A stretch of 64,000 nt of DNA from Camelus ferus (lineage: Eukaryota): positions 88,972,001-89,036,000 of the forward strand of contig NC_045696.1 of NCBI RefSeq assembly GCF_009834535.1, written 5' to 3'. Made by a program: the position numbers and the translations under genes. Within the stretch, counting starts at the first letter, position 1, and the number at the start of each line of letters is the position of its first letter. This document shows positions 1 through 64,000 of this stretch, piece by piece. The notes beneath the pieces are model-generated. The model searched no databases, had not been told where the DNA came from, and saw only the letters and a list, made by a program, of their open reading frames with translations.

Positions 1-251
1 TACCAGTCTGTGATCAGGATCATTATTAACCTGAATATCCTAAATATGACTAAAAGATGCACGTACTTGATATAGACTCATAGATGATGATGTTTAGTTA
101 TACTAGAGAAGATTAAGATTCTAATGAATTTAGGTGATAGAGAAGAGAAGAAAGAAGGTAGTGTAACAATCATAAATTAGTTCATATGGTTAAGAATTTT
201 TGAAATGAGAAAATGTTCAGAGGCTATCTGAATTTTTATTTTATTCATTAG

Positions 252-383
252 ATACTGGTAGATACAGTTTGGGCCCTGTCTTACCTTACTGATGCTGGCA
301 ATGAACAGATACAGATGGTAATAGACTCTGGAATAGTCCCTCATTTGGTTCCTCTGCTCAGCCACCAGGAAGTTAAAGTTCAG
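252..383 (+). CDS. KPNA4: KPNA4 (importin alpha-3) coding exon, 1st in window
   Basis: ttcattag|ATA...CAG|gtgagt; 132 nt, [44 protein letters not shown] (ARM repeat); phase 0-0. Upstream exons lie outside the window. Confidence 0.97.
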
Positions 384-2044
384 GTGAGTTTTTATTTATA
401 AAAATGTAAGTTTTTCTTACCACTATTTGTTTATGACATTCAAACATGGACAATTTCAGTAGCTTAAAGTATATTTTTAAACTAATAACAACAAATCTAT
501 GATAAAAAGATCGAGTTACTATATCCTCATTTTGAAAATGGAGAAAATTAGGTAAGATTACTATAGTTCAACACAAACTACTCCCCACCCCCCCAAAAAA
601 GTTTACTTCTTTGTAAAGTACCGATTTCTAATGTAGACCAGGGCAATTCATATAACACCTTGGGTAGCATCTGAAGTAAGTATTGATAATTTAATTTTTC
701 CTACTCTACCTGTTTTTCTTCCACTCTTCTACTCCTCCCCAGCTGTCCTTTTTTACTCTCCTCCACTGCACCTGGCAAGTTTAGTTAATGTATAGCTCCA
801 CTGCACTACAATAAAGGCTTTGTACTGAAATATGGTGCTTAGGGGCTTCCCAAATTATTTCCTTTCATTTGTTTAAAATATTTTTCTCTAATTTTTATTC
901 TTTTAAAATCCTTCCACATAAATATCTCAAAGAACCTTCATCTAAAAAGAGCCAGAAAAGAGAAGGTGAAAAGTTTACACAAATATTATAAGCAGTAACT
1001 GTCAAACTACAGTGGCAAAGGGAGTTGCCGAAAGCTCTCCCTACCCTTCTGAGGTAAATAATGAGCTTTAATATTATAATGACTGAAAGTCTGTAAAATA
1101 CGGTAATAGCACAAGAAAAGCTGTTAACCTGATTCACTATTTATCAACCTGGCTGGACACTGAAGTCAACTATGTGAAGCTTAAATTTAAAAATCTAGTT
1201 TATTTCTCTTGTATAATTCCTAGAAATTCTGTTTCAGTAAATCTGGGGTATTTTCTGGGAACCTGGGCTTTCAAAAGCTCTTCAGGTTATATTCATATAC
1301 TGTCAGAATGGAAACCCACTGCCTTAAAACTTAAAGCACTTTAAATTCAGAAAGAATTGATTAATAGAATAATTTGTCATTTGGAGGCATTTGTGGCTTA
1401 TTTAAAACATTCCTACCAGATTCTTATCATTAAGTTTGCATTTCTTGAATGTGGTACTTATGTCTTGCTATAGGTTTTTGGTTTGTATTTTGTTTTTGTT
1501 TTTTTCAGAATGCATCTTCAGTTTTATTTCTGGGCTTCATTGGGAAAATAGAGCTTGTACTTTTACTTTAGCCAGCTCTCAAGGAAAGTTAATGTTCTGT
1601 ACTTTGCCTGATAACTAATAGAGATTTAAAACATTTTTTTCAACTTTCATGCCATAATTTAGGAACACAGAAAGAATAGTATAGTGAACCGTGTAGGTTT
1701 TCTCTGTTTCTTTCCTTCCCCTCCATATTATTTTGACACAAATCCCAGATATCATATAATTTCATTCGGCTTGCATCTCCAAAAAGTAAGGATATTTTTA
1801 ACATGACCACAATACCGTTAGAGCACTTTAAAAAATATTAATGTTAAAATCCTTTCAGTATCCAAATTTTACTGATTGCTTCATATTTTTTTCAGTTTGA
1901 CTAAATCAGTACCCAAACAAGGTCAACACATTGCATTTGGTAGCTGTCTTCAGGTTTCTGCTACTCTGTAACTTTCTTCTCCTTTTTTTCTTTCCCCTAT
2001 TGATTTGTTAAAGAAGCTGAGTCACTTCAAAATATTTTTGAAAA

Positions 2045-3170
2045 AAATTTAAAAATCCTAAATAAGTGGAAAGACATCCATATTCGTGGATTGGAAGACT
2101 TAGTGTTATTAGGATGGCAGTGCTCCCCAAATTCATCTACAGGTTAAATGCAGTTGCTATTAAAATCCCAGGGGTCTTTTTTGCAGAAACTTACAAGCTA
2201 ATAGCCAAAACAGTCCTGAAAAAGAACCAAGTTTGAGGACTTGCTTATTTCAAAACTTGACTGCAAAGCTAGGAAACAAGACTTTTTGATACTGGCATAA
2301 GGATAGACATATAGATCAATGAAATAGAATCAAGGGCCCCGAAATAAACTCATTTACTTATGGTCAGTTGATTTTCACCAGGGGTGCTAAAAAAATTCAG
2401 TGAGCAAAGAATAGTCTTTTCAACAAATGGCTCAAGAATACTGTATATCCATACGTAAAAGAATGAAGTTGGATCCCTACTTCACAGCATATTTAAAAAA
2501 TTAACTCAAAATGAGTCAAACACCTAAATATAAGAGCTAAAAGTATAAACCTTTTTTCTTTGACGAAAACATGACGTTGGATTAGGCAGTAGTTTCTTAG
2601 ATATGACACCACAAGCAACCAAGAAAAAAGATAATAGGACTTAACCAAAATTAAAAACTTCTAAGGAAACCGTCAAGAAAGTGAAAAGACAACCTACAGA
2701 ATGGAAGAGAATAATTGCAAATCATACATCTGAAAAGAAATTTCTATCCAAAATACATAAAGAACTCTTACAACTTAACAACAGAAAATGGCAACCCAAT
2801 TTAAAAATGGTTTAAAAGATTTGAATAGCATTCTCCAAAGAAAACATACAGATGGTCAGTAGCACATGAGTTGATGTTCAGCATCATTAGTCATTAAGGA
2901 AATGCAGGTCAAAGCCATGATGAAGTACCACTTCATACCCACCAGGATGGCTGTGATCAAAAAGACAGTAACAGGTGTTGGCAAGGATATAGAGAAAGTA
3001 GAATCCTCAGACTCTGCTGGTGGGAATGTAAAATGGTGCAGTCTCTTGGGAAGTTTGATAGTACCTGGAAAAGTTACTCATAGAGTTATCATATGACCCA
3101 GCAAGTCGTATGATACTCCCAGGTATCTCCCCAAGAGAATTGGAAACACATGTTCACACAAAAACTGGTA
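2045..3170 (+). mobile_element. Old L1 (LINE-1) fragment, ORF2 3' portion
   Basis: Decayed L1 ORF2 motifs (tactggcataaggatagacatatagatcaat; MQVKAMMKYHFIPTRMAVIKKT). Confidence 0.9.
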
Positions 3171-3420
3171 CTATTGTATTTTATTTATGGCCATAATTAC
3201 TATCTAAAATTATCCTTCTTGTTTGTTTATTAGCTGTCTCCTCCTACAGTAATGGAATCTCTGTAAGAGCTAGAATTTGTGTCTGTCCTATTCACTCCTC
3301 TGTTCTAAATCAGCTTCAGACACAGCTTGCTCAAAAAGGATAGGCTGGCATGAATGAATGAATGTATCTTTCATAACCTGCCTAACATACCTCTGTGGTA
3401 ATAAGGAATATTTCACATAG

Positions 3421-3636
<216 letters not shown>

Positions 3637-3752
3637 TAAAATTAGGGATTTGGGGAAAAAATTAAGAGAAGATAGAATATTTTACACTTTATAACATGAA
3701 TTAGTACATGATTTTCTGTATATAAAACAAACCAGTGCAAATTTGGCTCTCT

Positions 3753-3877
3753 TGGAAATGATGAAATAGAGATAACTGGGTGTTGAATATTGTATGATTG
3801 GAAATTTTTAATATGTAAGTTAAGTAATTAGTAAAAATTTAATACTTAAAGCTACTTAACAGAGAGAGAGAGAGAGA

Positions 3878-3915
<38 letters not shown>

Positions 3916-4100
3916 GCTATGAAAAGGGGGCACTGACTGGTGATGCTGATATTGGAGTGCATCTGAGGCTGTTGTAGAAATACATGGGTTGTTGATTACA
4001 ACATTGCCAATGATTATAACCCAAGAACAGCTCACCTGAGTAGCCTAGCACCCTAAAATCTCTAACAGGTTCATTAAATATGGTCCTGTGATCTGATCCA
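3753..4100 (+). ncRNA. SCARNA7: Box C/D small Cajal-body RNA SCARNA7 (U90), intronic in KPNA4
   Basis: C box ATGATGA 3758-3764, D box CTGA 4093-4096, terminal stem GGCTCTCTTGGA (3745-3756) / TCCAGAAGAGCC (4097-4108), internal (GT)n tract. Antisense TTGGAGTGCA before the D' box CTGA (3963-3966) pairs with U1 UGCACUCCGG and places U1 A70 at D'+5. Host gene matches the known SCARNA7 location. Confidence 0.95.
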
Positions 4101-4387
4101 GAAGAGCCTGCTGCACACTAGGAGTAAAACTTCTTTACTAGTTTTTTAAAACAGAGAAAATGTTTCCCTTTAGTAAATTCATATGTTTGAAAATTTATTA
4201 AGTTTGGTAAATTATAGTAATATCCCACATAGGTAGATATTTTGTCTTATTTCATTTTGTGATTTCAGTGTGCATTTATTTATTATCTATGAAACTGGTT
4301 TAAAAAAAAAACTTGTAATCATCTTGGTAAAAGTAGCACTGTCGTGATATAAAGGGTAACATGAAAAGATCATTAAGGTAGACCAAA

Positions 4388-4511
4388 GGGGAGGGTATAG
4401 CTCAATGGTACAGTGCGTGCTTAGCATGCATGAGGTTCTGGGTTCAGTCCCCAGTACCTCCATTAAATAAACAAATGCCCCCCCCAAAAAAAAGGGGGGT
4501 TTAAAAAAAAT
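4388..4511 (+). mobile_element. Vic-1-like tRNA-derived SINE
   Basis: GGGGAGGGTATAGCTCAATGG A box, GGTTCAGTCCC B box, A-rich tail, target-site duplication GTAGACCA. Confidence 0.9.
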
Positions 4512-5060
4512 GTAGACCAGTAAAGCAATCAAACATCCGATTCTGCTTTACCTCTGGAGAGAAACGGTGCAATGAACGACTGTTACAAATAAGTATACTA
4601 AAACAATCCATTGTTTCATTTTTCGTGTCTCCATTATCACGGAAAATCGAGAGATTTATCTGCTTTGGCTAGGACTCTTGATCAGAATAGAATAGCGAAT
4701 AAAGCACATCATGTGAGAAGGATGCTGAATCTCGTTCACAGTTGTTTTAGGATTTGTATTTGTATTATAGCTCATTAGTTCCTTAGTATTTGTTCAACCA
4801 AGCTTCTTTTGAGTATGATTGTTTGGGAACATTGCTTTTGAGAATTTGTTATTAGTTCATTATGACTTAGACTAGGGCCATTAGCAGTTTGTCCAAAAAA
4901 ATATGGAAAGGGGATAGGGGAGTTCAGATTCCTAAGCTTTTTATTATGGAACTCATTCCATAATAAAATAATTTGGACATTGTAGTGAATGTATTTTTTC
5001 TTAGTTCAGATGCAGGTTTTATTTTTTAATGAGGAATATTGAAGGGGTCTTGTTCTACAG

Positions 5061-5165
5061 GAAGCAGTGTGGTTCCTCTCTAACATCACCGCAGGAAATC
5101 AGCAGCAGGTTCAGGCAGTAATTGATGCCAATCTTGTACCAATGATAATACACCTCTTGGATAAG
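5061..5165 (+). CDS. KPNA4: KPNA4 coding exon, 3rd in window
   Basis: ctacag|GAA...AAG|gtaaga; 105 nt, [35 protein letters not shown]. Confidence 0.97.
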
Positions 5166-6598
5166 GTAAGAAAAACATCTTGTTTATCTGAGTAAAAGGA
5201 TAATACTGTAACTCTGTGAAATTAAGAATTAGTCCCATTTGACAGATTAAGAAACTGTGGTATAAACAAATGAATTATCCAAGATCAAACAGCGAGTGTG
5301 CTATTTAATCATATACCATATCATCTCATGCTTTCATTAAGTTTGGGAAAGAGACAATTTAAAATGTCACAATCACAGCATGAGGGTTTTTTCTGAACAC
5401 TGATCTGTTCATGAAAGAGAAAGTAACTATCTTCCTCCGTGTTTCCTACAAACTGGTAGTAGAGGCTACTTTCCTATAAACTGGTAGATCAGGTTCAGTC
5501 TTTAGGTAAGAATGCTTAATGCACTAATGAGTCACATGAGGAGACACATACTGCTTGTCCTACATCTAGTGATTAAGATTGATAAGTGAGCCCAAGTGTT
5601 ACCAGCCTATTTTAGCTGATAGTTATAAAGTTACTCATCCATCTTTCATGTAATCATTTTCAGTCAGTCATTGATGATCATTACCTGGGTCCCTTATGTT
5701 ACTAGGAACTGCAAAATGGTGACTTTATAATTCTGTCATTCTTTATATATTAGCCATGATTCTTCAGTAAAGAAGAATAAAGAGCTTTTTCTTATTAGCT
5801 TTGGTTTACTCTAAAATACATTTCATATAGGAAGGGCAAGGTAACTGATTTTTGCTCATTATCACTCAGTTTTTAGAATGACATGGTTCTGTAACAACCT
5901 CAAAAAGAGACTAGGCTAAAGTTTTTCATGTCATTAGCAAATTACGAATTTTTATGTGTGTATTTTGTAAGTTTTAGTTCATTGTAGTTATTCTTTCTGA
6001 CACTCAAGTTGTCCATGAAACAATGGAAACTCACTAAATTTGGTGCCTTTGTCTTTTTTACATCACTCTAATAGTTTTTAAGAGCTTTCTACTTTTGGGA
6101 TATGACATGATTCCCAGGTATGTTTTATATATTTTCTGACCTAGAGCTGGAATTAACTGGTTTTCAGGGTGTTCCTGGTTCCTTTTTGTAGCAAATGGTA
6201 TTTAAGGTACTTATTTGAGGTACTAAGGATGATCATTGCTACAAGGTTATCATTATATCTAGGCCTAAGTGAACAAAATAGGTGACAATGTATTTTTTTA
6301 AGAAAGTGAAAAATATATGTATTGTAATTTTGTGAATGTGAGAATTCATAAAAAACAAGTCATGAATGAAAGGAAGCCATTAGATAGTATTGGGTATTTA
6401 AAATAAGTGTTTTTATTTTCACTTCTATTTTATATATCTTTTATGCTGAAAATCTTAAAAACATGAACGTAATTGTTTACTTTATATACTGAGAGAAATA
6501 ACATAAAATCTACCAAAATAACAAGACCACGTTGACACTTACACATGACTATTCCACTTTTGAGATTTCCACGAGGATTTTTTTGTCTTCTATCAATG

Positions 6599-6652
6599 AT
6601 ATACTTAAAAATAATGTCACTTGGATAATATACTTAAAAATAATGTCACTTG
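6599..6652. repeat. Short tandem duplication
   Basis: ATATACTTAAAAATAATGTCACTTG at 6599-6623 and 6628-6652. Confidence 0.9.
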
Positions 6653-7979
6653 AAATAATTCCTGTGTGTGTGGTTAAGGCACCAACTTGACACACAGTTA
6701 GGTTGTTTGTTTCTTTTTGTTTTTTATTTGGGGGAATTACTTTAGTTTTTTGGTTTAAAATTAGTTTTTGGTTTATTCTTCTATTGTTTCTTCTTTAAAT
6801 ATAAGCAAATGCCTATGTATGTGCCTGTTCCCACCCTTCCTAACACAGATGATAGCCTAATATATATATATTCTTTTTCTTGCATTGCTTTAAGTGGATA
6901 TATATACCCTGGGAGTCACTCCCATACCACTATACAAAGAGCTTCCTTGTTCCCTTTTTTTTTTTTCTTGTTCCTTTTTTAGCTACATAGTATTCCACTG
7001 TATGGATGAACTATAATGTATTTATTTTATTATTTTATGTATATTATTATGTATATTATTTATTATTTTATGACATTTGAGATATTTGTAGTATTTTGCT
7101 GTTAAATAGTACTTTAAAGAATAGTTTGTAAGTTTCTTCCATGTTTTTGCCAGATTATATTTAGGATTACTGGATCTACACGTAGACATATATATAAATT
7201 TTGCTATATATTGCCCATCTTCCTCTAGAAGCGTTGTTCCATTTTACTCTCCTACCAGTCTCACTGACAGATATTTGTAAATTTTATCAATCTGATAAAT
7301 AGGAGTACATATCCCAATGTAGTTTTAATTTTTGTTTTTCTTATTTACATATTTTTTTCTAATATAAGCATTTTTTCAGATTGCTAGTCATCTTAATATT
7401 GAACAGATTGGTGATTATTTTAGTCAATAGACTTACTATAAGTAGTTATTCCTCTGGTGTTGAGAATTTAAGTTGCTTTTACTTTTTGACTATTATGTGC
7501 TCCTAAGACATTGTATAGAGAGATACATAATGTAACTTTGTTCTGAATTATTTTCTTGGTAAATTCTCAAAGATAAGATTACCAAATCATGAATATAATT
7601 TTTTAAAGTGATTTTTAAATTTATTTTTTTCAATTTGTATTTGAAAGATAATATATGAGGGTAATGTCTTTATTAAAGTCTCATTGATGGTGGACATTTT
7701 CACTTTTAAACCTTTGTTATGTGTTTAAAAGGATACTTTATTTTACCTTGACATTTCTTTGATTAAAGTGAAATTATACATTTTTCATATATTTTTGATT
7801 GATTTTATTTTATCATTGACTTCATTTAATCTGATATTGAACAGCAACATCAATTCAATTTTTCCCAGGGAAGTTCGTGAAAAGAGAGCTCCATTTCTTT
7901 AGAGTAAATTGGTTTCAATGGCTTATCTTAACAAGTAAAAAATATTTTATGCATGTAGAAAGGCTAGAAGAAAACCTGA

Positions 7980-8183
<204 letters not shown>

Positions 8184-9316
8184 TAGTATCGATAATTCCA
8201 AGATTTACATTTCATAAATCATAATTTAAAACAATAGCAAGATAAACAGGCATTCTGTGATGTATAAGAGTGTCACCTTGACTTCCTTTAGTTACATTCC
8301 ACAGATATGAAGTATTCTTTTTTCAGCTTCTGGGCCTACAAGAATTTTCTAATCCATGATAAAATCAAGGTACTTATAGTCAGGGTTGTTTTGTTTTGTT
8401 TAAACAGTGTTAAGAAAAAAACAAGACTTTTTAGGTTGATAGGGCAGAATGAAACTGCCTCACAGATTCTCCTAACAAATGAACAACAACTAAAAAAGAA
8501 AGCAAAACAACAGCAAAAATTGTCCAGTAGCAAACCAAACAAGGAACTAAACTCAGCCAAAAAGCAGGGGCTAGGAACTAGGGTGAGCAATGTCAGGTGC
8601 CTAGGGCATAAAATGTAAAGAGGCACTCTCTCAGAGTTGCATGGATGATGAAGCTTAACACTGTGCCAGCTGCCAAAAGAAAATGACTTTTAAAGGTCTC
8701 AGGTATGTTTCACAGACAGATAAAAAGGGGGAATTTGGAACTGATAATTGTCACAGATAAGCTATAGATTGGTACTGACCAATGAATCCACTCAAATATG
8801 AATACAGAGCAGAATATAAATATAATACATGGAAATAACTAATAAAATAGAAAAATGATAGAAAAAATACTTTGAAAATATTATGGAACCAATAGAATAG
8901 TGAATTGAGAGGTGGCCAGGTTTTATGAGAGTGTTAAATGTTACAGCAAAGAACTAGGAGATGCTCTCACATTGAACAATCATAGTTTAAAAAAAAAATC
9001 ATCTTGTCTCTTAACTGATCTTATACTTTCTTAATGTTAAAAGGGAAAGGCTGTCTGAAGGAATGCTTATGGCAAAGAAATGTTTCATATGAAATAGAGT
9101 GATTACTTCATTTTTACTTTAGTTTTTTTACTAAGTTCAAGAAAAATATACTACATTAAAAAGAAAAGGTTAGATGAATGTTGTCTAACTTAACATGTGA
9201 GAGATGAGTTCATATTTCCATACTCAAGATTTTTAAGTCAAAATTATTCCAATGAGATAATAGGGTACACAGATGAAGTTCACTTCCCTTTATTATATCA
9301 TATTTATACTCTTCAG

Positions 9317-9479
9317 GTCGCCTACTTAATCCAACAAAATGTTATCCCACCTTTTTGCAACTTGCTGACTGTAAAAGATGCACAAGTTGTGCAAGTAGTA
9401 CTCGATGGACTAAGTAATATATTAAAAATGGCTGAAGATGAGGCAGAAACCATAGCCAATCTTATAGAAGAATGTGGAG
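9317..9479 (+). CDS. KPNA4: KPNA4 coding exon, 5th in window
   Basis: cttcag|GTC...GGAG|gtaaga; 163 nt, [17 protein letters not shown]...IANLIEECG+G (phase 1). Confidence 0.97.
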
Positions 9480-9669
9480 GTAAGATTATTATAAACTGTT
9501 ATTCTACATTTTGATGTTCTTTTTATAACTGCTTTTATTTTCTGACTGAGATAGCTCTTTTGTATTTTTGTGGCTTAGATAATCAAGTAACAGAATAAAG
9601 TTAAATACTATATTCTGTATGTACAGTCCTGCTTAGCTCTTGCACATGCTTAGGTAACTGAATTGTTGC

Positions 9670-11290
9670 CATTTATTGAACAAGCATTGTGCTAATAAGG
9701 TACTGGGAAAATACCAGTAAACAAGGCAGAGTCCTTGCCCCCAAGGCATGTAGTCTAGTCATAGAGATAAATATGAACTGATTTAATGTGCTAATTACCC
9801 TAATAGAGATGTACAGCAAGATAAAATACCTAATCCATCCTGGAAGATGCAGGAAGTGACACCTGAGCTGGATTTTGGGAGATGAATAAAGATTAATAAA
9901 GTAAAAAGGGATGAAAGGTGTTCCAGGCAAAGATAACACCATTGGATAAGTCTGAGGTGAGAAGTAGCATTCAGCAAATTATAAGTAGTTCACTGCTGAA
10001 TCACAAAGTATGAGGTAGAAACTGCCAAAAAATGAGGCTGCAGACATAGGCAGTGACCAGGCCCTTGCAGTCTTAGAAGCTTTGTAGCACAGCAGATACT
10101 TTATCTTATAGGACAGTGGTTCCCAAATCTGGCAGTGTACCAGAGCCACTCGGAAGGTAGACAACAAGTCTTAGCTTTCAACTCTTAGGATTAACATGTA
10201 GACAGAACATGGAAGTCTCAAATGTGACTGTGAAACAAAATGTAAATATTATCAAGCTGGATAAGCATAAAAATAAAAGATATTTCTGATTGAATTTGAG
10301 AAGTAAATGAAAGGAGAGGTAACAGGGTAGGAGAACCAGTCTCTTCAGCTTACGCAGTGGAAGAGCTAAGAGGCTTGAATATTAATTTAGTAAGAAGTAA
10401 GTATTTTTAAAGTTACTAAAGTGACAAGTAGAACAGCAAAGAAATATGATGCATAATGTCAAGTTGGGAATGGGAAATAGGGAAAACTGTTAGGGAACTA
10501 ATTAGGAAGTGAGTACTAGAAAAATTAAAAATAGGCATAGTTAAAATTTTTTCTTGTTTTTTTTTCTTTTACCATATAAACATTTTAATCATTAAAATTT
10601 TGTTTTTATATATTAAAATAAAAACACGGATCTTGAGCATTGCCTGCTTCATTGGAAGTGAAGCCCAGGAATCTGTATCTTATAGGCTCCCCCATGGATT
10701 CTGCCATAGTGTATGACAAGCTATTGGAAGATTTTACCTAGGGCATTGATGTGTTTAAATGAAGCATGACTCTGAGGGGAATGCAACTGTTAGAGACAAG
10801 AGTCAGGAAACCACCTAGGAAAGTATATAGTGGTCAGACCACAATAAATGAAGGCAGTGATAATAGAGACAAAGGGGAGATAACAAGATTCAAGAAATGG
10901 ATAGACTGAGGTTTTTGAGATTTGATTATAGAGTATTGAGGGGAAGGGGAACTTAGTCTTTCTCTCAGATTTCAAACCATTGTTATCACCAGTAAGAATA
11001 CAGTAGGATAAACAGTGTAAATGAGGCAAAGCAAGTAACAAATTGTGTTTTGGACAGTTTGAGTTTTAGGTACCTGTGAAGTGTCTCATGGAATGATCAT
11101 GCCGGATTTAAATTTTAAGATTCTGAAACTCAGAAAAGAAATGAAGCCATAGATTTATAAGTCCTCAGTCTACATGTAGTAGTTAAATTTTTTCATGGAA
11201 TGGCCCTATAAGGAGAATATGTGAAGTGAGAAATGTGCCCAAATAACTTCCTCCACTTAAGGAGTAGGTAGAGGAGGAACACTTACGAAA
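9670..11290. mobile_element. L2 (LINE-2) fragments with intervening older repeats
   Basis: catttattgaacaagcattgtgctaat start and ttggacagtttgagttttaggtacctgtga L2-type motifs. Confidence 0.6.
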
Positions 11291-11869
11291 GGGCAATTTC
11301 ACTTTAATTCAGAGGCCTTAATTGTTACTCCTATAGAGCAAAACAGGATCCAGTTTGCATACCAAAAGTTTAAGTTTATATATTCTGCCTAGAATTTAAT
11401 AAATTTATTAATGTTTATAGGGAAAAACCCCTGAAATACTGTGGTTGATTTTGATTGTTTTTCATTATACTTAATAGGTGTCTTAACATTCATATTTATT
11501 AGTCAGTAGTATTAAAAGTTTTTTCATACATGTTCATTAGAAATACTTGGCAGATGCTAGAAACTAGAACAAATTTGCTTTTAACATTTAACAAACAACG
11601 CCATTTTATATATAAACACTGACACATACCATATTCTGTTGAGTAGATACATTTCCGTTGCTTACATTTATATGCAGTTGGACACTCAGGTTGTTAATTT
11701 TTTTAAGATAAATATGCTGTATCTTTGTGTATAAAACCTTTTTATTCTTGAGATTTACCTTTAAAATAGATTCCCCCAAATTGGATTATATGTTCCCAAG
11801 ATTATTGTAACATTTTTGTCACTATTTTTAAAATATTTCTGTTGTTTCACTTTGTAAAATTTCTTACAG

Positions 11870-11964
11870 GCCTGGAGAAAATTGAACAACTTCAAAATCA
11901 TGAAAATGAAGACATCTACAAATTGGCCTATGAGATCATTGATCAGTTCTTCTCTTCAGATGAT
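11870..11964 (+). CDS. KPNA4: KPNA4 coding exon, 6th in window
   Basis: cttacag|GC...GAT|gtattt; 95 nt, (G)[31 protein letters not shown]. Confidence 0.96.
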
Positions 11965-13398
11965 GTATTTAATAATTTTATGGTTTGCTTAGTTTTATGT
12001 ATAAACATAAATCTGGATGAAATAATATAGTAAGCTAGGACATATATGTATGTACTTTTGGGGAATGGAATTAGGTATATAAGAGTAATATTGATTATTT
12101 CAGAAACAAATATTTCAGTATTTTGAAGTCCCTCAAGGCATTAAAAAGTAGTACTAGCTCTAATGGCAAAAAAAAGATAAGAATTTTTTGACAGTGACAA
12201 ATGAGGCAAACAGGGATACTAGTATATCCTATAATAAATCCATTATGACCCAATAATTAGTTAGTCCATGTTTAAATATATTGTCACTGTTGTTCTTAGT
12301 TGCTGACTAAAAATGAATGTTAAGATAAATAGATACAATGAAAAAAATTATTATGAAGTATGTTACTATATAATGTAAGGTATAATATACAAAAATGTTT
12401 TCAGATTGTCAGTATATAATAGTTGAAATTAAAGTATTATTTTTAGTATTGCCTTTTCGGAGAAGTTAAATCTAAAAATAAAGCAGTTGTTTCTTAGAAA
12501 ATTATAGTAATTAGGTATAGCCACCAGTGGATTTCTTGAATTGATTTTCATAACATTAACATTTCAAAAAAGAAAATGGAATGTTATTAAACATTTTGTT
12601 AACAGGCATGATTTGAACATTAACCTGACAAAGACAATACTAGAAAAGAGTTATAGATTATTTATTACAAATGATTAAGCCAGGTCCTGTTTAGAATGTA
12701 ATACCAGTTAAATAAATCAGGAATAAAAATCCTGAAAAAGCATACTTTTTTAAAGGTAGCTTTAATCAAATGTCTTAAAGTTGGATTTTTAGAAGTCTTA
12801 ATTTATAATTAGGTTTACACAAGGCCTAATGTTTCCTAGTACCTTAACATGCAGTTTCTGGTTACTCTGTTACATTGTGAAAAGAATAATAAAGATGATA
12901 TGCCTATTATAGGAACTACACTATAGGTTTATAATTTTGTGGTACTTCAAAAAGAATCTTTAGACATAAAATATATAGAATGAATATTATTTTTCCATTA
13001 TTAGGAGAGCTATTATTTTACTACTTTAAGCTCAAACGTCATTTGTCTCCAATTGCTGTTAAAAGATTAACCAAAGATTATACTTACTCTCCAACAGTGG
13101 TAGCGTTATAGTGAATACCCTCTCAGTCTGAGATGCAAGACCTTCTACAGTGTATTACTTCTCTTTCATTCTTTTGAAAGATACCCATTTTGCATATTAT
13201 CTTAAGCCTCCTCATTTTGACATCCCTTAAGAGAAAGCTTTTAGAAAGTGTTTCCAATTTCTAAAGGGGTGATACGACAATGTTGACATCCATCATGTCC
13301 CTCATAATTTTTTAATAAAGGAAATGAGACTATTACTATAATGCTATTTGTGTATACTTTAAAATTAATCATTACTTTCTTTTTCTTTCTTCTCTTAG

Positions 13399-13497
13399 AT
13401 TGATGAAGATCCTAGCCTTGTTCCAGAGGCAATACAAGGTGGAACATTTGGTTTCAATTCATCTGCCAATGTACCAACAGAAGGGTTCCAGTTTTAG
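13399..13497 (+). CDS. KPNA4: KPNA4 last coding exon
   Basis: ctcttag|ATT...TAG; IDEDPSLVPEAIQGGTFGFNSSANVPTEGFQF*. The C-terminus TEGFQF identifies KPNA4 rather than KPNA3. Confidence 0.97.
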   Translation: MDEDPSLVPEAIQGGTFGFNSSANVPTEGFQF

Positions 13498-15480
13498 AAA
13501 GATGTTGTGGAAGTTGGGTACAATGCAGCACTGAGATATATATATATATATATATGTGTATATATATATACATATATATAAAAAGGTTTGATCCATCAAG
13601 CTTGGCTCATGGGATCTGCTGCTGCATTAAATCCGGAAAGAAAATGTGAAGATTTCATTTGGAATCACAGAAAATGCCCAAATGAGGTCAAGATGGCGAG
13701 TGGGTGCGAGTGAGAATGAGTGGCAAAATGTAATGAAAACTTTACATGAAAGCTTATTTAGGTTGTTCAAAGTAAAAAGGGCTACAGGTCACAGATCTTC
13801 AGTGCCTGAGAAGGAACATTGACTTACTCTTTATCAATTGAGGGAAAGTGCAGTACTGTCATCTTCAAGCCTTGTAAGCATAAAAGAGAATAGGATGCCC
13901 ATATAAGTCAAAGGAAAATGAGCCCAGGCCTTGCTATGAAGCGGTGTGTGAATGGACAATGTTGAATGAATGTCTGGCTCAGTGATGGAGAGCCAGGTTC
14001 ATCTTTCAGATCTAGGGCTCTTCACGCATGAAGTAGACTCCTAGTCCTGGAGTGACTGTGTACGAGAGTTTGGTTGTGGTGCTGTATGTGAACGCATGCA
14101 AGCTTGATTCGCCTTCAGGGGGCTGATAACAAACCTAGTAAATCATCAAAGTGAGATCATAAGTGTTAATGTACACTGGACATGAAAACAAAGACCAGTT
14201 CAGCAGCAGCCATTGTTTTCTATTTCCCCTCTTCCCTTTTCCCACCCCGTTCCTTTTTTTTTTTTTTTTTTTTTTTTTGTCCTTGTGTTTGTGGGGGTTT
14301 TTGGTTTTTTTGTTTTTGTTTTTTGTTTTTGTTTTTTTTTATTTTGGGGGGGTTGTTTTGTTTTGTTTTGTTTTTTAAGTTTTTATTTACTTTACCTAGT
14401 ATGGCTTTTTAGTTGCTTCTCAAGTCAGAAAACTTTCAGGAAGGTTTCCCTGTGCATTTGCACCAGATGAATGTTTGATGCTATGAAAAGCTTTCCATAT
14501 CATCAGAACTAATTTGTGTAGATTTTTGCATGAAAGAAAAATCATAAATTTCCCTCAAAAATAGACTGTGTTGCAGTACACAAGTTGCCATAATAGTATA
14601 AAACAGTAAAATGTGCTTTAAAAAGCCATCCTTTTCATTTTCAGAGATAACATAAAGATCTTTGCATGAGGTAAATCTACAGCATAGTTCATTTTTAGAT
14701 TTTGTTGAGTCCTGTAAAGAAGAAGAAAGAAGTTTCAGTTGTGATAGAATACCGTGCTGTGTTTAAATGTTACTTGTTTTCAAACTTTGTTTTCTATGAA
14801 AATGATATGGAAACTTCTAAAATGGAATTTGGTGCATATGTACTGCTGAATAAAGATCGATGAAGGGGTTTGAGTAGATGTACAAATCAAGTAATGGTTT
14901 GAACACCTTTAATAATATGCCTAATCTGTTCAATTGTTTTAGAATCTTTTTATCTTAGATGTAGGCAGCCATGAACAATCTATTTTGAGCCACTTTAGGG
15001 AGAAAACTTTGTATTTTTTAAACTTGCATAAAATTTATGCAAGTGGTTTTTATAAATTGGAATAATACCTCAGTTTTGAGGTTATGCACACTAAATTAAA
15101 TGTGACATAAATTAATTTGTACAAAAAGAACTCTTTATAAGGTGGCTCATTGTAGGAAATCCTGTGCCTTCCCCTTTGAGCACAAGTGTTGCATGAACAA
15201 CAGTTTGCTATAAGAAACATACCAGATTAGCCACCATTAGCATCTATATCTACTTTGTGTTTAAAAATCAACTGGTAATTCTGAAACACTGTAGAATGGA
15301 TAAAAATTATTTTGTGATCATAACTCTTTGTTGAACTAGAGTATTTTTGCAGCATTCCTTGTCATCAGAAACATGGTTAAAGTTTAAAACTAGAAGCAGC
15401 AGAAAACTAGCTTGTAAAATTTATCCAAGTAGAGTGCAGGCTAGGCTGTCTTGGGGAAATAAACATTAAAACTTAAAGCA
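13498..15480 (+). other. KPNA4: KPNA4 3' UTR to the probable poly(A) site
   Basis: AU-rich sequence after the stop, with a TA microsatellite (~13536-13580), a U-rich tract (~14252-14376) and no recognisable interspersed repeat; ends at AATAAA/ATTAAA. Confidence 0.75.
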
Positions 15481-15525
15481 ATGTTTTACATGGGGCATGT
15501 GTGTGTGCTGTGTGGATTTTTTTTA
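15458..15525 (+). terminator. KPNA4 polyadenylation signal and downstream GU/U-rich element
   Basis: AATAAA 15458-15463 and ATTAAA 15465-15470, followed by GTGTGTGTGCTGTGTGGATTTTTTT; an alternative proximal AATAAA lies at 14849-14854. Confidence 0.75.
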
Positions 15526-16674
15526 TATATTAATGTAAAATTAGAGTATGACTCAGGGACTTTTATTTGCTTGTCTTTCATAAGCTTTTGACCTAGAACA
15601 AACATTGCAGAAGAAATTTCTCAAGCTCTGTAATTTCAGTAGAGACATCAATATTCTAACCAACGGAAACGGGACAACACCTGTGCTGCTGCTTCCTCCC
15701 TGTCCTTCCTTCACTCTTCCAGCAAAATGGACTGAGAGAAACAACTTGAACTGCGTTTTAAGTATTACTATTAGTAACATCAACATACGGCTCCAAAACA
15801 CGGTTGTTACAAACAGCTTAAGTTACCAGAAGGTGAAAGTAACAAATATTTTTTAAACAAAAGTCTGCTTCAGAGTAAGCCAGTGAGGGTATAGTAGGCC
15901 AAATGGCTCTACAGAATAATTACCTTAGATATGTACTAGTTGTGAACGATGCTAATAACATCTCTGAGTACTAGGGCCATCTGATGGCCTAAATATTTCA
16001 CTTCTGCTGTGGTCTCATACAGGACAGTGACTTTCTAATAGAATTCTAGGAAGGACTTTTCCATGGTCAGAAGCTTGTTTTAGCACATTTAACAGTTCAC
16101 CACAGTTACTGATTTAAACAACTCCTTGTTTGTTGTTGTTGTTCTCCGCTGACCTAGGAAACTGACGTATTTTTAACATTAGAGGTATTGCAGTGAGGGG
16201 GAAAGTGGAATAATAAGCCTTTTAATAAGCTTACTATTCTTGACTTCTTATCTTAAACTGCCTGTTGGAGCATTGAGCCCTTCTCAAGTGCTGCAAAAAT
16301 AGGAATGTTACATTACAGGTGTATGGGATAGCTCTAGTCTAAAGTATATCTTTAAAGATATTTTTCCTTTTCCTTCCAAATTTTCGAAGACTTCAGTAAT
16401 TGTGTGTTGTGATGTAATTAGGATTTTCCACATTACTCTGAATCAAACGCAGAGCATTCCTAAAATTGAAGCCACTGACTAATTAAAAATACATCTGGAA
16501 GATTAGCATTACGTTTATGCTTGCCTCAGTGCCTCCAATGTATAGGGTTTTTGCATTGTAAAATGATGGCTTATTGTAGCATTAATTTGTGGGACATCTA
16601 TGTAGATTCCTCATTGCTTTGGTTCCCTCAAGAAAAGAGAGAATTAAGCTAAGCTTTGGCTTTAAAGAGAAGTA

Positions 16675-17265
16675 ATGTATTGTCTTTTGCTGTATAACAA
16701 ATTAACACACACACACACACTTATGGCTATAAAACAGAAACGTATGTTTTTTATTTCACAGTTTCAGTAGGTCAGGAGTCCAGGTACAGCTTAGCTAGGT
16801 CCTGTGCTCAGGCTCTCAGAAGAGATGTCAGCCAAAGCCACAGCCTCATCTGAAGTTCAGGGTTCTCCTTCATAATGCTAAGGCAGAATCCATTTCCCTT
16901 ACCAAGATGCAGGATTCTTGGCAGCTTGCTTCTTCAAGGCCTGCAGGAGAATCTCTAATCTCAGAGAAGGCCCTAAACTCTTTTTTAAAGGGCTCACCCT
17001 TAAATCTCTAATCTCAGAGAAATCCCTCTTTTAAAGGGCTCCTCCTGATCTGATTAAATCAATCTAATTTGATTAACCCAAAGCCAAACTGATTAATACC
17101 TTAATTACACCCGCAGAATCCGTTACTCTGCCCTATACTACAGCCTCATCACAAGGTAATATATGTCATAGTCACAGATCCTGCCCACACTTGAGTAATC
17201 AAGGGATTATAAAGGGTATATACACCAGAGAATCTTAGGAGCCACCTTAGAGTTCTGATAACAGA
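16675..17265 (-). mobile_element. MaLR (MLT1-type) LTR
   Basis: tgctgtataacaaatta...tcacagtttcagtaggtcaggagtccagg...cttagctaggtcc...gccaccttagag MLT1 signature. Confidence 0.7.
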
Positions 17266-17706
17266 AGGCAATATCAATATTTAGAGCTGGGGCGATTTGA
17301 GAAATGATCACCTAATACATTGTAGATTTACTTTTGGATGACGGTCACCTGTGAGAATCTAATGAAAACTCTGAGCCAGCTTCCTTCCAAAATGCATGTA
17401 CCTACAGTTTTAGGGTTTCTATGGAAGTCTGAATTTCAGAATACGAAAGATCTGTCCTAATCTTCCCTGTCAGGTGATAGAGTTACCAAGAAATGATTTA
17501 ACCAAGATCACACAGCTGCTAAGGGCCAGATAAGACCCAGATCTCAACTCCCATACCATTGGAAGCTGTGCTTTCAATTACTGCTCTAAAAACTAAATTC
17601 ATTTAAACTTGTGAGCAAAAAATGTTTACACAGCTTTTCTTTTCCGTAATTTGAGGAATGGCTAACACTAATTCTTATAGAAGATTACCTATGAATTTTG
17701 AAATTA

Positions 17707-18104
17707 CATTTGACCCTTGAACAGGATGGACTGCACAGGTGCATTTATACTTGAATTTATTTTTCACTAAATAAATACTGCAGGGTCAACTGTACCTTAA
17801 GTCATCTCTAGATTACTTACAATACCTAACACAGTGTAAATGCTATGTAAGTAAGTGTAAGTACAATGTAAATGCTATGTAAATAGTCCCTTTAATAACG
17901 CTGGGGTTGGAGGGCCAGCCCTCCACACAGTCAAAAAAGGAAAATCCTCATAACTTTACAGGTGGCCCTCCTGTCCATGGTTCCACATCCAAGGTCTTAA
18001 CTAACTACAGATGATGTAGTACTGCAGTACATATTTAGTGAAAAAAAAGTCCATATATAAGTGAACCCATGCAGTTCAAAGCCATGTTGTTCAGGGGTCC
18101 ACTG
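17707..18104. mobile_element. Tigger2-like non-autonomous DNA transposon (TcMar)
   Basis: TA|CATTTGACCCTTGAACA ... TGTTCAGGGGTCCACTG|TA imperfect terminal inverted repeats with TA target duplication. Confidence 0.85.
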
Positions 18105-18779
18105 TATTTGATTTTGAGTACAAAATTGAATCTTTCATTGTGGATACCAAGAAGGTAAACTATAAATAGGCCAATTTGGCTTGAAACAAAAGCAGTTACC
18201 AATTCTTAGCTCCTGAGGTTTGATGGATTATTTATCTCTTTACTTGGCATTTTAAAGGAGAAATGGTTTTTCTTTTTAATAAATAAGCCCACTAATGAAG
18301 TGTATGCTTTTTAAAATTATAAGTACAGTAATAAGCATATATGTATGCCTTTAAATAAAATAAAGGTGTATCCTGTGAAGCAGAGGTAACCTAACATTTA
18401 ACACTATTGATGTAATTAATTTTTTTGAAACCTGTTATTTATTGAAATAACTGTATCATAATAGCGTTTTTACAAAGAAAGCATCCAAACCATAAAGGTA
18501 AGTGATTGCTGTTTTAGTCTATCTGTAGCATGAAATTACCAGAATGCTTTTTGGTTATTGATGTTGCTGTATTCATTGGTTAAAGTAATTACATAAGTTT
18601 TCTTCCTAAATATTTACACAAAATTTTAGTTGCTAGACATAATTGGGAGCAAGCACAAGGGTGTCTCAGTTTTATCTAGTCTAAATCTAAGCAGTTCTGA
18701 TAATCACCGTGGTCTTTACTCACTTCTTTGCCGTTAAGTGTTGCAGAGACCTTAAGAACAAATTCATACGGTGGTCCCT

Positions 18780-18980
18780 TTAGTAGATTACCTGGCTTCA
18801 AATCCTAGCTCTGCCACATAACTCCTGTGGGACCTTGTAAAGTTACTTTATGTGTTTCTGTTTCTTCATCTGAAAAGTGGAAAGTGTAACAATACCTACC
18901 TCCGTGGGTTGTTTTATGGCTTAAATGAGTTAATTTGTGTAAAACACTCAGAATAATCCTAGGTAAATGATAAGCAGAAC
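18780..18980 (+). mobile_element. MIR SINE
   Basis: cctggcttcaaatcctagctctgccac...tttcttcatctgaaaagtgg...aatacctacctcc MIR core. Confidence 0.75.
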
Positions 18981-21149
18981 AGCTAGGAGAAATTCTTTAA
19001 CTTGTCCTGCAAATAAAAGCGGAAGTTTTATTCATCTTTACATTTGACAAATGCCTGAGAAACCTGCTTTGGGCTAGGGGTTAAATCAGGAGTCAGCAAT
19101 ACAAAGCCAATTAAAATGTGTACTTGCTCTCAATTTTAGCCTACTAGGGGAGAGACCGTCATAAATGGATAAATCAAAAGCAGTAGGTACAGTGATAGAT
19201 GTACGTGATACCCTTGGTAGACCCCAGTCTTGGGACTGTGTCAGAGCATTTGATGGAGAATACAAAAAATTTAGACTTCTCTCAATTCAGTATCTCCAAC
19301 TTAAGACTTTCTTCAAATATTCAGACTTCAAAAATTTTTTCAAATCCCCACTCTGTTTCTCCTTCATTCTTCGTAGATCACCTATTTCAGGGTCAAGGAG
19401 GTAGTAAAGAGAAAATGTATGAGAGGAACCCCCTCAGCTCACTTCCGGCTTAGAAACCCACTTGTATATGTTACTTATCCACTCCTTTCTGCTCCATTGG
19501 AGGAGATACCTTTCCTCATAACGAAGGAAGTCCCATTGTCTTGAATCCTATCTCCGGCTACTTTCTAGGAATCTTACACTGTGAATTATGGCTTTTCTCT
19601 CCTTTATATTCAGCTGTTTTCCTTCAATGTAATCCTTCCCTTTAACATTGAAACATGCAACAAGTATTTTCCATCATACAAGTACACCATTCCCTCCCCT
19701 TCCAATTCCTACCCCATCTTCCCCTTATCACAGACAGAGTTCTTCTAAGAAGTTTGCTCCCTCCAGTTGCTCAAGCCACATTCACTTTCCAACCCTTCAC
19801 AGTCTCATTTGCCCTCATCACTCTATAAAGCCCTTGAAAAATCACCAATTCCTGTATGTCACTAAACTAAATGGGCAATATTTGTCTTTATCTTGACTCT
19901 CAGAAAAATTAACAGTTGAGAACTCCCTTCTGGATTTTCACAACATCATGCTATTTTTCCTCTTCTCTTGACCATTGCTCAAGCCACAATGGCTTCCCTC
20001 CCTCTCTTCTGCTCCTCAAACTCCTACCCAGCATTTTGTTTTCTTTATAGCACATCATTTTCCCTATCATCAAATGTTTAAGGGGTTTAATTCTCAACCC
20101 GAAGTTCTCACACCAAACTCCCTTTAATCTATGCAAAGATACAAATGATCATCTATGACATGTTGTGATTCCCCAACTTAGTGTCGGTTTTCTCTAAAGT
20201 CTTCATACTGCCTCCTTGAAATTTCCACTTAGATGCCTGAAAGGCAACCACAACTCAAGTTTATCTAAGACTAAGCCTATGATCTTCCCATCCAACTCAC
20301 AAACTTGTTCTCTTGGATTGTTCCCTGGCTCAGTATCAGCTCCCCTGAGTTCTCCAAAATGGCCCTTGCATCCTTTCACTTATTTCCACTTTTACCTCCT
20401 TAGTCCAACCATTATCTCTTGTCTTGAACCACTGCAAAAGAGTCTATTAAAATGGTCTCCATCGGCCACTCCGGCTCCCTTATGGTCTAATCACCTTGAA
20501 GCCAGAGTCATCTTCCAGAAAAATCAAATCTGAGTGTACCAGTGTCATTCCTTACCCACTTCATATCTTCTCACTACTCTTAGAATAAAAACCGACATCC
20601 ATTTTTCTCTTGATAAGGTTATAAAAATTTTGATCTTGCAAAATTAGGGTAAAATTATGAATCCTCATGTACCCATCACCCAAGTTCAACCATCATCAAC
20701 CCACGATCAATCTTGTTTCATCTCTGGCTCACCCATCTTTCCTATATCTTCCTTGAATTATTTTTAAGCAAATCCTAGGCATTTTATTATATATCTCTAA
20801 AAAATTGAAGGTTGTTTTAGCATAACCACGGTACTATTATGACATCTTTAAAAAATTAACAGTTTCTTAATAGCAAGTATCTAGTCCGTGTTCAAATGTA
20901 CTTGACTTAGGCCACAATCACTAACGTGGCCATAGCCCTTCATTTTCAGGCCCCTGCATGTTTCTCTAGCCATTTCCACACACACCACTGTTTTTTAACA
21001 CCTATATTGTATAATTCCTGCACAGTAAACTACACATATTTCAGATGTACAATTTGATGAATTTTGATAGTTGTATTTACCTATGAAACCACCACCACAA
21101 TCAAGACAGCTAACATTTCCATCACTCCCCAAGAGGTACAAATTTCAAA

Positions 21150-22316
21150 CTACTGATTCATCCCTTCCCACCTCCTTTACCCCCTGTGACCATAAGTTTG
21201 TTCTCTATGTGATTCTGTTTCTGTTTGTAAAGTTCATTTGTGTCCTTTTTAGATTCCACATGTAAGTGGTATCATATGGTGTTTTTCTTTCTCTTTCTGG
21301 CTTAACTTCACTTAGAATGACAATCTCGAGGTCCATCCATGTTGCTGCAAATGGCATTGTCTCATTCTTTTCTATATATATATATACCACATCTTCTTTA
21401 TCCAGTCATCTCGTCGATGGACATTTAGGTTGTTTCCATGTCTTGGCTGTTGTAAAGAGTGCTGCTGTGAACATTGGGGTTCATGTGTCTTTTCAAATTA
21501 TATTTTTCTCCTGATATATGCCTAGGAGTACAATTGTTGGATCATATGGTAAGTCTATTTTTAGTTTTTTAAGGAACCTCCATACTGTCCTCCATAGTGG
21601 CTGCACCAATTTACATTCCCACCAACAGTGTAGGAAGGTTCCCCTTTCTCCACACCCTCTCCAGGATTTATCATTTATAGACTTTTGAATGATGGCCATT
21701 CTGACTGGTATGAGGTGATAAACTCATTGTAGTTTAGATTCACATTTCTCTAACAATTAGTGATGTTGAGCATGTTTTCATGTGCTTGTTGGCCATCTGG
21801 ATGTTGTCTTTGGAGAGATGTCTCTTTAGGTCTTCCGCCCATTTTTTGATTGGGTTACTTGTTTTTTTGATATTAAGCTGTATGAGCTATTTGTAGATTT
21901 TGGAAATTAGTCCCTTGTCGGTCACATCATTTGTAAATATTTTCTCCCATTCTGTAGGTTGTCTTTTGGTTTTATTGATGGTATCCTTAGCTGTGCAAAA
22001 ACTTTAAAGTTTAATTAGGCCCCATTTGTTTATTTTGGCTTTTGTTTCCATTACTCTTAAGAGCTGGTTCAAAAATATTTCTGTGATTTATGTCAAAGAG
22101 TATTCTGCCTATGTTTTCCTCTAGGATTTTATAGTGTCTGGTCTTATATTTAGGTCTTTAATCCTAATTTTGAGTTTATTTTTGTATATAGTGTTAGAGA
22201 ATGTTCTAATTTCATTCTTCTACAGGAAGCTGTCCAGTTTTCCCAGCACCACTTGAAGAGACGTCTTTTCTCCATTGTATCTTCTTGCCTCCTTTATCGT
22301 AGAGTAATTGACCATA
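21150..22316 (-). mobile_element. Relatively young L1 3' fragment
   Basis: Minus-strand ORF2 peptides ([46 protein letters not shown]) plus L1 3' UTR. Confidence 0.93.
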
Positions 22317-23559
22317 AACGTTATGCACACCATTCTTTGTGCTTCAACCTCTCTGGCTTTTCAACTCCTCCTCTCATGAGGCCTCCCTTTGATTTTGTTT
22401 CCTCTGCTAGAATATCCCCTTTCTTTGTTCATCCCTCAGCTTAAGCATCACTTTTTAAGGGAAACCTACACTTACTGCCCAACTTTAGTTCCTTTATTAA
22501 AGGCTGTCATAGAACTGCATTCCTTTTCTTTAGAGAACCTGGAAGTTCATAGCTAATATCCACACAGTACTGGACTATAGCAGGAACCCTAGAGCACATT
22601 GCCTGGAGCTTAGAGCACAAATATCCTTCAGACGAATGAATAAATGGACTTATTGGAGCAAAGAGAATGGGTACCTAATCCAGACTTGGGGGAGAGGAGT
22701 TGTTAGGAAAGTCTTGGAGGAAGTAGGACCTCCTGACTGACTCGAGTTACCAAATGAAGTGGGTCAAGGACCTTCCCCTATGAGCAATGTCAGGGAGGGG
22801 AAAAAAACATTTTTGGTCGAAAAATTCACATCAGGATTGGTAGGAAGGGACCAGAATAAGCAACATGTAATATGCTTTATTTAGGAGAGACTTGGGGATT
22901 TTAACTGGGAGAGTGTCATTGTCAAATTTGGACTTTTAAATAAATCAGTCTGTCAATTTTGTTGAACATGGGTTTCAGGAAGTTAAAAATAGAGGTAGGA
23001 ACACCAATTAGGAAGCTCTTAGAGCGAAGAGAAAAGGAGGTACTAAACAGGGCAGTGTGCAGTAGAAATAGAGAAGAAGAGGGAATGGCCTAAAAAAATT
23101 ATTTAGTGATATATCCATATCAATTGTCTTTCATCTCCAAATCCACCCTCTTTGCCCTACTTTATGACATTGAGCTGACCATGTAAATGTTTTTCCATTA
23201 CTGGCTAGCACAGCGTTAGACTTTGTCAATAGAGAGCCCTGAAGTGACTCCACAAGACTATTATGGCAGGAAGACACTTCTGGATGCCAGCTGGCCATTT
23301 TTATTATTCACCACTGGAGTCCAGAGACCCTGAGGGACCAGCTCCTGCTGTGCCTTCAGGTGATGCTCTCCTAACATTGCAGCTGCTTCAGAGCAGCTCC
23401 AACAGGCTGCTTCCACAGCAGTGTGTGTGTGTGTGTGTGTGTATCATATAGGAGGTATGATGAAAATGTGTGTATAGTAGAAAGTTTATCCAAAGCATAA
23501 CTTTATAAGAAATAGGCCAGATTAAGGTGAAGAAAACTTTAAATGCCACTGCAGGAAAT

Positions 23560-24400
23560 CAGTGTTCTCTCAAAACTCAATAATAAAATAACCCAATTTA
23601 AAATGAGGAAAAATTTGCATGGACACTTCATGAAAAATGATGTGTGGCTATCCATAAACACATGAAAAGATACTCGACATCACTGAAAAATAAAAACTGC
23701 AAGATACACTACACACCTATAGTAGAATGGCTAAAATTTAAAAAGCAAAAACAAGAAACTAACAATACCAAGCTGACAAGGATACAAGGCAACTGGCATT
23801 CTCCTACATTCCCGGTGAGAACACAAAATGGTCCAGTCACTTCAGAAAACAGTTTAGTGGTTTCTTATAAAGTTAAACATACACTTTACCCTTCAACCAG
23901 CAATCCTGCTCCTCGGTATTAACTCAAGTGAAATGACAGCTTCATCCACAGAATAACCTGCCTGGGAATGTTTATAGCTGCATTATTCATAATCACCCAG
24001 TACTGGACACAACCCCAAAATTCCTTCAACTGGTGAGTAAATAATCAAGTACGTTCATATGATGGATTATTAGTCATCAATAAAAAAAAAATATCGACAT
24101 GAATGAATTTCAAATGCACTAAGTGAAAGCCAGATTCAAAGGCCTCATACTGTCTGATTCCAGTTCTCTGACACTCTGGAACAGGCAAACTAGGATAGAA
24201 CACTGATGAGTGGTTTCCCAAGACTGGGTCGGGGAGAGAGCGACTACAAAGGGGCACAAGACAAATTCTGAGAGTGATGGGAAAGTGCTGTATCTTGATT
24301 GTAGTGGCAATCACAACTGTATTCATTTGTCAAAATTTATGTAACTGTCCACCAGAAAGGATGAAATTTACTTCTACCTCAATTTTTAAAAATGCTACTG
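23560..24400 (+). mobile_element. Old L1M fragment (ORF2 end and 3' UTR)
   Basis: gaatgtttatagctgcattattcataatcaccc and tactgtctgattcc L1M motifs. Confidence 0.8.
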
Positions 24401-25169
24401 CTTGCTGAACACAAATGGAGATTTGAATTAAAAATCATATACATCTCTTAAATAAGACATTATAAATATGTCAGTTCTCTCAAGTTGACCTTTTAAAAGA
24501 AAAATATGAACAGGAATATTTATGAAAATTCTGAAAAGGAGTACTGGCTCTGCCAGATTTTAAAATATAAATTCTTAATTAAAACAGTATAGAAGTGACT
24601 TATTAATAATAGTTTACTAGAGCCAAATTTTCTGAAAATACAGAAATAGACCCAAACACATTTAGGAACATGGTACCATACATTAATATAGTAATATTAT
24701 TAATAGAATAATAATAATAAAGAAAACTGTGTAGCCATCCAGAAAAAAAAAGTGGCTTTATATTTCACACTGCATACCAGGAAAAATCCAAATGAATAAA
24801 AGTGAAAAACCTCACTAATATTATAAAAGTACTAGTGGAAAGCCATGGGAGTATTATTTTATAAATGTAAATGGAAGATTTTTCTGAGTATAATACAAAA
24901 ACTGAGAAGCACCATAAACAAGAAATTGATTAATTTACTTACATAAAAAATAAAAATCTGTGCAGAAAAATCTTCATAAGAAAGAAACCTTTAAAAGAAA
25001 AACAGAAAAAAAAAAAGAAAAGAAAAGAAAAACTGAGAAAAATACTTCCAATCATCCTAGAGGAAGGACCAATTTTTCTACCATGAAAAGATCCTACAAA
25101 TCAGTTTTTTAAAGTTCAAAGGAAAATGAATAAAATGTATGAACAGACAGTTTAAGAAAATATAAATGG

Positions 25170-25625
25170 CTGTCATGACATGGATCATGTTCTCCTAAAA
25201 CTCGTATGTTGATTTCTAACACTTAGTACCTCAGAATGTGACCTTATTTAGAGATACGGTCTCTAAAGAGGTCATTAAGTTAAAATGAGGTTATTAGGTG
25301 GGGCATAATCCAACATGGCCGGTATCCTCCTAAAAAGAGAAAATATGGACACAGGCATGTACACAAGGAGAGCACCATGTGAAAACGAAGGCGGTGACAC
25401 GCTTCTCCAAGCCAAGGAATGCCCAGGGTTGCCAGCAACCCACCAGAAGCTGGGGGAGGTGCGGGGAACAGACCCTACCGCACAGCCCTCAGAAGGGACC
25501 CACCTGCCCACAACTTGATCTCAGATTTCCAGCCGCTGGAACTACGAGACTATAAACGACTGCTGTTTAAGCCTCCCAGAACTCTGTGGTGCTTTGTTAC
25601 AGCAGCCCCAGCAAACTAATGCAGC
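25170..25625 (+). mobile_element. MaLR (MLT1-type) LTR
   Basis: cagtacctcagaatgtgaccttatt-like start; caagccaaggaatgcc; ends tttgttacagcagccccagcaaactaat. Confidence 0.88.
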
Positions 25626-26939
25626 TTCTTAAACATAGGGAAATATACTCACCTCACTCATAGTAAGTGAAATTAACAGTAAAACCTCAAGAAACCGTTT
25701 GTGGTCTAGATTGTTAAAGATCAAAAGAGTCTGGACAACACATAATGTGCTGTCATTGGTGTAAGAAAACAGTACGCTCATGAATTGCTGTTTGGAATAC
25801 CAACTAGTACAAAGTCAGTGAAGGGGAATCTGACAAAATCTCTCAAAATTATAAATATATATACTCTTCCCAAATGTGAGAAATGGCATGCATGCAAATT
25901 TATCCATTGCAGCACCCGGTGAAAAATCAAAAGACTGGATTTAACCATCAATATTCATATAATGGAATATTTTACACCTATTAATAGAATTAAGGACGAC
26001 TCTGTGTGTTGATATAGAAAGCTATCTAAAATACTGAAAGACTGAAAAAGGAAAACATATACCTGTGTATAGTATTCTTTGTATGTGCATGTATGTATAT
26101 ATATATAAACACATTTGCTTGAATATGCTTAAAATATCTCTGGAAGAATATACACAAGAAATATTAACATGGGATTCTCTTTGGAAAGGTACTGGGTTTC
26201 TGAAGAACATGGTTGGGGAGACACTTTTTAACGTGATGTTTTAAAAAATATTTTTGGAATTGTAAACCACGTGAATAATAAAAATAAATATATAATTTTT
26301 ACATAAATAAAATTTTACTTTTTTCTGCCACAAGGTGGCAGTGTTAAAGGCTTTGGGAAGAGTGCAGTATTTTGAAATTGATCTCGTGACAGAAACTTTT
26401 ATTTGACTTGTAATTCTCAAGGATCCAATCGAGGATGGAAAAAATATAAAATGTATTTTCATACATATTTTGGGAGCCATGTAAATATTTTTCCTTTAAT
26501 TCCCTAATTTTGTAATCAGTATGTTTAGTTTTCTTTTTGCTTTAATCAAAGCACTGTAGGCCCCTGATAAAACAAACGAACCTATGGTACAAAAGGGCTT
26601 TTAATGAAACATCACAGTCTTTCTCTCCATCCCATTTTCATTCCACAGAGGCAGATCCCTTTTATTATTATTAGGGTTACATGCAAAACTTTGAATAATA
26701 TGCATATATCTCTAGTTTTTATTTTACCATCTTTAAATAGCATATGTTCCCCATAATGTGAAAGACAAAGACTTCACTCATACCCCCCACTTCTAATTCT
26801 TCTCTTACTGGTTTTTGATAAATTATTTTTGAATTCTTCAATTGCTTACCTTTATACTTTAAATTGTTCACTTAAACTCTGTTCCTTATTCTGTCAATTT
26901 TCAACATTACCTCTTAACCCCTGGTTTGTAAGATAAGGG

Positions 26940-27050
26940 TTTTTTTTTTTTTTCGTAGGTTTATTTATTTTTAGAGGGGGTACTGGGGATTGAACCCAGG
27001 ACCTCATGCATGCTAAGCATGCGCTCTACCCCTGAGCTATACCCTCCCCC
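26940..27050 (-). mobile_element. Vic-1-like tRNA-derived SINE
   Basis: Reverse complement of the SINE with a poly-T run; TSD AAGATAAGG on both sides. Confidence 0.9.
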
Positions 27051-29104
27051 AAGATAAGGATATTATCATTTCAACCACCTCCCAACTTTTGTTAGCTTTA
27101 CTTTAAAAAAAAAAAAAGCTTGACTCAAATATAATTTACATACCATAAAATTTACCCATTTAAAATGTACAATTCAATGGTTTTTCCTGCTATTAGAGTT
27201 GTGCAACCGTCATCATAATCTAACTTTAGAACATTTTCATTACCCCAGAAAGAAACCCCAGACCCATCAGGAGCCACTCCCCATTTCTCCACAACTTTAC
27301 ACAACCACTGACCTGCTTTCTGTCTTCACAGATTTACCTATTCTGGACACTTCATGGTAGTGGAATCATAAACTGTGTGGTCTTTTGTGACTAGCTTCCT
27401 TCACTTTGCATAATGTTTTTGAGGTTCATCCATGTTTTAGCATGTACTTTATTCCTTTTTATAGCCAAATAATACCTCATTGTAGGGATATACCACATTT
27501 TGTTTTTCCATCTTAGTTGATATGAATTTGGTCATTTCCACTTTTGTTGCTTTTATGAATAATGTTGTTATAAACTGTTAGATTTAGTTTTCATTTTATT
27601 CTGTGACCATATTCTGTAATCACCTTGTCTGTCTTGACTATGGCTTGACTCTAAAAGTTGAAAAGTAATGAATAGGATTACATTATTGTGTACACATTGC
27701 TCACTACAGGAGCCAAATCGTATGCTGCGTTTACTGCTCTACAAAACTAACGTCACACTCTCTTGTTTCCCCTTGAGGCATCTCTTCCAGAGCTTTCCAC
27801 TTTCTGTCCCCATGTAGACTCACTGCAAGAGATCATCTGGGGGCTGATAATTCCTGGATAGATCCCATGTCTTTCTCTTTTTTGTTTATTTCTTTTGTTT
27901 TAAGGATATTCATCCTTGGGTAAAACATCCTCAGAAATAGTTCATGGAGGTAAATATTTTACATTTTCGTATGTCTGAAAATATCTTTATTTTACCTTCA
28001 CATTAATTGGGGCAGGTATAGCGTTCTACATGCAAAACTAGAATTCTCAGAGCCTTGAAGAAATTATTCCATTGCCTTCTGGTACCTGATACCACGGACG
28101 CTAATTCTCATGACAACTGGATTCTCCTTGCCTTGTCTGTAGTCTGCTTTTCCCCTTTCCCCTCTGAGTCTTTTTATGATCTCTTTATCCCTGGTGTTTG
28201 AAACTTCGTGATGATGGAGTCTAGTGTAGATGTTGCTTCACTTATCATGTTAGGCAGACTCATGTCTTTCTTCAGATCTTGGAAATGTTTTGTTCTTTTT
28301 TAAAAAAAGTTATTTCCTCTCCATTTCCTCGCTTCTCTTTTTTGGGACTATAAACATTGAATCTTAGCTGCTACTTTTCATCCCTTTGTCTTTTTTTTTT
28401 TTTTTTTTTTGCTTAACATTCTGGGAGATTTTTGTTTGTTTGTTTGTTTGTTTTTACTTTACATACCAGTCCCTAAATTAAATTCTTTTTTCTCTTTGGC
28501 TTTTTTTTTTTTTTTTTAATTTCAGTGGCTTCATTTGGGTTCCTGAATGGTCCTGCTTCACTGTGTTCTCTTCTTGTTTTACAGCTTACTGGCTTCTTCA
28601 GTCTCTCTAAATATTTGTTAGAAGGTTACTTATCCCTCTCTCCTCTAATTTACATTTGTATTTTTCTGTGATTGGTTGCTTTGCTCATCTTGATCCTTAT
28701 CTTTCTCACCGCTGGTCTTCTTACAAGCAGTGACCCTCAGTTTTCTGTTCATCTTTAAGACTGATGGGTCGGTCAGGTTGATTGTTCTAGGTCACTAATG
28801 TGAGTTGCATTGTAGCTCTTTTCCCCCAAGAGATCTCTTCTTAAACTGACTGAGAATTCTGCATGCTGTAGGGAGTCTGCATGTTATCATATAAAATTTG
28901 GAAATATGGGAAAATAAAAAATGTCTATTACCCACCAAACAGAAATAATTACTATTGACTTCATGATGTATTTCTTTTCAGTCTTTTCAATATGCATATT
29001 ATGGTATATTTTTAAAAACAATATTATTCCAAGTACAATTTTATGTCCTATTCTTTTCATTTATAAACAATTTCTCAAGTCACAAAATGATCTTCTATGA
29101 CATG

Positions 29105-29650
29105 ACTTTTTTATTGAAGTATGGTTGGTTTACAATGTTGCGTCAGTCTCTGGTGTACAGCATAATGTTTCAGTCATGCACACACATATATATACTCCTT
29201 TTCATATTCTTCTTCACCATAAGTTACTACAAGATATTGAATATAGTTCCCTGTGCTGTGCAGTAGAAACTTATTGTTTATCTGTTTTATATATAGCAGT
29301 TGGTGTCTATAAATCTCGAACTCCCAATTTATCCCTTCCCACCCTCTTTCCCCCTGGTAACCATAAGTTTGTTTTCTATGTGAGTATGCTTCTGTTTTGT
29401 AAATAAGTCCATTTCTATCTTTTTTTTTTAAAGATTCCACATATCAGTGATATCATATGATATTTGTCTTTCTCTGTCTGACTTACTTCATTTAGTATGA
29501 TAATCTCTAGGTCCAACTATGTTGCTGCAAATGGCATTATTTCATTCTTTTTTATGGCTGAGTAGTATTCCATTGTGTATATGTATATATACACACATCA
29601 CATCTTTATCCAGTCATCTGTTGATGGACATTTAGGTTGTTTCCATGTAT
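29105..29650 (-). mobile_element. L1 3' end (5'-truncated)
   Basis: ttttattgaagtatggttggtttacaatgttg...aggtccaactatgttgctgcaaatggc; CATGA repeated at both flanks. Confidence 0.9.
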
Positions 29651-31170
29651 GACATGATTTTCTAATGGTTATATAGTATTTCATATTATGGACAGACCAT
29701 CATTCTCTAATTCTCCTGTTGTTGGCCATTTTGATTAATCTCAGTTTTTTTTTGTTTGTTTGTTTCTTAATTTGTTATTATAGAACATATCCATCACCCT
29801 TGTGTGCTTTTACACTAATCTTAATTGCAATCCAGAAATGTACTCTGTTTGATTTAAGCAGTGAGGATTTATTGAAAAGAAAGCAGATAGCCCACCAAAT
29901 TACCATAAATCATCTGAAACTTATGATTTATATATCGTGTGTAGACACCAGTTCAAGTAAGGGCTTCTCTTTTCCCACCTCCTGCCACCTTCCTGAGCGC
30001 TGTGAGAGCCACTGCACCAGTCACACGGAGCTCACTTCCCAGTGTTTCTCCTAGATGCTCCCTCCCCATCCCATCCTGGGCCTTCTTCCCCTTCCTCATC
30101 TCCTCTGGTCAGGCCTGGGGCAAAAGTACAACTCTGAATCAATGTTACTTATTTCTCAGTATTTAAATGTTATAAATTAACCCCAAATTTTTTAGAAAAT
30201 GATGTATTCTACCTTTCTCCCTTGACCTTCATAGTAACCTGGAAGGCTGAGCTCTAATTTGGAATTCTTGTCCTGTGCCAGAATGTGATGGTCCAGGAGG
30301 AGCGAGCCTCCAGTCCTCAATCTCAGACCCTCGGCCCACCCTGCTGCTTTTCCAGTTTCACCTGTGGCTGCCAGAATAAGGGGCCCTGTGCAGGCCTGGA
30401 TGTGGGCTCGGGTGTTCGGCCAGGATCCTGGGGCCCCAGGACACAGAGCATGGTCCAGAAGAGGGGGGGCTGCGTCTCCCCACACTCCGCACTCTTGTAG
30501 GGGCATGTGACCAAAGAAGGCCCCGAGGGGTCCCTGCATGCTTGTCTGGGGTGGAGCCACTTTGGTTCAGCCCAGGCTATACTTCTTCCTGAAGCCTCCT
30601 TTGTCTCTCAGCATTCGCATGACCTCACCTTTGTCTTTCATGCTCCCAGAGCATTCAGCACGGCTATCACTCATTGAGCACTGAATCACACATTCACTGT
30701 ACTGTCATTTAGCTCTTCCCTTACAGTACTGGCTTCCTGGCTCCCCAGTCAGAAGTGTGGATTCATAGCTTAAAAGTGTCAAATATTTCAGTCATCACAA
30801 CTGATGCTTCATAAGCACTTGATAAATCAAATGGCAAAAAAATAACAGTAGACAAAGCCAATAGTAATAACTTTGTTCTCAACTTCATGCCTTATTTGAT
30901 ATTTTTGCCATAATTGAATTACATCTTTTGATGTAGGAAAAACATATATACATGCCACACCCCCAACACACACACCCTGAAAAAGCATCTTTTAATAGGT
31001 AGAAACTAGTGTTGTGATAAAAGTTGCTATATATCCAAAGTATAGCTCCAAAATCTGACTATTACATGGAAAATTTTAAGTAAACCAACACATGACAGAA
31101 TTGTTGACTTCAACATAGGACACGCTGAGAAAAGTTTCAACATAGCACACAATAATCAGTCAACAAGGCC

Positions 31171-31174
<4 letters not shown>

Positions 31175-31226
<52 letters not shown>
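31175..31226. repeat. (TA)n microsatellite followed by a short L1 3' fragment (to ~31405)
   Basis: Direct reading of the sequence. Confidence 0.9.
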
Positions 31227-31229
<3 letters not shown>

Positions 31230-31721
31230 GCTTATTTTTTTAAATTGAAGTCAGTTTACAGTGTTGTGTCAATCTCTGGTGTACAGCATGATGTTTCAGT
31301 CATACATACACATACATACATTTGTTTCATATTCTTTTTCAGTATAGGTTACTACAAGATATTGAATATAGTTCCCTGTGCTATACAGAAGAAACTTGTT
31401 GTATATCTAAGGCTACAAATATTTCCTGAACCCCTTCTGGTTGCTGAGTATGGCACTGGGCCCTAAGTCCCAGGATATTCAGTAGTAAATAAAATAAGAC
31501 AAGGTCCCTGCTCTCATATACTCATTCAAGCTGAGTGTAGCAGAGAACTGTTTTCTGTGTGTGTTTGTGTATTTATCACTTACAAATGATAAATATATAT
31601 CTATAAAGGGTGTAGTGATACATGTGTCATTAGGCGTTACACGTGTAACTCTAAACCTAAATCCAGGCCAATGAATGTGCAAGGGTCTGAGAAAGAAGTC
31701 ACAGGGTGAGCGCGGACTTAC

Positions 31722-34700
31722 CGCTTGCACAGCAGCTGCAGTCCTTCCTGCTGCTCTGAATGTGCTCTAAGTATCGGGGGTGACACGCAGGGTGCACCGG
31801 CTGAGGACTGCTTGCTCGCCTCTCTTCCTGTCCCAGCTTCGTCTTCCTTAGGACTGAAGCTCCAATTTTTTCCAGTGACTCTTTATTCAGATTCTCTTGG
31901 GTTTGATTCTAAAAGCCCTAATTAAGGCTCCTTACCATTCCTCCCTAGCAGTTGGCCAAAAAGCTTTTCAGGGATCACTGGGAACTGCTCTGAATGGCCT
32001 TTATTATTCCTGCTCTTCCCTAAATCTTTCAGGTGGAAGCAGAAAGGAAACTGGGAGAAGGAGGGGGAGGAGGATGGGCACATGGCTTTGTTCAGGCCCT
32101 TGGAGAGCATGGCCTCTCAGGCTGCCCCCACCAACAGGGGAGCTTTGGTATCGCGTAAGGACTGCACGTGGTTGGACAGTAAGGGCCCTCACGTTTAGCT
32201 GCCTGATCAACCCACAGCTCCCGGGGGGCTGCCACCCAGAATTGTAGCAGCACATCTACCCTGGGGCCCGAGGAGGCAGAGCAAGGCGACCCGGAGGATG
32301 GGATAGAGGACAAGGCTAAGAGAGACAGAGGGGATGGCAGAGACTCGGGGAAAGCCAGGCAGCCAGGGGAGCCCACTGGGGGCACCGCCCGCGGGAGAGA
32401 GCCCAGTTCCCACACACACCGCCTCAGACACAGCCATGAACTCCAGAAGCACAGGGAGGAACTGAGTGGATGATAGATTTTGCAGAGCTTCCAGGTACAA
32501 AACCAAACCCCACACATGATTCCAAAGGACCTTGCCTTCCCCCGATCAACTGCACAAAGTCTCGGAGGAACACCCCTCTCCACGTCACCCAGACCCACCC
32601 TAGGGAGAGAAGGAGCCTCAGCACTTGTCTCCACACGAGACTGAGCATGACCTAAAGAGACTTCTTCAGTGACAAGAGCAACTCAACTTTCAACTGGCAT
32701 TTCATTTTAAAGCTTTGTTTGGTAACAGCTAGTGAGTAGGAGCTCCCGGGGAAAGTCTCCAGATCTGCTGGAGCAGCTAGAGTTTAAAATAAAAAAGGTA
32801 CAGTTTATCTTTACATCCAAGGTGTAGAATGCTACGGTAGGGTTCTCTAGAGAAACGGAACCAACAGAGAGACAGACAGACAGACAGACAGGGAGATTGA
32901 TTTTGAGGAACTGGTTCAGATCATTCAGGAGGCTGAGAAGTCCCGATCTGTGGTCTGAAAGTTGGGGACCAGAGAATCAGGTGCCAAAGGTGTTCGTCCC
33001 AGTGTGAGCGTGGGAGGAGAAAGATGTTCCAGCTCGTGCATCAGGCGGAGTGAATTCTCGCTTCCTCCTTCTTTTTGTTCTATTCAGGCCCCCAGTAGAT
33101 TGGATGAGGCTCACCCACGCTGGGGAGGGCACTCTGCTTGTCTCAGTCTACTGCTTCAAATGCTAATCCCTCCCAGAAGCACCCTCGCAGACACACCCAG
33201 AAATAATGTTTAACTAGATATCTGGGCATTCCATGGCCCAGGCAAGTTGACACAGAAATTAATGCATCAGAGATGCTTTTTGTTTTAAACCCTGAAACGG
33301 GGAAGAGTCTTCTTCGTGGTCCTTCTCTTCCCCTCTGCAACTCCCAATCATAAAGCCGGCCAAGCCTGATGTGTGATATGCTAATGGGGGCAATGGAAGT
33401 TTTTTAGATGCTTTGTTTCTCAAGACAATAGTGTAGAAGATCTTAACAAAGCTATTATGTTGTTCAGAACTTTATTTTTGAATGTCAGAAGCTAATATTA
33501 CCAGTAATATTCCTAATTTCTCTTCCAGGCAGATGGATGTCCAGGGCCAACTCTAATGGTCATGTATTCATAAAGGCAAGGTATAGTGCTCATTAGTGAT
33601 TACAGAATATTGTTTCAAGTAAAATTAAAATCCATCTGTAAACACTTAGCCAGTTCACACCCTCTTCAATGCTCCCTGGTAGTGTACAGACAAGAGTGAC
33701 AGAATTACTCACTTGATTTTTTTCCTGCAAATGGAACTACATATAGTGACTCCCTGATTAACCTTGGATTCAATTTCACAAGGAATCTAATCACTGCTTT
33801 TCTGTTTGTGTGTGAAGGAAAAGGAAGAAATCATTACCTGTTAAATAAGCCAATGTGCTGCCGTTAAAGAGAGTGATAATTAGCATGATTGTCTAGTTTT
33901 CCCAAATGTTCTTTTTCTAATTTGTATTAATTGTTATTCATTCATAGCAGACCTAGAATAGCGAGAGAGAACTGTGATTTACGGATCATTTAAGATAGAT
34001 GGATTTATCTACTCCTTCCACTGTGTATTTGGCCTAAGAGATTAGTTTTTAATCTTAAATGATGAATGACAGTTTATGAGACACTAAACAACTTTTCATC
34101 TTTGCCTTTGAAGTAAAGTCAATTTTAGAAAAAAATTAATTTAAAATAAAAATGTTTCCATTAACAAAATCCTTCTGTTCATTGAAAGCTCACAGAGTTT
34201 AAATAGCCCTAGGATGCAAAAAAGCTTTCCAAGTGTACTCTGAGGCTCCGCAGATTAGAAGACATTCAAGGAGGGCCTGAGCTCTACGTACATAAGCAGA
34301 GGTTACCTCTCTCCAGGTAGAGTCAAAACGCGGTGGTAGAGATAGTCCTCTAGCTGGAGTCAAAGAGTTTCTTTCTATAAAAGTAACACTTCTGTTGCAC
34401 CCTAAAGGAGAAGAAGGATGGATTGTGCCAAAGATAAATGAGGGGGCTACTCATAGACAAAGAATATTCTAGACAATGCAGGGACCAATTTACATCAAGT
34501 TAACTGCCCTGGAGGTCAGAATGGTGGCTGTGGACAGAGTATGCAGTGACAGCCAAGGACACAAATCTGTTATAAAAGACGTTTGTATGAAAACAGATGG
34601 CCACATGCTGTCTCACGGAAGAGGTGGCTTCCCGGCCCCCATGCAAGGCCATGACTCAGGAAAGTAACCAAGCTGTCCTGTGCTCCGTGACCGACTCTGA

Positions 34701-35840
34701 GACTTGCTCCCACTCTTCCATTGTTTCCTTTCTTCTCCTCAAATTCCATAGCAGGAAGTTGTCAACTCGTTCAAATACCTAAGACCCACTTTTTTTTTTT
34801 TTATGATGTTCCTCTTCCTCCTTTCTTTAGTTCTTGCCACATCTGTGGGAAGACACATTCGAATTCCAAACGATTTAAAAGCAAACACCTGAAATATGCC
34901 TATTTGGAAGACAAGAATTTTCTCCCTAGGCTCAAGGAGCTCATACTGTCATTTATCTTGAGCCATCTTTGTACTGTACTTAGAAGGCATTGAATACATG
35001 GGGGGGGGGGGGAAGAACGCATCTTCTTCCTAGTAAATACACATGTACTATTCTTATTTTGCCATAGTCTATACATTCCATGAGGACAATCACCTCACAG
35101 CTATAATACCAAGAACCCCATTGAGATTTTTTTAAAATTTTGTTTAAAATAATTTAACAATGTCTTACTCTTAAACAAAATTATAATAATTGATCCACTA
35201 ACCCCTCAAAAAAAAAAAATGCTGGGGAAGAGAGAGCAAGCAGAAATCCAGCGCAACGTTTTACTGTTAATGTTTCCGCCTGTGTTGAGGGCAGCGGCGT
35301 CACTGGGACTTAATCCCCGGTGTGCGGGAGGTGGGGGGTGGTTCACTGGGCCGAGAGGCGGGGAAGGAGAGGAAATGGCCTCGGAGGGGCTCCAAGCAGC
35401 CAGCCCAGGGTTCGGGTGGCCACAGCACAGAGTTCTCCCCCTTTTATCCCCTTGCAAACAGAGAATGGTATTCACCTGTGATAAAGTGCAAACCCTAGCC
35501 CCAGCCTGCTCCCTCTCCGCGCCGCCTCGGCCTCCAGCCCCGCATCCAGGTCAGTCAGAGTTTTGACCAAATTGGTCGTTAGCGCGACAGGCAAGAAGCC
35601 CCTGAGACAGAAGAGCTCGCTAAATCCCCGAAGACGGGCTGTCAAACAACCGAAGGATTGTAAAGTGCGTAAGTCGTCTCCGTCCCCGTTTGCCAAACCT
35701 TCAGGGCCCGCCCTGTGTGCGCGGGTCTGGTCGCCCGGCCTCCGCAAGCCAGGAAGGCGCGCGGCTACCCCCGCCCAGAGGCCGCTGCTGCCCGGGTGTC
35801 TCTCTGACCCTCGGCGTCGTCCTCCGAGGCTGGCCCTCAT
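31722..35840 (-). pseudogene. Candidate decayed multi-exon gene B, unknown protein family
   Basis: Exons 35840-35476, 34401-34307, 33801-33713, 33365-32815 (split by an LTR) and 31908-31722, all with AG/GT boundaries. Phases join with one frameshift, in exon 2. Manual reconstruction only. Confidence 0.55.
32833..33271. mobile_element. ERVL MLT2-type LTR
   Basis: agggttctctagagaaacggaaccaacag ... gacacacccagaaataatgtttaactagatatctgggc ... aagttgacacagaaattaa; 5-bp TSD AATGC/GATGC. Confidence 0.88.
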
Positions 35841-35950
35841 TATCCCCGGATGATTACTGTTGTCACAGACCAGGTGGGGAACAGGACTGAAGAGATCCTT
35901 TCAGTCAGGACCCGCCCTCCCCCAGCACCAGGCTTAGCCCAGCAGCGCCC
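35230..35950. promoter_or_regulatory. Orphan CpG island
   Basis: Dense CpGs and high GC with GC-box-like CCCGCCC motifs; not adjacent to the KPNA4 or TRIM59 starts. Confidence 0.75.
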
Positions 35951-37994
35951 TCCTTGGGCTGAGCTCCCAGGGTGCCAGCCCCTCCCTGCAAGGCACCCCC
36001 AACCCTGGCAGCTCCATGTCATGGCTGGTTCTCACATTCACCCTCATGGACCAAAACCACTGTCTCCTCTCCCTCTCAGGCTGGCCAGTTTCTCCTTCCC
36101 AACTCTTGAAGGGCAGGGACAGATAACCCCACTGCCTGGAAAATAGAGCTCTGGGCTCGATCCTGCAGGCAGCCACCCTCGGGAGGCAGACTTGTCCAGA
36201 CAGCCTGGCCCTTCTCGCTCTAAAGCTGGAAGAAAAGTTATTTTATCTGCAAAGGCATAAACTGCAGATAAGCTGCTGACGCAGGAACTGATTTTAACTT
36301 TCATGCCTCCCCCTCGGCCACTTTTCTCCATTATCACTCCTCATTCTCACTCCCTCCCCCCCAATAACTGTCATGTTTCTAAAGTTTCTCAGTGTGTGTG
36401 TATACATACGTGTATGTGGTTATTAAAGTGACAGTTTCTTTCAAACTAAACAAATATATAAATGAATAAGAATATTATAGCATAGGCTTCAATTTGCCCA
36501 CAATGGATACAACTCAGTGATTACGCATTTTTTTTTAATTGTTGCCATCTGTGAGAGTTTTAGTCATTCATCTGCATCTGTCTCCAGTGTGCGAGTATTT
36601 CTGTTGTGTGATGCGAATTCAGGGCTCTGCATTTTGACTCTCTAGCTGCATTTCTTTGGCTGCTATTCTGCTATAAAGTGCCTGTGACTCTTTCCTTAGC
36701 TTTCCTGGGTTAAATTCTAGATACAGAGATTTCCACAGGGTACTTTGTTTGGTCTTGCTAAAAGAAGCATGTTGATCGTTAAAGTAGATGACATCTGCTC
36801 ATGACTCATCTCAGTTGTTGGTTGACTGTTCTGGATTGATTTTCAGAGGATGAGTTTGTCTTCACTTTATCTGCAAAGTCTTGGAATGACTTACCGTGAC
36901 TCCTTGCCATGGACTGAATCAGGGGTTAAGTATTTGCTGGCCAGCATCATTACCATTGGTAGTGATTAGCAAGGCCTTTCCTTTGAACTGTAAAATTTCT
37001 ACCTGGCAGAAACCCTAATAGTAGCAATGACTTTGCTTTGAGACTTGGTTTCAGTCCTAAACACACCAACGAAATTTCAAGATGAAAGATCCTTGACAGT
37101 GGCTGAGTTTCTTAGGTTCTTTTCCGTGGGAAGATTGACATTTTTCTTTCTTCTTGGGCTGGGTCATTTATTAGCATCGTTTTCATCTGGAGTCACAACC
37201 CAATATAAAGTATATCATTAATGTAACCCATTTTCTTTGCGATGACTAAAGCCTTTTCCTTGGTGACTATGGTCTGGAAAGATGAGTATGATCTTGAAAG
37301 GACTTACTGAGAAGCCTGCCTCAGACCTCGTGTTACTGACTTCTCCGTCTCCTTCACTGGGACTTTATTTCATAGTCAGCCTTGAAACAAACAATGTATC
37401 TGTTGCTGGGACCAGATGAATTGGGTGGAGGAGGGAGGAGAAAGGAATGAAGGTGGGAAGAGAGGAGGCACGGGGACCCTAACCCTCGCTCCTCCCCAGC
37501 CATGTGCCTACTTCCTCATGTCAAACACCAAACACCAGGGGTGTGGGAGGTAGAGGGAATCCAGGTTTGCTGCCCCAGCTTCAAATTTGGAACTTTTTAA
37601 AGGTTATTATTTAAAAGATAGTATTTACATTTAGTTATTTCCTCATTTCTGCTAGTGCAAATATTTGCAGCAATTGTTACAAATTTAAACCTTCATATAT
37701 TTGCAGAGGGAAGAACTGCATGGTTTTGCCGAACTGCTGGGATCCAGAGAGCCCTGGAAGTATGGGCCTCTGGAGTGGAAGGGAATTCTGAGATCAGTGC
37801 TCTCATTTGACGGATGAGAAGCCTGAGGCCCAGACAGGGGTATCTAGAGTGGTTCAGCAGGTCAGCAGCACAGCAGGGACCCAGGTGTCTCCTCCCTGGT
37901 TTAGTGCTCTAGCGCCAAAGCTCACTCTCCAAGAAATGTCTGGGTTCTCACGATGGGCCGGGTACAGTTCTGTTCTGGGCTTAGTGGATTTACT

Positions 37995-38164
37995 ATTTTT
38001 AAAAATCTAATTTAATTTTAAAACCATTTTATTTATTGTTTGTGGGGAGTTGATTAGGTTTACTTATTTACTTATCTATTTTATTTAATGGAGGCAGTGG
38101 GGATTGAACCCAGGACCTTGTGCATGGTAAGCACATGCTCTACCACTGAGCTATCCCCTCCCCC
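37995..38164 (-). mobile_element. Vic-1-like tRNA-derived SINE
   Basis: ggggattgaacccaggacc...ctgagctatcccctcccc; TSD TAGTG(G/A)ATTTACT. Confidence 0.9.
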
Positions 38165-38456
38165 TGTAGTGAATTTACTGTTAGATGGTAGTGAGTGCCA
38201 GTCTTAGGGGAGGCACAAGGTGCTGTGGGAGGGGTGAGGGAGTTCACAGGCAAGAGCCCACAGGTGTCTCTAAGGACTAATGGCTGTCATTTCGGTGTGA
38301 CTGGAGCGTGAGGAAGGGGATGTGAGGAGAAGGCCAGAGAGAGGGGGGGAAGGGTCAGATGTTGGAGAGCCATGGAGGGATGCTAGTGGGCAGCCACGGA
38401 GGGATGCTGAGCAGGACAGAGACCTGGTAAGGTCTGTGCTTTAGAAAGCCTGCTCT

Positions 38457-38600
38457 GGGAGGGTTTAGCTCAGCGATAGAGTGCTTAGCAGGCAAGAGGT
38501 CCTCAGTACCTCCATTTGAAAAATAAATCTAATTATCACTCATCCCTGCAAAAAAAAAAAAAAAAAAAGCTTAAAAAGTTAAATTAAAGAAAAAAGAGAA
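38457..38600 (+). mobile_element. Vic-1-like SINE with internal deletions (B box lost)
   Basis: gggagggtttagctcagcgatagagtg...cagtacctccattt, poly-A tail; flanking TAGAAAGCC duplication. Confidence 0.8.
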
Positions 38601-41257
38601 TTTAGAAAGCCCACTCTGGCTGCAGAAGGCTGAAGATATTACCCCAGAGCTTCCCAAAGTGGCATGAATGGCCTTGAAGGAAGCCCAGATTATGAGCCTC
38701 TTAGCCTCTGGGGCAAGGGCAGAACCTGACAGCTTGTTCCCGCAGCCTCAAATGGTTGTCCCAGTGTAATGGACAAAAGCTGTCATTTCCCGGGTGTACT
38801 TTGTTGAGAGGTAGGTTGGAAAGCACCGCCTTGGAGGAGAGCAGAACTCTAGGTGGTGAGCTGGTTGGAGAGGAAATCCAACAGGGAGTCATACTGATCT
38901 GAACCTGATCAGAACCTGACTCTGCACTTGTCACTGAGGGGTTGTAGAGAGTGAGAGGGAAGCAGGAGAAAGAGACCCCTCGTCTGGGGCTACTTAGAAG
39001 GGTCATGGTGCCATTTACTGAGACGGGAACACAGGCAAAGAGCTAGTTTGCGGGGAAGGACTATGAGTGAGGATGTGTTAATAGTAAGGTGCCTGGAAAA
39101 TACCCAGGAAGAGATGTCCAGTGAGCAGGGAAGTCTGTGGCTCTGGAGCAGAGAAGGAGGTCTAGGCTGAAGCTGAAGATGTGGGAACCCTCAGCCTTTC
39201 TGTAGGAACTGAAGCTGTGACAACGATTAAGATTAGTCAAGAAAAACGTATGGAGTGAAAGGAAGATGGGGCCTGAGAAAGAAAAGGCGTGGGCATAGAA
39301 AAGGATTCCAAATGACAAGACGTGGCCAGAGTGAAGGAGGAAGCTCAAAGGATGGAGTGTCCTGAAAGCCAAAAATAGAGTCATTCTAGAAGAGAGGGGG
39401 TTAAAGCCTTTCTAGAAGGCTGGGAAGGCTAATGGTATAAAATGCTATAAAAGTTTGTGTCTGAGGGTGTAAGTAACCTCCAGCCCCTGGAATCCATTTG
39501 TATTCTCAATCTGCATGGATACTGAGAATATCTGAAAGGGGAAAAAGACCAAAAGGAAGTCCTATGTGAGTGATGTATGTGTCAGTCAGCCTTATTGTGG
39601 TAATCATGTTCACAATATATACCTATCACATCATCGCGTTGTACACTTTAAATTTACGCAGTGTTATTTGTCAATTATATCTTAATAAAACTGGGGGGAA
39701 ACAAAAACAAAAAAGAAAGAGGAAAAAGACACTGTCACTTAGGTGTTTGGAAGAGATGGAGACAAAGGAAATGGAGACCCTGAGAGGGCTGGGCAGAAGC
39801 TGTCGGGACTGGATAATGAGGGACCTCATGAGACTTTGGGGACTAAGGGATGCAGGGCTGGAGACAGGGGCCTCACTTCCATGCACTGTCAGGACCCCTG
39901 TCTCGCTGGGGCAGTATCAGGACCAGCCTCTAATGGCTTGAAGAGGCAGTGAACTCTAAGATCTTGGAGAGATGAGCAAGAGCTCTGCACGGTGTGATGT
40001 AGCTGGTTTGGATACCAATGTTTGGGAAGCGTTAGCTTACAAGAAACAGAAGACTGCCTGCATAACTGAAGAGGAGTCTGGAGCTGGCGGAAGGGAGATC
40101 CAGGAGGAGATGAGGGGAGAGGAAGGCAAAGGAGGTGGTGAGCGCTGTGTGGTGCAGTCCTCCAAACTCTGCTAAAGACCTTTCCACAGTTACATGCTTC
40201 GGGGGAAGAGATTTCTTGTGGAAACTGGAAGTGGGGTTCAGCCCTGCATTTTGGGATGAAATGGGGTGAAATAGAGATATCACCCATGGGCCAAGAGGAC
40301 TTAAAACTAAATCCATGGAAGTTTTCAGAAACCCTAGGCGAACCCCTGAGAGTTTCCCTGGGTGGAAATTGAGGGTGGGAGGTGGTTTAAAGGACTGCAC
40401 TCTCAAACTCAAGGGATGGATAAACAAACAAACAAACAGGTTTCAAGAGACGGGGTGGAGTGGGTTTTTGCACCCAGCTGACCTGTACACTGCATGTCTT
40501 CTTGGACGTAGTCGCTGGGAAGGAAGAAAGGCTCTGGGAGAAGAGAACATTACACATTATCTGTTTTTGAGGAGAATGTGATAAATAGGGAGTTGCATTA
40601 CTTTTGTGAATATTTTTAGAAAGCAGATTTATTTCCTGCTTTAGCCTTCAACTGTTTCAAGAGCCTAGAGATTATTTTCTCACTTGAAAAGGGAAAAAGG
40701 ATAAAACAGCTTTACTGTAAAGATGAAACTGCAATAAAATTTACCTTTACTGTGTTGATACTCAACAGATGAATATGATCACTTGCAAGTGTGTATTTGA
40801 ACTTGAACTGAACTAACTTGTCTGGTAGCAAATCTATTTTAACAAGCCTCTGCTGGAAACCTGTGGTGAGTGCAGCCGTGTGGGCACACAGACCGCCCTG
40901 CTTGTTGGTGGTTTCATCCCACAGCCCAGGTGCGGCTCATCTGTACACGGTCAGGGCTGGCTGCTGACAAAGATGTTCAAAACTATCAACATAGTTCTAA
41001 GTCCAGACAGCGTACACAAATCCAGTTCAAGCTGGGATGAATGCTGACTTGGCTCTTCGTATTTCCAACTCCTTCAAATTGAGGTTCTCCAAGTTGTCTG
41101 CTAAGTAACATTTGTTTCATGACATGTTGAGTTCCTTTATCAGAAGTCCAGATAATGTCTCATTCATAGAGTAAATAGCCTTCTTTCAAGAATCGCTGTG
41201 ATTTCTGTTGCATTTGTAGGATGTATTTCATGTACATGGATTTTAAAAAATCAACAT

Positions 41258-41349
41258 GGGGGTGGGAAATAGCTCAGTGGTAGAGTGCATGCTTAGCGTG
41301 CACGAGGTCCTGGGTTCATTCCCCAGTACCTCCATTTAAAAAAAAAAAT
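41258..41349 (+). mobile_element. Vic-1-like tRNA-derived SINE
   Basis: atagctcagtggtagagtgcatgcttagc...gggttcattccccagtacctcc; TSD AAAAAATCAACAT. Confidence 0.9.
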
Positions 41350-41739
41350 CAACATAATTCTGGCTAAGAAGGCACACATGGAAGAATGCTGAGGATTTTC
41401 TGGAAAAGCTTTCCTTTCCTGATAAAAGGAACAACAATGGCTGGCACCATCCCTTCTTCCCGTCCTTCTTTTCTAAGTGGCAGGCAGATGTTATGTCTGA
41501 ACCGAGCCCCTTCCTGCTGCTGTGAGGGAAAGGCTGAGAGACCCGCAAGGGTGCTGGTACTGATATCACTGATCTGCTGAACAAACAAAGGGGATGTGCA
41601 CTTACCTCTAGGTTTCTTGTTCTGTGAGAAAATGAAACCCTTATTTGTCTAACTCTTGTTAATCCTTACTTTGGAGCTGATTTTCTGTTACTTGCAACCA
41701 ATCCTGATTTATTTAGAGTCACATCTGGGTGTCATGGGA

Positions 41740-42735
41740 CTATATCAAACTAAAAAGCTTTTGCACAGGGAAGGAAATGATCAACAAAATGAAAAGGCAG
41801 CTTACTGAGTGGGAGAAGATATTTGCAAACAATATATCTGATAAGGGGGCAATAGGGTAATATCCAAAATATAAACAGAAAGCATACAACTTAACATAAA
41901 AAAAACCAGTCCAATTAAAAAATGGGCAGAGGATCTGAATAAAACACTTTTTCCAAAGAAGACATACAAATGACCAGCAGGCAGATGAAAAGATGATCAC
42001 ATCACTAATCTTTAGGGAAATGCAAACCAAAACCACAATGAAATACCACCTCACACCTGACAGAGTGGCTGTCATCAAAAAGACCACAAATAACAAATGT
42101 TGGCAAGGATGTGGAGAAAAGGGAACCCTTGTGTACTGTTGGTGGGAATATAAATTGGTGCCCCCATTGGGGGAAAGAGTATGGAGAATCCTCAGAAAGT
42201 TAAAAATAGAACTGTCATATGATCCAGCAATTCTACTCCTGGCTATTATCAGTAGAAAATGAAAACACTAATTGGAAAAGATATAAGCACCCCTATGTTC
42301 ATTGCAGAATTATTTACAACAGCTAAGTTATGGAAGCAACCCAAGTGCCCATCAATAGATGAATGGATGAAGATGTGGTGTGTATACAATTGGAATATTA
42401 TTCAGCCATTAAATAGAATGAAATCTTGCCATTTGTGACAACTTGGATGGACCTAGAGGGTATTATGCCAAGTGAAATAAGTCAGACAGAGAATAACAAA
42501 TGCTGTATGATTTCACTAGCATGTGGAATCTAAAAAACAAAACAAATTAACAAACATAACAAAACAGAAACAGAGAACAAATAGGTGGTTGCCAGAGGGT
42601 AGAGGGATGGGAGGAGGGGAGTGGAACCAAACAGGTGAGAGGCACCAAGAGTTACAAACTTCCAATTGCAAAACAAATGAGTTATGGATATGAAATGTAC
42701 AACATAGGGAGTATTGTCAATAACTACATAATATC
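41740..42735 (+). mobile_element. L1 3' fragment (ORF2 end and 3' UTR)
   Basis: [48 protein letters not shown]1 ORF2 C-terminal region. Confidence 0.93.
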
Positions 42736-45199
42736 AAAACAAAGTGAAGTGGAAAAGATTTTGCTGAGAAAATATTTAGAAAAGTTATAATAACATTTGA
42801 GAAAATTTGAAATATTCTGGACTGTTACAATCAGAGCTAGGAACTGTTTCAGTAGGTAATTTTTTTCCTGCAGTATCTATCTTGTCAATTGCAAATGATA
42901 TGTAATTCTTCATAATCCAAGATCACTAGAGTTATAAAAATAATCCTGCCAATCATGTCTGACTTATGTAGCTGAACATTCTTTAGCTGAATAATTTTAA
43001 ATAATAGAAAGAGTCCCAGTTTTATGAAACACAGATCCCTGTGTTGTCGGAATGCCATCAAAAAAATCGTTGGTAACTGGCGACTAATCTGGCATACCAA
43101 CTTTTGTCAGTCCTGTAGCTGGACAGAGCAGACAATGAACAGGAATCCAGAAGTTGTGAGTAAATATGAAGCCCTAATAACCACTAGGAACCAGAAGCAT
43201 CGAACTGTAGTCAAACAATACATGTGCGTTTCATGGTGTTGACAGCTATGTAATTGTTACTGGAAAGAAAATATTATCTTTGTAAATGCACAACTCATTT
43301 TTGGTTGCTATCAATTTGGTGCGGGATGAAAAACACAGTGTCGCTTCAGTGGACACCAGAATTGCAATTAGAAAAACGTTTTATTATTCATTCTAGGAAA
43401 AATAACTTGATCCTGTGAGTATGAAAGTCAGAAGCGTATCTAATAAGAAGCGGCTAAGTTGCTCCACGTGGGAACGTGAGCAGACTGTTCGGCTGCTGGG
43501 ACAGACCTGTCAGAAGAGAGGTCCAGCGAAAGGGCGGGGGTTGGGTAGGAGAAGTGATGGCCGTGTGTGGTGAACAGCGGCTGTATGCTGAAGCCGTCAC
43601 AAGCTGGGACCCATCTCTGCCAACATTGTCCCACTGTAACAAACATCTTTTTGTTTAAGAGTAATAGATCTCCAATTGCTTCATTGACAGGTGGTGGGGA
43701 TTGGGATCTTTGTTTTCAACGTGATATAGCTGGTAATTTGAACAAGAACATATCCACGACATAGCAACATTAATTCTGTTCTTTGACGGTCCCTTTAAAA
43801 TGTACTCAATGGGGTAAATTCTTCCCCTGCTCCTGGATGAAAATGCCAGCAGACTTGACACTTCTGGTCACTGTTGGGTGACACACAAAGTCCTGAGGCT
43901 TCTTTAAATTGCAAAATTCAGTCTCATTTCAGAGATGAGACCCATTGTCTAAGCTTCTAACTTGACTTGAAACTCTAGCTGCTCCCTCTTCCTCAGAGGC
44001 TGTCCTGGCTGACTCTTCTCTCATGGGGGCTCTTCTGCAGCTCTTTGGAGACTCTGAGGTTCTTTCATGAGTTCTCTGGAGTCTGTCCCTGGGGATGTCT
44101 CACCCGAGTTCCTCTGAGCCAGTGGATGTGCTCCCCTCAGCTCCTCGTCCACACTTCCTGCAGCCTGCAGGAGGGCCGGGACACTTCCTACTTCTCTGCT
44201 GAAGCCTGCTTACCTGTCTGGTTGGTGCATCTGGGCGGGGCCTGAAGGAGCCCCACACCAGCTCTTCTGATCCTTGGGGCTCATTCATGTTTCCTCAGCA
44301 CCCACCAACTCCGGGAGCGCAGCCAGTCTCCAAGTAGTAAAACTCTCCTTCGTTCTGGCTGTCACCTCTTAGATTTCCTGGGGATTTAGTAAATGCCAGC
44401 CCACTCCGTCACTCCCACACCAGGCAGACGGACCCGAGCCCTCTCTCTAGGCTTGAGGTGAGAGGCAGATGCTGCGGGAGAGAGGCAGGTCTCAAAGTGC
44501 CCTCAGAAGCCCCACAAAGGGAATCCTCCTCACAAATCCTCTTCCCAACGCTTGCACACCTTCCCTGAAGATGAGAAGTAAAGATTCCAAGCCCCTACAG
44601 GCCATAACTTCCCTAGCGTGGTCGGCCTCACAGTTCAGCATTTGTCATCTTCTATCTTGAAGCCGCAAGTGAAATGGCTAATACAAAAGCTCTCTGAGGA
44701 AAAGTAATTTATTTGGCCTGAAGAGGAGGAAATTGGTCAGATTCTAAGATTTGGACCTAATCCCATAGTAGCTGGCTACAAATAGACATAATTATGTAGC
44801 TTTCATAGTGGTGTGGAGCTTAGTCTAGCTGTGGAAAAGAAAAAAGTTTTTTCTGGACTTGAGATCTGAGAGAAACTTGTCTCAGAGACATACTGATTAA
44901 TTATTTTTATCATGATTCTTTGACAGATGGAAAACAACGAGATGAAAACCATTCTTAACCACACAATGACATGTATTATTCTCTGATCATGTGAAGTGGC
45001 CCTTGGAGAGGGCGTCAGCAAGTTTAAGTGGGGCCTTGAATGTGCTGTGTTCTCTCGGACGAGGCACCTTTCCTTTGGGCCTGTGTTCACTCTTCTGAAA
45101 GTGGGGAGATGACTCTCCATCCAGTTTTCTGTGAGTCTGTGAAGCTGTAAACTCTGTGTAAGTGACAACTACAACCTTTGGAGGTCTTACTAGGAAGGT

Positions 45200-45650
45200 G
45201 TCATGGGTTAAACGGTGATACCGCCAAGTTATGGCCACACCTTGGCCCCCAGAACCTGTGAATGTCACTGTACTGGACAAGGGTCTTTGTAGATAGAATT
45301 AAGAATCTCGGAAAAAGAAAATAAAAATAATCTTAAGACGAGATCATTCTGGATTACCCATGTTGACCTTAAATCCAATGACAAGTGTCTTTATACAAGC
45401 AGAAAAGGAAAAGGCCGATGTGAAGCAGAGGCTGAGACTGGAGTCATGCAGCCACCGGGCCAGGAACGCCTGGAGCCACCAGAACTGGAAGAGCTGAGGA
45501 CAGATTTTACCGGGAACGTTCAGAGGAAGCACATCCCTGCTAACACCTTGATTTTGGACTTTGGCCTCCAAAACTGCGAGAGAATAAATTTCTTTTTTCA
45601 GCTCACTGAATTCATGTTGATTTGTGCCAGCGGCCCATAGAAAGCAACAC
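45200..45650 (+). mobile_element. MaLR (MLT1-type) LTR
   Basis: ccccagaacctgtgaatgtcac...gagatcattctggattaccc...caccttgattttggactt...ggaaagcaacac-like end. Confidence 0.85.
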
Positions 45651-47629
45651 AGAAGGTGAGGAAGAAAATGAAAGTGTAGCGCCTGGTGTGAAGGGCGCCT
45701 GCGCTGGGGCCAGAGAGCCACGCCAGGAGCCCGCGGAAGCTGTCTAAACTCGCTGGCATTTAGTTCCCTTCTTTGCAAAACTAGGATGCAGATAGAGACA
45801 ATGTTTGGTTTTTTAACACTTCATTTAAACGTTTTAAAAATAGTAACCAACACAGAGAATGTGAGGATTAAGTGAAATAGTGAACTAGCCAGTGCAGTTC
45901 CTGGTTCATAGTAAGTGCTCAGTAAGTGTTTGCTGTGGGGGGACATGGTGGGCCCCCAACATTCTGGTAAAAAAAAAACTTTTTGGTAAAAAAAAGAATT
46001 TCCCAAAGACAAAGTTTAAGAGACAAAGAAAAGTTTACTAGATATGCTGCTATAGGCAACAGCGGCCACACAGACGGAGGTGCCTGTGTGAGCCCCGAGG
46101 GTGGACGTGCAGGGTCCTTTACTGAGGAAGGGGCTGTGCACAGCGGGAGAGGGGGACGGGTTTCTGATTGGGTACGAGTGAGGTCAAGGGCTTGGGGTAT
46201 GGCAAGGTGGTGTGGTTTACGACTCTAATAAGGAGGAAACGTGGGCTGAGACAAGTCAGCCTGAACTAGTGTGAGGTTAGCCATTTCCCAGGACCGTTAA
46301 TTGTGCTGCGGCAAACGCACATCAGGGAAGGATGCACTTTGTCTTCTGAAGAGGAGCAGGCGGATGCCTATGGGCTGGAAGTTTGGGGATTGCGGGTCCT
46401 CGGCAGGAACCAGTCAGCACTGCATTGGCCATTGTAATTAAGGTTGTCTTATATGTGAGATGACAATCTCTTCCTCTTTGGAATGCTGTCTCTAAACTTA
46501 TTTGGTATTTATTCATATATTGCTAGAATAATCTCAAAAATGACACAGAGTACGAGAAAAATCAGACCATATGCTTCCGGCTCCAAATCTGCCTAAATGT
46601 GTTTTTTAAAAAAAGCAAATTCTGGTTATTGTGATTATTAAGAGCATCCTGAAAAGGAAAGGAAAGTAACTGTATATTACCATCCACATAAACTATTTCA
46701 GGGCCTTAGTGCACACATGTATCTGGCATTTGCCATTTTCAATATACAGGATGACATGTACAGTCACATGGCAAGTACGAGGGTCTTTGATACTAGAAAT
46801 GCTCTAGTTTTTCTCCTTTAGAAGAGAATGGGGCAGGGTCTCAGCAGAGAATTTAAACAACAGAGGTGTTTTATCCCCCTGTCTCCAAAACTTGAAAGTT
46901 AAATGTTTCTTGATTTTTCAGCTATGATGTGATGCCAGCCAGGGTTGGGAAGACATTAACCGACCCCAGACTTGTCTTCCTTGATGCAAATCCAACCATT
47001 CTGAATGTAGGGGACAGAGACCATAACCTGAAAAGGCGGTATAGTACAGATACGACCAATAAGGATCTAACTGTGAGGTGGGTAGGCACTGATTTCTATC
47101 TACTATAGAAACCCTTCTATGGACCTCAGAACAGTTGAAGGTCACCTATGTGTAGCTCCAACTACCTGATCACCAGTCACCAGCAATCTGGGGAATTCCA
47201 CGGCTTCAGATCTGGGCTCCTTTTTCCAGTTTGATGCAATCACTCTAACCACAGTTTATCTGATATTACATTTAACTGTACAATAGATGAGTTTCTGCTC
47301 ACTTAGATAAGCAACTTGAGTACAGAATCTGTGTTCTTTTTATCTTTCATGCTGTGCATTTATTAGGCAAAAAACAAATATTAGTTTGATGAAATAAATG
47401 AGAGAATTGTACAAAACTGTATTAAAATCAAAATTCTGTGAATGATTTATAAGAAAATACTCAAAATTCAAAATTTTTGGATAATTAAAATAACTGATGA
47501 TGGCATGACAATTACAAACAGAATGTCTTAAGAGAATTGAATATTAAGTGCCTCAATTAGGAGATCTCCAAATTTATTTCAGGTTATCGTCATCTATAAA
47601 ATTAAGCCTTAAACAAAAACTTGTGGCAT

Positions 47630-48562
47630 ATGATCCAGCAATTCCACTTCTGTTTATTTATCTGAAGGAAATGAAAAAACTGTCCTGAAGAGATATCTGC
47701 ACCTCCGTGTTCATTGCAGCACTGTTTATGATAGCCAAGACATGGAAGAAACCTGAGTCCATTGATGGACAAATGATAAAGTTGTGAGATATATATATGC
47801 CACTAACTTTTTTTTTCCTAGGAAGCAGGGTAACCACTAGTTTTTTAAAAATTAAGATATAATTGACATATGTTTGTTTCAGGTGTACAACTTAATGATT
47901 TGATATTTGTATATATTGCAAAGTGATCACCACAATAAGTCTAGTTAACATCCATTACCACACAGTTACAATTTTTTTCTTGTTAAAAGAACTTTTAAGA
48001 TCTACTCCCTTAGCACCTATATATATATGCAATGTAATATTACTCAGCCATAAAAAGAAGGAAATCTGGAAATCTGACCATCTGTGACAATATGGATAGA
48101 CCTTAATGGCATTATGCTTAGTGACAGAGAAAGATACCGAAAGATCTGTTATGTATGGAATCTATCTCCACAAAAGAAAACCCCCACAACCCCCTCCTGC
48201 CCCCCAAAACACACCAAACTCATAAAGACTAGATTGGTGGTTTGTTGCCAGAGGCAATGGGGTGAGGAGTGGTTGAAATGGGTGAAGGTGTCAAAAGGTA
48301 CAAACATCCAGCTATAAAATAAACAAGTCATGGGAATGAAATGTACAGCATGATAGAGTGAATAATACTGTATTACATATTTGAAAGGGGCTAAGGGAGT
48401 AGATCTTAAAAGTTCTTTTCACAAGAAAAAAATTGTTAACTGTGTGGTAATGGATGTTAACTAGACTTATCGTGGTGATCACTTTGCAATATATACAAAT
48501 ATCAAATCATTAAGTTGTACACCTGAAACAAACCTATGTCAATTATATCTTAATTAAAAAAA
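47630..48562 (+). mobile_element. L1M 3' fragment interrupted by an inverted copy of its own 3' end
   Basis: catatgatccagcaattccacttctg...tgttcattgcagcactgttt...gttgtacacctgaaac...aattatatcttaattaaaaaaa. Confidence 0.85.
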
Positions 48563-48600
48563 GAAACTAGTGGTTACCCCCCCCCAAAAAAAAGTTAGTG
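47801..48600. repeat. ~215-bp inverted repeat (arms 47801-48018 and 48386-48600)
   Basis: Arms are near-identical reverse complements; the left arm is flanked by the direct repeat ATATATATATGC. Confidence 0.92.
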
Positions 48601-48624
48601 GAATTTGAAGTAAAATGAATTTTT

Positions 48625-49040
48625 AAAAAATTGAAGTAGTTGATTTACAATGTTGTGTTAGTTTCTGGTGCACAGCAAAGTGATTCAGTTATACATATAT
48701 ATATATATTCTTTTTCAGGTTCTTTTTCATTATAGTTTATTGCAAGATACTGAATGTAGTTTCCTGTGCTATATAGTAGGATTTTGTTGTCTATTTTATA
48801 TATAGTTTGTATCTACTAATCCCAAATCCCTAATTTATCCCTTCCCCTCTCTTTCCCCCTTTAGTAACCATAAGTTTGTTTTCTCTGTTTGAGTCTGTTT
48901 CTGTTTTGTAAATAGGTTCATTTGTATCATATTTTTAGATTCCACATATAAGTGACATGATATTTGTCTTTCTCTGTTTGATTTACTTCACTTAGTATGA
49001 TAATCTCTAGGTCCATCTATGTTGCTGCAAATGGCTTTAT
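48625..49040 (-). mobile_element. L1 3' end (5'-truncated)
   Basis: aaattgaagtagttgatttacaatgttgtg...aggtccatctatgttgctgcaaatggc; TGAA(G/A)TAAAATGA duplicated at the flanks. Confidence 0.88.
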
Positions 49041-51679
49041 GAAATAAAATGATTCTTAATGATAGTAAGTACAAGAGAAACTGTTAGGAGGAAAACTACT
49101 ATTGAACAAAAGACATCCTTTTAGTTTTCTAAGTTGCATTCAGAGATAAGCTGAAAAGGACTGTGTGAAAATAAATTCTATATAATATATTCTAGTGCTT
49201 AAAACCGTATAGTTTATATATTTTTAGGTACTAATATCAAATTTGGGCTCAAACTCAGTTTAAGGCAATGCCATCATGGTTAGTAGGTTCTTCTCTTCTG
49301 AAGATGAGGTTTTTTTTTTTTTTTCTTCTAGATTGCTCTAAGATCTCTTCCAATTCCAAATCTCTGAGTCTGAATTCTACTGCATCATGCTGAGTGCTTC
49401 CCTCCTGCCCCACCCCCTGCCCCACCTCAGATAAAAGGACCTTCGAGAACTGTTGGGTAAATTCTCCTAGCTCACTGTCCTTAATTCACTGCCACTATAA
49501 TCATGGCACCCATGTGGCTGTGCTTTCTTTGAAGTCCTGGAGATGAACCACAGATGCCTTATAATTTGGAAAATTGCATGTTCTCTTTACTATAATTCTG
49601 ATGAGGCCAATGTGATGGGAGATAACAGAGAATTATTTAAACTCAGTAGCTATTAAAACCCCAAATCAGAAAATGTTTTAGCTTGCCTAGAGGGCACCTC
49701 TCTGTGACTGAGGCCTCCTGTTTTGGCTCTTGAGACAGAGAATGTCTAAGCAGGGAGTCTGAGCACCAAAATTCATATTTTATTGCCTCCTCTTCATATC
49801 ACTTGTAAATAACTGCAAATATTTACATTTTATCCTTTTCCTAAATTCTTTCAAAAGGAGATTGGTGCAAGTATGTAGGTAGAGACCCAAAGCAGCTGAA
49901 CTTTCTCTCCATCTTTTTTTTGGGTAACTGAGCAGCTTAGCACCTCTGATTTTTATGCTTATGGATTTTAAGCAAATACTTCTGCATCTGAGTGTCACTT
50001 CTTCTGTCTGGTCTTTCCAGGCCAACGTGATCTTCTGCAGAGCGCATGAATCGCAGTCCCCATGGCCCAGTAGGTCCCCTTGACTGCTGCTGCTGAGGCT
50101 GCCGTGGTTTCTGCAGGCTCCTGTAGCTCTCTGCCACTTCCCCGTCAGGCCAGGTTACAGAGATCTTTGGCAGCGTTGGGAACCAAAGGGCCTCTAAAGC
50201 AGTCTCCCTGTAGGAACAGATGTCGCCCTTCCTTTCAGGTGCCACTGCTTCCCTCTGCTGATGCTTGTCTATTTGGGAGCTAACAGACTTCTCTTTCTGC
50301 TTCTCCCAAACATTCAGCCTCTTCTCTTAATTGTTCTGTACCTCAATGGATTGAGGCTTTTTTGGAAAACAAACGCCAGTTAAGTTTAGTAAGAGGTACT
50401 CCTGCTTTCTTGCTACATACAAAACTCTTTTTAAGGGAAGGAAGTTCAGAGGAAAAACACAGGTGGAAAGTAATTATTGCTCAAAGCATTATACAGACCT
50501 GTGAATTCATTCTAGAGGTAATTACACTTAAAATTTTTAAAAATTATTAAGACTTTATTTTATTTAGGTTCACAGCAAAACTGAGGGGAAGGTACAGAGA
50601 TTTCCCATGTATTTCCTGCCCTGCCCTCATGATAGTCTCCCACATCATCAACATTCCCCACTGGAGTATGGTACATTTGTTACAAGTGGTGAACCCACAT
50701 GGACCCATCATAATCACTCAAGTCCCTAGTTAACATCACTGTTACACTTTTTTAAACAGAGAATAATTTTATAGAAATATGCTGCATTTATGGCTATGGA
50801 AGGATATTCACAACATACTGTTTTGACAGGAAGTTAAAAAACTATCAGGATGGTTTCAATGTTTAAATAGAAAAATCTATGTGTACGATAAAGTCGAAAT
50901 GGATATATTGCACCGTGTAACAGAGGATATTTTGGATATCTCTGGAATCCACACATTATAAGCAAACTTTTCAGTAGTTGAATTGGTGAAGCCATCTGAA
51001 ATTGACTCAGGACTCACTGATGTTAACCTTAATTTGGTTTATACCGTTTCATATTTTTCTGTAATTTACATGCCTAAGACCTGAAAGTACTGGCAATACA
51101 CAGTATACCCAGGCTCATAGTTTTATTTAGCACAGCGGTAAATGCCTTCTAACTGCAGGAAAGAGAAGGAAGCTGTGAAGAGACTGTCTCTTGAGATACG
51201 GCTGGATAGTTTTTCAAGAAAAAAGAGGGAAAAGGATTACTGAACTGTATGTTTTCTTATTTCTAGGGGTTAAGAAGATGAAATAGGAACTTAGTGGAGA
51301 AACTGATTGGAAGCCAGAATTCTGTGCAACAGTCATGTTCAGGCAACAGCTTCATAAAGTGGAAAGAGGGACGGGGGCGGGAGGAAGAGTAGGGAGAGAC
51401 GCAGGGTGACCGTCCCAAATGAGTCCTAAGGTTCCACCAGCCCTCCCAGGGTTCTCTTTAAGTACAAGAGAATTCTCAGTAATCAGAAGCCCCCTCCTCC
51501 TGTGCTCAACCTGGTAGTCTGGTGGGTTTCTGTCTCCAGATTCTGTAATCAAAGGGAAACCCGGGCTCAGGGGAGAACGGCGATCACCCACTGGGATGCG
51601 AGTGTTGTCAGAGCATCTCGGAGCGGGGAACCCATGAGGTTAGAGTGGAAGGTGCTGCGCTTTAAAGCCTAGAATCAGG

Positions 51680-52560
51680 CCGTGCCGGCTTGGCTCCAGG
51701 TAAAAAAAAAAATAGTCCTACCAATCTGTTTTTTAAGAACTCATCGGCCTCCACCAGGCCCCGCCTCTCCCGGGGCCCCTGGCGCCTTCCCGCTGCCACA
51801 CGCGGAACTGCAGGCCAGGAGCACCGCGGCCAGAAGAACCCCGACACGCCGAGGCGCCTCCTGCGGCGCGCCTCGGGAGCTCCCGGGCGGCAGCCCGCGC
51901 CTAGTGCGCAGGCGCAGAAAGCTCTCCACGGCCCTCGCGCCAAGCCTCGCGATCACGCCCCCGCCTCGGCCGCAGCTGTCAGCAGTTTACTTTCGAACCT
52001 CGGCCCCGCGCTCTTTCCCATTGGCGGATGCCACGCAGTTGAAGGTTGCCGGGAGACTGCGCCTGCGTCTTGAGGCTTCGAAGCCCCGCCTGCTCTCGGC
52101 ACCTGAAGGCCCTCAGGGCTGAGGAGGGCGGAGACGCCGAACAGTTCTCAGCACCCGGGCGGAGGCCGCAGAGCTCTCCCTCTGCCGGTGGTGTTACCCC
52201 GTTTCGCCGTCCCCTCTGTGAGTCTAAGGAACATCTCTTCTGGTCCGAGAAGGCGGCTGTGGCCCCTCATCTTTCCCTGTGGCGCAGGCTGGTATAGTGC
52301 ATGTGTCTGGAGGAGAGTCGAGGCGCTTGATGTTGGAAAGGGCTGGCTTGGGTTCCGCGTCTCTTCCCTCCTGTCCCAGGTGGAGAGTTTGGGGAACCTC
52401 GGCTTCCTCCCTCCAATAGGGAACTTCTTTTCCTTGAGGAAGGAAGGCCCTCCTTAGTGGTGAGGCTGAGAGGGGCGGGATTCCGAGGAGCTGGGCGTCC
52501 TCGCTGGGGTTGGGAGCGGGGGACGCCAAGGCGCACTGGGAGATGCCCGGGAGGGTTTGT
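51680..52560 (+). promoter_or_regulatory. TRIM59: TRIM59 CpG-island promoter and probable non-coding exon 1
   Basis: CpG-dense; NRF1-like TGCGCAGGCGCA 51905-51916, inverted CCAAT (ATTGG) 52020-52024, GC boxes; candidate donor TCT|GTGAGT at 52217/52218. Confidence 0.85.
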
Positions 52561-53173
52561 CATAAATCTTCGGGAAGGGGAAGGGGACTGCTGTTTTGAG
52601 CTCCTTCTTTGTGAGAGGTTATCGTTACTTTAGCAGGGTTAGGTGTAATTATGCCCATTTTACAGATGTGAAGCCTCAGTTCTGAGACACATTTAGGTAA
52701 AACTGACCCAGGGTGTCTCAGAATTTAAGTGGCAGAACTGAGAGACAGACAGACATATGGATGGGAATAACCTAAATCAATATTTATAATTTTAAGCTGG
52801 CAAAATCTTTCACTCACATGGATGTTTCTTGTCTTCCACTTAACTTTCAGCAGTCTGAAACGACCATGAATGTTTGCTCCGTCTTTGCCATTGTTGACTC
52901 ATATTTTCAAGAGCTCGTAAGATACTTGACTCTGTAAAAAGAGGTCCTTTGTGACAGTTTATTTGGTCACAGAATTGTTGGGATTTTCATAGTACAGGTG
53001 ATACCTCTCCTGCGGCTTCACAGCTGTTGATATTTGTAACGCTTCTTTTCTAAAAACACGAGGCTTAGGGAAGGTAAACAGCAGGCTGAAAAAACCATTC
53101 TCTGCGATACCGCACTTAACATTTTTTGAGAATGTAAATCTAGAACATTAAGATAAAATTATTTTAATTTTAG

Positions 53174-53251
53174 AATAAGAATAAAAGAATCTGTAAAGTT
53201 GGAGAAGATAAAAGTATATTCAAGTCTCCAAACCAGAAAGTCAACAAAGCG
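53174..53251 (+). other. TRIM59: Probable TRIM59 5' UTR exon 2
   Basis: ttttaatttttag-type acceptor and strong GCG|GTAAGT donor around a purine-rich 78-nt segment with no ATG; exact acceptor uncertain. Confidence 0.55.
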
Positions 53252-55262
53252 GTAAGTTATGGGCGATTAAGTGAATACCAAAGAAATTTTCAGTAAATTT
53301 TTACTGAGTGAATGATTTAAATTGTAAGGTGAAAATTTTAAATCTTGAAAAAAGACATAGATGTCTGTGATGTATAAAATTCAGACCATATAGACGGAGC
53401 ATAAAGTGAAAAGTAAACAACTCCCTTATCTGACCTATACCTTAAAGTTAGTCACTGTTAACTCTCTGTGTACCCTCTACAAATTTTACAACGATGTGTG
53501 CATCTTAATATAGACACACACATTTAACACATAGAGATCTGCAAGTTGAATTTATTACTTATCTGGATACCTTTTTGCCATGCATGTCCATATTGGTCTT
53601 CATTCCTCTTTTATGAGCAAGTAGCTATCCTTTAAAGTGAGGTACCATAATTTAACTAGTCTGGCAAGGTGAAATTTTGATTTTAGGTTATGATAGTTTT
53701 AACATTGCTTTTCTGCAGACACATTGAATTTTTTCCAACCAAATATATAGTTCCACTTTGAAAAGTATAAAAAAGCAAAAAAAAAACCCTTAACTTCTCA
53801 TTTCTGTTCCTGCTTAAGTGGCATTCAGTTTTTTAGTTTGTGTAAACAGTTTGACATCAAAATGCAGGGAAACAGTCCAAATGGGCAGAGTTAAAATCAG
53901 ATCTGACCATAGGATTTTTTTTTTTTTTAATTTGAAAGCATTATGGTGATCCTTTATTATTTTTGTATATTTACATGTACAAAAGTTTTTTAAAAATCTT
54001 ACCTTTAGATGTAGATGGTACAGTTGTAGTGTTTGTAAAGTAAGTCTTGAATTGCATACAGTGTGCTTTTTATCAGTTAGGGCCCCTGCGATGTGAGCCC
54101 CAGCCTGGGTGGTGACACCTCTTGAATTTTCCCAGACTTAGCTGACTCACACTATGAGTCCTAGAGCAAGCCAGCTAACTCTATAATGTGGCAAATTTTT
54201 CTTCAGAGGTTGTAAAATGTAATGAATGTTTTATAACCATTCATGCTTAGAGATGAAAGGCACTAGTGCATTAGGAAACTAAAACTTAATAGTTTACACA
54301 GAATAGTGATATTTTTGGTATTGCTTGATTCTCCATCATCTACTTGTAGTGCTGACCATCCATAATATGCTGGTTAGACATTGTGGAGGCTTCAAAGGAA
54401 ATTAGCCCTCTGGAGAAAGACTGCATAAAAAGTTTAGAAATTCACTAGTGTGTTTGTTTTTGACATTTAAACACAAGAAATTTGTGAAATAATTTACAAG
54501 CAGATGATTTAGCTTCAGGTTTATTTCTGAAGAGATTTCTTTTTATATTCATATTTCTTGGTGACTTTTAAAAGGGAAGCAGGAAATCTTGAACTGAGTT
54601 ATCAGTATGTACTTGGGCTTTTAGTACTCACTGGAGGAAGATAACATTTTATATGGGTTATTTTAAGTTTTTGCTTTTTAAAAGTATACGATAATACAAA
54701 CTGATTCTAAAAGTAATTTGGCAGGGAAAGGGGTAATTGGCAAGACACATTTTTAAAGTTTTTAAAATATACATAAAATTTACCATTTTAACCATTTTTA
54801 AGTGTATAGTTCAGTGGCATTAAGTACATTTCATATTAAATATGTTCCACCATCTATCTCCAGAACTTTTTCATCTTCCCATACTGAAACTGTGACTGAC
54901 TAAACAGTAACTCTCCAACCCTCTGCCCTCTAGCTCTGGGCAGCCACCATTTCACTGTCTGTGTGGACTGTGCTTATTGGTTTTTATATTATGTGCATTT
55001 TTCACATCTAATGTGATAGTGCAGTTTTCTCCATTGACCTGATTGAGTAATTTTCTGTTATTGAATTAACTTTACATTTCTGGGAAGAACCTTATTTGGT
55101 CCTGTACTGTATTCTTTTAATGTGTTCAGGGTTGATTTATTGCTAATACTGTGTTTAGGATTTTACATCAGTAATCATTTTTGAAATTGGTCTGTTTTTA
55201 GTTTGTGTTGTCAGGTTTTGGAATGGTATTATACTATCTTCAAAACAATTTGCAGGGAGAAA

Positions 55263-55410
55263 GGGAGGGTATAGCTCAGTGCTAGAGCGCATGCCCAGCA
55301 TGCATGAGGGTCCTGGGTTCAATCCCCAGTACCTCCATTTGAAAAAAAAAAGCTAAAAATAAATAAACCTAATTACTCCCCCGCCAAAAAAAGAAAAGAA
55401 AAATTAAAAG
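55263..55410 (+). mobile_element. Vic-1-like tRNA-derived SINE
   Basis: gggagggtatagctcagtgctagagcgcatgcc...gggttcaatccccagtacctcc plus A-rich tail. Confidence 0.9.
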
Positions 55411-55762
55411 AAAATGGTGAAGTTTCCATCTTGTGTTCTGGAGCAGTTGAACAAGAAATTGTTTCTTTACCACTTGAATTGACTCACTAGAGAAGCTTGC
55501 CCCCCCCCCCCCCTTTTTCCAGAGTAGCACTTTTCCAACTTGTGAATTTCTCTCAGGGTTTGCTTTATCTTTTCCAGGCAGTTTTGGTATTTGAACTGAC
55601 ACAGAATAATTTCTTGTAGATTTTCGAATAAAGTAACATAGAATTATGTAAGTTATTCTCTATCATTCTGGCTTTTTCTATGTTTGGTTTATTTCCTTTT
55701 TTTAATGCTAACTTGGTACATTTGTTGTTTCTTCCTTTCCCCCCTTGTTTGAGATAGTATAG

Positions 55763-56260
55763 TAGTCTATTGCTGCATAACTATCCCAAATCTTAGCAGC
55801 CTGAAGCAACAAAAATTCAGTTTCTTTGGGTCAGAAACCTAGGAGCAACTTAGCTGACTGCCTCCGGCCCATCGTCTCTCGTGAGGTTGCAGTCATTCCA
55901 GGATTTTACTGGAACTGAGATATCTTCTTCCAAGCTTACTATGTAGTTGTTTGAGGCTTCAGTTTCTTGGAGGATGTTAAATTAGAGGCCTTAGTTTCTT
56001 GCCACACCAGTGGACCTTGATCTCCTTACAACATGGCATCTTGCTTCCCTCAGTGAGAGTGATCTAAGAGAGGTGAAGAGAGAGTCAGAGCCATGGCCTT
56101 TTATTACAAAATCTTGGATGTGATAGCCTGTCACTTCTGCTGTATTCTGTTAGAAGCAAGTTACTGGGTCCAGCCCACACTCAGGAGAAGATTACAAAAG
56201 GATGTGACCACCAGGAGGTGGAGGTCATTGGGGGCCATCTTGGAAGCTGCCTATCACAGA
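55763..56260 (-). mobile_element. MaLR (MLT1-type) LTR
   Basis: tattgctgcataact...cttagcagcctgaagcaac...ggtcagaaacctaggagcaacttagctg...ggggccatcttggaagctgcctatcaca. Confidence 0.78.
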
Positions 56261-57385
56261 TAGCTAATGGCTTGTTTACTTATTTAAAGAGCCAGCTCTT
56301 GGATCTGTCAAGTCTAACAATTTTCTCTTTTCATATTCGTCATTTCTTCTAATTTTCCTAGATTGGTCCCCCCCTCCATTTTTTTTAAAGATGAATCCTT
56401 TCTATATTACTTTTTTTGTTTTGTAATGAAGGTATTTGGCTTCAACTCTGCCCTATAGAACTTTTTTTTAAACCCTGTAGATTTTGCTAAGAGTATTTAT
56501 ATTATTTCACATGAATAAATTGCATCTTGGCTGGGTAGGGAATTCTTTGGTCATATACTTTTCCTTCTAGACCCTTGTGAACATTGATTGCTACATTGTC
56601 TTTTAGCATTCCTTTTTGCTTTGGAGATGTTCTCGTTATCTACAGCTGTGTAAAAACCATCTGAAGGTTTGGATGGCTGCATGTCCAAGATGACTTTTTC
56701 AGTAATGTGTCTGGCACCTCATTGCTTCTCCACTTGGTCTCTCTTGCTGCAAGGTAGCTTAGACTTTTTATATAGTGAAGAGGCAGCAATCTGCCAGGCT
56801 AGCTAAGGTCTATACCCAGAACTGTCACTTGTACTATATACTGTTGGTCAGAGCAGTTATATATCCTGCCCAGATCTTTTTAAGAGGAGAATAGATTTCA
56901 TCTCTTGATGGGGGAGTATGCAAAGTCACATCACAAACGAGCATATGTGGGAGCTAACTGTTGTGGCCATTTTTGGAAATCATAGTCTCCCAAGAGAATT
57001 TTGAGACCATTATGTTTTTGTTTTCTTTTTAGGCATCTTACTTTTCTGCCTTGATGCATATGGGATTGTCTTTATTTCTTTAAATTTTTAATAGTATGAT
57101 AATAGTTGAAAGTAAGACAGCAGAATTAGGTTTATAATGAGAAACAGCAGCCTCCTCCCCTCACTCTCCCCACTTTTGATTCTTGCTCTCCAGAAGCAGT
57201 CACTTCCATTTCTTTTTAACTATTTCTTTTGGTATTGCTTCTCTATTTCTAAATAATTTGTCTTTAATGTGGTTTCTTGATTTTTTCACTTCTAGATATG
57301 TACTGACTTCTTGTAAGATTAGTTCTTAAACACTGTGAAACCTTCCCTTATTCCCTCCTCCTCCCTCCTCTCAATATAATTTTGT

Positions 57386-57780
57386 CATTTTCTTAGTTTG
57401 GGCTGTTACAACAAAAATACCATGACTTAAAAAAAAAAAAAGATACTGTAGACTAGGTGGCTTACACAACAAACATTTATTTCTTGCAGTTTTGGAGGCT
57501 GGGAATTCCAAGATCAGGATGTTGGCATGGTTGGGTTCTGGCAAAAGCTGTTCCTGGTTTGCAGATGGCCATCTTCCTGCTGTGTCTTCACATGGCAGAT
57601 AGTAGAGAAAGACAGGGAGCAAGCCCTGTATCTCTCCTTGAAAGGGCACTAATCTCTTTCAAGAGTGCTCCAATCTCATGGCCTCATTACCTCCCAAAAG
57701 CTGTACCTCCTAATACCATTGCATTAAGGGTTAGGATTTCAACATACGAATTTTGAGGAGACACAAACATTCAATCCATA
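57386..57780 (-). mobile_element. MaLR (MLT1A-type) LTR
   Basis: cttagtttgggctgttacaacaaaaatacc...gttttggaggctgggaattccaagatcagg...ttaggatttcaacatacgaattttgaggagacacaaacattcaatccata. Confidence 0.88.
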
Positions 57781-60346
57781 AAAGTCATACTTTTTGGTAA
57801 AATCATTACTTAATATTTATGACTAATAAGACAACTGAACAGTATCATGTACTATATAGTATTTTCTCTTTACATGATTCTGTCACTTTTCTCTAAATTT
57901 ATTTTCTTGTTACCTCTCAATATGTTAAGACACATGAAATATTGTCAGTTCTTTTTATTTACTTAGACATTCCTTCTGGATTTCTCTCTTCTTCCTCCAA
58001 GTTATCCTCTACACTTGCTGCACAAACATTCAGGACTTCATTTCACAGTTATCCTGGTGAGAATTCTTACGTTTTTTCCCTCCCTGCAGGAGTTTCTTTA
58101 GAAAGAGTGGGTGAGGGGTGGTTCATTTTTGAGACTTTTCATGTCAAACTACTTTAGTCTACCTTCAAAACTTACTTACTTTCTCTGGGTGTATAATTTC
58201 CCTATTTTCCTGAGAATATTGAAGAATTGCTTGTCTTTTAGTTTCCAGTATTATTGTTACACACACACAGAGTACCTAAATTAAAGATACTCATCCCAGA
58301 AAATGTTCATAGGAAACATTTTTTTGCTCCTTTCCCGCCTGCTCAAGAGTCTAGGCTGGTTATGGAAAATGTTGCATAAAATTTCTTACTAGTTTCTAGA
58401 AGAACAACACCCCTAAGCAAGATAGCCACCTGTTTTCTGTGTCTTGGGCAGCAACCAGAGTCAGAAAGTTCCTGGCCTTACAAGTTATTTTCAACCCAGG
58501 CTTACTTCTGTTAGCCATTTCTCACTTCTCATGAATTTGTTGCCTAAAACCAGTTTTTAATAAATCATCTGGAAGAAGGTAGTCTGAGAACAGATTTGAT
58601 TAATGTACTTCAAATTATCTACATATTTCTGATAAAATTTTATTAACTTTTACATGCTATGGAAGTAACTTTTGAGACCATATTTGCTTCCATTTTATGT
58701 AAATTCAAGAGATACTCTTTTTACAATAAAGTTGAGCTTTTGGGGGTCCTTAAATGGGTTCCCAGGGAAAATGTTGTTTTCTAATTTTTTGATAAATATA
58801 GGACTTTGGAGGGAAAGGTTGGATTCTGTTTTAGGGCCAATTTTTGGTACTTAAGCATTAAATAGCTTTAATATTAAATCTAAATTGAATGTACACTGCT
58901 CAAATTTTATTCCTTCCTTGCAAAGTGCTGTTCTGTTTATTCCTTCATTATGAATTCTGACATCACTGAAATAAACTGAGAAAATGTTTGTTTTTCTTGT
59001 GTGGTTTTCCTATGATTTCAGAGCTCTGTTAGGTATAGTTGTAGTCATAAAGATTTCTCAACATGTAGGCACTTGAATTTATTTGCAGTGAATGTCATCT
59101 TCTGTACTGTTGCCCAATTACTTTTGTTTCCTGGAATGCTTCACAGTTCAAGCTTCTTGGTCTCTGCCACATCTTGGCTCATTAGGGTTATTAATATTGT
59201 CAATCTGAATGGAATATTTTCCGATGGACTCTTGATAGAACTTTTCCTGAGCAAAGATTTTACAAAACTAAGATTTGACATTTTATTAACATTGGTCTCT
59301 TAAGGGATAGTGTTTATTCAGCCAATATGGAGTGAATGCCTATTGTGTGTCAAGTTCTGCACTCAGACACAATTCCTGCCCTTATTGCAGGCTTATATTC
59401 TAATATATAGAAAAATGTTACAAAATTCTTTTAAGTAAAATTCAGCTAAGTGCTAGAAAGTAGAAGTGCAGTGTGCTCAGTGAGATTAACAGAGGACCTA
59501 ATCTGGGGAGGAGGTGGGAATCAAGTTGAGACTTGAATGAATAAGAGTTTGCTTTTGCAAATGGTGAAGGTAAGGCACACAGACCTAAGTCTAAAGAGGT
59601 TTTTATGTTTATTAAAAGTACAGTTATTTGTAGATGTTGTTTTCTCAAACTTTTAAAAGTTAGTTTTTATAGAGGAGGATTTGGTAAGCTTTATATTTTA
59701 CATGAATGGCACTTGGGTTTTGTCTTGCTTTTTATGGTTCTTCAAACAGTGGTACAATTTGATTTTTCTGTATCAGAGCAAAGTAAGTTTTGAGGGATTG
59801 TGGCTTGCAGTGAGGATTAGGTATAAAGGAAGACTGTGAGGTGGTAGGATGAAAAAACGTCAGGCTTCTGTTGTTGGAAATGTCAATAATGGCTTGCGGA
59901 GAGGTTGTTATTTGTGTCAGAGGGGGTCTCAGAACTGTTGGTGGATTTCTTTCATGAGGAAAGATGACTAATGGTGTTCTTTACCACTAATGCTCTAGTG
60001 GTCAGTAATTCATAGTTACCACAATCAACACTTCCATCTTTCAAGCTTTTTTTGTTGCAAGAACTCAGAAATGTTTTTCCCTTCTAATTCTTTAAATTAG
60101 TATTGCTTCACAATATTATACTATGCTGATCCAGTGCTTTAAGCAGACATACTAGTATTCCATTCAAGAAGCTAAGAAATTTATGAAACAGTTAGAAGTT
60201 TAGTCACTTATTTTAGAAACTATCATTGAGCCACCTGGGAGTATGAATTGAAGAATGTAATTTTGCTAGGAATTAACTTGTTATTTCATATGTGCATGTG
60301 TCCTTGTTATTTGTAGACTTAAAGTACCTTTTTCTCTTGACAGGAA

Positions 60347-61558
60347 ATGCACAATTTTGAGGATGAGTTAACATGTCCCATTTGTTACAGTATTTTTGAA
60401 GATCCTCGTGTACTACCATGCTCTCATACATTTTGTAGAAATTGCTTGGAAAACGTTCTACAGGCATCTGGCAACTTTTATATATGGAGACCTTTACGAA
60501 TTCCTCTTAAGTGCCCTAACTGCAGAAGTATTATTGAAATTGCTCCAACTGGTATTGAATCTTTACCTGTTAATTTTGCATTAAGGGCTATTATTGAAAA
60601 GTACCAGCAAGAAGACCATCCGGATATTGTCACCTGCCCTGAGCATTACAGGCAGCCATTAAATGTTTACTGTCTACTGGATAAAAAATTAGTTTGTGGT
60701 CACTGCCTTACCATAGGTCAACATCTTGGCCATCCTATAGATGATCTTCAGAGCGCCTATATGAAAGAAAGGGACACACCTCAAAAACTGGTTGAACAGT
60801 TAACAGACACACACTGGACAGATCTTACTCGTCTTATTGAAAAGCTGGAAGAACAAAAATCTCATTCGGAGAAAATGGTCCAAGGTGATAAGGAAGTTGT
60901 TCTCCAGTATTTTAAGGAGCTTAGTGATACATTAGAACAGAAAAAAAAATGTTTCCTAACTGCTCTTTGTGATGTTGGCAATCTGATTAATCAAGAATAT
61001 ACTCCACAAATTGAAAGAATGAAAGAAATGAGAGAGCAGCAGCTTGAATTAATGACATTGACAACATCTTTACAAGAAGAGTCTCCACTTAAATTTCTTG
61101 AAAAAGTTGATGATGTCCGCCAGCGTGTGCAGATCTTGAAACAAAGACCACTTCCTGAGGTCCAACCTGTTGAAATTTATCCCCGAGTAAGCCAAGTATT
61201 GAAAGAAGATTGGAGCAGAACAGAAATTGGACAAATTAAGAAACTTCTCATTCCTGAAATGAAAATTTCTTCAAAAAGGATGCCATGTTCCTGGCCTGAT
61301 AAAGATAAAAAAGAAGTTGAATTTTTTAAGATTCTAAACATTGTTATAGTTACACTAATTTCAGTGATACTGATGCTGATCCTCTTTTCTAACCATCACA
61401 TAATAACTTTTTTAAATGAAATCACTTCAGTATGTTTTTCTGAAGTCTCTCTATCTGTTTACCAAAGTTTATCTAACAATCTGCATGATTTAAAGAATAT
61501 ACTGTGTCACACTTTATATTTACTGAAGGAATTCATGTGGAAAATAATTTCTCGTTGA
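60347..61558 (+). CDS. TRIM59: TRIM59, RING/B-box/coiled-coil E3 ligase with C-terminal transmembrane segment (403 aa, single coding exon)
   Basis: Intact ORF MHNFEDELTCPICYSIFEDPRVLPCSHTFCRNC (RING), CPEH...C...CGHC (B-box), coiled coil, hydrophobic ILNIVIVTLISVILMLILF; acceptor cttgacag 3 nt before the ATG; synteny with KPNA4. Confidence 0.98.
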   Translation: MHNFEDELTCPICYSIFEDPRVLPCSHTFCRNCLENVLQASGNFYIWRPLRIPLKCPNCRSIIEIAPTGIESLPVNFALRAIIEKYQQEDHPDIVTCPEHYRQPLNVYCLLDKKLVCGHCLTIGQHLGHPIDDLQSAYMKERDTPQKLVEQLTDTHWTDLTRLIEKLEEQKSHSEKMVQGDKEVVLQYFKELSDTLEQKKKCFLTALCDVGNLINQEYTPQIERMKEMREQQLELMTLTTSLQEESPLKFLEKVDDVRQRVQILKQRPLPEVQPVEIYPRVSQVLKEDWSRTEIGQIKKLLIPEMKISSKRMPCSWPDKDKKEVEFFKILNIVIVTLISVILMLILFSNHHIITFLNEITSVCFSEVSLSVYQSLSNNLHDLKNILCHTLYLLKEFMWKIISR

Positions 61559-63473
61559 AAATTCAAGTCTGAATTATTTAAATAGGCTTATTCTATACAG
61601 CAGAGACTAACAACCACAGTTAAACGGAGGAATGGGGTAGCATGGATAAATAAAATAGCAAGCTAAACATTATTAGAGTTGTAACAAATATAGAAATGTT
61701 AAACCTTTTATGCTTCTGTTGAATAGAAAGTGTCATCAAAAGTTAGAAATGAGACAGAATGTCTGGTTTTCTGAAAACCAGAATAAAATCTGGTAATTAC
61801 TTGATTTGAGTATTAATACATTATCCCACTTTTACTGGTTTGAGAGGTTGACAATATCACTGTGATATTTAAACATTCTTGTACTAATACTCTTTTAGCA
61901 TTATATACTGCAGTGGTTGGCTTTGCACTTCTGTGTATATGTAGCTTTTAATTAAAAAGTGAAATCCTGAAAGGTGTAAGCCTTTATTTTGATGTGGCTT
62001 GACACTTGAATGGGCAAATAAGGATGGTGAGAAGAGGTTTTAAATTCAAGCAGCAAAATCTCAAAGTGATAGGGGTTGCTTATGTTAAAAATGTCTTTGA
62101 TCAGATGTACCTGATCCACACATTAATGTGTTTTAGGTAAACTTAAGAGCCTTAAAATGTTTATCAACATTCATTCCTAATTAAATTATTGCTTTTGGAA
62201 ATCCAAAGTGTTGTTAGGGACCAAACAGTAACATTTTCTAACCCTTGTTATTCTGTGGTTTGTGTTAATTTATTTTAGGATTGTATTCGACTTTTGTGCA
62301 GTCTTCAGTCTTGTCAGTCAAATCAGTTCTTGGATAAAAACTCTGAAACATGGTACTAGAACAGATATTACTGATATATTCCACCCTTATCAGACTGACG
62401 GCATCATGTTCTGCATGTCTTTAAAATTGTCTTAAATTTTCTGTCAAACTTTCTCTTACTCTAATGCCAAAGTATCAATAATCTTACGTTCTTGAATTTT
62501 GGTATAAAGGGAGCCTACTTTAAGTCAAATCCCTTTGATTTAGTTCCCTTTTTATTAACAGGGACTGGAGTTGTGGTGCTTTGTGGTAGGACTTTTTGCC
62601 TCTCTGTCCATACAACCCTAAGTGCAAGCTCATTTGCTTTCCAGAAATTCCAAATTAGCTGTTGTTCTTAGATCACATCTGCAGTTCAGACTTCCCAGGT
62701 CGGATTAGGGAATGCTCCTGCTCCTATAGATAACATGGCTGTAATCAGGACACCAGTTCTAAAATATTCCTAATGTCTTATCTGCTGAGAACAAATCTGA
62801 GTAAGAAGATGCTTGGCTGTATTGTCAACTTATGATCAGAATCAGAATAGCATGATTAACTGTTGTGTGGGCAAAGAACATTTGGAGGGTATAATGGAGG
62901 TATTCAGCTACACACTCACTGTAGACTGAAGTTGCACTGATTTAAGTACTAGTCACAACATAAATGCCATGTACGTTTTGGAATACATGTGTAAGTATTA
63001 GTAAGCACTGAAATGTGCCAAACATTTAATCTCACATTTGTGAAGTAGGTATTAACCCTTGCTTTTTGTAGATGAGGAGACAGACACTAAAGTGCTTGCT
63101 CAAAGCCATATATCTAGTATATGAAAGACCCAATGTATTCTTTAGAGTTCATCTGTCGTGCTACCTTTAAAGGATTTAAGCCAAGATTTTTATTAAATTA
63201 GAGTTTCTAATCTATGTCTAAGAACTACACTAAAAATTGAAGTGTTTTAGGTTTGACATTAATATTTTGTAACTTGCCAGTTTTTAGTAGACAAAAGTTT
63301 ATTTTTGGATACTTTCTATGTAGTGTGCATGAATACAGTCAAGGATACAAATAACTGATTCTTATAAATGCTGTTCTCTTTTGTATTTTTACCAGGAGGA
63401 TGAGATTGTAAAATTTAAAGTATATAATCTTGAAATATTTCTCAGGTTTATGTATAACAAAAGTATGTATTTT

Positions 63474-63498
63474 AATAAACTCATTTTGGTATTTTATT
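63474..63498. terminator. Closely spaced opposing poly(A) signals (candidate TRIM59 end on +, convergent gene on -)
   Basis: AATAAA on + at 63474-63479 and AATAAA on - (TTTATT) at 63493-63498. Confidence 0.4.
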
Positions 63499-64000
63499 TG
63501 CATTGAGTGGCTTAATATAAGGTGCTCAAACTCAGGAGCAGTTGGTTGCTTTGGAATTTTCATATTGGCTATGGGCTATTATCTGTAACTCTTAAAGTTA
63601 ATACTAAGCTCTTCTACTCCATTGGTTATTAAAATATATTAATTCCATTCACCTCTGCGCTCACCAATATAAAAACGCTTGATTATATTATACTTCCCCC
63701 TGTTACTTTTCCCTTGTATAATCTTGATTTAAAACAACTAACCATGCTTGAGTTTTAGATCTTGTTTTATTTAAGTCCATGGTAATGTATTTACATTTTT
63801 AATAGCTATGTTATGATACAAACTGTCTTTGTTGGAGCTTTTAGTACTTTTAAACGATGGTGCACTGAATAAGGAGATAACTCTTAAATTCCTCAGGATC
63901 AGTATCTAGAAATTGAATAGCTAAGGCAAAGACTTTTGATTCAATACCAAAATTTCTTCTGAAAACCAAGTGGCTGCCAACTTATTTCCAGGAGCATTAT

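Follow-up and report, generated by a model that had tools for sequence, protein, structure and literature searches.

Unitary pseudogenes detected with PhyloCSF (TMEM274P, PFN5P and a crescent remnant; PMC6886504) were described as single-copy, multi-exon remnants without paralogues and with few lesions. Their expression is given as weak or unknown, and an identified working orthologue is their defining evidence. Orphan CpG islands (PMC2944787) lie away from any named gene. The regions 13q14.3 and 3q25.33 form a paralogon in which KPNA3-TRIM13 is the counterpart of KPNA4-TRIM59 (PMC3616974).

A stretch of 64,000 nt of Camelus ferus DNA (the window) was analysed, in which a candidate gene shares traits with these systems. 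Like the pseudogenes of PMC6886504, it is single-copy and paralogue-free and, if the exon model is right, multi-exon with few lesions, and like the orphan islands, its CpG island is away from a named gene. Two differences were noted: no working orthologue of the camel locus was found, and the camel island is followed by a chain of candidate exons. Neither TRIM59 nor KPNA4 is mentioned in the main text and nine supplementary files of PMC6886504; an entry for the locus by coordinates only may have been missed.

Genomic setting and CpG island

The 3' end of KPNA4 was located on the plus strand of the window, with an Arm repeat at 9194-9511 (Pfam); this importin-alpha gene was identified as KPNA4 by gene order (PMC4493743, PMC3616974). 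A 403-residue RING/B-box frame at 60347-61558 falls into a protein cluster named TRIM59. Gene positions, and the pairing of MLT2 with ERVL, are given in PMC4354741 and PMC5753468. The candidate locus is situated between both genes on the minus strand, opposite to them, and the CpG island of TRIM59 is 16 kb away. No paper on a gene located in the KPNA4-TRIM59 interval was found in the literature searched. The KPNA4-TRIM59-SMC4 interval recurs in human association studies. An Rfam scan yielded only four tRNA-like heads, all of them outside the candidate gene.

The candidate exons consist of single-copy DNA: a search of the 2.09-Gb genome assembly at E<0.05 returned this locus alone, without a paralogue or parent copy. 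A processed or duplicated pseudogene was rejected because this search showed no parent gene elsewhere in the genome, and a tandem duplicate of KPNA4 because the candidate did not match those KPNA4 exons that the window contains. Mouse Gm1647, a poorly known rodent gene without human orthologue, adjoins Kpna4 (PMC4244117, PMC4493743); it was rejected as this locus by gene order, since it is placed between Kpna4 and Arl14, on the other side of Kpna4. Within the paralogon, the window represents the KPNA4-TRIM59 side, and a TRIM59 paralogue of 34% identity is located on C14, another chromosome of the same genome. In a comparison with 30 kb of C14, which contained no recognisable gene, no resemblance to a 13q14 gene emerged. 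A SPRYD7-like ohnologue was looked for with the same 30 kb, which did not include the C14 gene, and with the Pfam scans, which gave no SPRY match.

The original prediction placed a fossil or barely disrupted gene of five exons on the minus strand, beginning in an orphan CpG island. The features considered here are as follows; splice scores were calculated with a simple, untrained weight matrix.

35201..35950, no strand: orphan CpG island with three GC boxes and no TATA box; probable promoter, single copy
35476..35840, minus: candidate exon 1; ATG at 35840, 121 codons plus 2 nt open, donor 8.5
34307..34401, minus: candidate exon 2; 95 nt, AG..GT, phase 2-2, acceptor 13.3, donor 6.4
33713..33801, minus: candidate exon 3; open over its 89 nt, with acceptor 3.5 and donor 8.6
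33273..33380, minus: candidate exon 4, 5' part; acceptor at 33380 (5.0) or 33365 (0.6), same frame
32834..33272, minus: solo LTR; 439 bp, sense to the candidate gene, 5-bp target duplication
32815..32828, minus: candidate exon 4, 3' remnant; weak phase-0 donor (2.9)
31722..31908, minus: original exon 5; 187 nt, open for 62 codons, acceptor 1.0, donor 9.3
31718..32050, minus: revised last exon; a single frame of 110 codons behind a phase-0 acceptor (14.1)

The island proved to be real. Windows of 200 nt with GC>0.55 and CpG o/e>0.6 delimited it at 35201-35950, and it combines these values over at least 200 bp with the lack of a named gene start. The core at 35470-35860 has a GC content of 0.63 and a CpG o/e of 0.88. 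GC boxes are present at 35917, 35776 and 35713; this TATA-less arrangement is also that of orphan CpG islands.

Candidate exons, splice sites and chance controls

All coordinates, translations and splice dinucleotides of the original prediction were found in the sequence, including the one-base shortfall of exon 2, and the junction phases are 2, 2, 1 and 0 as claimed. Exon 1 ends at a GT donor after 35476 in phase 2. A frame of 120 codons is nothing unusual in this island, whose opposite strand has frames of 122 and 137 codons without a stop. Exon 1 is not coding-like over its first 55 codons (p=0.88); speculatively, a TTG in the same frame at 35696, with a good Kozak context, might be a decayed start. 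In exon 2, the 5' half is open in one frame and the 3' half in another. The change of frame falls within 34362-34350, where the longest base run is three; a homopolymer assembly error is unlikely, as extension of this sole three-base run creates a stop. With the LTR removed, exon 4 comprises 33365-33273 plus 32828-32815 (107 nt). With the LTR in place, its frame enters the LTR for two codons and then stops.

The exons had been called canonical, which was not confirmed. The AG and GT dinucleotides are present; in strength the sites are uneven: donors 1, 3 and 5 (8.5-9.3) and acceptor 2 (13.3) are strong and donor 2 is moderate (6.4), whereas four of the nine sites, namely acceptors 3, 4 and 5 (3.5, 0.6 and 1.0) and donor 4 (2.9), are weak on the weight matrix. 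The original exon 5 was probably mis-drawn. It sits, in another frame, inside an exon at 32050-31718 whose acceptor, the strongest of the region, fits the phase-0 donor of exon 4 and far exceeds that of the original exon (14.1 versus 1.0). This revised exon contains two internal TAA codons, a closing TAA at 31720-31718 and an internal donor at 31935 (8.7). AATAAA hexamers are present at 32005, 31887 and 29873. The revised exon and the acceptor at 33380 were picked after the scores had been seen, and figures related to them are generous.

Chance was assessed by recording the best open-frame chain of four exons of 80-200 nt in control DNA, exon 1 being excluded; 16 control stretches were taken from C14. 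The score of the originally drawn chain (45.6, one frameshift allowed) was reached in 11 of 24 stretches of the window and 9 of 16 of C14, that is in 20 of 40 genomic controls, and in 168 of 200 Markov shuffles. The argument that five such exons are unlikely by chance is thus lost. With no frameshift allowed, 45.6 was reached in 2 of the 24 window stretches and in 22 of 60 controls. The revised chain (32050 exon and 33380 acceptor) scored 62.5, a post hoc value reached by none of the 24 window and 16 C14 stretches, one genomic control being equal to it after rounding, and by 12 of 200 shuffles. The best four-exon chain of the region scored 71.8, which no control reached (0/24 window, 0/16 other-chromosome, 0/200 shuffled). 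It contains exon 2 and the 32050 exon, as does the revised model, and also 32599-32420 and 32315-32216, which are absent from both models. The region is still unusual, although the chance argument as stated fails.

Coding signal and homologue searches

For exons 2-5 combined, GC at codon position 2 was low (p=0.008) and the amino-acid composition protein-like (p=0.019); these p-values are uncorrected, represent 2 of 30 tests and refer to pieces chosen by eye. In the positive control with TRIM59 pieces of equal length, composition was passed by 12 of 13 pieces and codon-position GC by 9 of 13. A purine-at-position-1 statistic was dropped, since the same control passed in none of 13 cases. With 1000 controls each, GC at codon position 2 was low in exon 2 (p<0.001), and amino-acid composition gave p=0.004 for the revised last exon and p=0.26 for the frame of the original exon 5. 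Taken together, exons 2-5 appear to carry a modest coding-composition signal.

Structure prediction with AlphaFold without alignment gave a compact beta-beta-alpha-beta model for the 3' half of exon 1 (35690-35478; pLDDT 79, pTM 0.54); the antisense control (n=1) reached pLDDT 65 and pTM 0.27, and the four other models pLDDT 61-68. Foldseek returned no match to the exon-1 model at E 0.001 or better. In a fold search with the same model, the best Z was 4.9, of a generic alpha/beta type, with no solved fold prominent.

A phmmer search with exon 1 against 1.84 billion representatives produced only two matches, both to tandem-repeat proteins. The collection includes mammalian RefSeq proteins, and representatives may be more distant than the members of their clusters. 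When relatives of the exon-1 3' half were simulated, they passed E 0.001 in 199 of 200 cases at 60% identity, 187 of 200 at 50%, 72 of 200 at 40% and 8 of 200 at 30%. Judged by these searches, exon 1 in this frame appears to have no close counterpart in any annotated mammal; a more distant relative outside the placentals may exist. Among annotated proteins, no working orthologue was found at 50-60% identity or more. A word search with residues 55-121 of exon 1, with exon 3 and with the original exon 5 against longer proteins only returned nothing. Searches of the large collections covered exons 1, 3 and the original exon 5. Exact look-ups of seven frames gave no credible match, and the exact exon-1 peptide is absent from the collection.

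Two pieces compared with the Atlas had no credible match, and the 'recognition' value of 2397 for exon 3 is not evidence of a gene. Four pieces compared with PDB sequences had no credible match either; a KH-like resemblance of the 32050 exon was seen at E=1.6. In Pfam, nothing at the curated cut-off was obtained with four exon peptides, with the frames of at least 45 codons in 29.6-51.5 kb (111 of 117 minus-strand and 98 of 109 plus-strand frames scanned, after repeat-derived frames had been dropped and one frame added) or with 87 of 103 shorter frames plus three. The metagenome contigs scanned contained nothing related. An armadillo-repeat protein was rejected: only summed matches of 3-5 bits to designed repeats were obtained, no Arm match in Pfam, and the model is beta-beta-alpha-beta. 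A homologue was thus found neither in protein collections, Pfam, PDB and the Atlas nor elsewhere in the genome, which is one half of the outcome named in the original prediction as its refutation.

Lesions, timing and rival readings

The LTR in exon 4 is presumably of the MLT2 type (ERVL). At least 39 other copies with 72-82% identity are present in the genome. All seven sister copies aligned were 75-78% identical in pairs over 252-420 nt, which puts divergence at about 11% on each lineage. The spread of ERV-L elements of this kind has been placed in the ancestor of eutherians, some 110 million years ago (PMC11359688). With an LTR of this age, more lesions would be expected in a gene that it had killed. 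In simulations of neutral decay at 11%, the 831 nt of the original model gathered about 4 stops plus 4-8 frameshifts, some 8-12 lesions in total, and the probability of at most one lesion since insertion was no higher than 0.002; the description of the gene as barely disrupted conflicts with this age. For the 480 nt ahead of the LTR, the few lesions observed had a simulated probability of 0.02-0.10 under neutral decay; for what is seen in the revised last exon, at least two stops without a shift, it was 0.02-0.11. Recent death would predict intact, annotated orthologues in other mammals, and a gene killed by the LTR is too clean. Either selection continued on the front part once the gene had been truncated, or the locus is an old fossil so well preserved that a scan would pick it, or it was never coding.

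The single most likely reading, adopted tentatively, is a unitary pseudogene that decayed stepwise: a single-copy, five-exon, minus-strand gene that formerly had the CpG island as its promoter. To this extent the fossil gene was retained; the reason given for it (chance) and its form (exon 5, barely disrupted) were not. Disabling lesions are present if the exon model is right, the chain as first drawn being not above chance and the revised chain above most controls but post hoc. A non-coding RNA gene is a somewhat unlikely but serious competitor. Here the island promoter would fire away from TRIM59, and the strong sites would be used in an RNA that never coded, comprising donor 35476, exon 2 and perhaps exon 3 and 32050-31936, with open frames due to chance plus GC richness. 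The failure of every search to find a protein relative agrees with this, and so do the real strong sites beside weak ones whose sole use is to maintain the frame. Transcription starts at many orphan islands (PMC2944787), and the paralogous 13q14 cluster contains island-driven lncRNAs among KPNA3 and TRIM13 (PMC3616974). However, neither the codon-position GC pattern nor the matched junction phases are predicted by a non-coding RNA, and its splicing is putative. That no gene structure exists, the island being enhancer-like or a weak promoter and the exons background AG/GT sites, is rather improbable: the frequency of the original chain score in controls, the four weak sites and the long frames on both strands of the island are all accounted for in this way, but the best chain of the region exceeded all 240 controls, and the compositional signal, in exons 2-5 as well as in the revised last exon, is left over.

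A living, unannotated short protein was given little credence. It would be made by skipping of exon 2, which is symmetric, so that exon 1 is joined in frame to exons 3 and 4, or else the exon-2 lesion would be recent or polymorphic. Skipping leads to an open frame of 186/191 codons that ends two codons inside the LTR, or of 249 codons if the LTR is left out as well. The ATG is in adequate context within the island, the few lesions of the front agree with selection that lasted until recent times (P 0.83 at a divergence of 2%), and the AlphaFold model of the exon-1 3' half points the same way. Against it stand the best splice sites of the model, which belong to exon 2 and make skipping unexpected, the lack of a coding-like signal in the first 55 codons, the decayed poly(A) hexamer of the LTR, the absence of the exact exon-1 peptide from the collection and the lack of any predicted protein at 55% identity or more from an annotated mammal. 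There is a similarly slight chance that the locus represents an unrecorded vertebrate gene family, alive in camelids or unannotated in other mammals, with a germ-line protein of about 190-220 residues made from the island, its C-terminus and stop supplied by the ancient LTR that amputated the last exon. If true, such a family would resolve both the few lesions before the LTR and the nonsense codons behind it.

For the unitary pseudogene, the island, splice dinucleotides and phases are observed, as are the lesions if the exon model holds, and from them an ancestral frame can be proposed. It would have begun within exon 1, perhaps at 35696, passed through exons 2-4 and ended in 32050-31718, with about 275-325 codons in total; the lost protein would most likely have been small, soluble, of alpha/beta type and of no named family. 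The old LTR may then have split exon 4 and placed a stop two codons inside itself, after which a pair of nonsense codons would have arisen in the last exon and a single base would have been deleted from exon 2. The island was possibly kept by an unmethylated germ-line state, probably as a promoter predicted to fire still, and may initiate minus-strand RNA. In an RNA that includes every exon, the reading frame ends at codon 139, which is 239 nt upstream of the last junction. Nonsense-mediated decay usually follows a 50-55-nt rule, and such an RNA is therefore a predicted substrate. Word content of 33290-35900 was found in part in 20 of 24 sequencing-run rows. Three runs recorded as RNA, from one study and labelled reproductive system, contained 0.24-0.30 of the words, a share that cannot separate exons alone (0.20-0.23 expected) from the unspliced island (0.26) and that was treated as a lead, not as evidence.

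If non-coding or due to chance, the locus is ordinary. A working form, if there is one, would mean a mammalian protein without relative among the 1.84 billion representatives and a datable truncation by an LTR. If the locus is a pseudogene, it would represent an unrecorded gene loss in the much-studied KPNA4-TRIM59-SMC4 interval and account for the orphan CpG island.

CpG island, paralogue and tRNA-like matches

51600-52250: TRIM59 CpG island (GC 0.65, CpG o/e 0.88)
26975-27046, 38089-38160, 41263-41334 and 55265-55337: four tRNA-like matches

Near position 51721, the island carries a GT donor-like site on the minus strand, and a minus-strand frame of 129 codons was found at 50326-49937. A divergent transcript from this island is possible. 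Only one other TRIM59-like frame was obtained with E < 1e-20 (C14:9835593-9836492, locus L032 on another chromosome of the source genome; 34% identical), which was taken to be TRIM13 on the basis of known paralogy. The four tRNA-like matches appear to be the head portions of a tRNA-derived SINE.

Exon-like pieces at 43-47 kb

47279-47166, minus strand: exon-like piece
47027-46960, minus strand: exon-like piece
46647-46400, minus strand: exon-like piece
43770-43440, minus strand: exon-like piece

All four give a protein-like reading by eye and probably represent the other fossil gene of the original prediction. One pair has a loose pattern resembling SH3; Pfam scans gave no match. Since these pieces and the candidate gene both lie on the minus strand, a single gene could comprise them.

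Additional sequence in and around the candidate gene

32700-32100: GC-rich, CpG-decayed stretch (CpG o/e 0.33)
37002-36895, minus strand: exon candidate (108 nt, phase 0-0; strong donor, 9.7; one stop)

The GC-rich stretch, single copy in a DNA search, contains several strong minus-strand acceptors (32599, 32315 and 32260) and a stop-free frame of 196 codons. The exon candidate is located 1 kb upstream of the orphan CpG island and, if used, would turn exon 1 into an internal exon.
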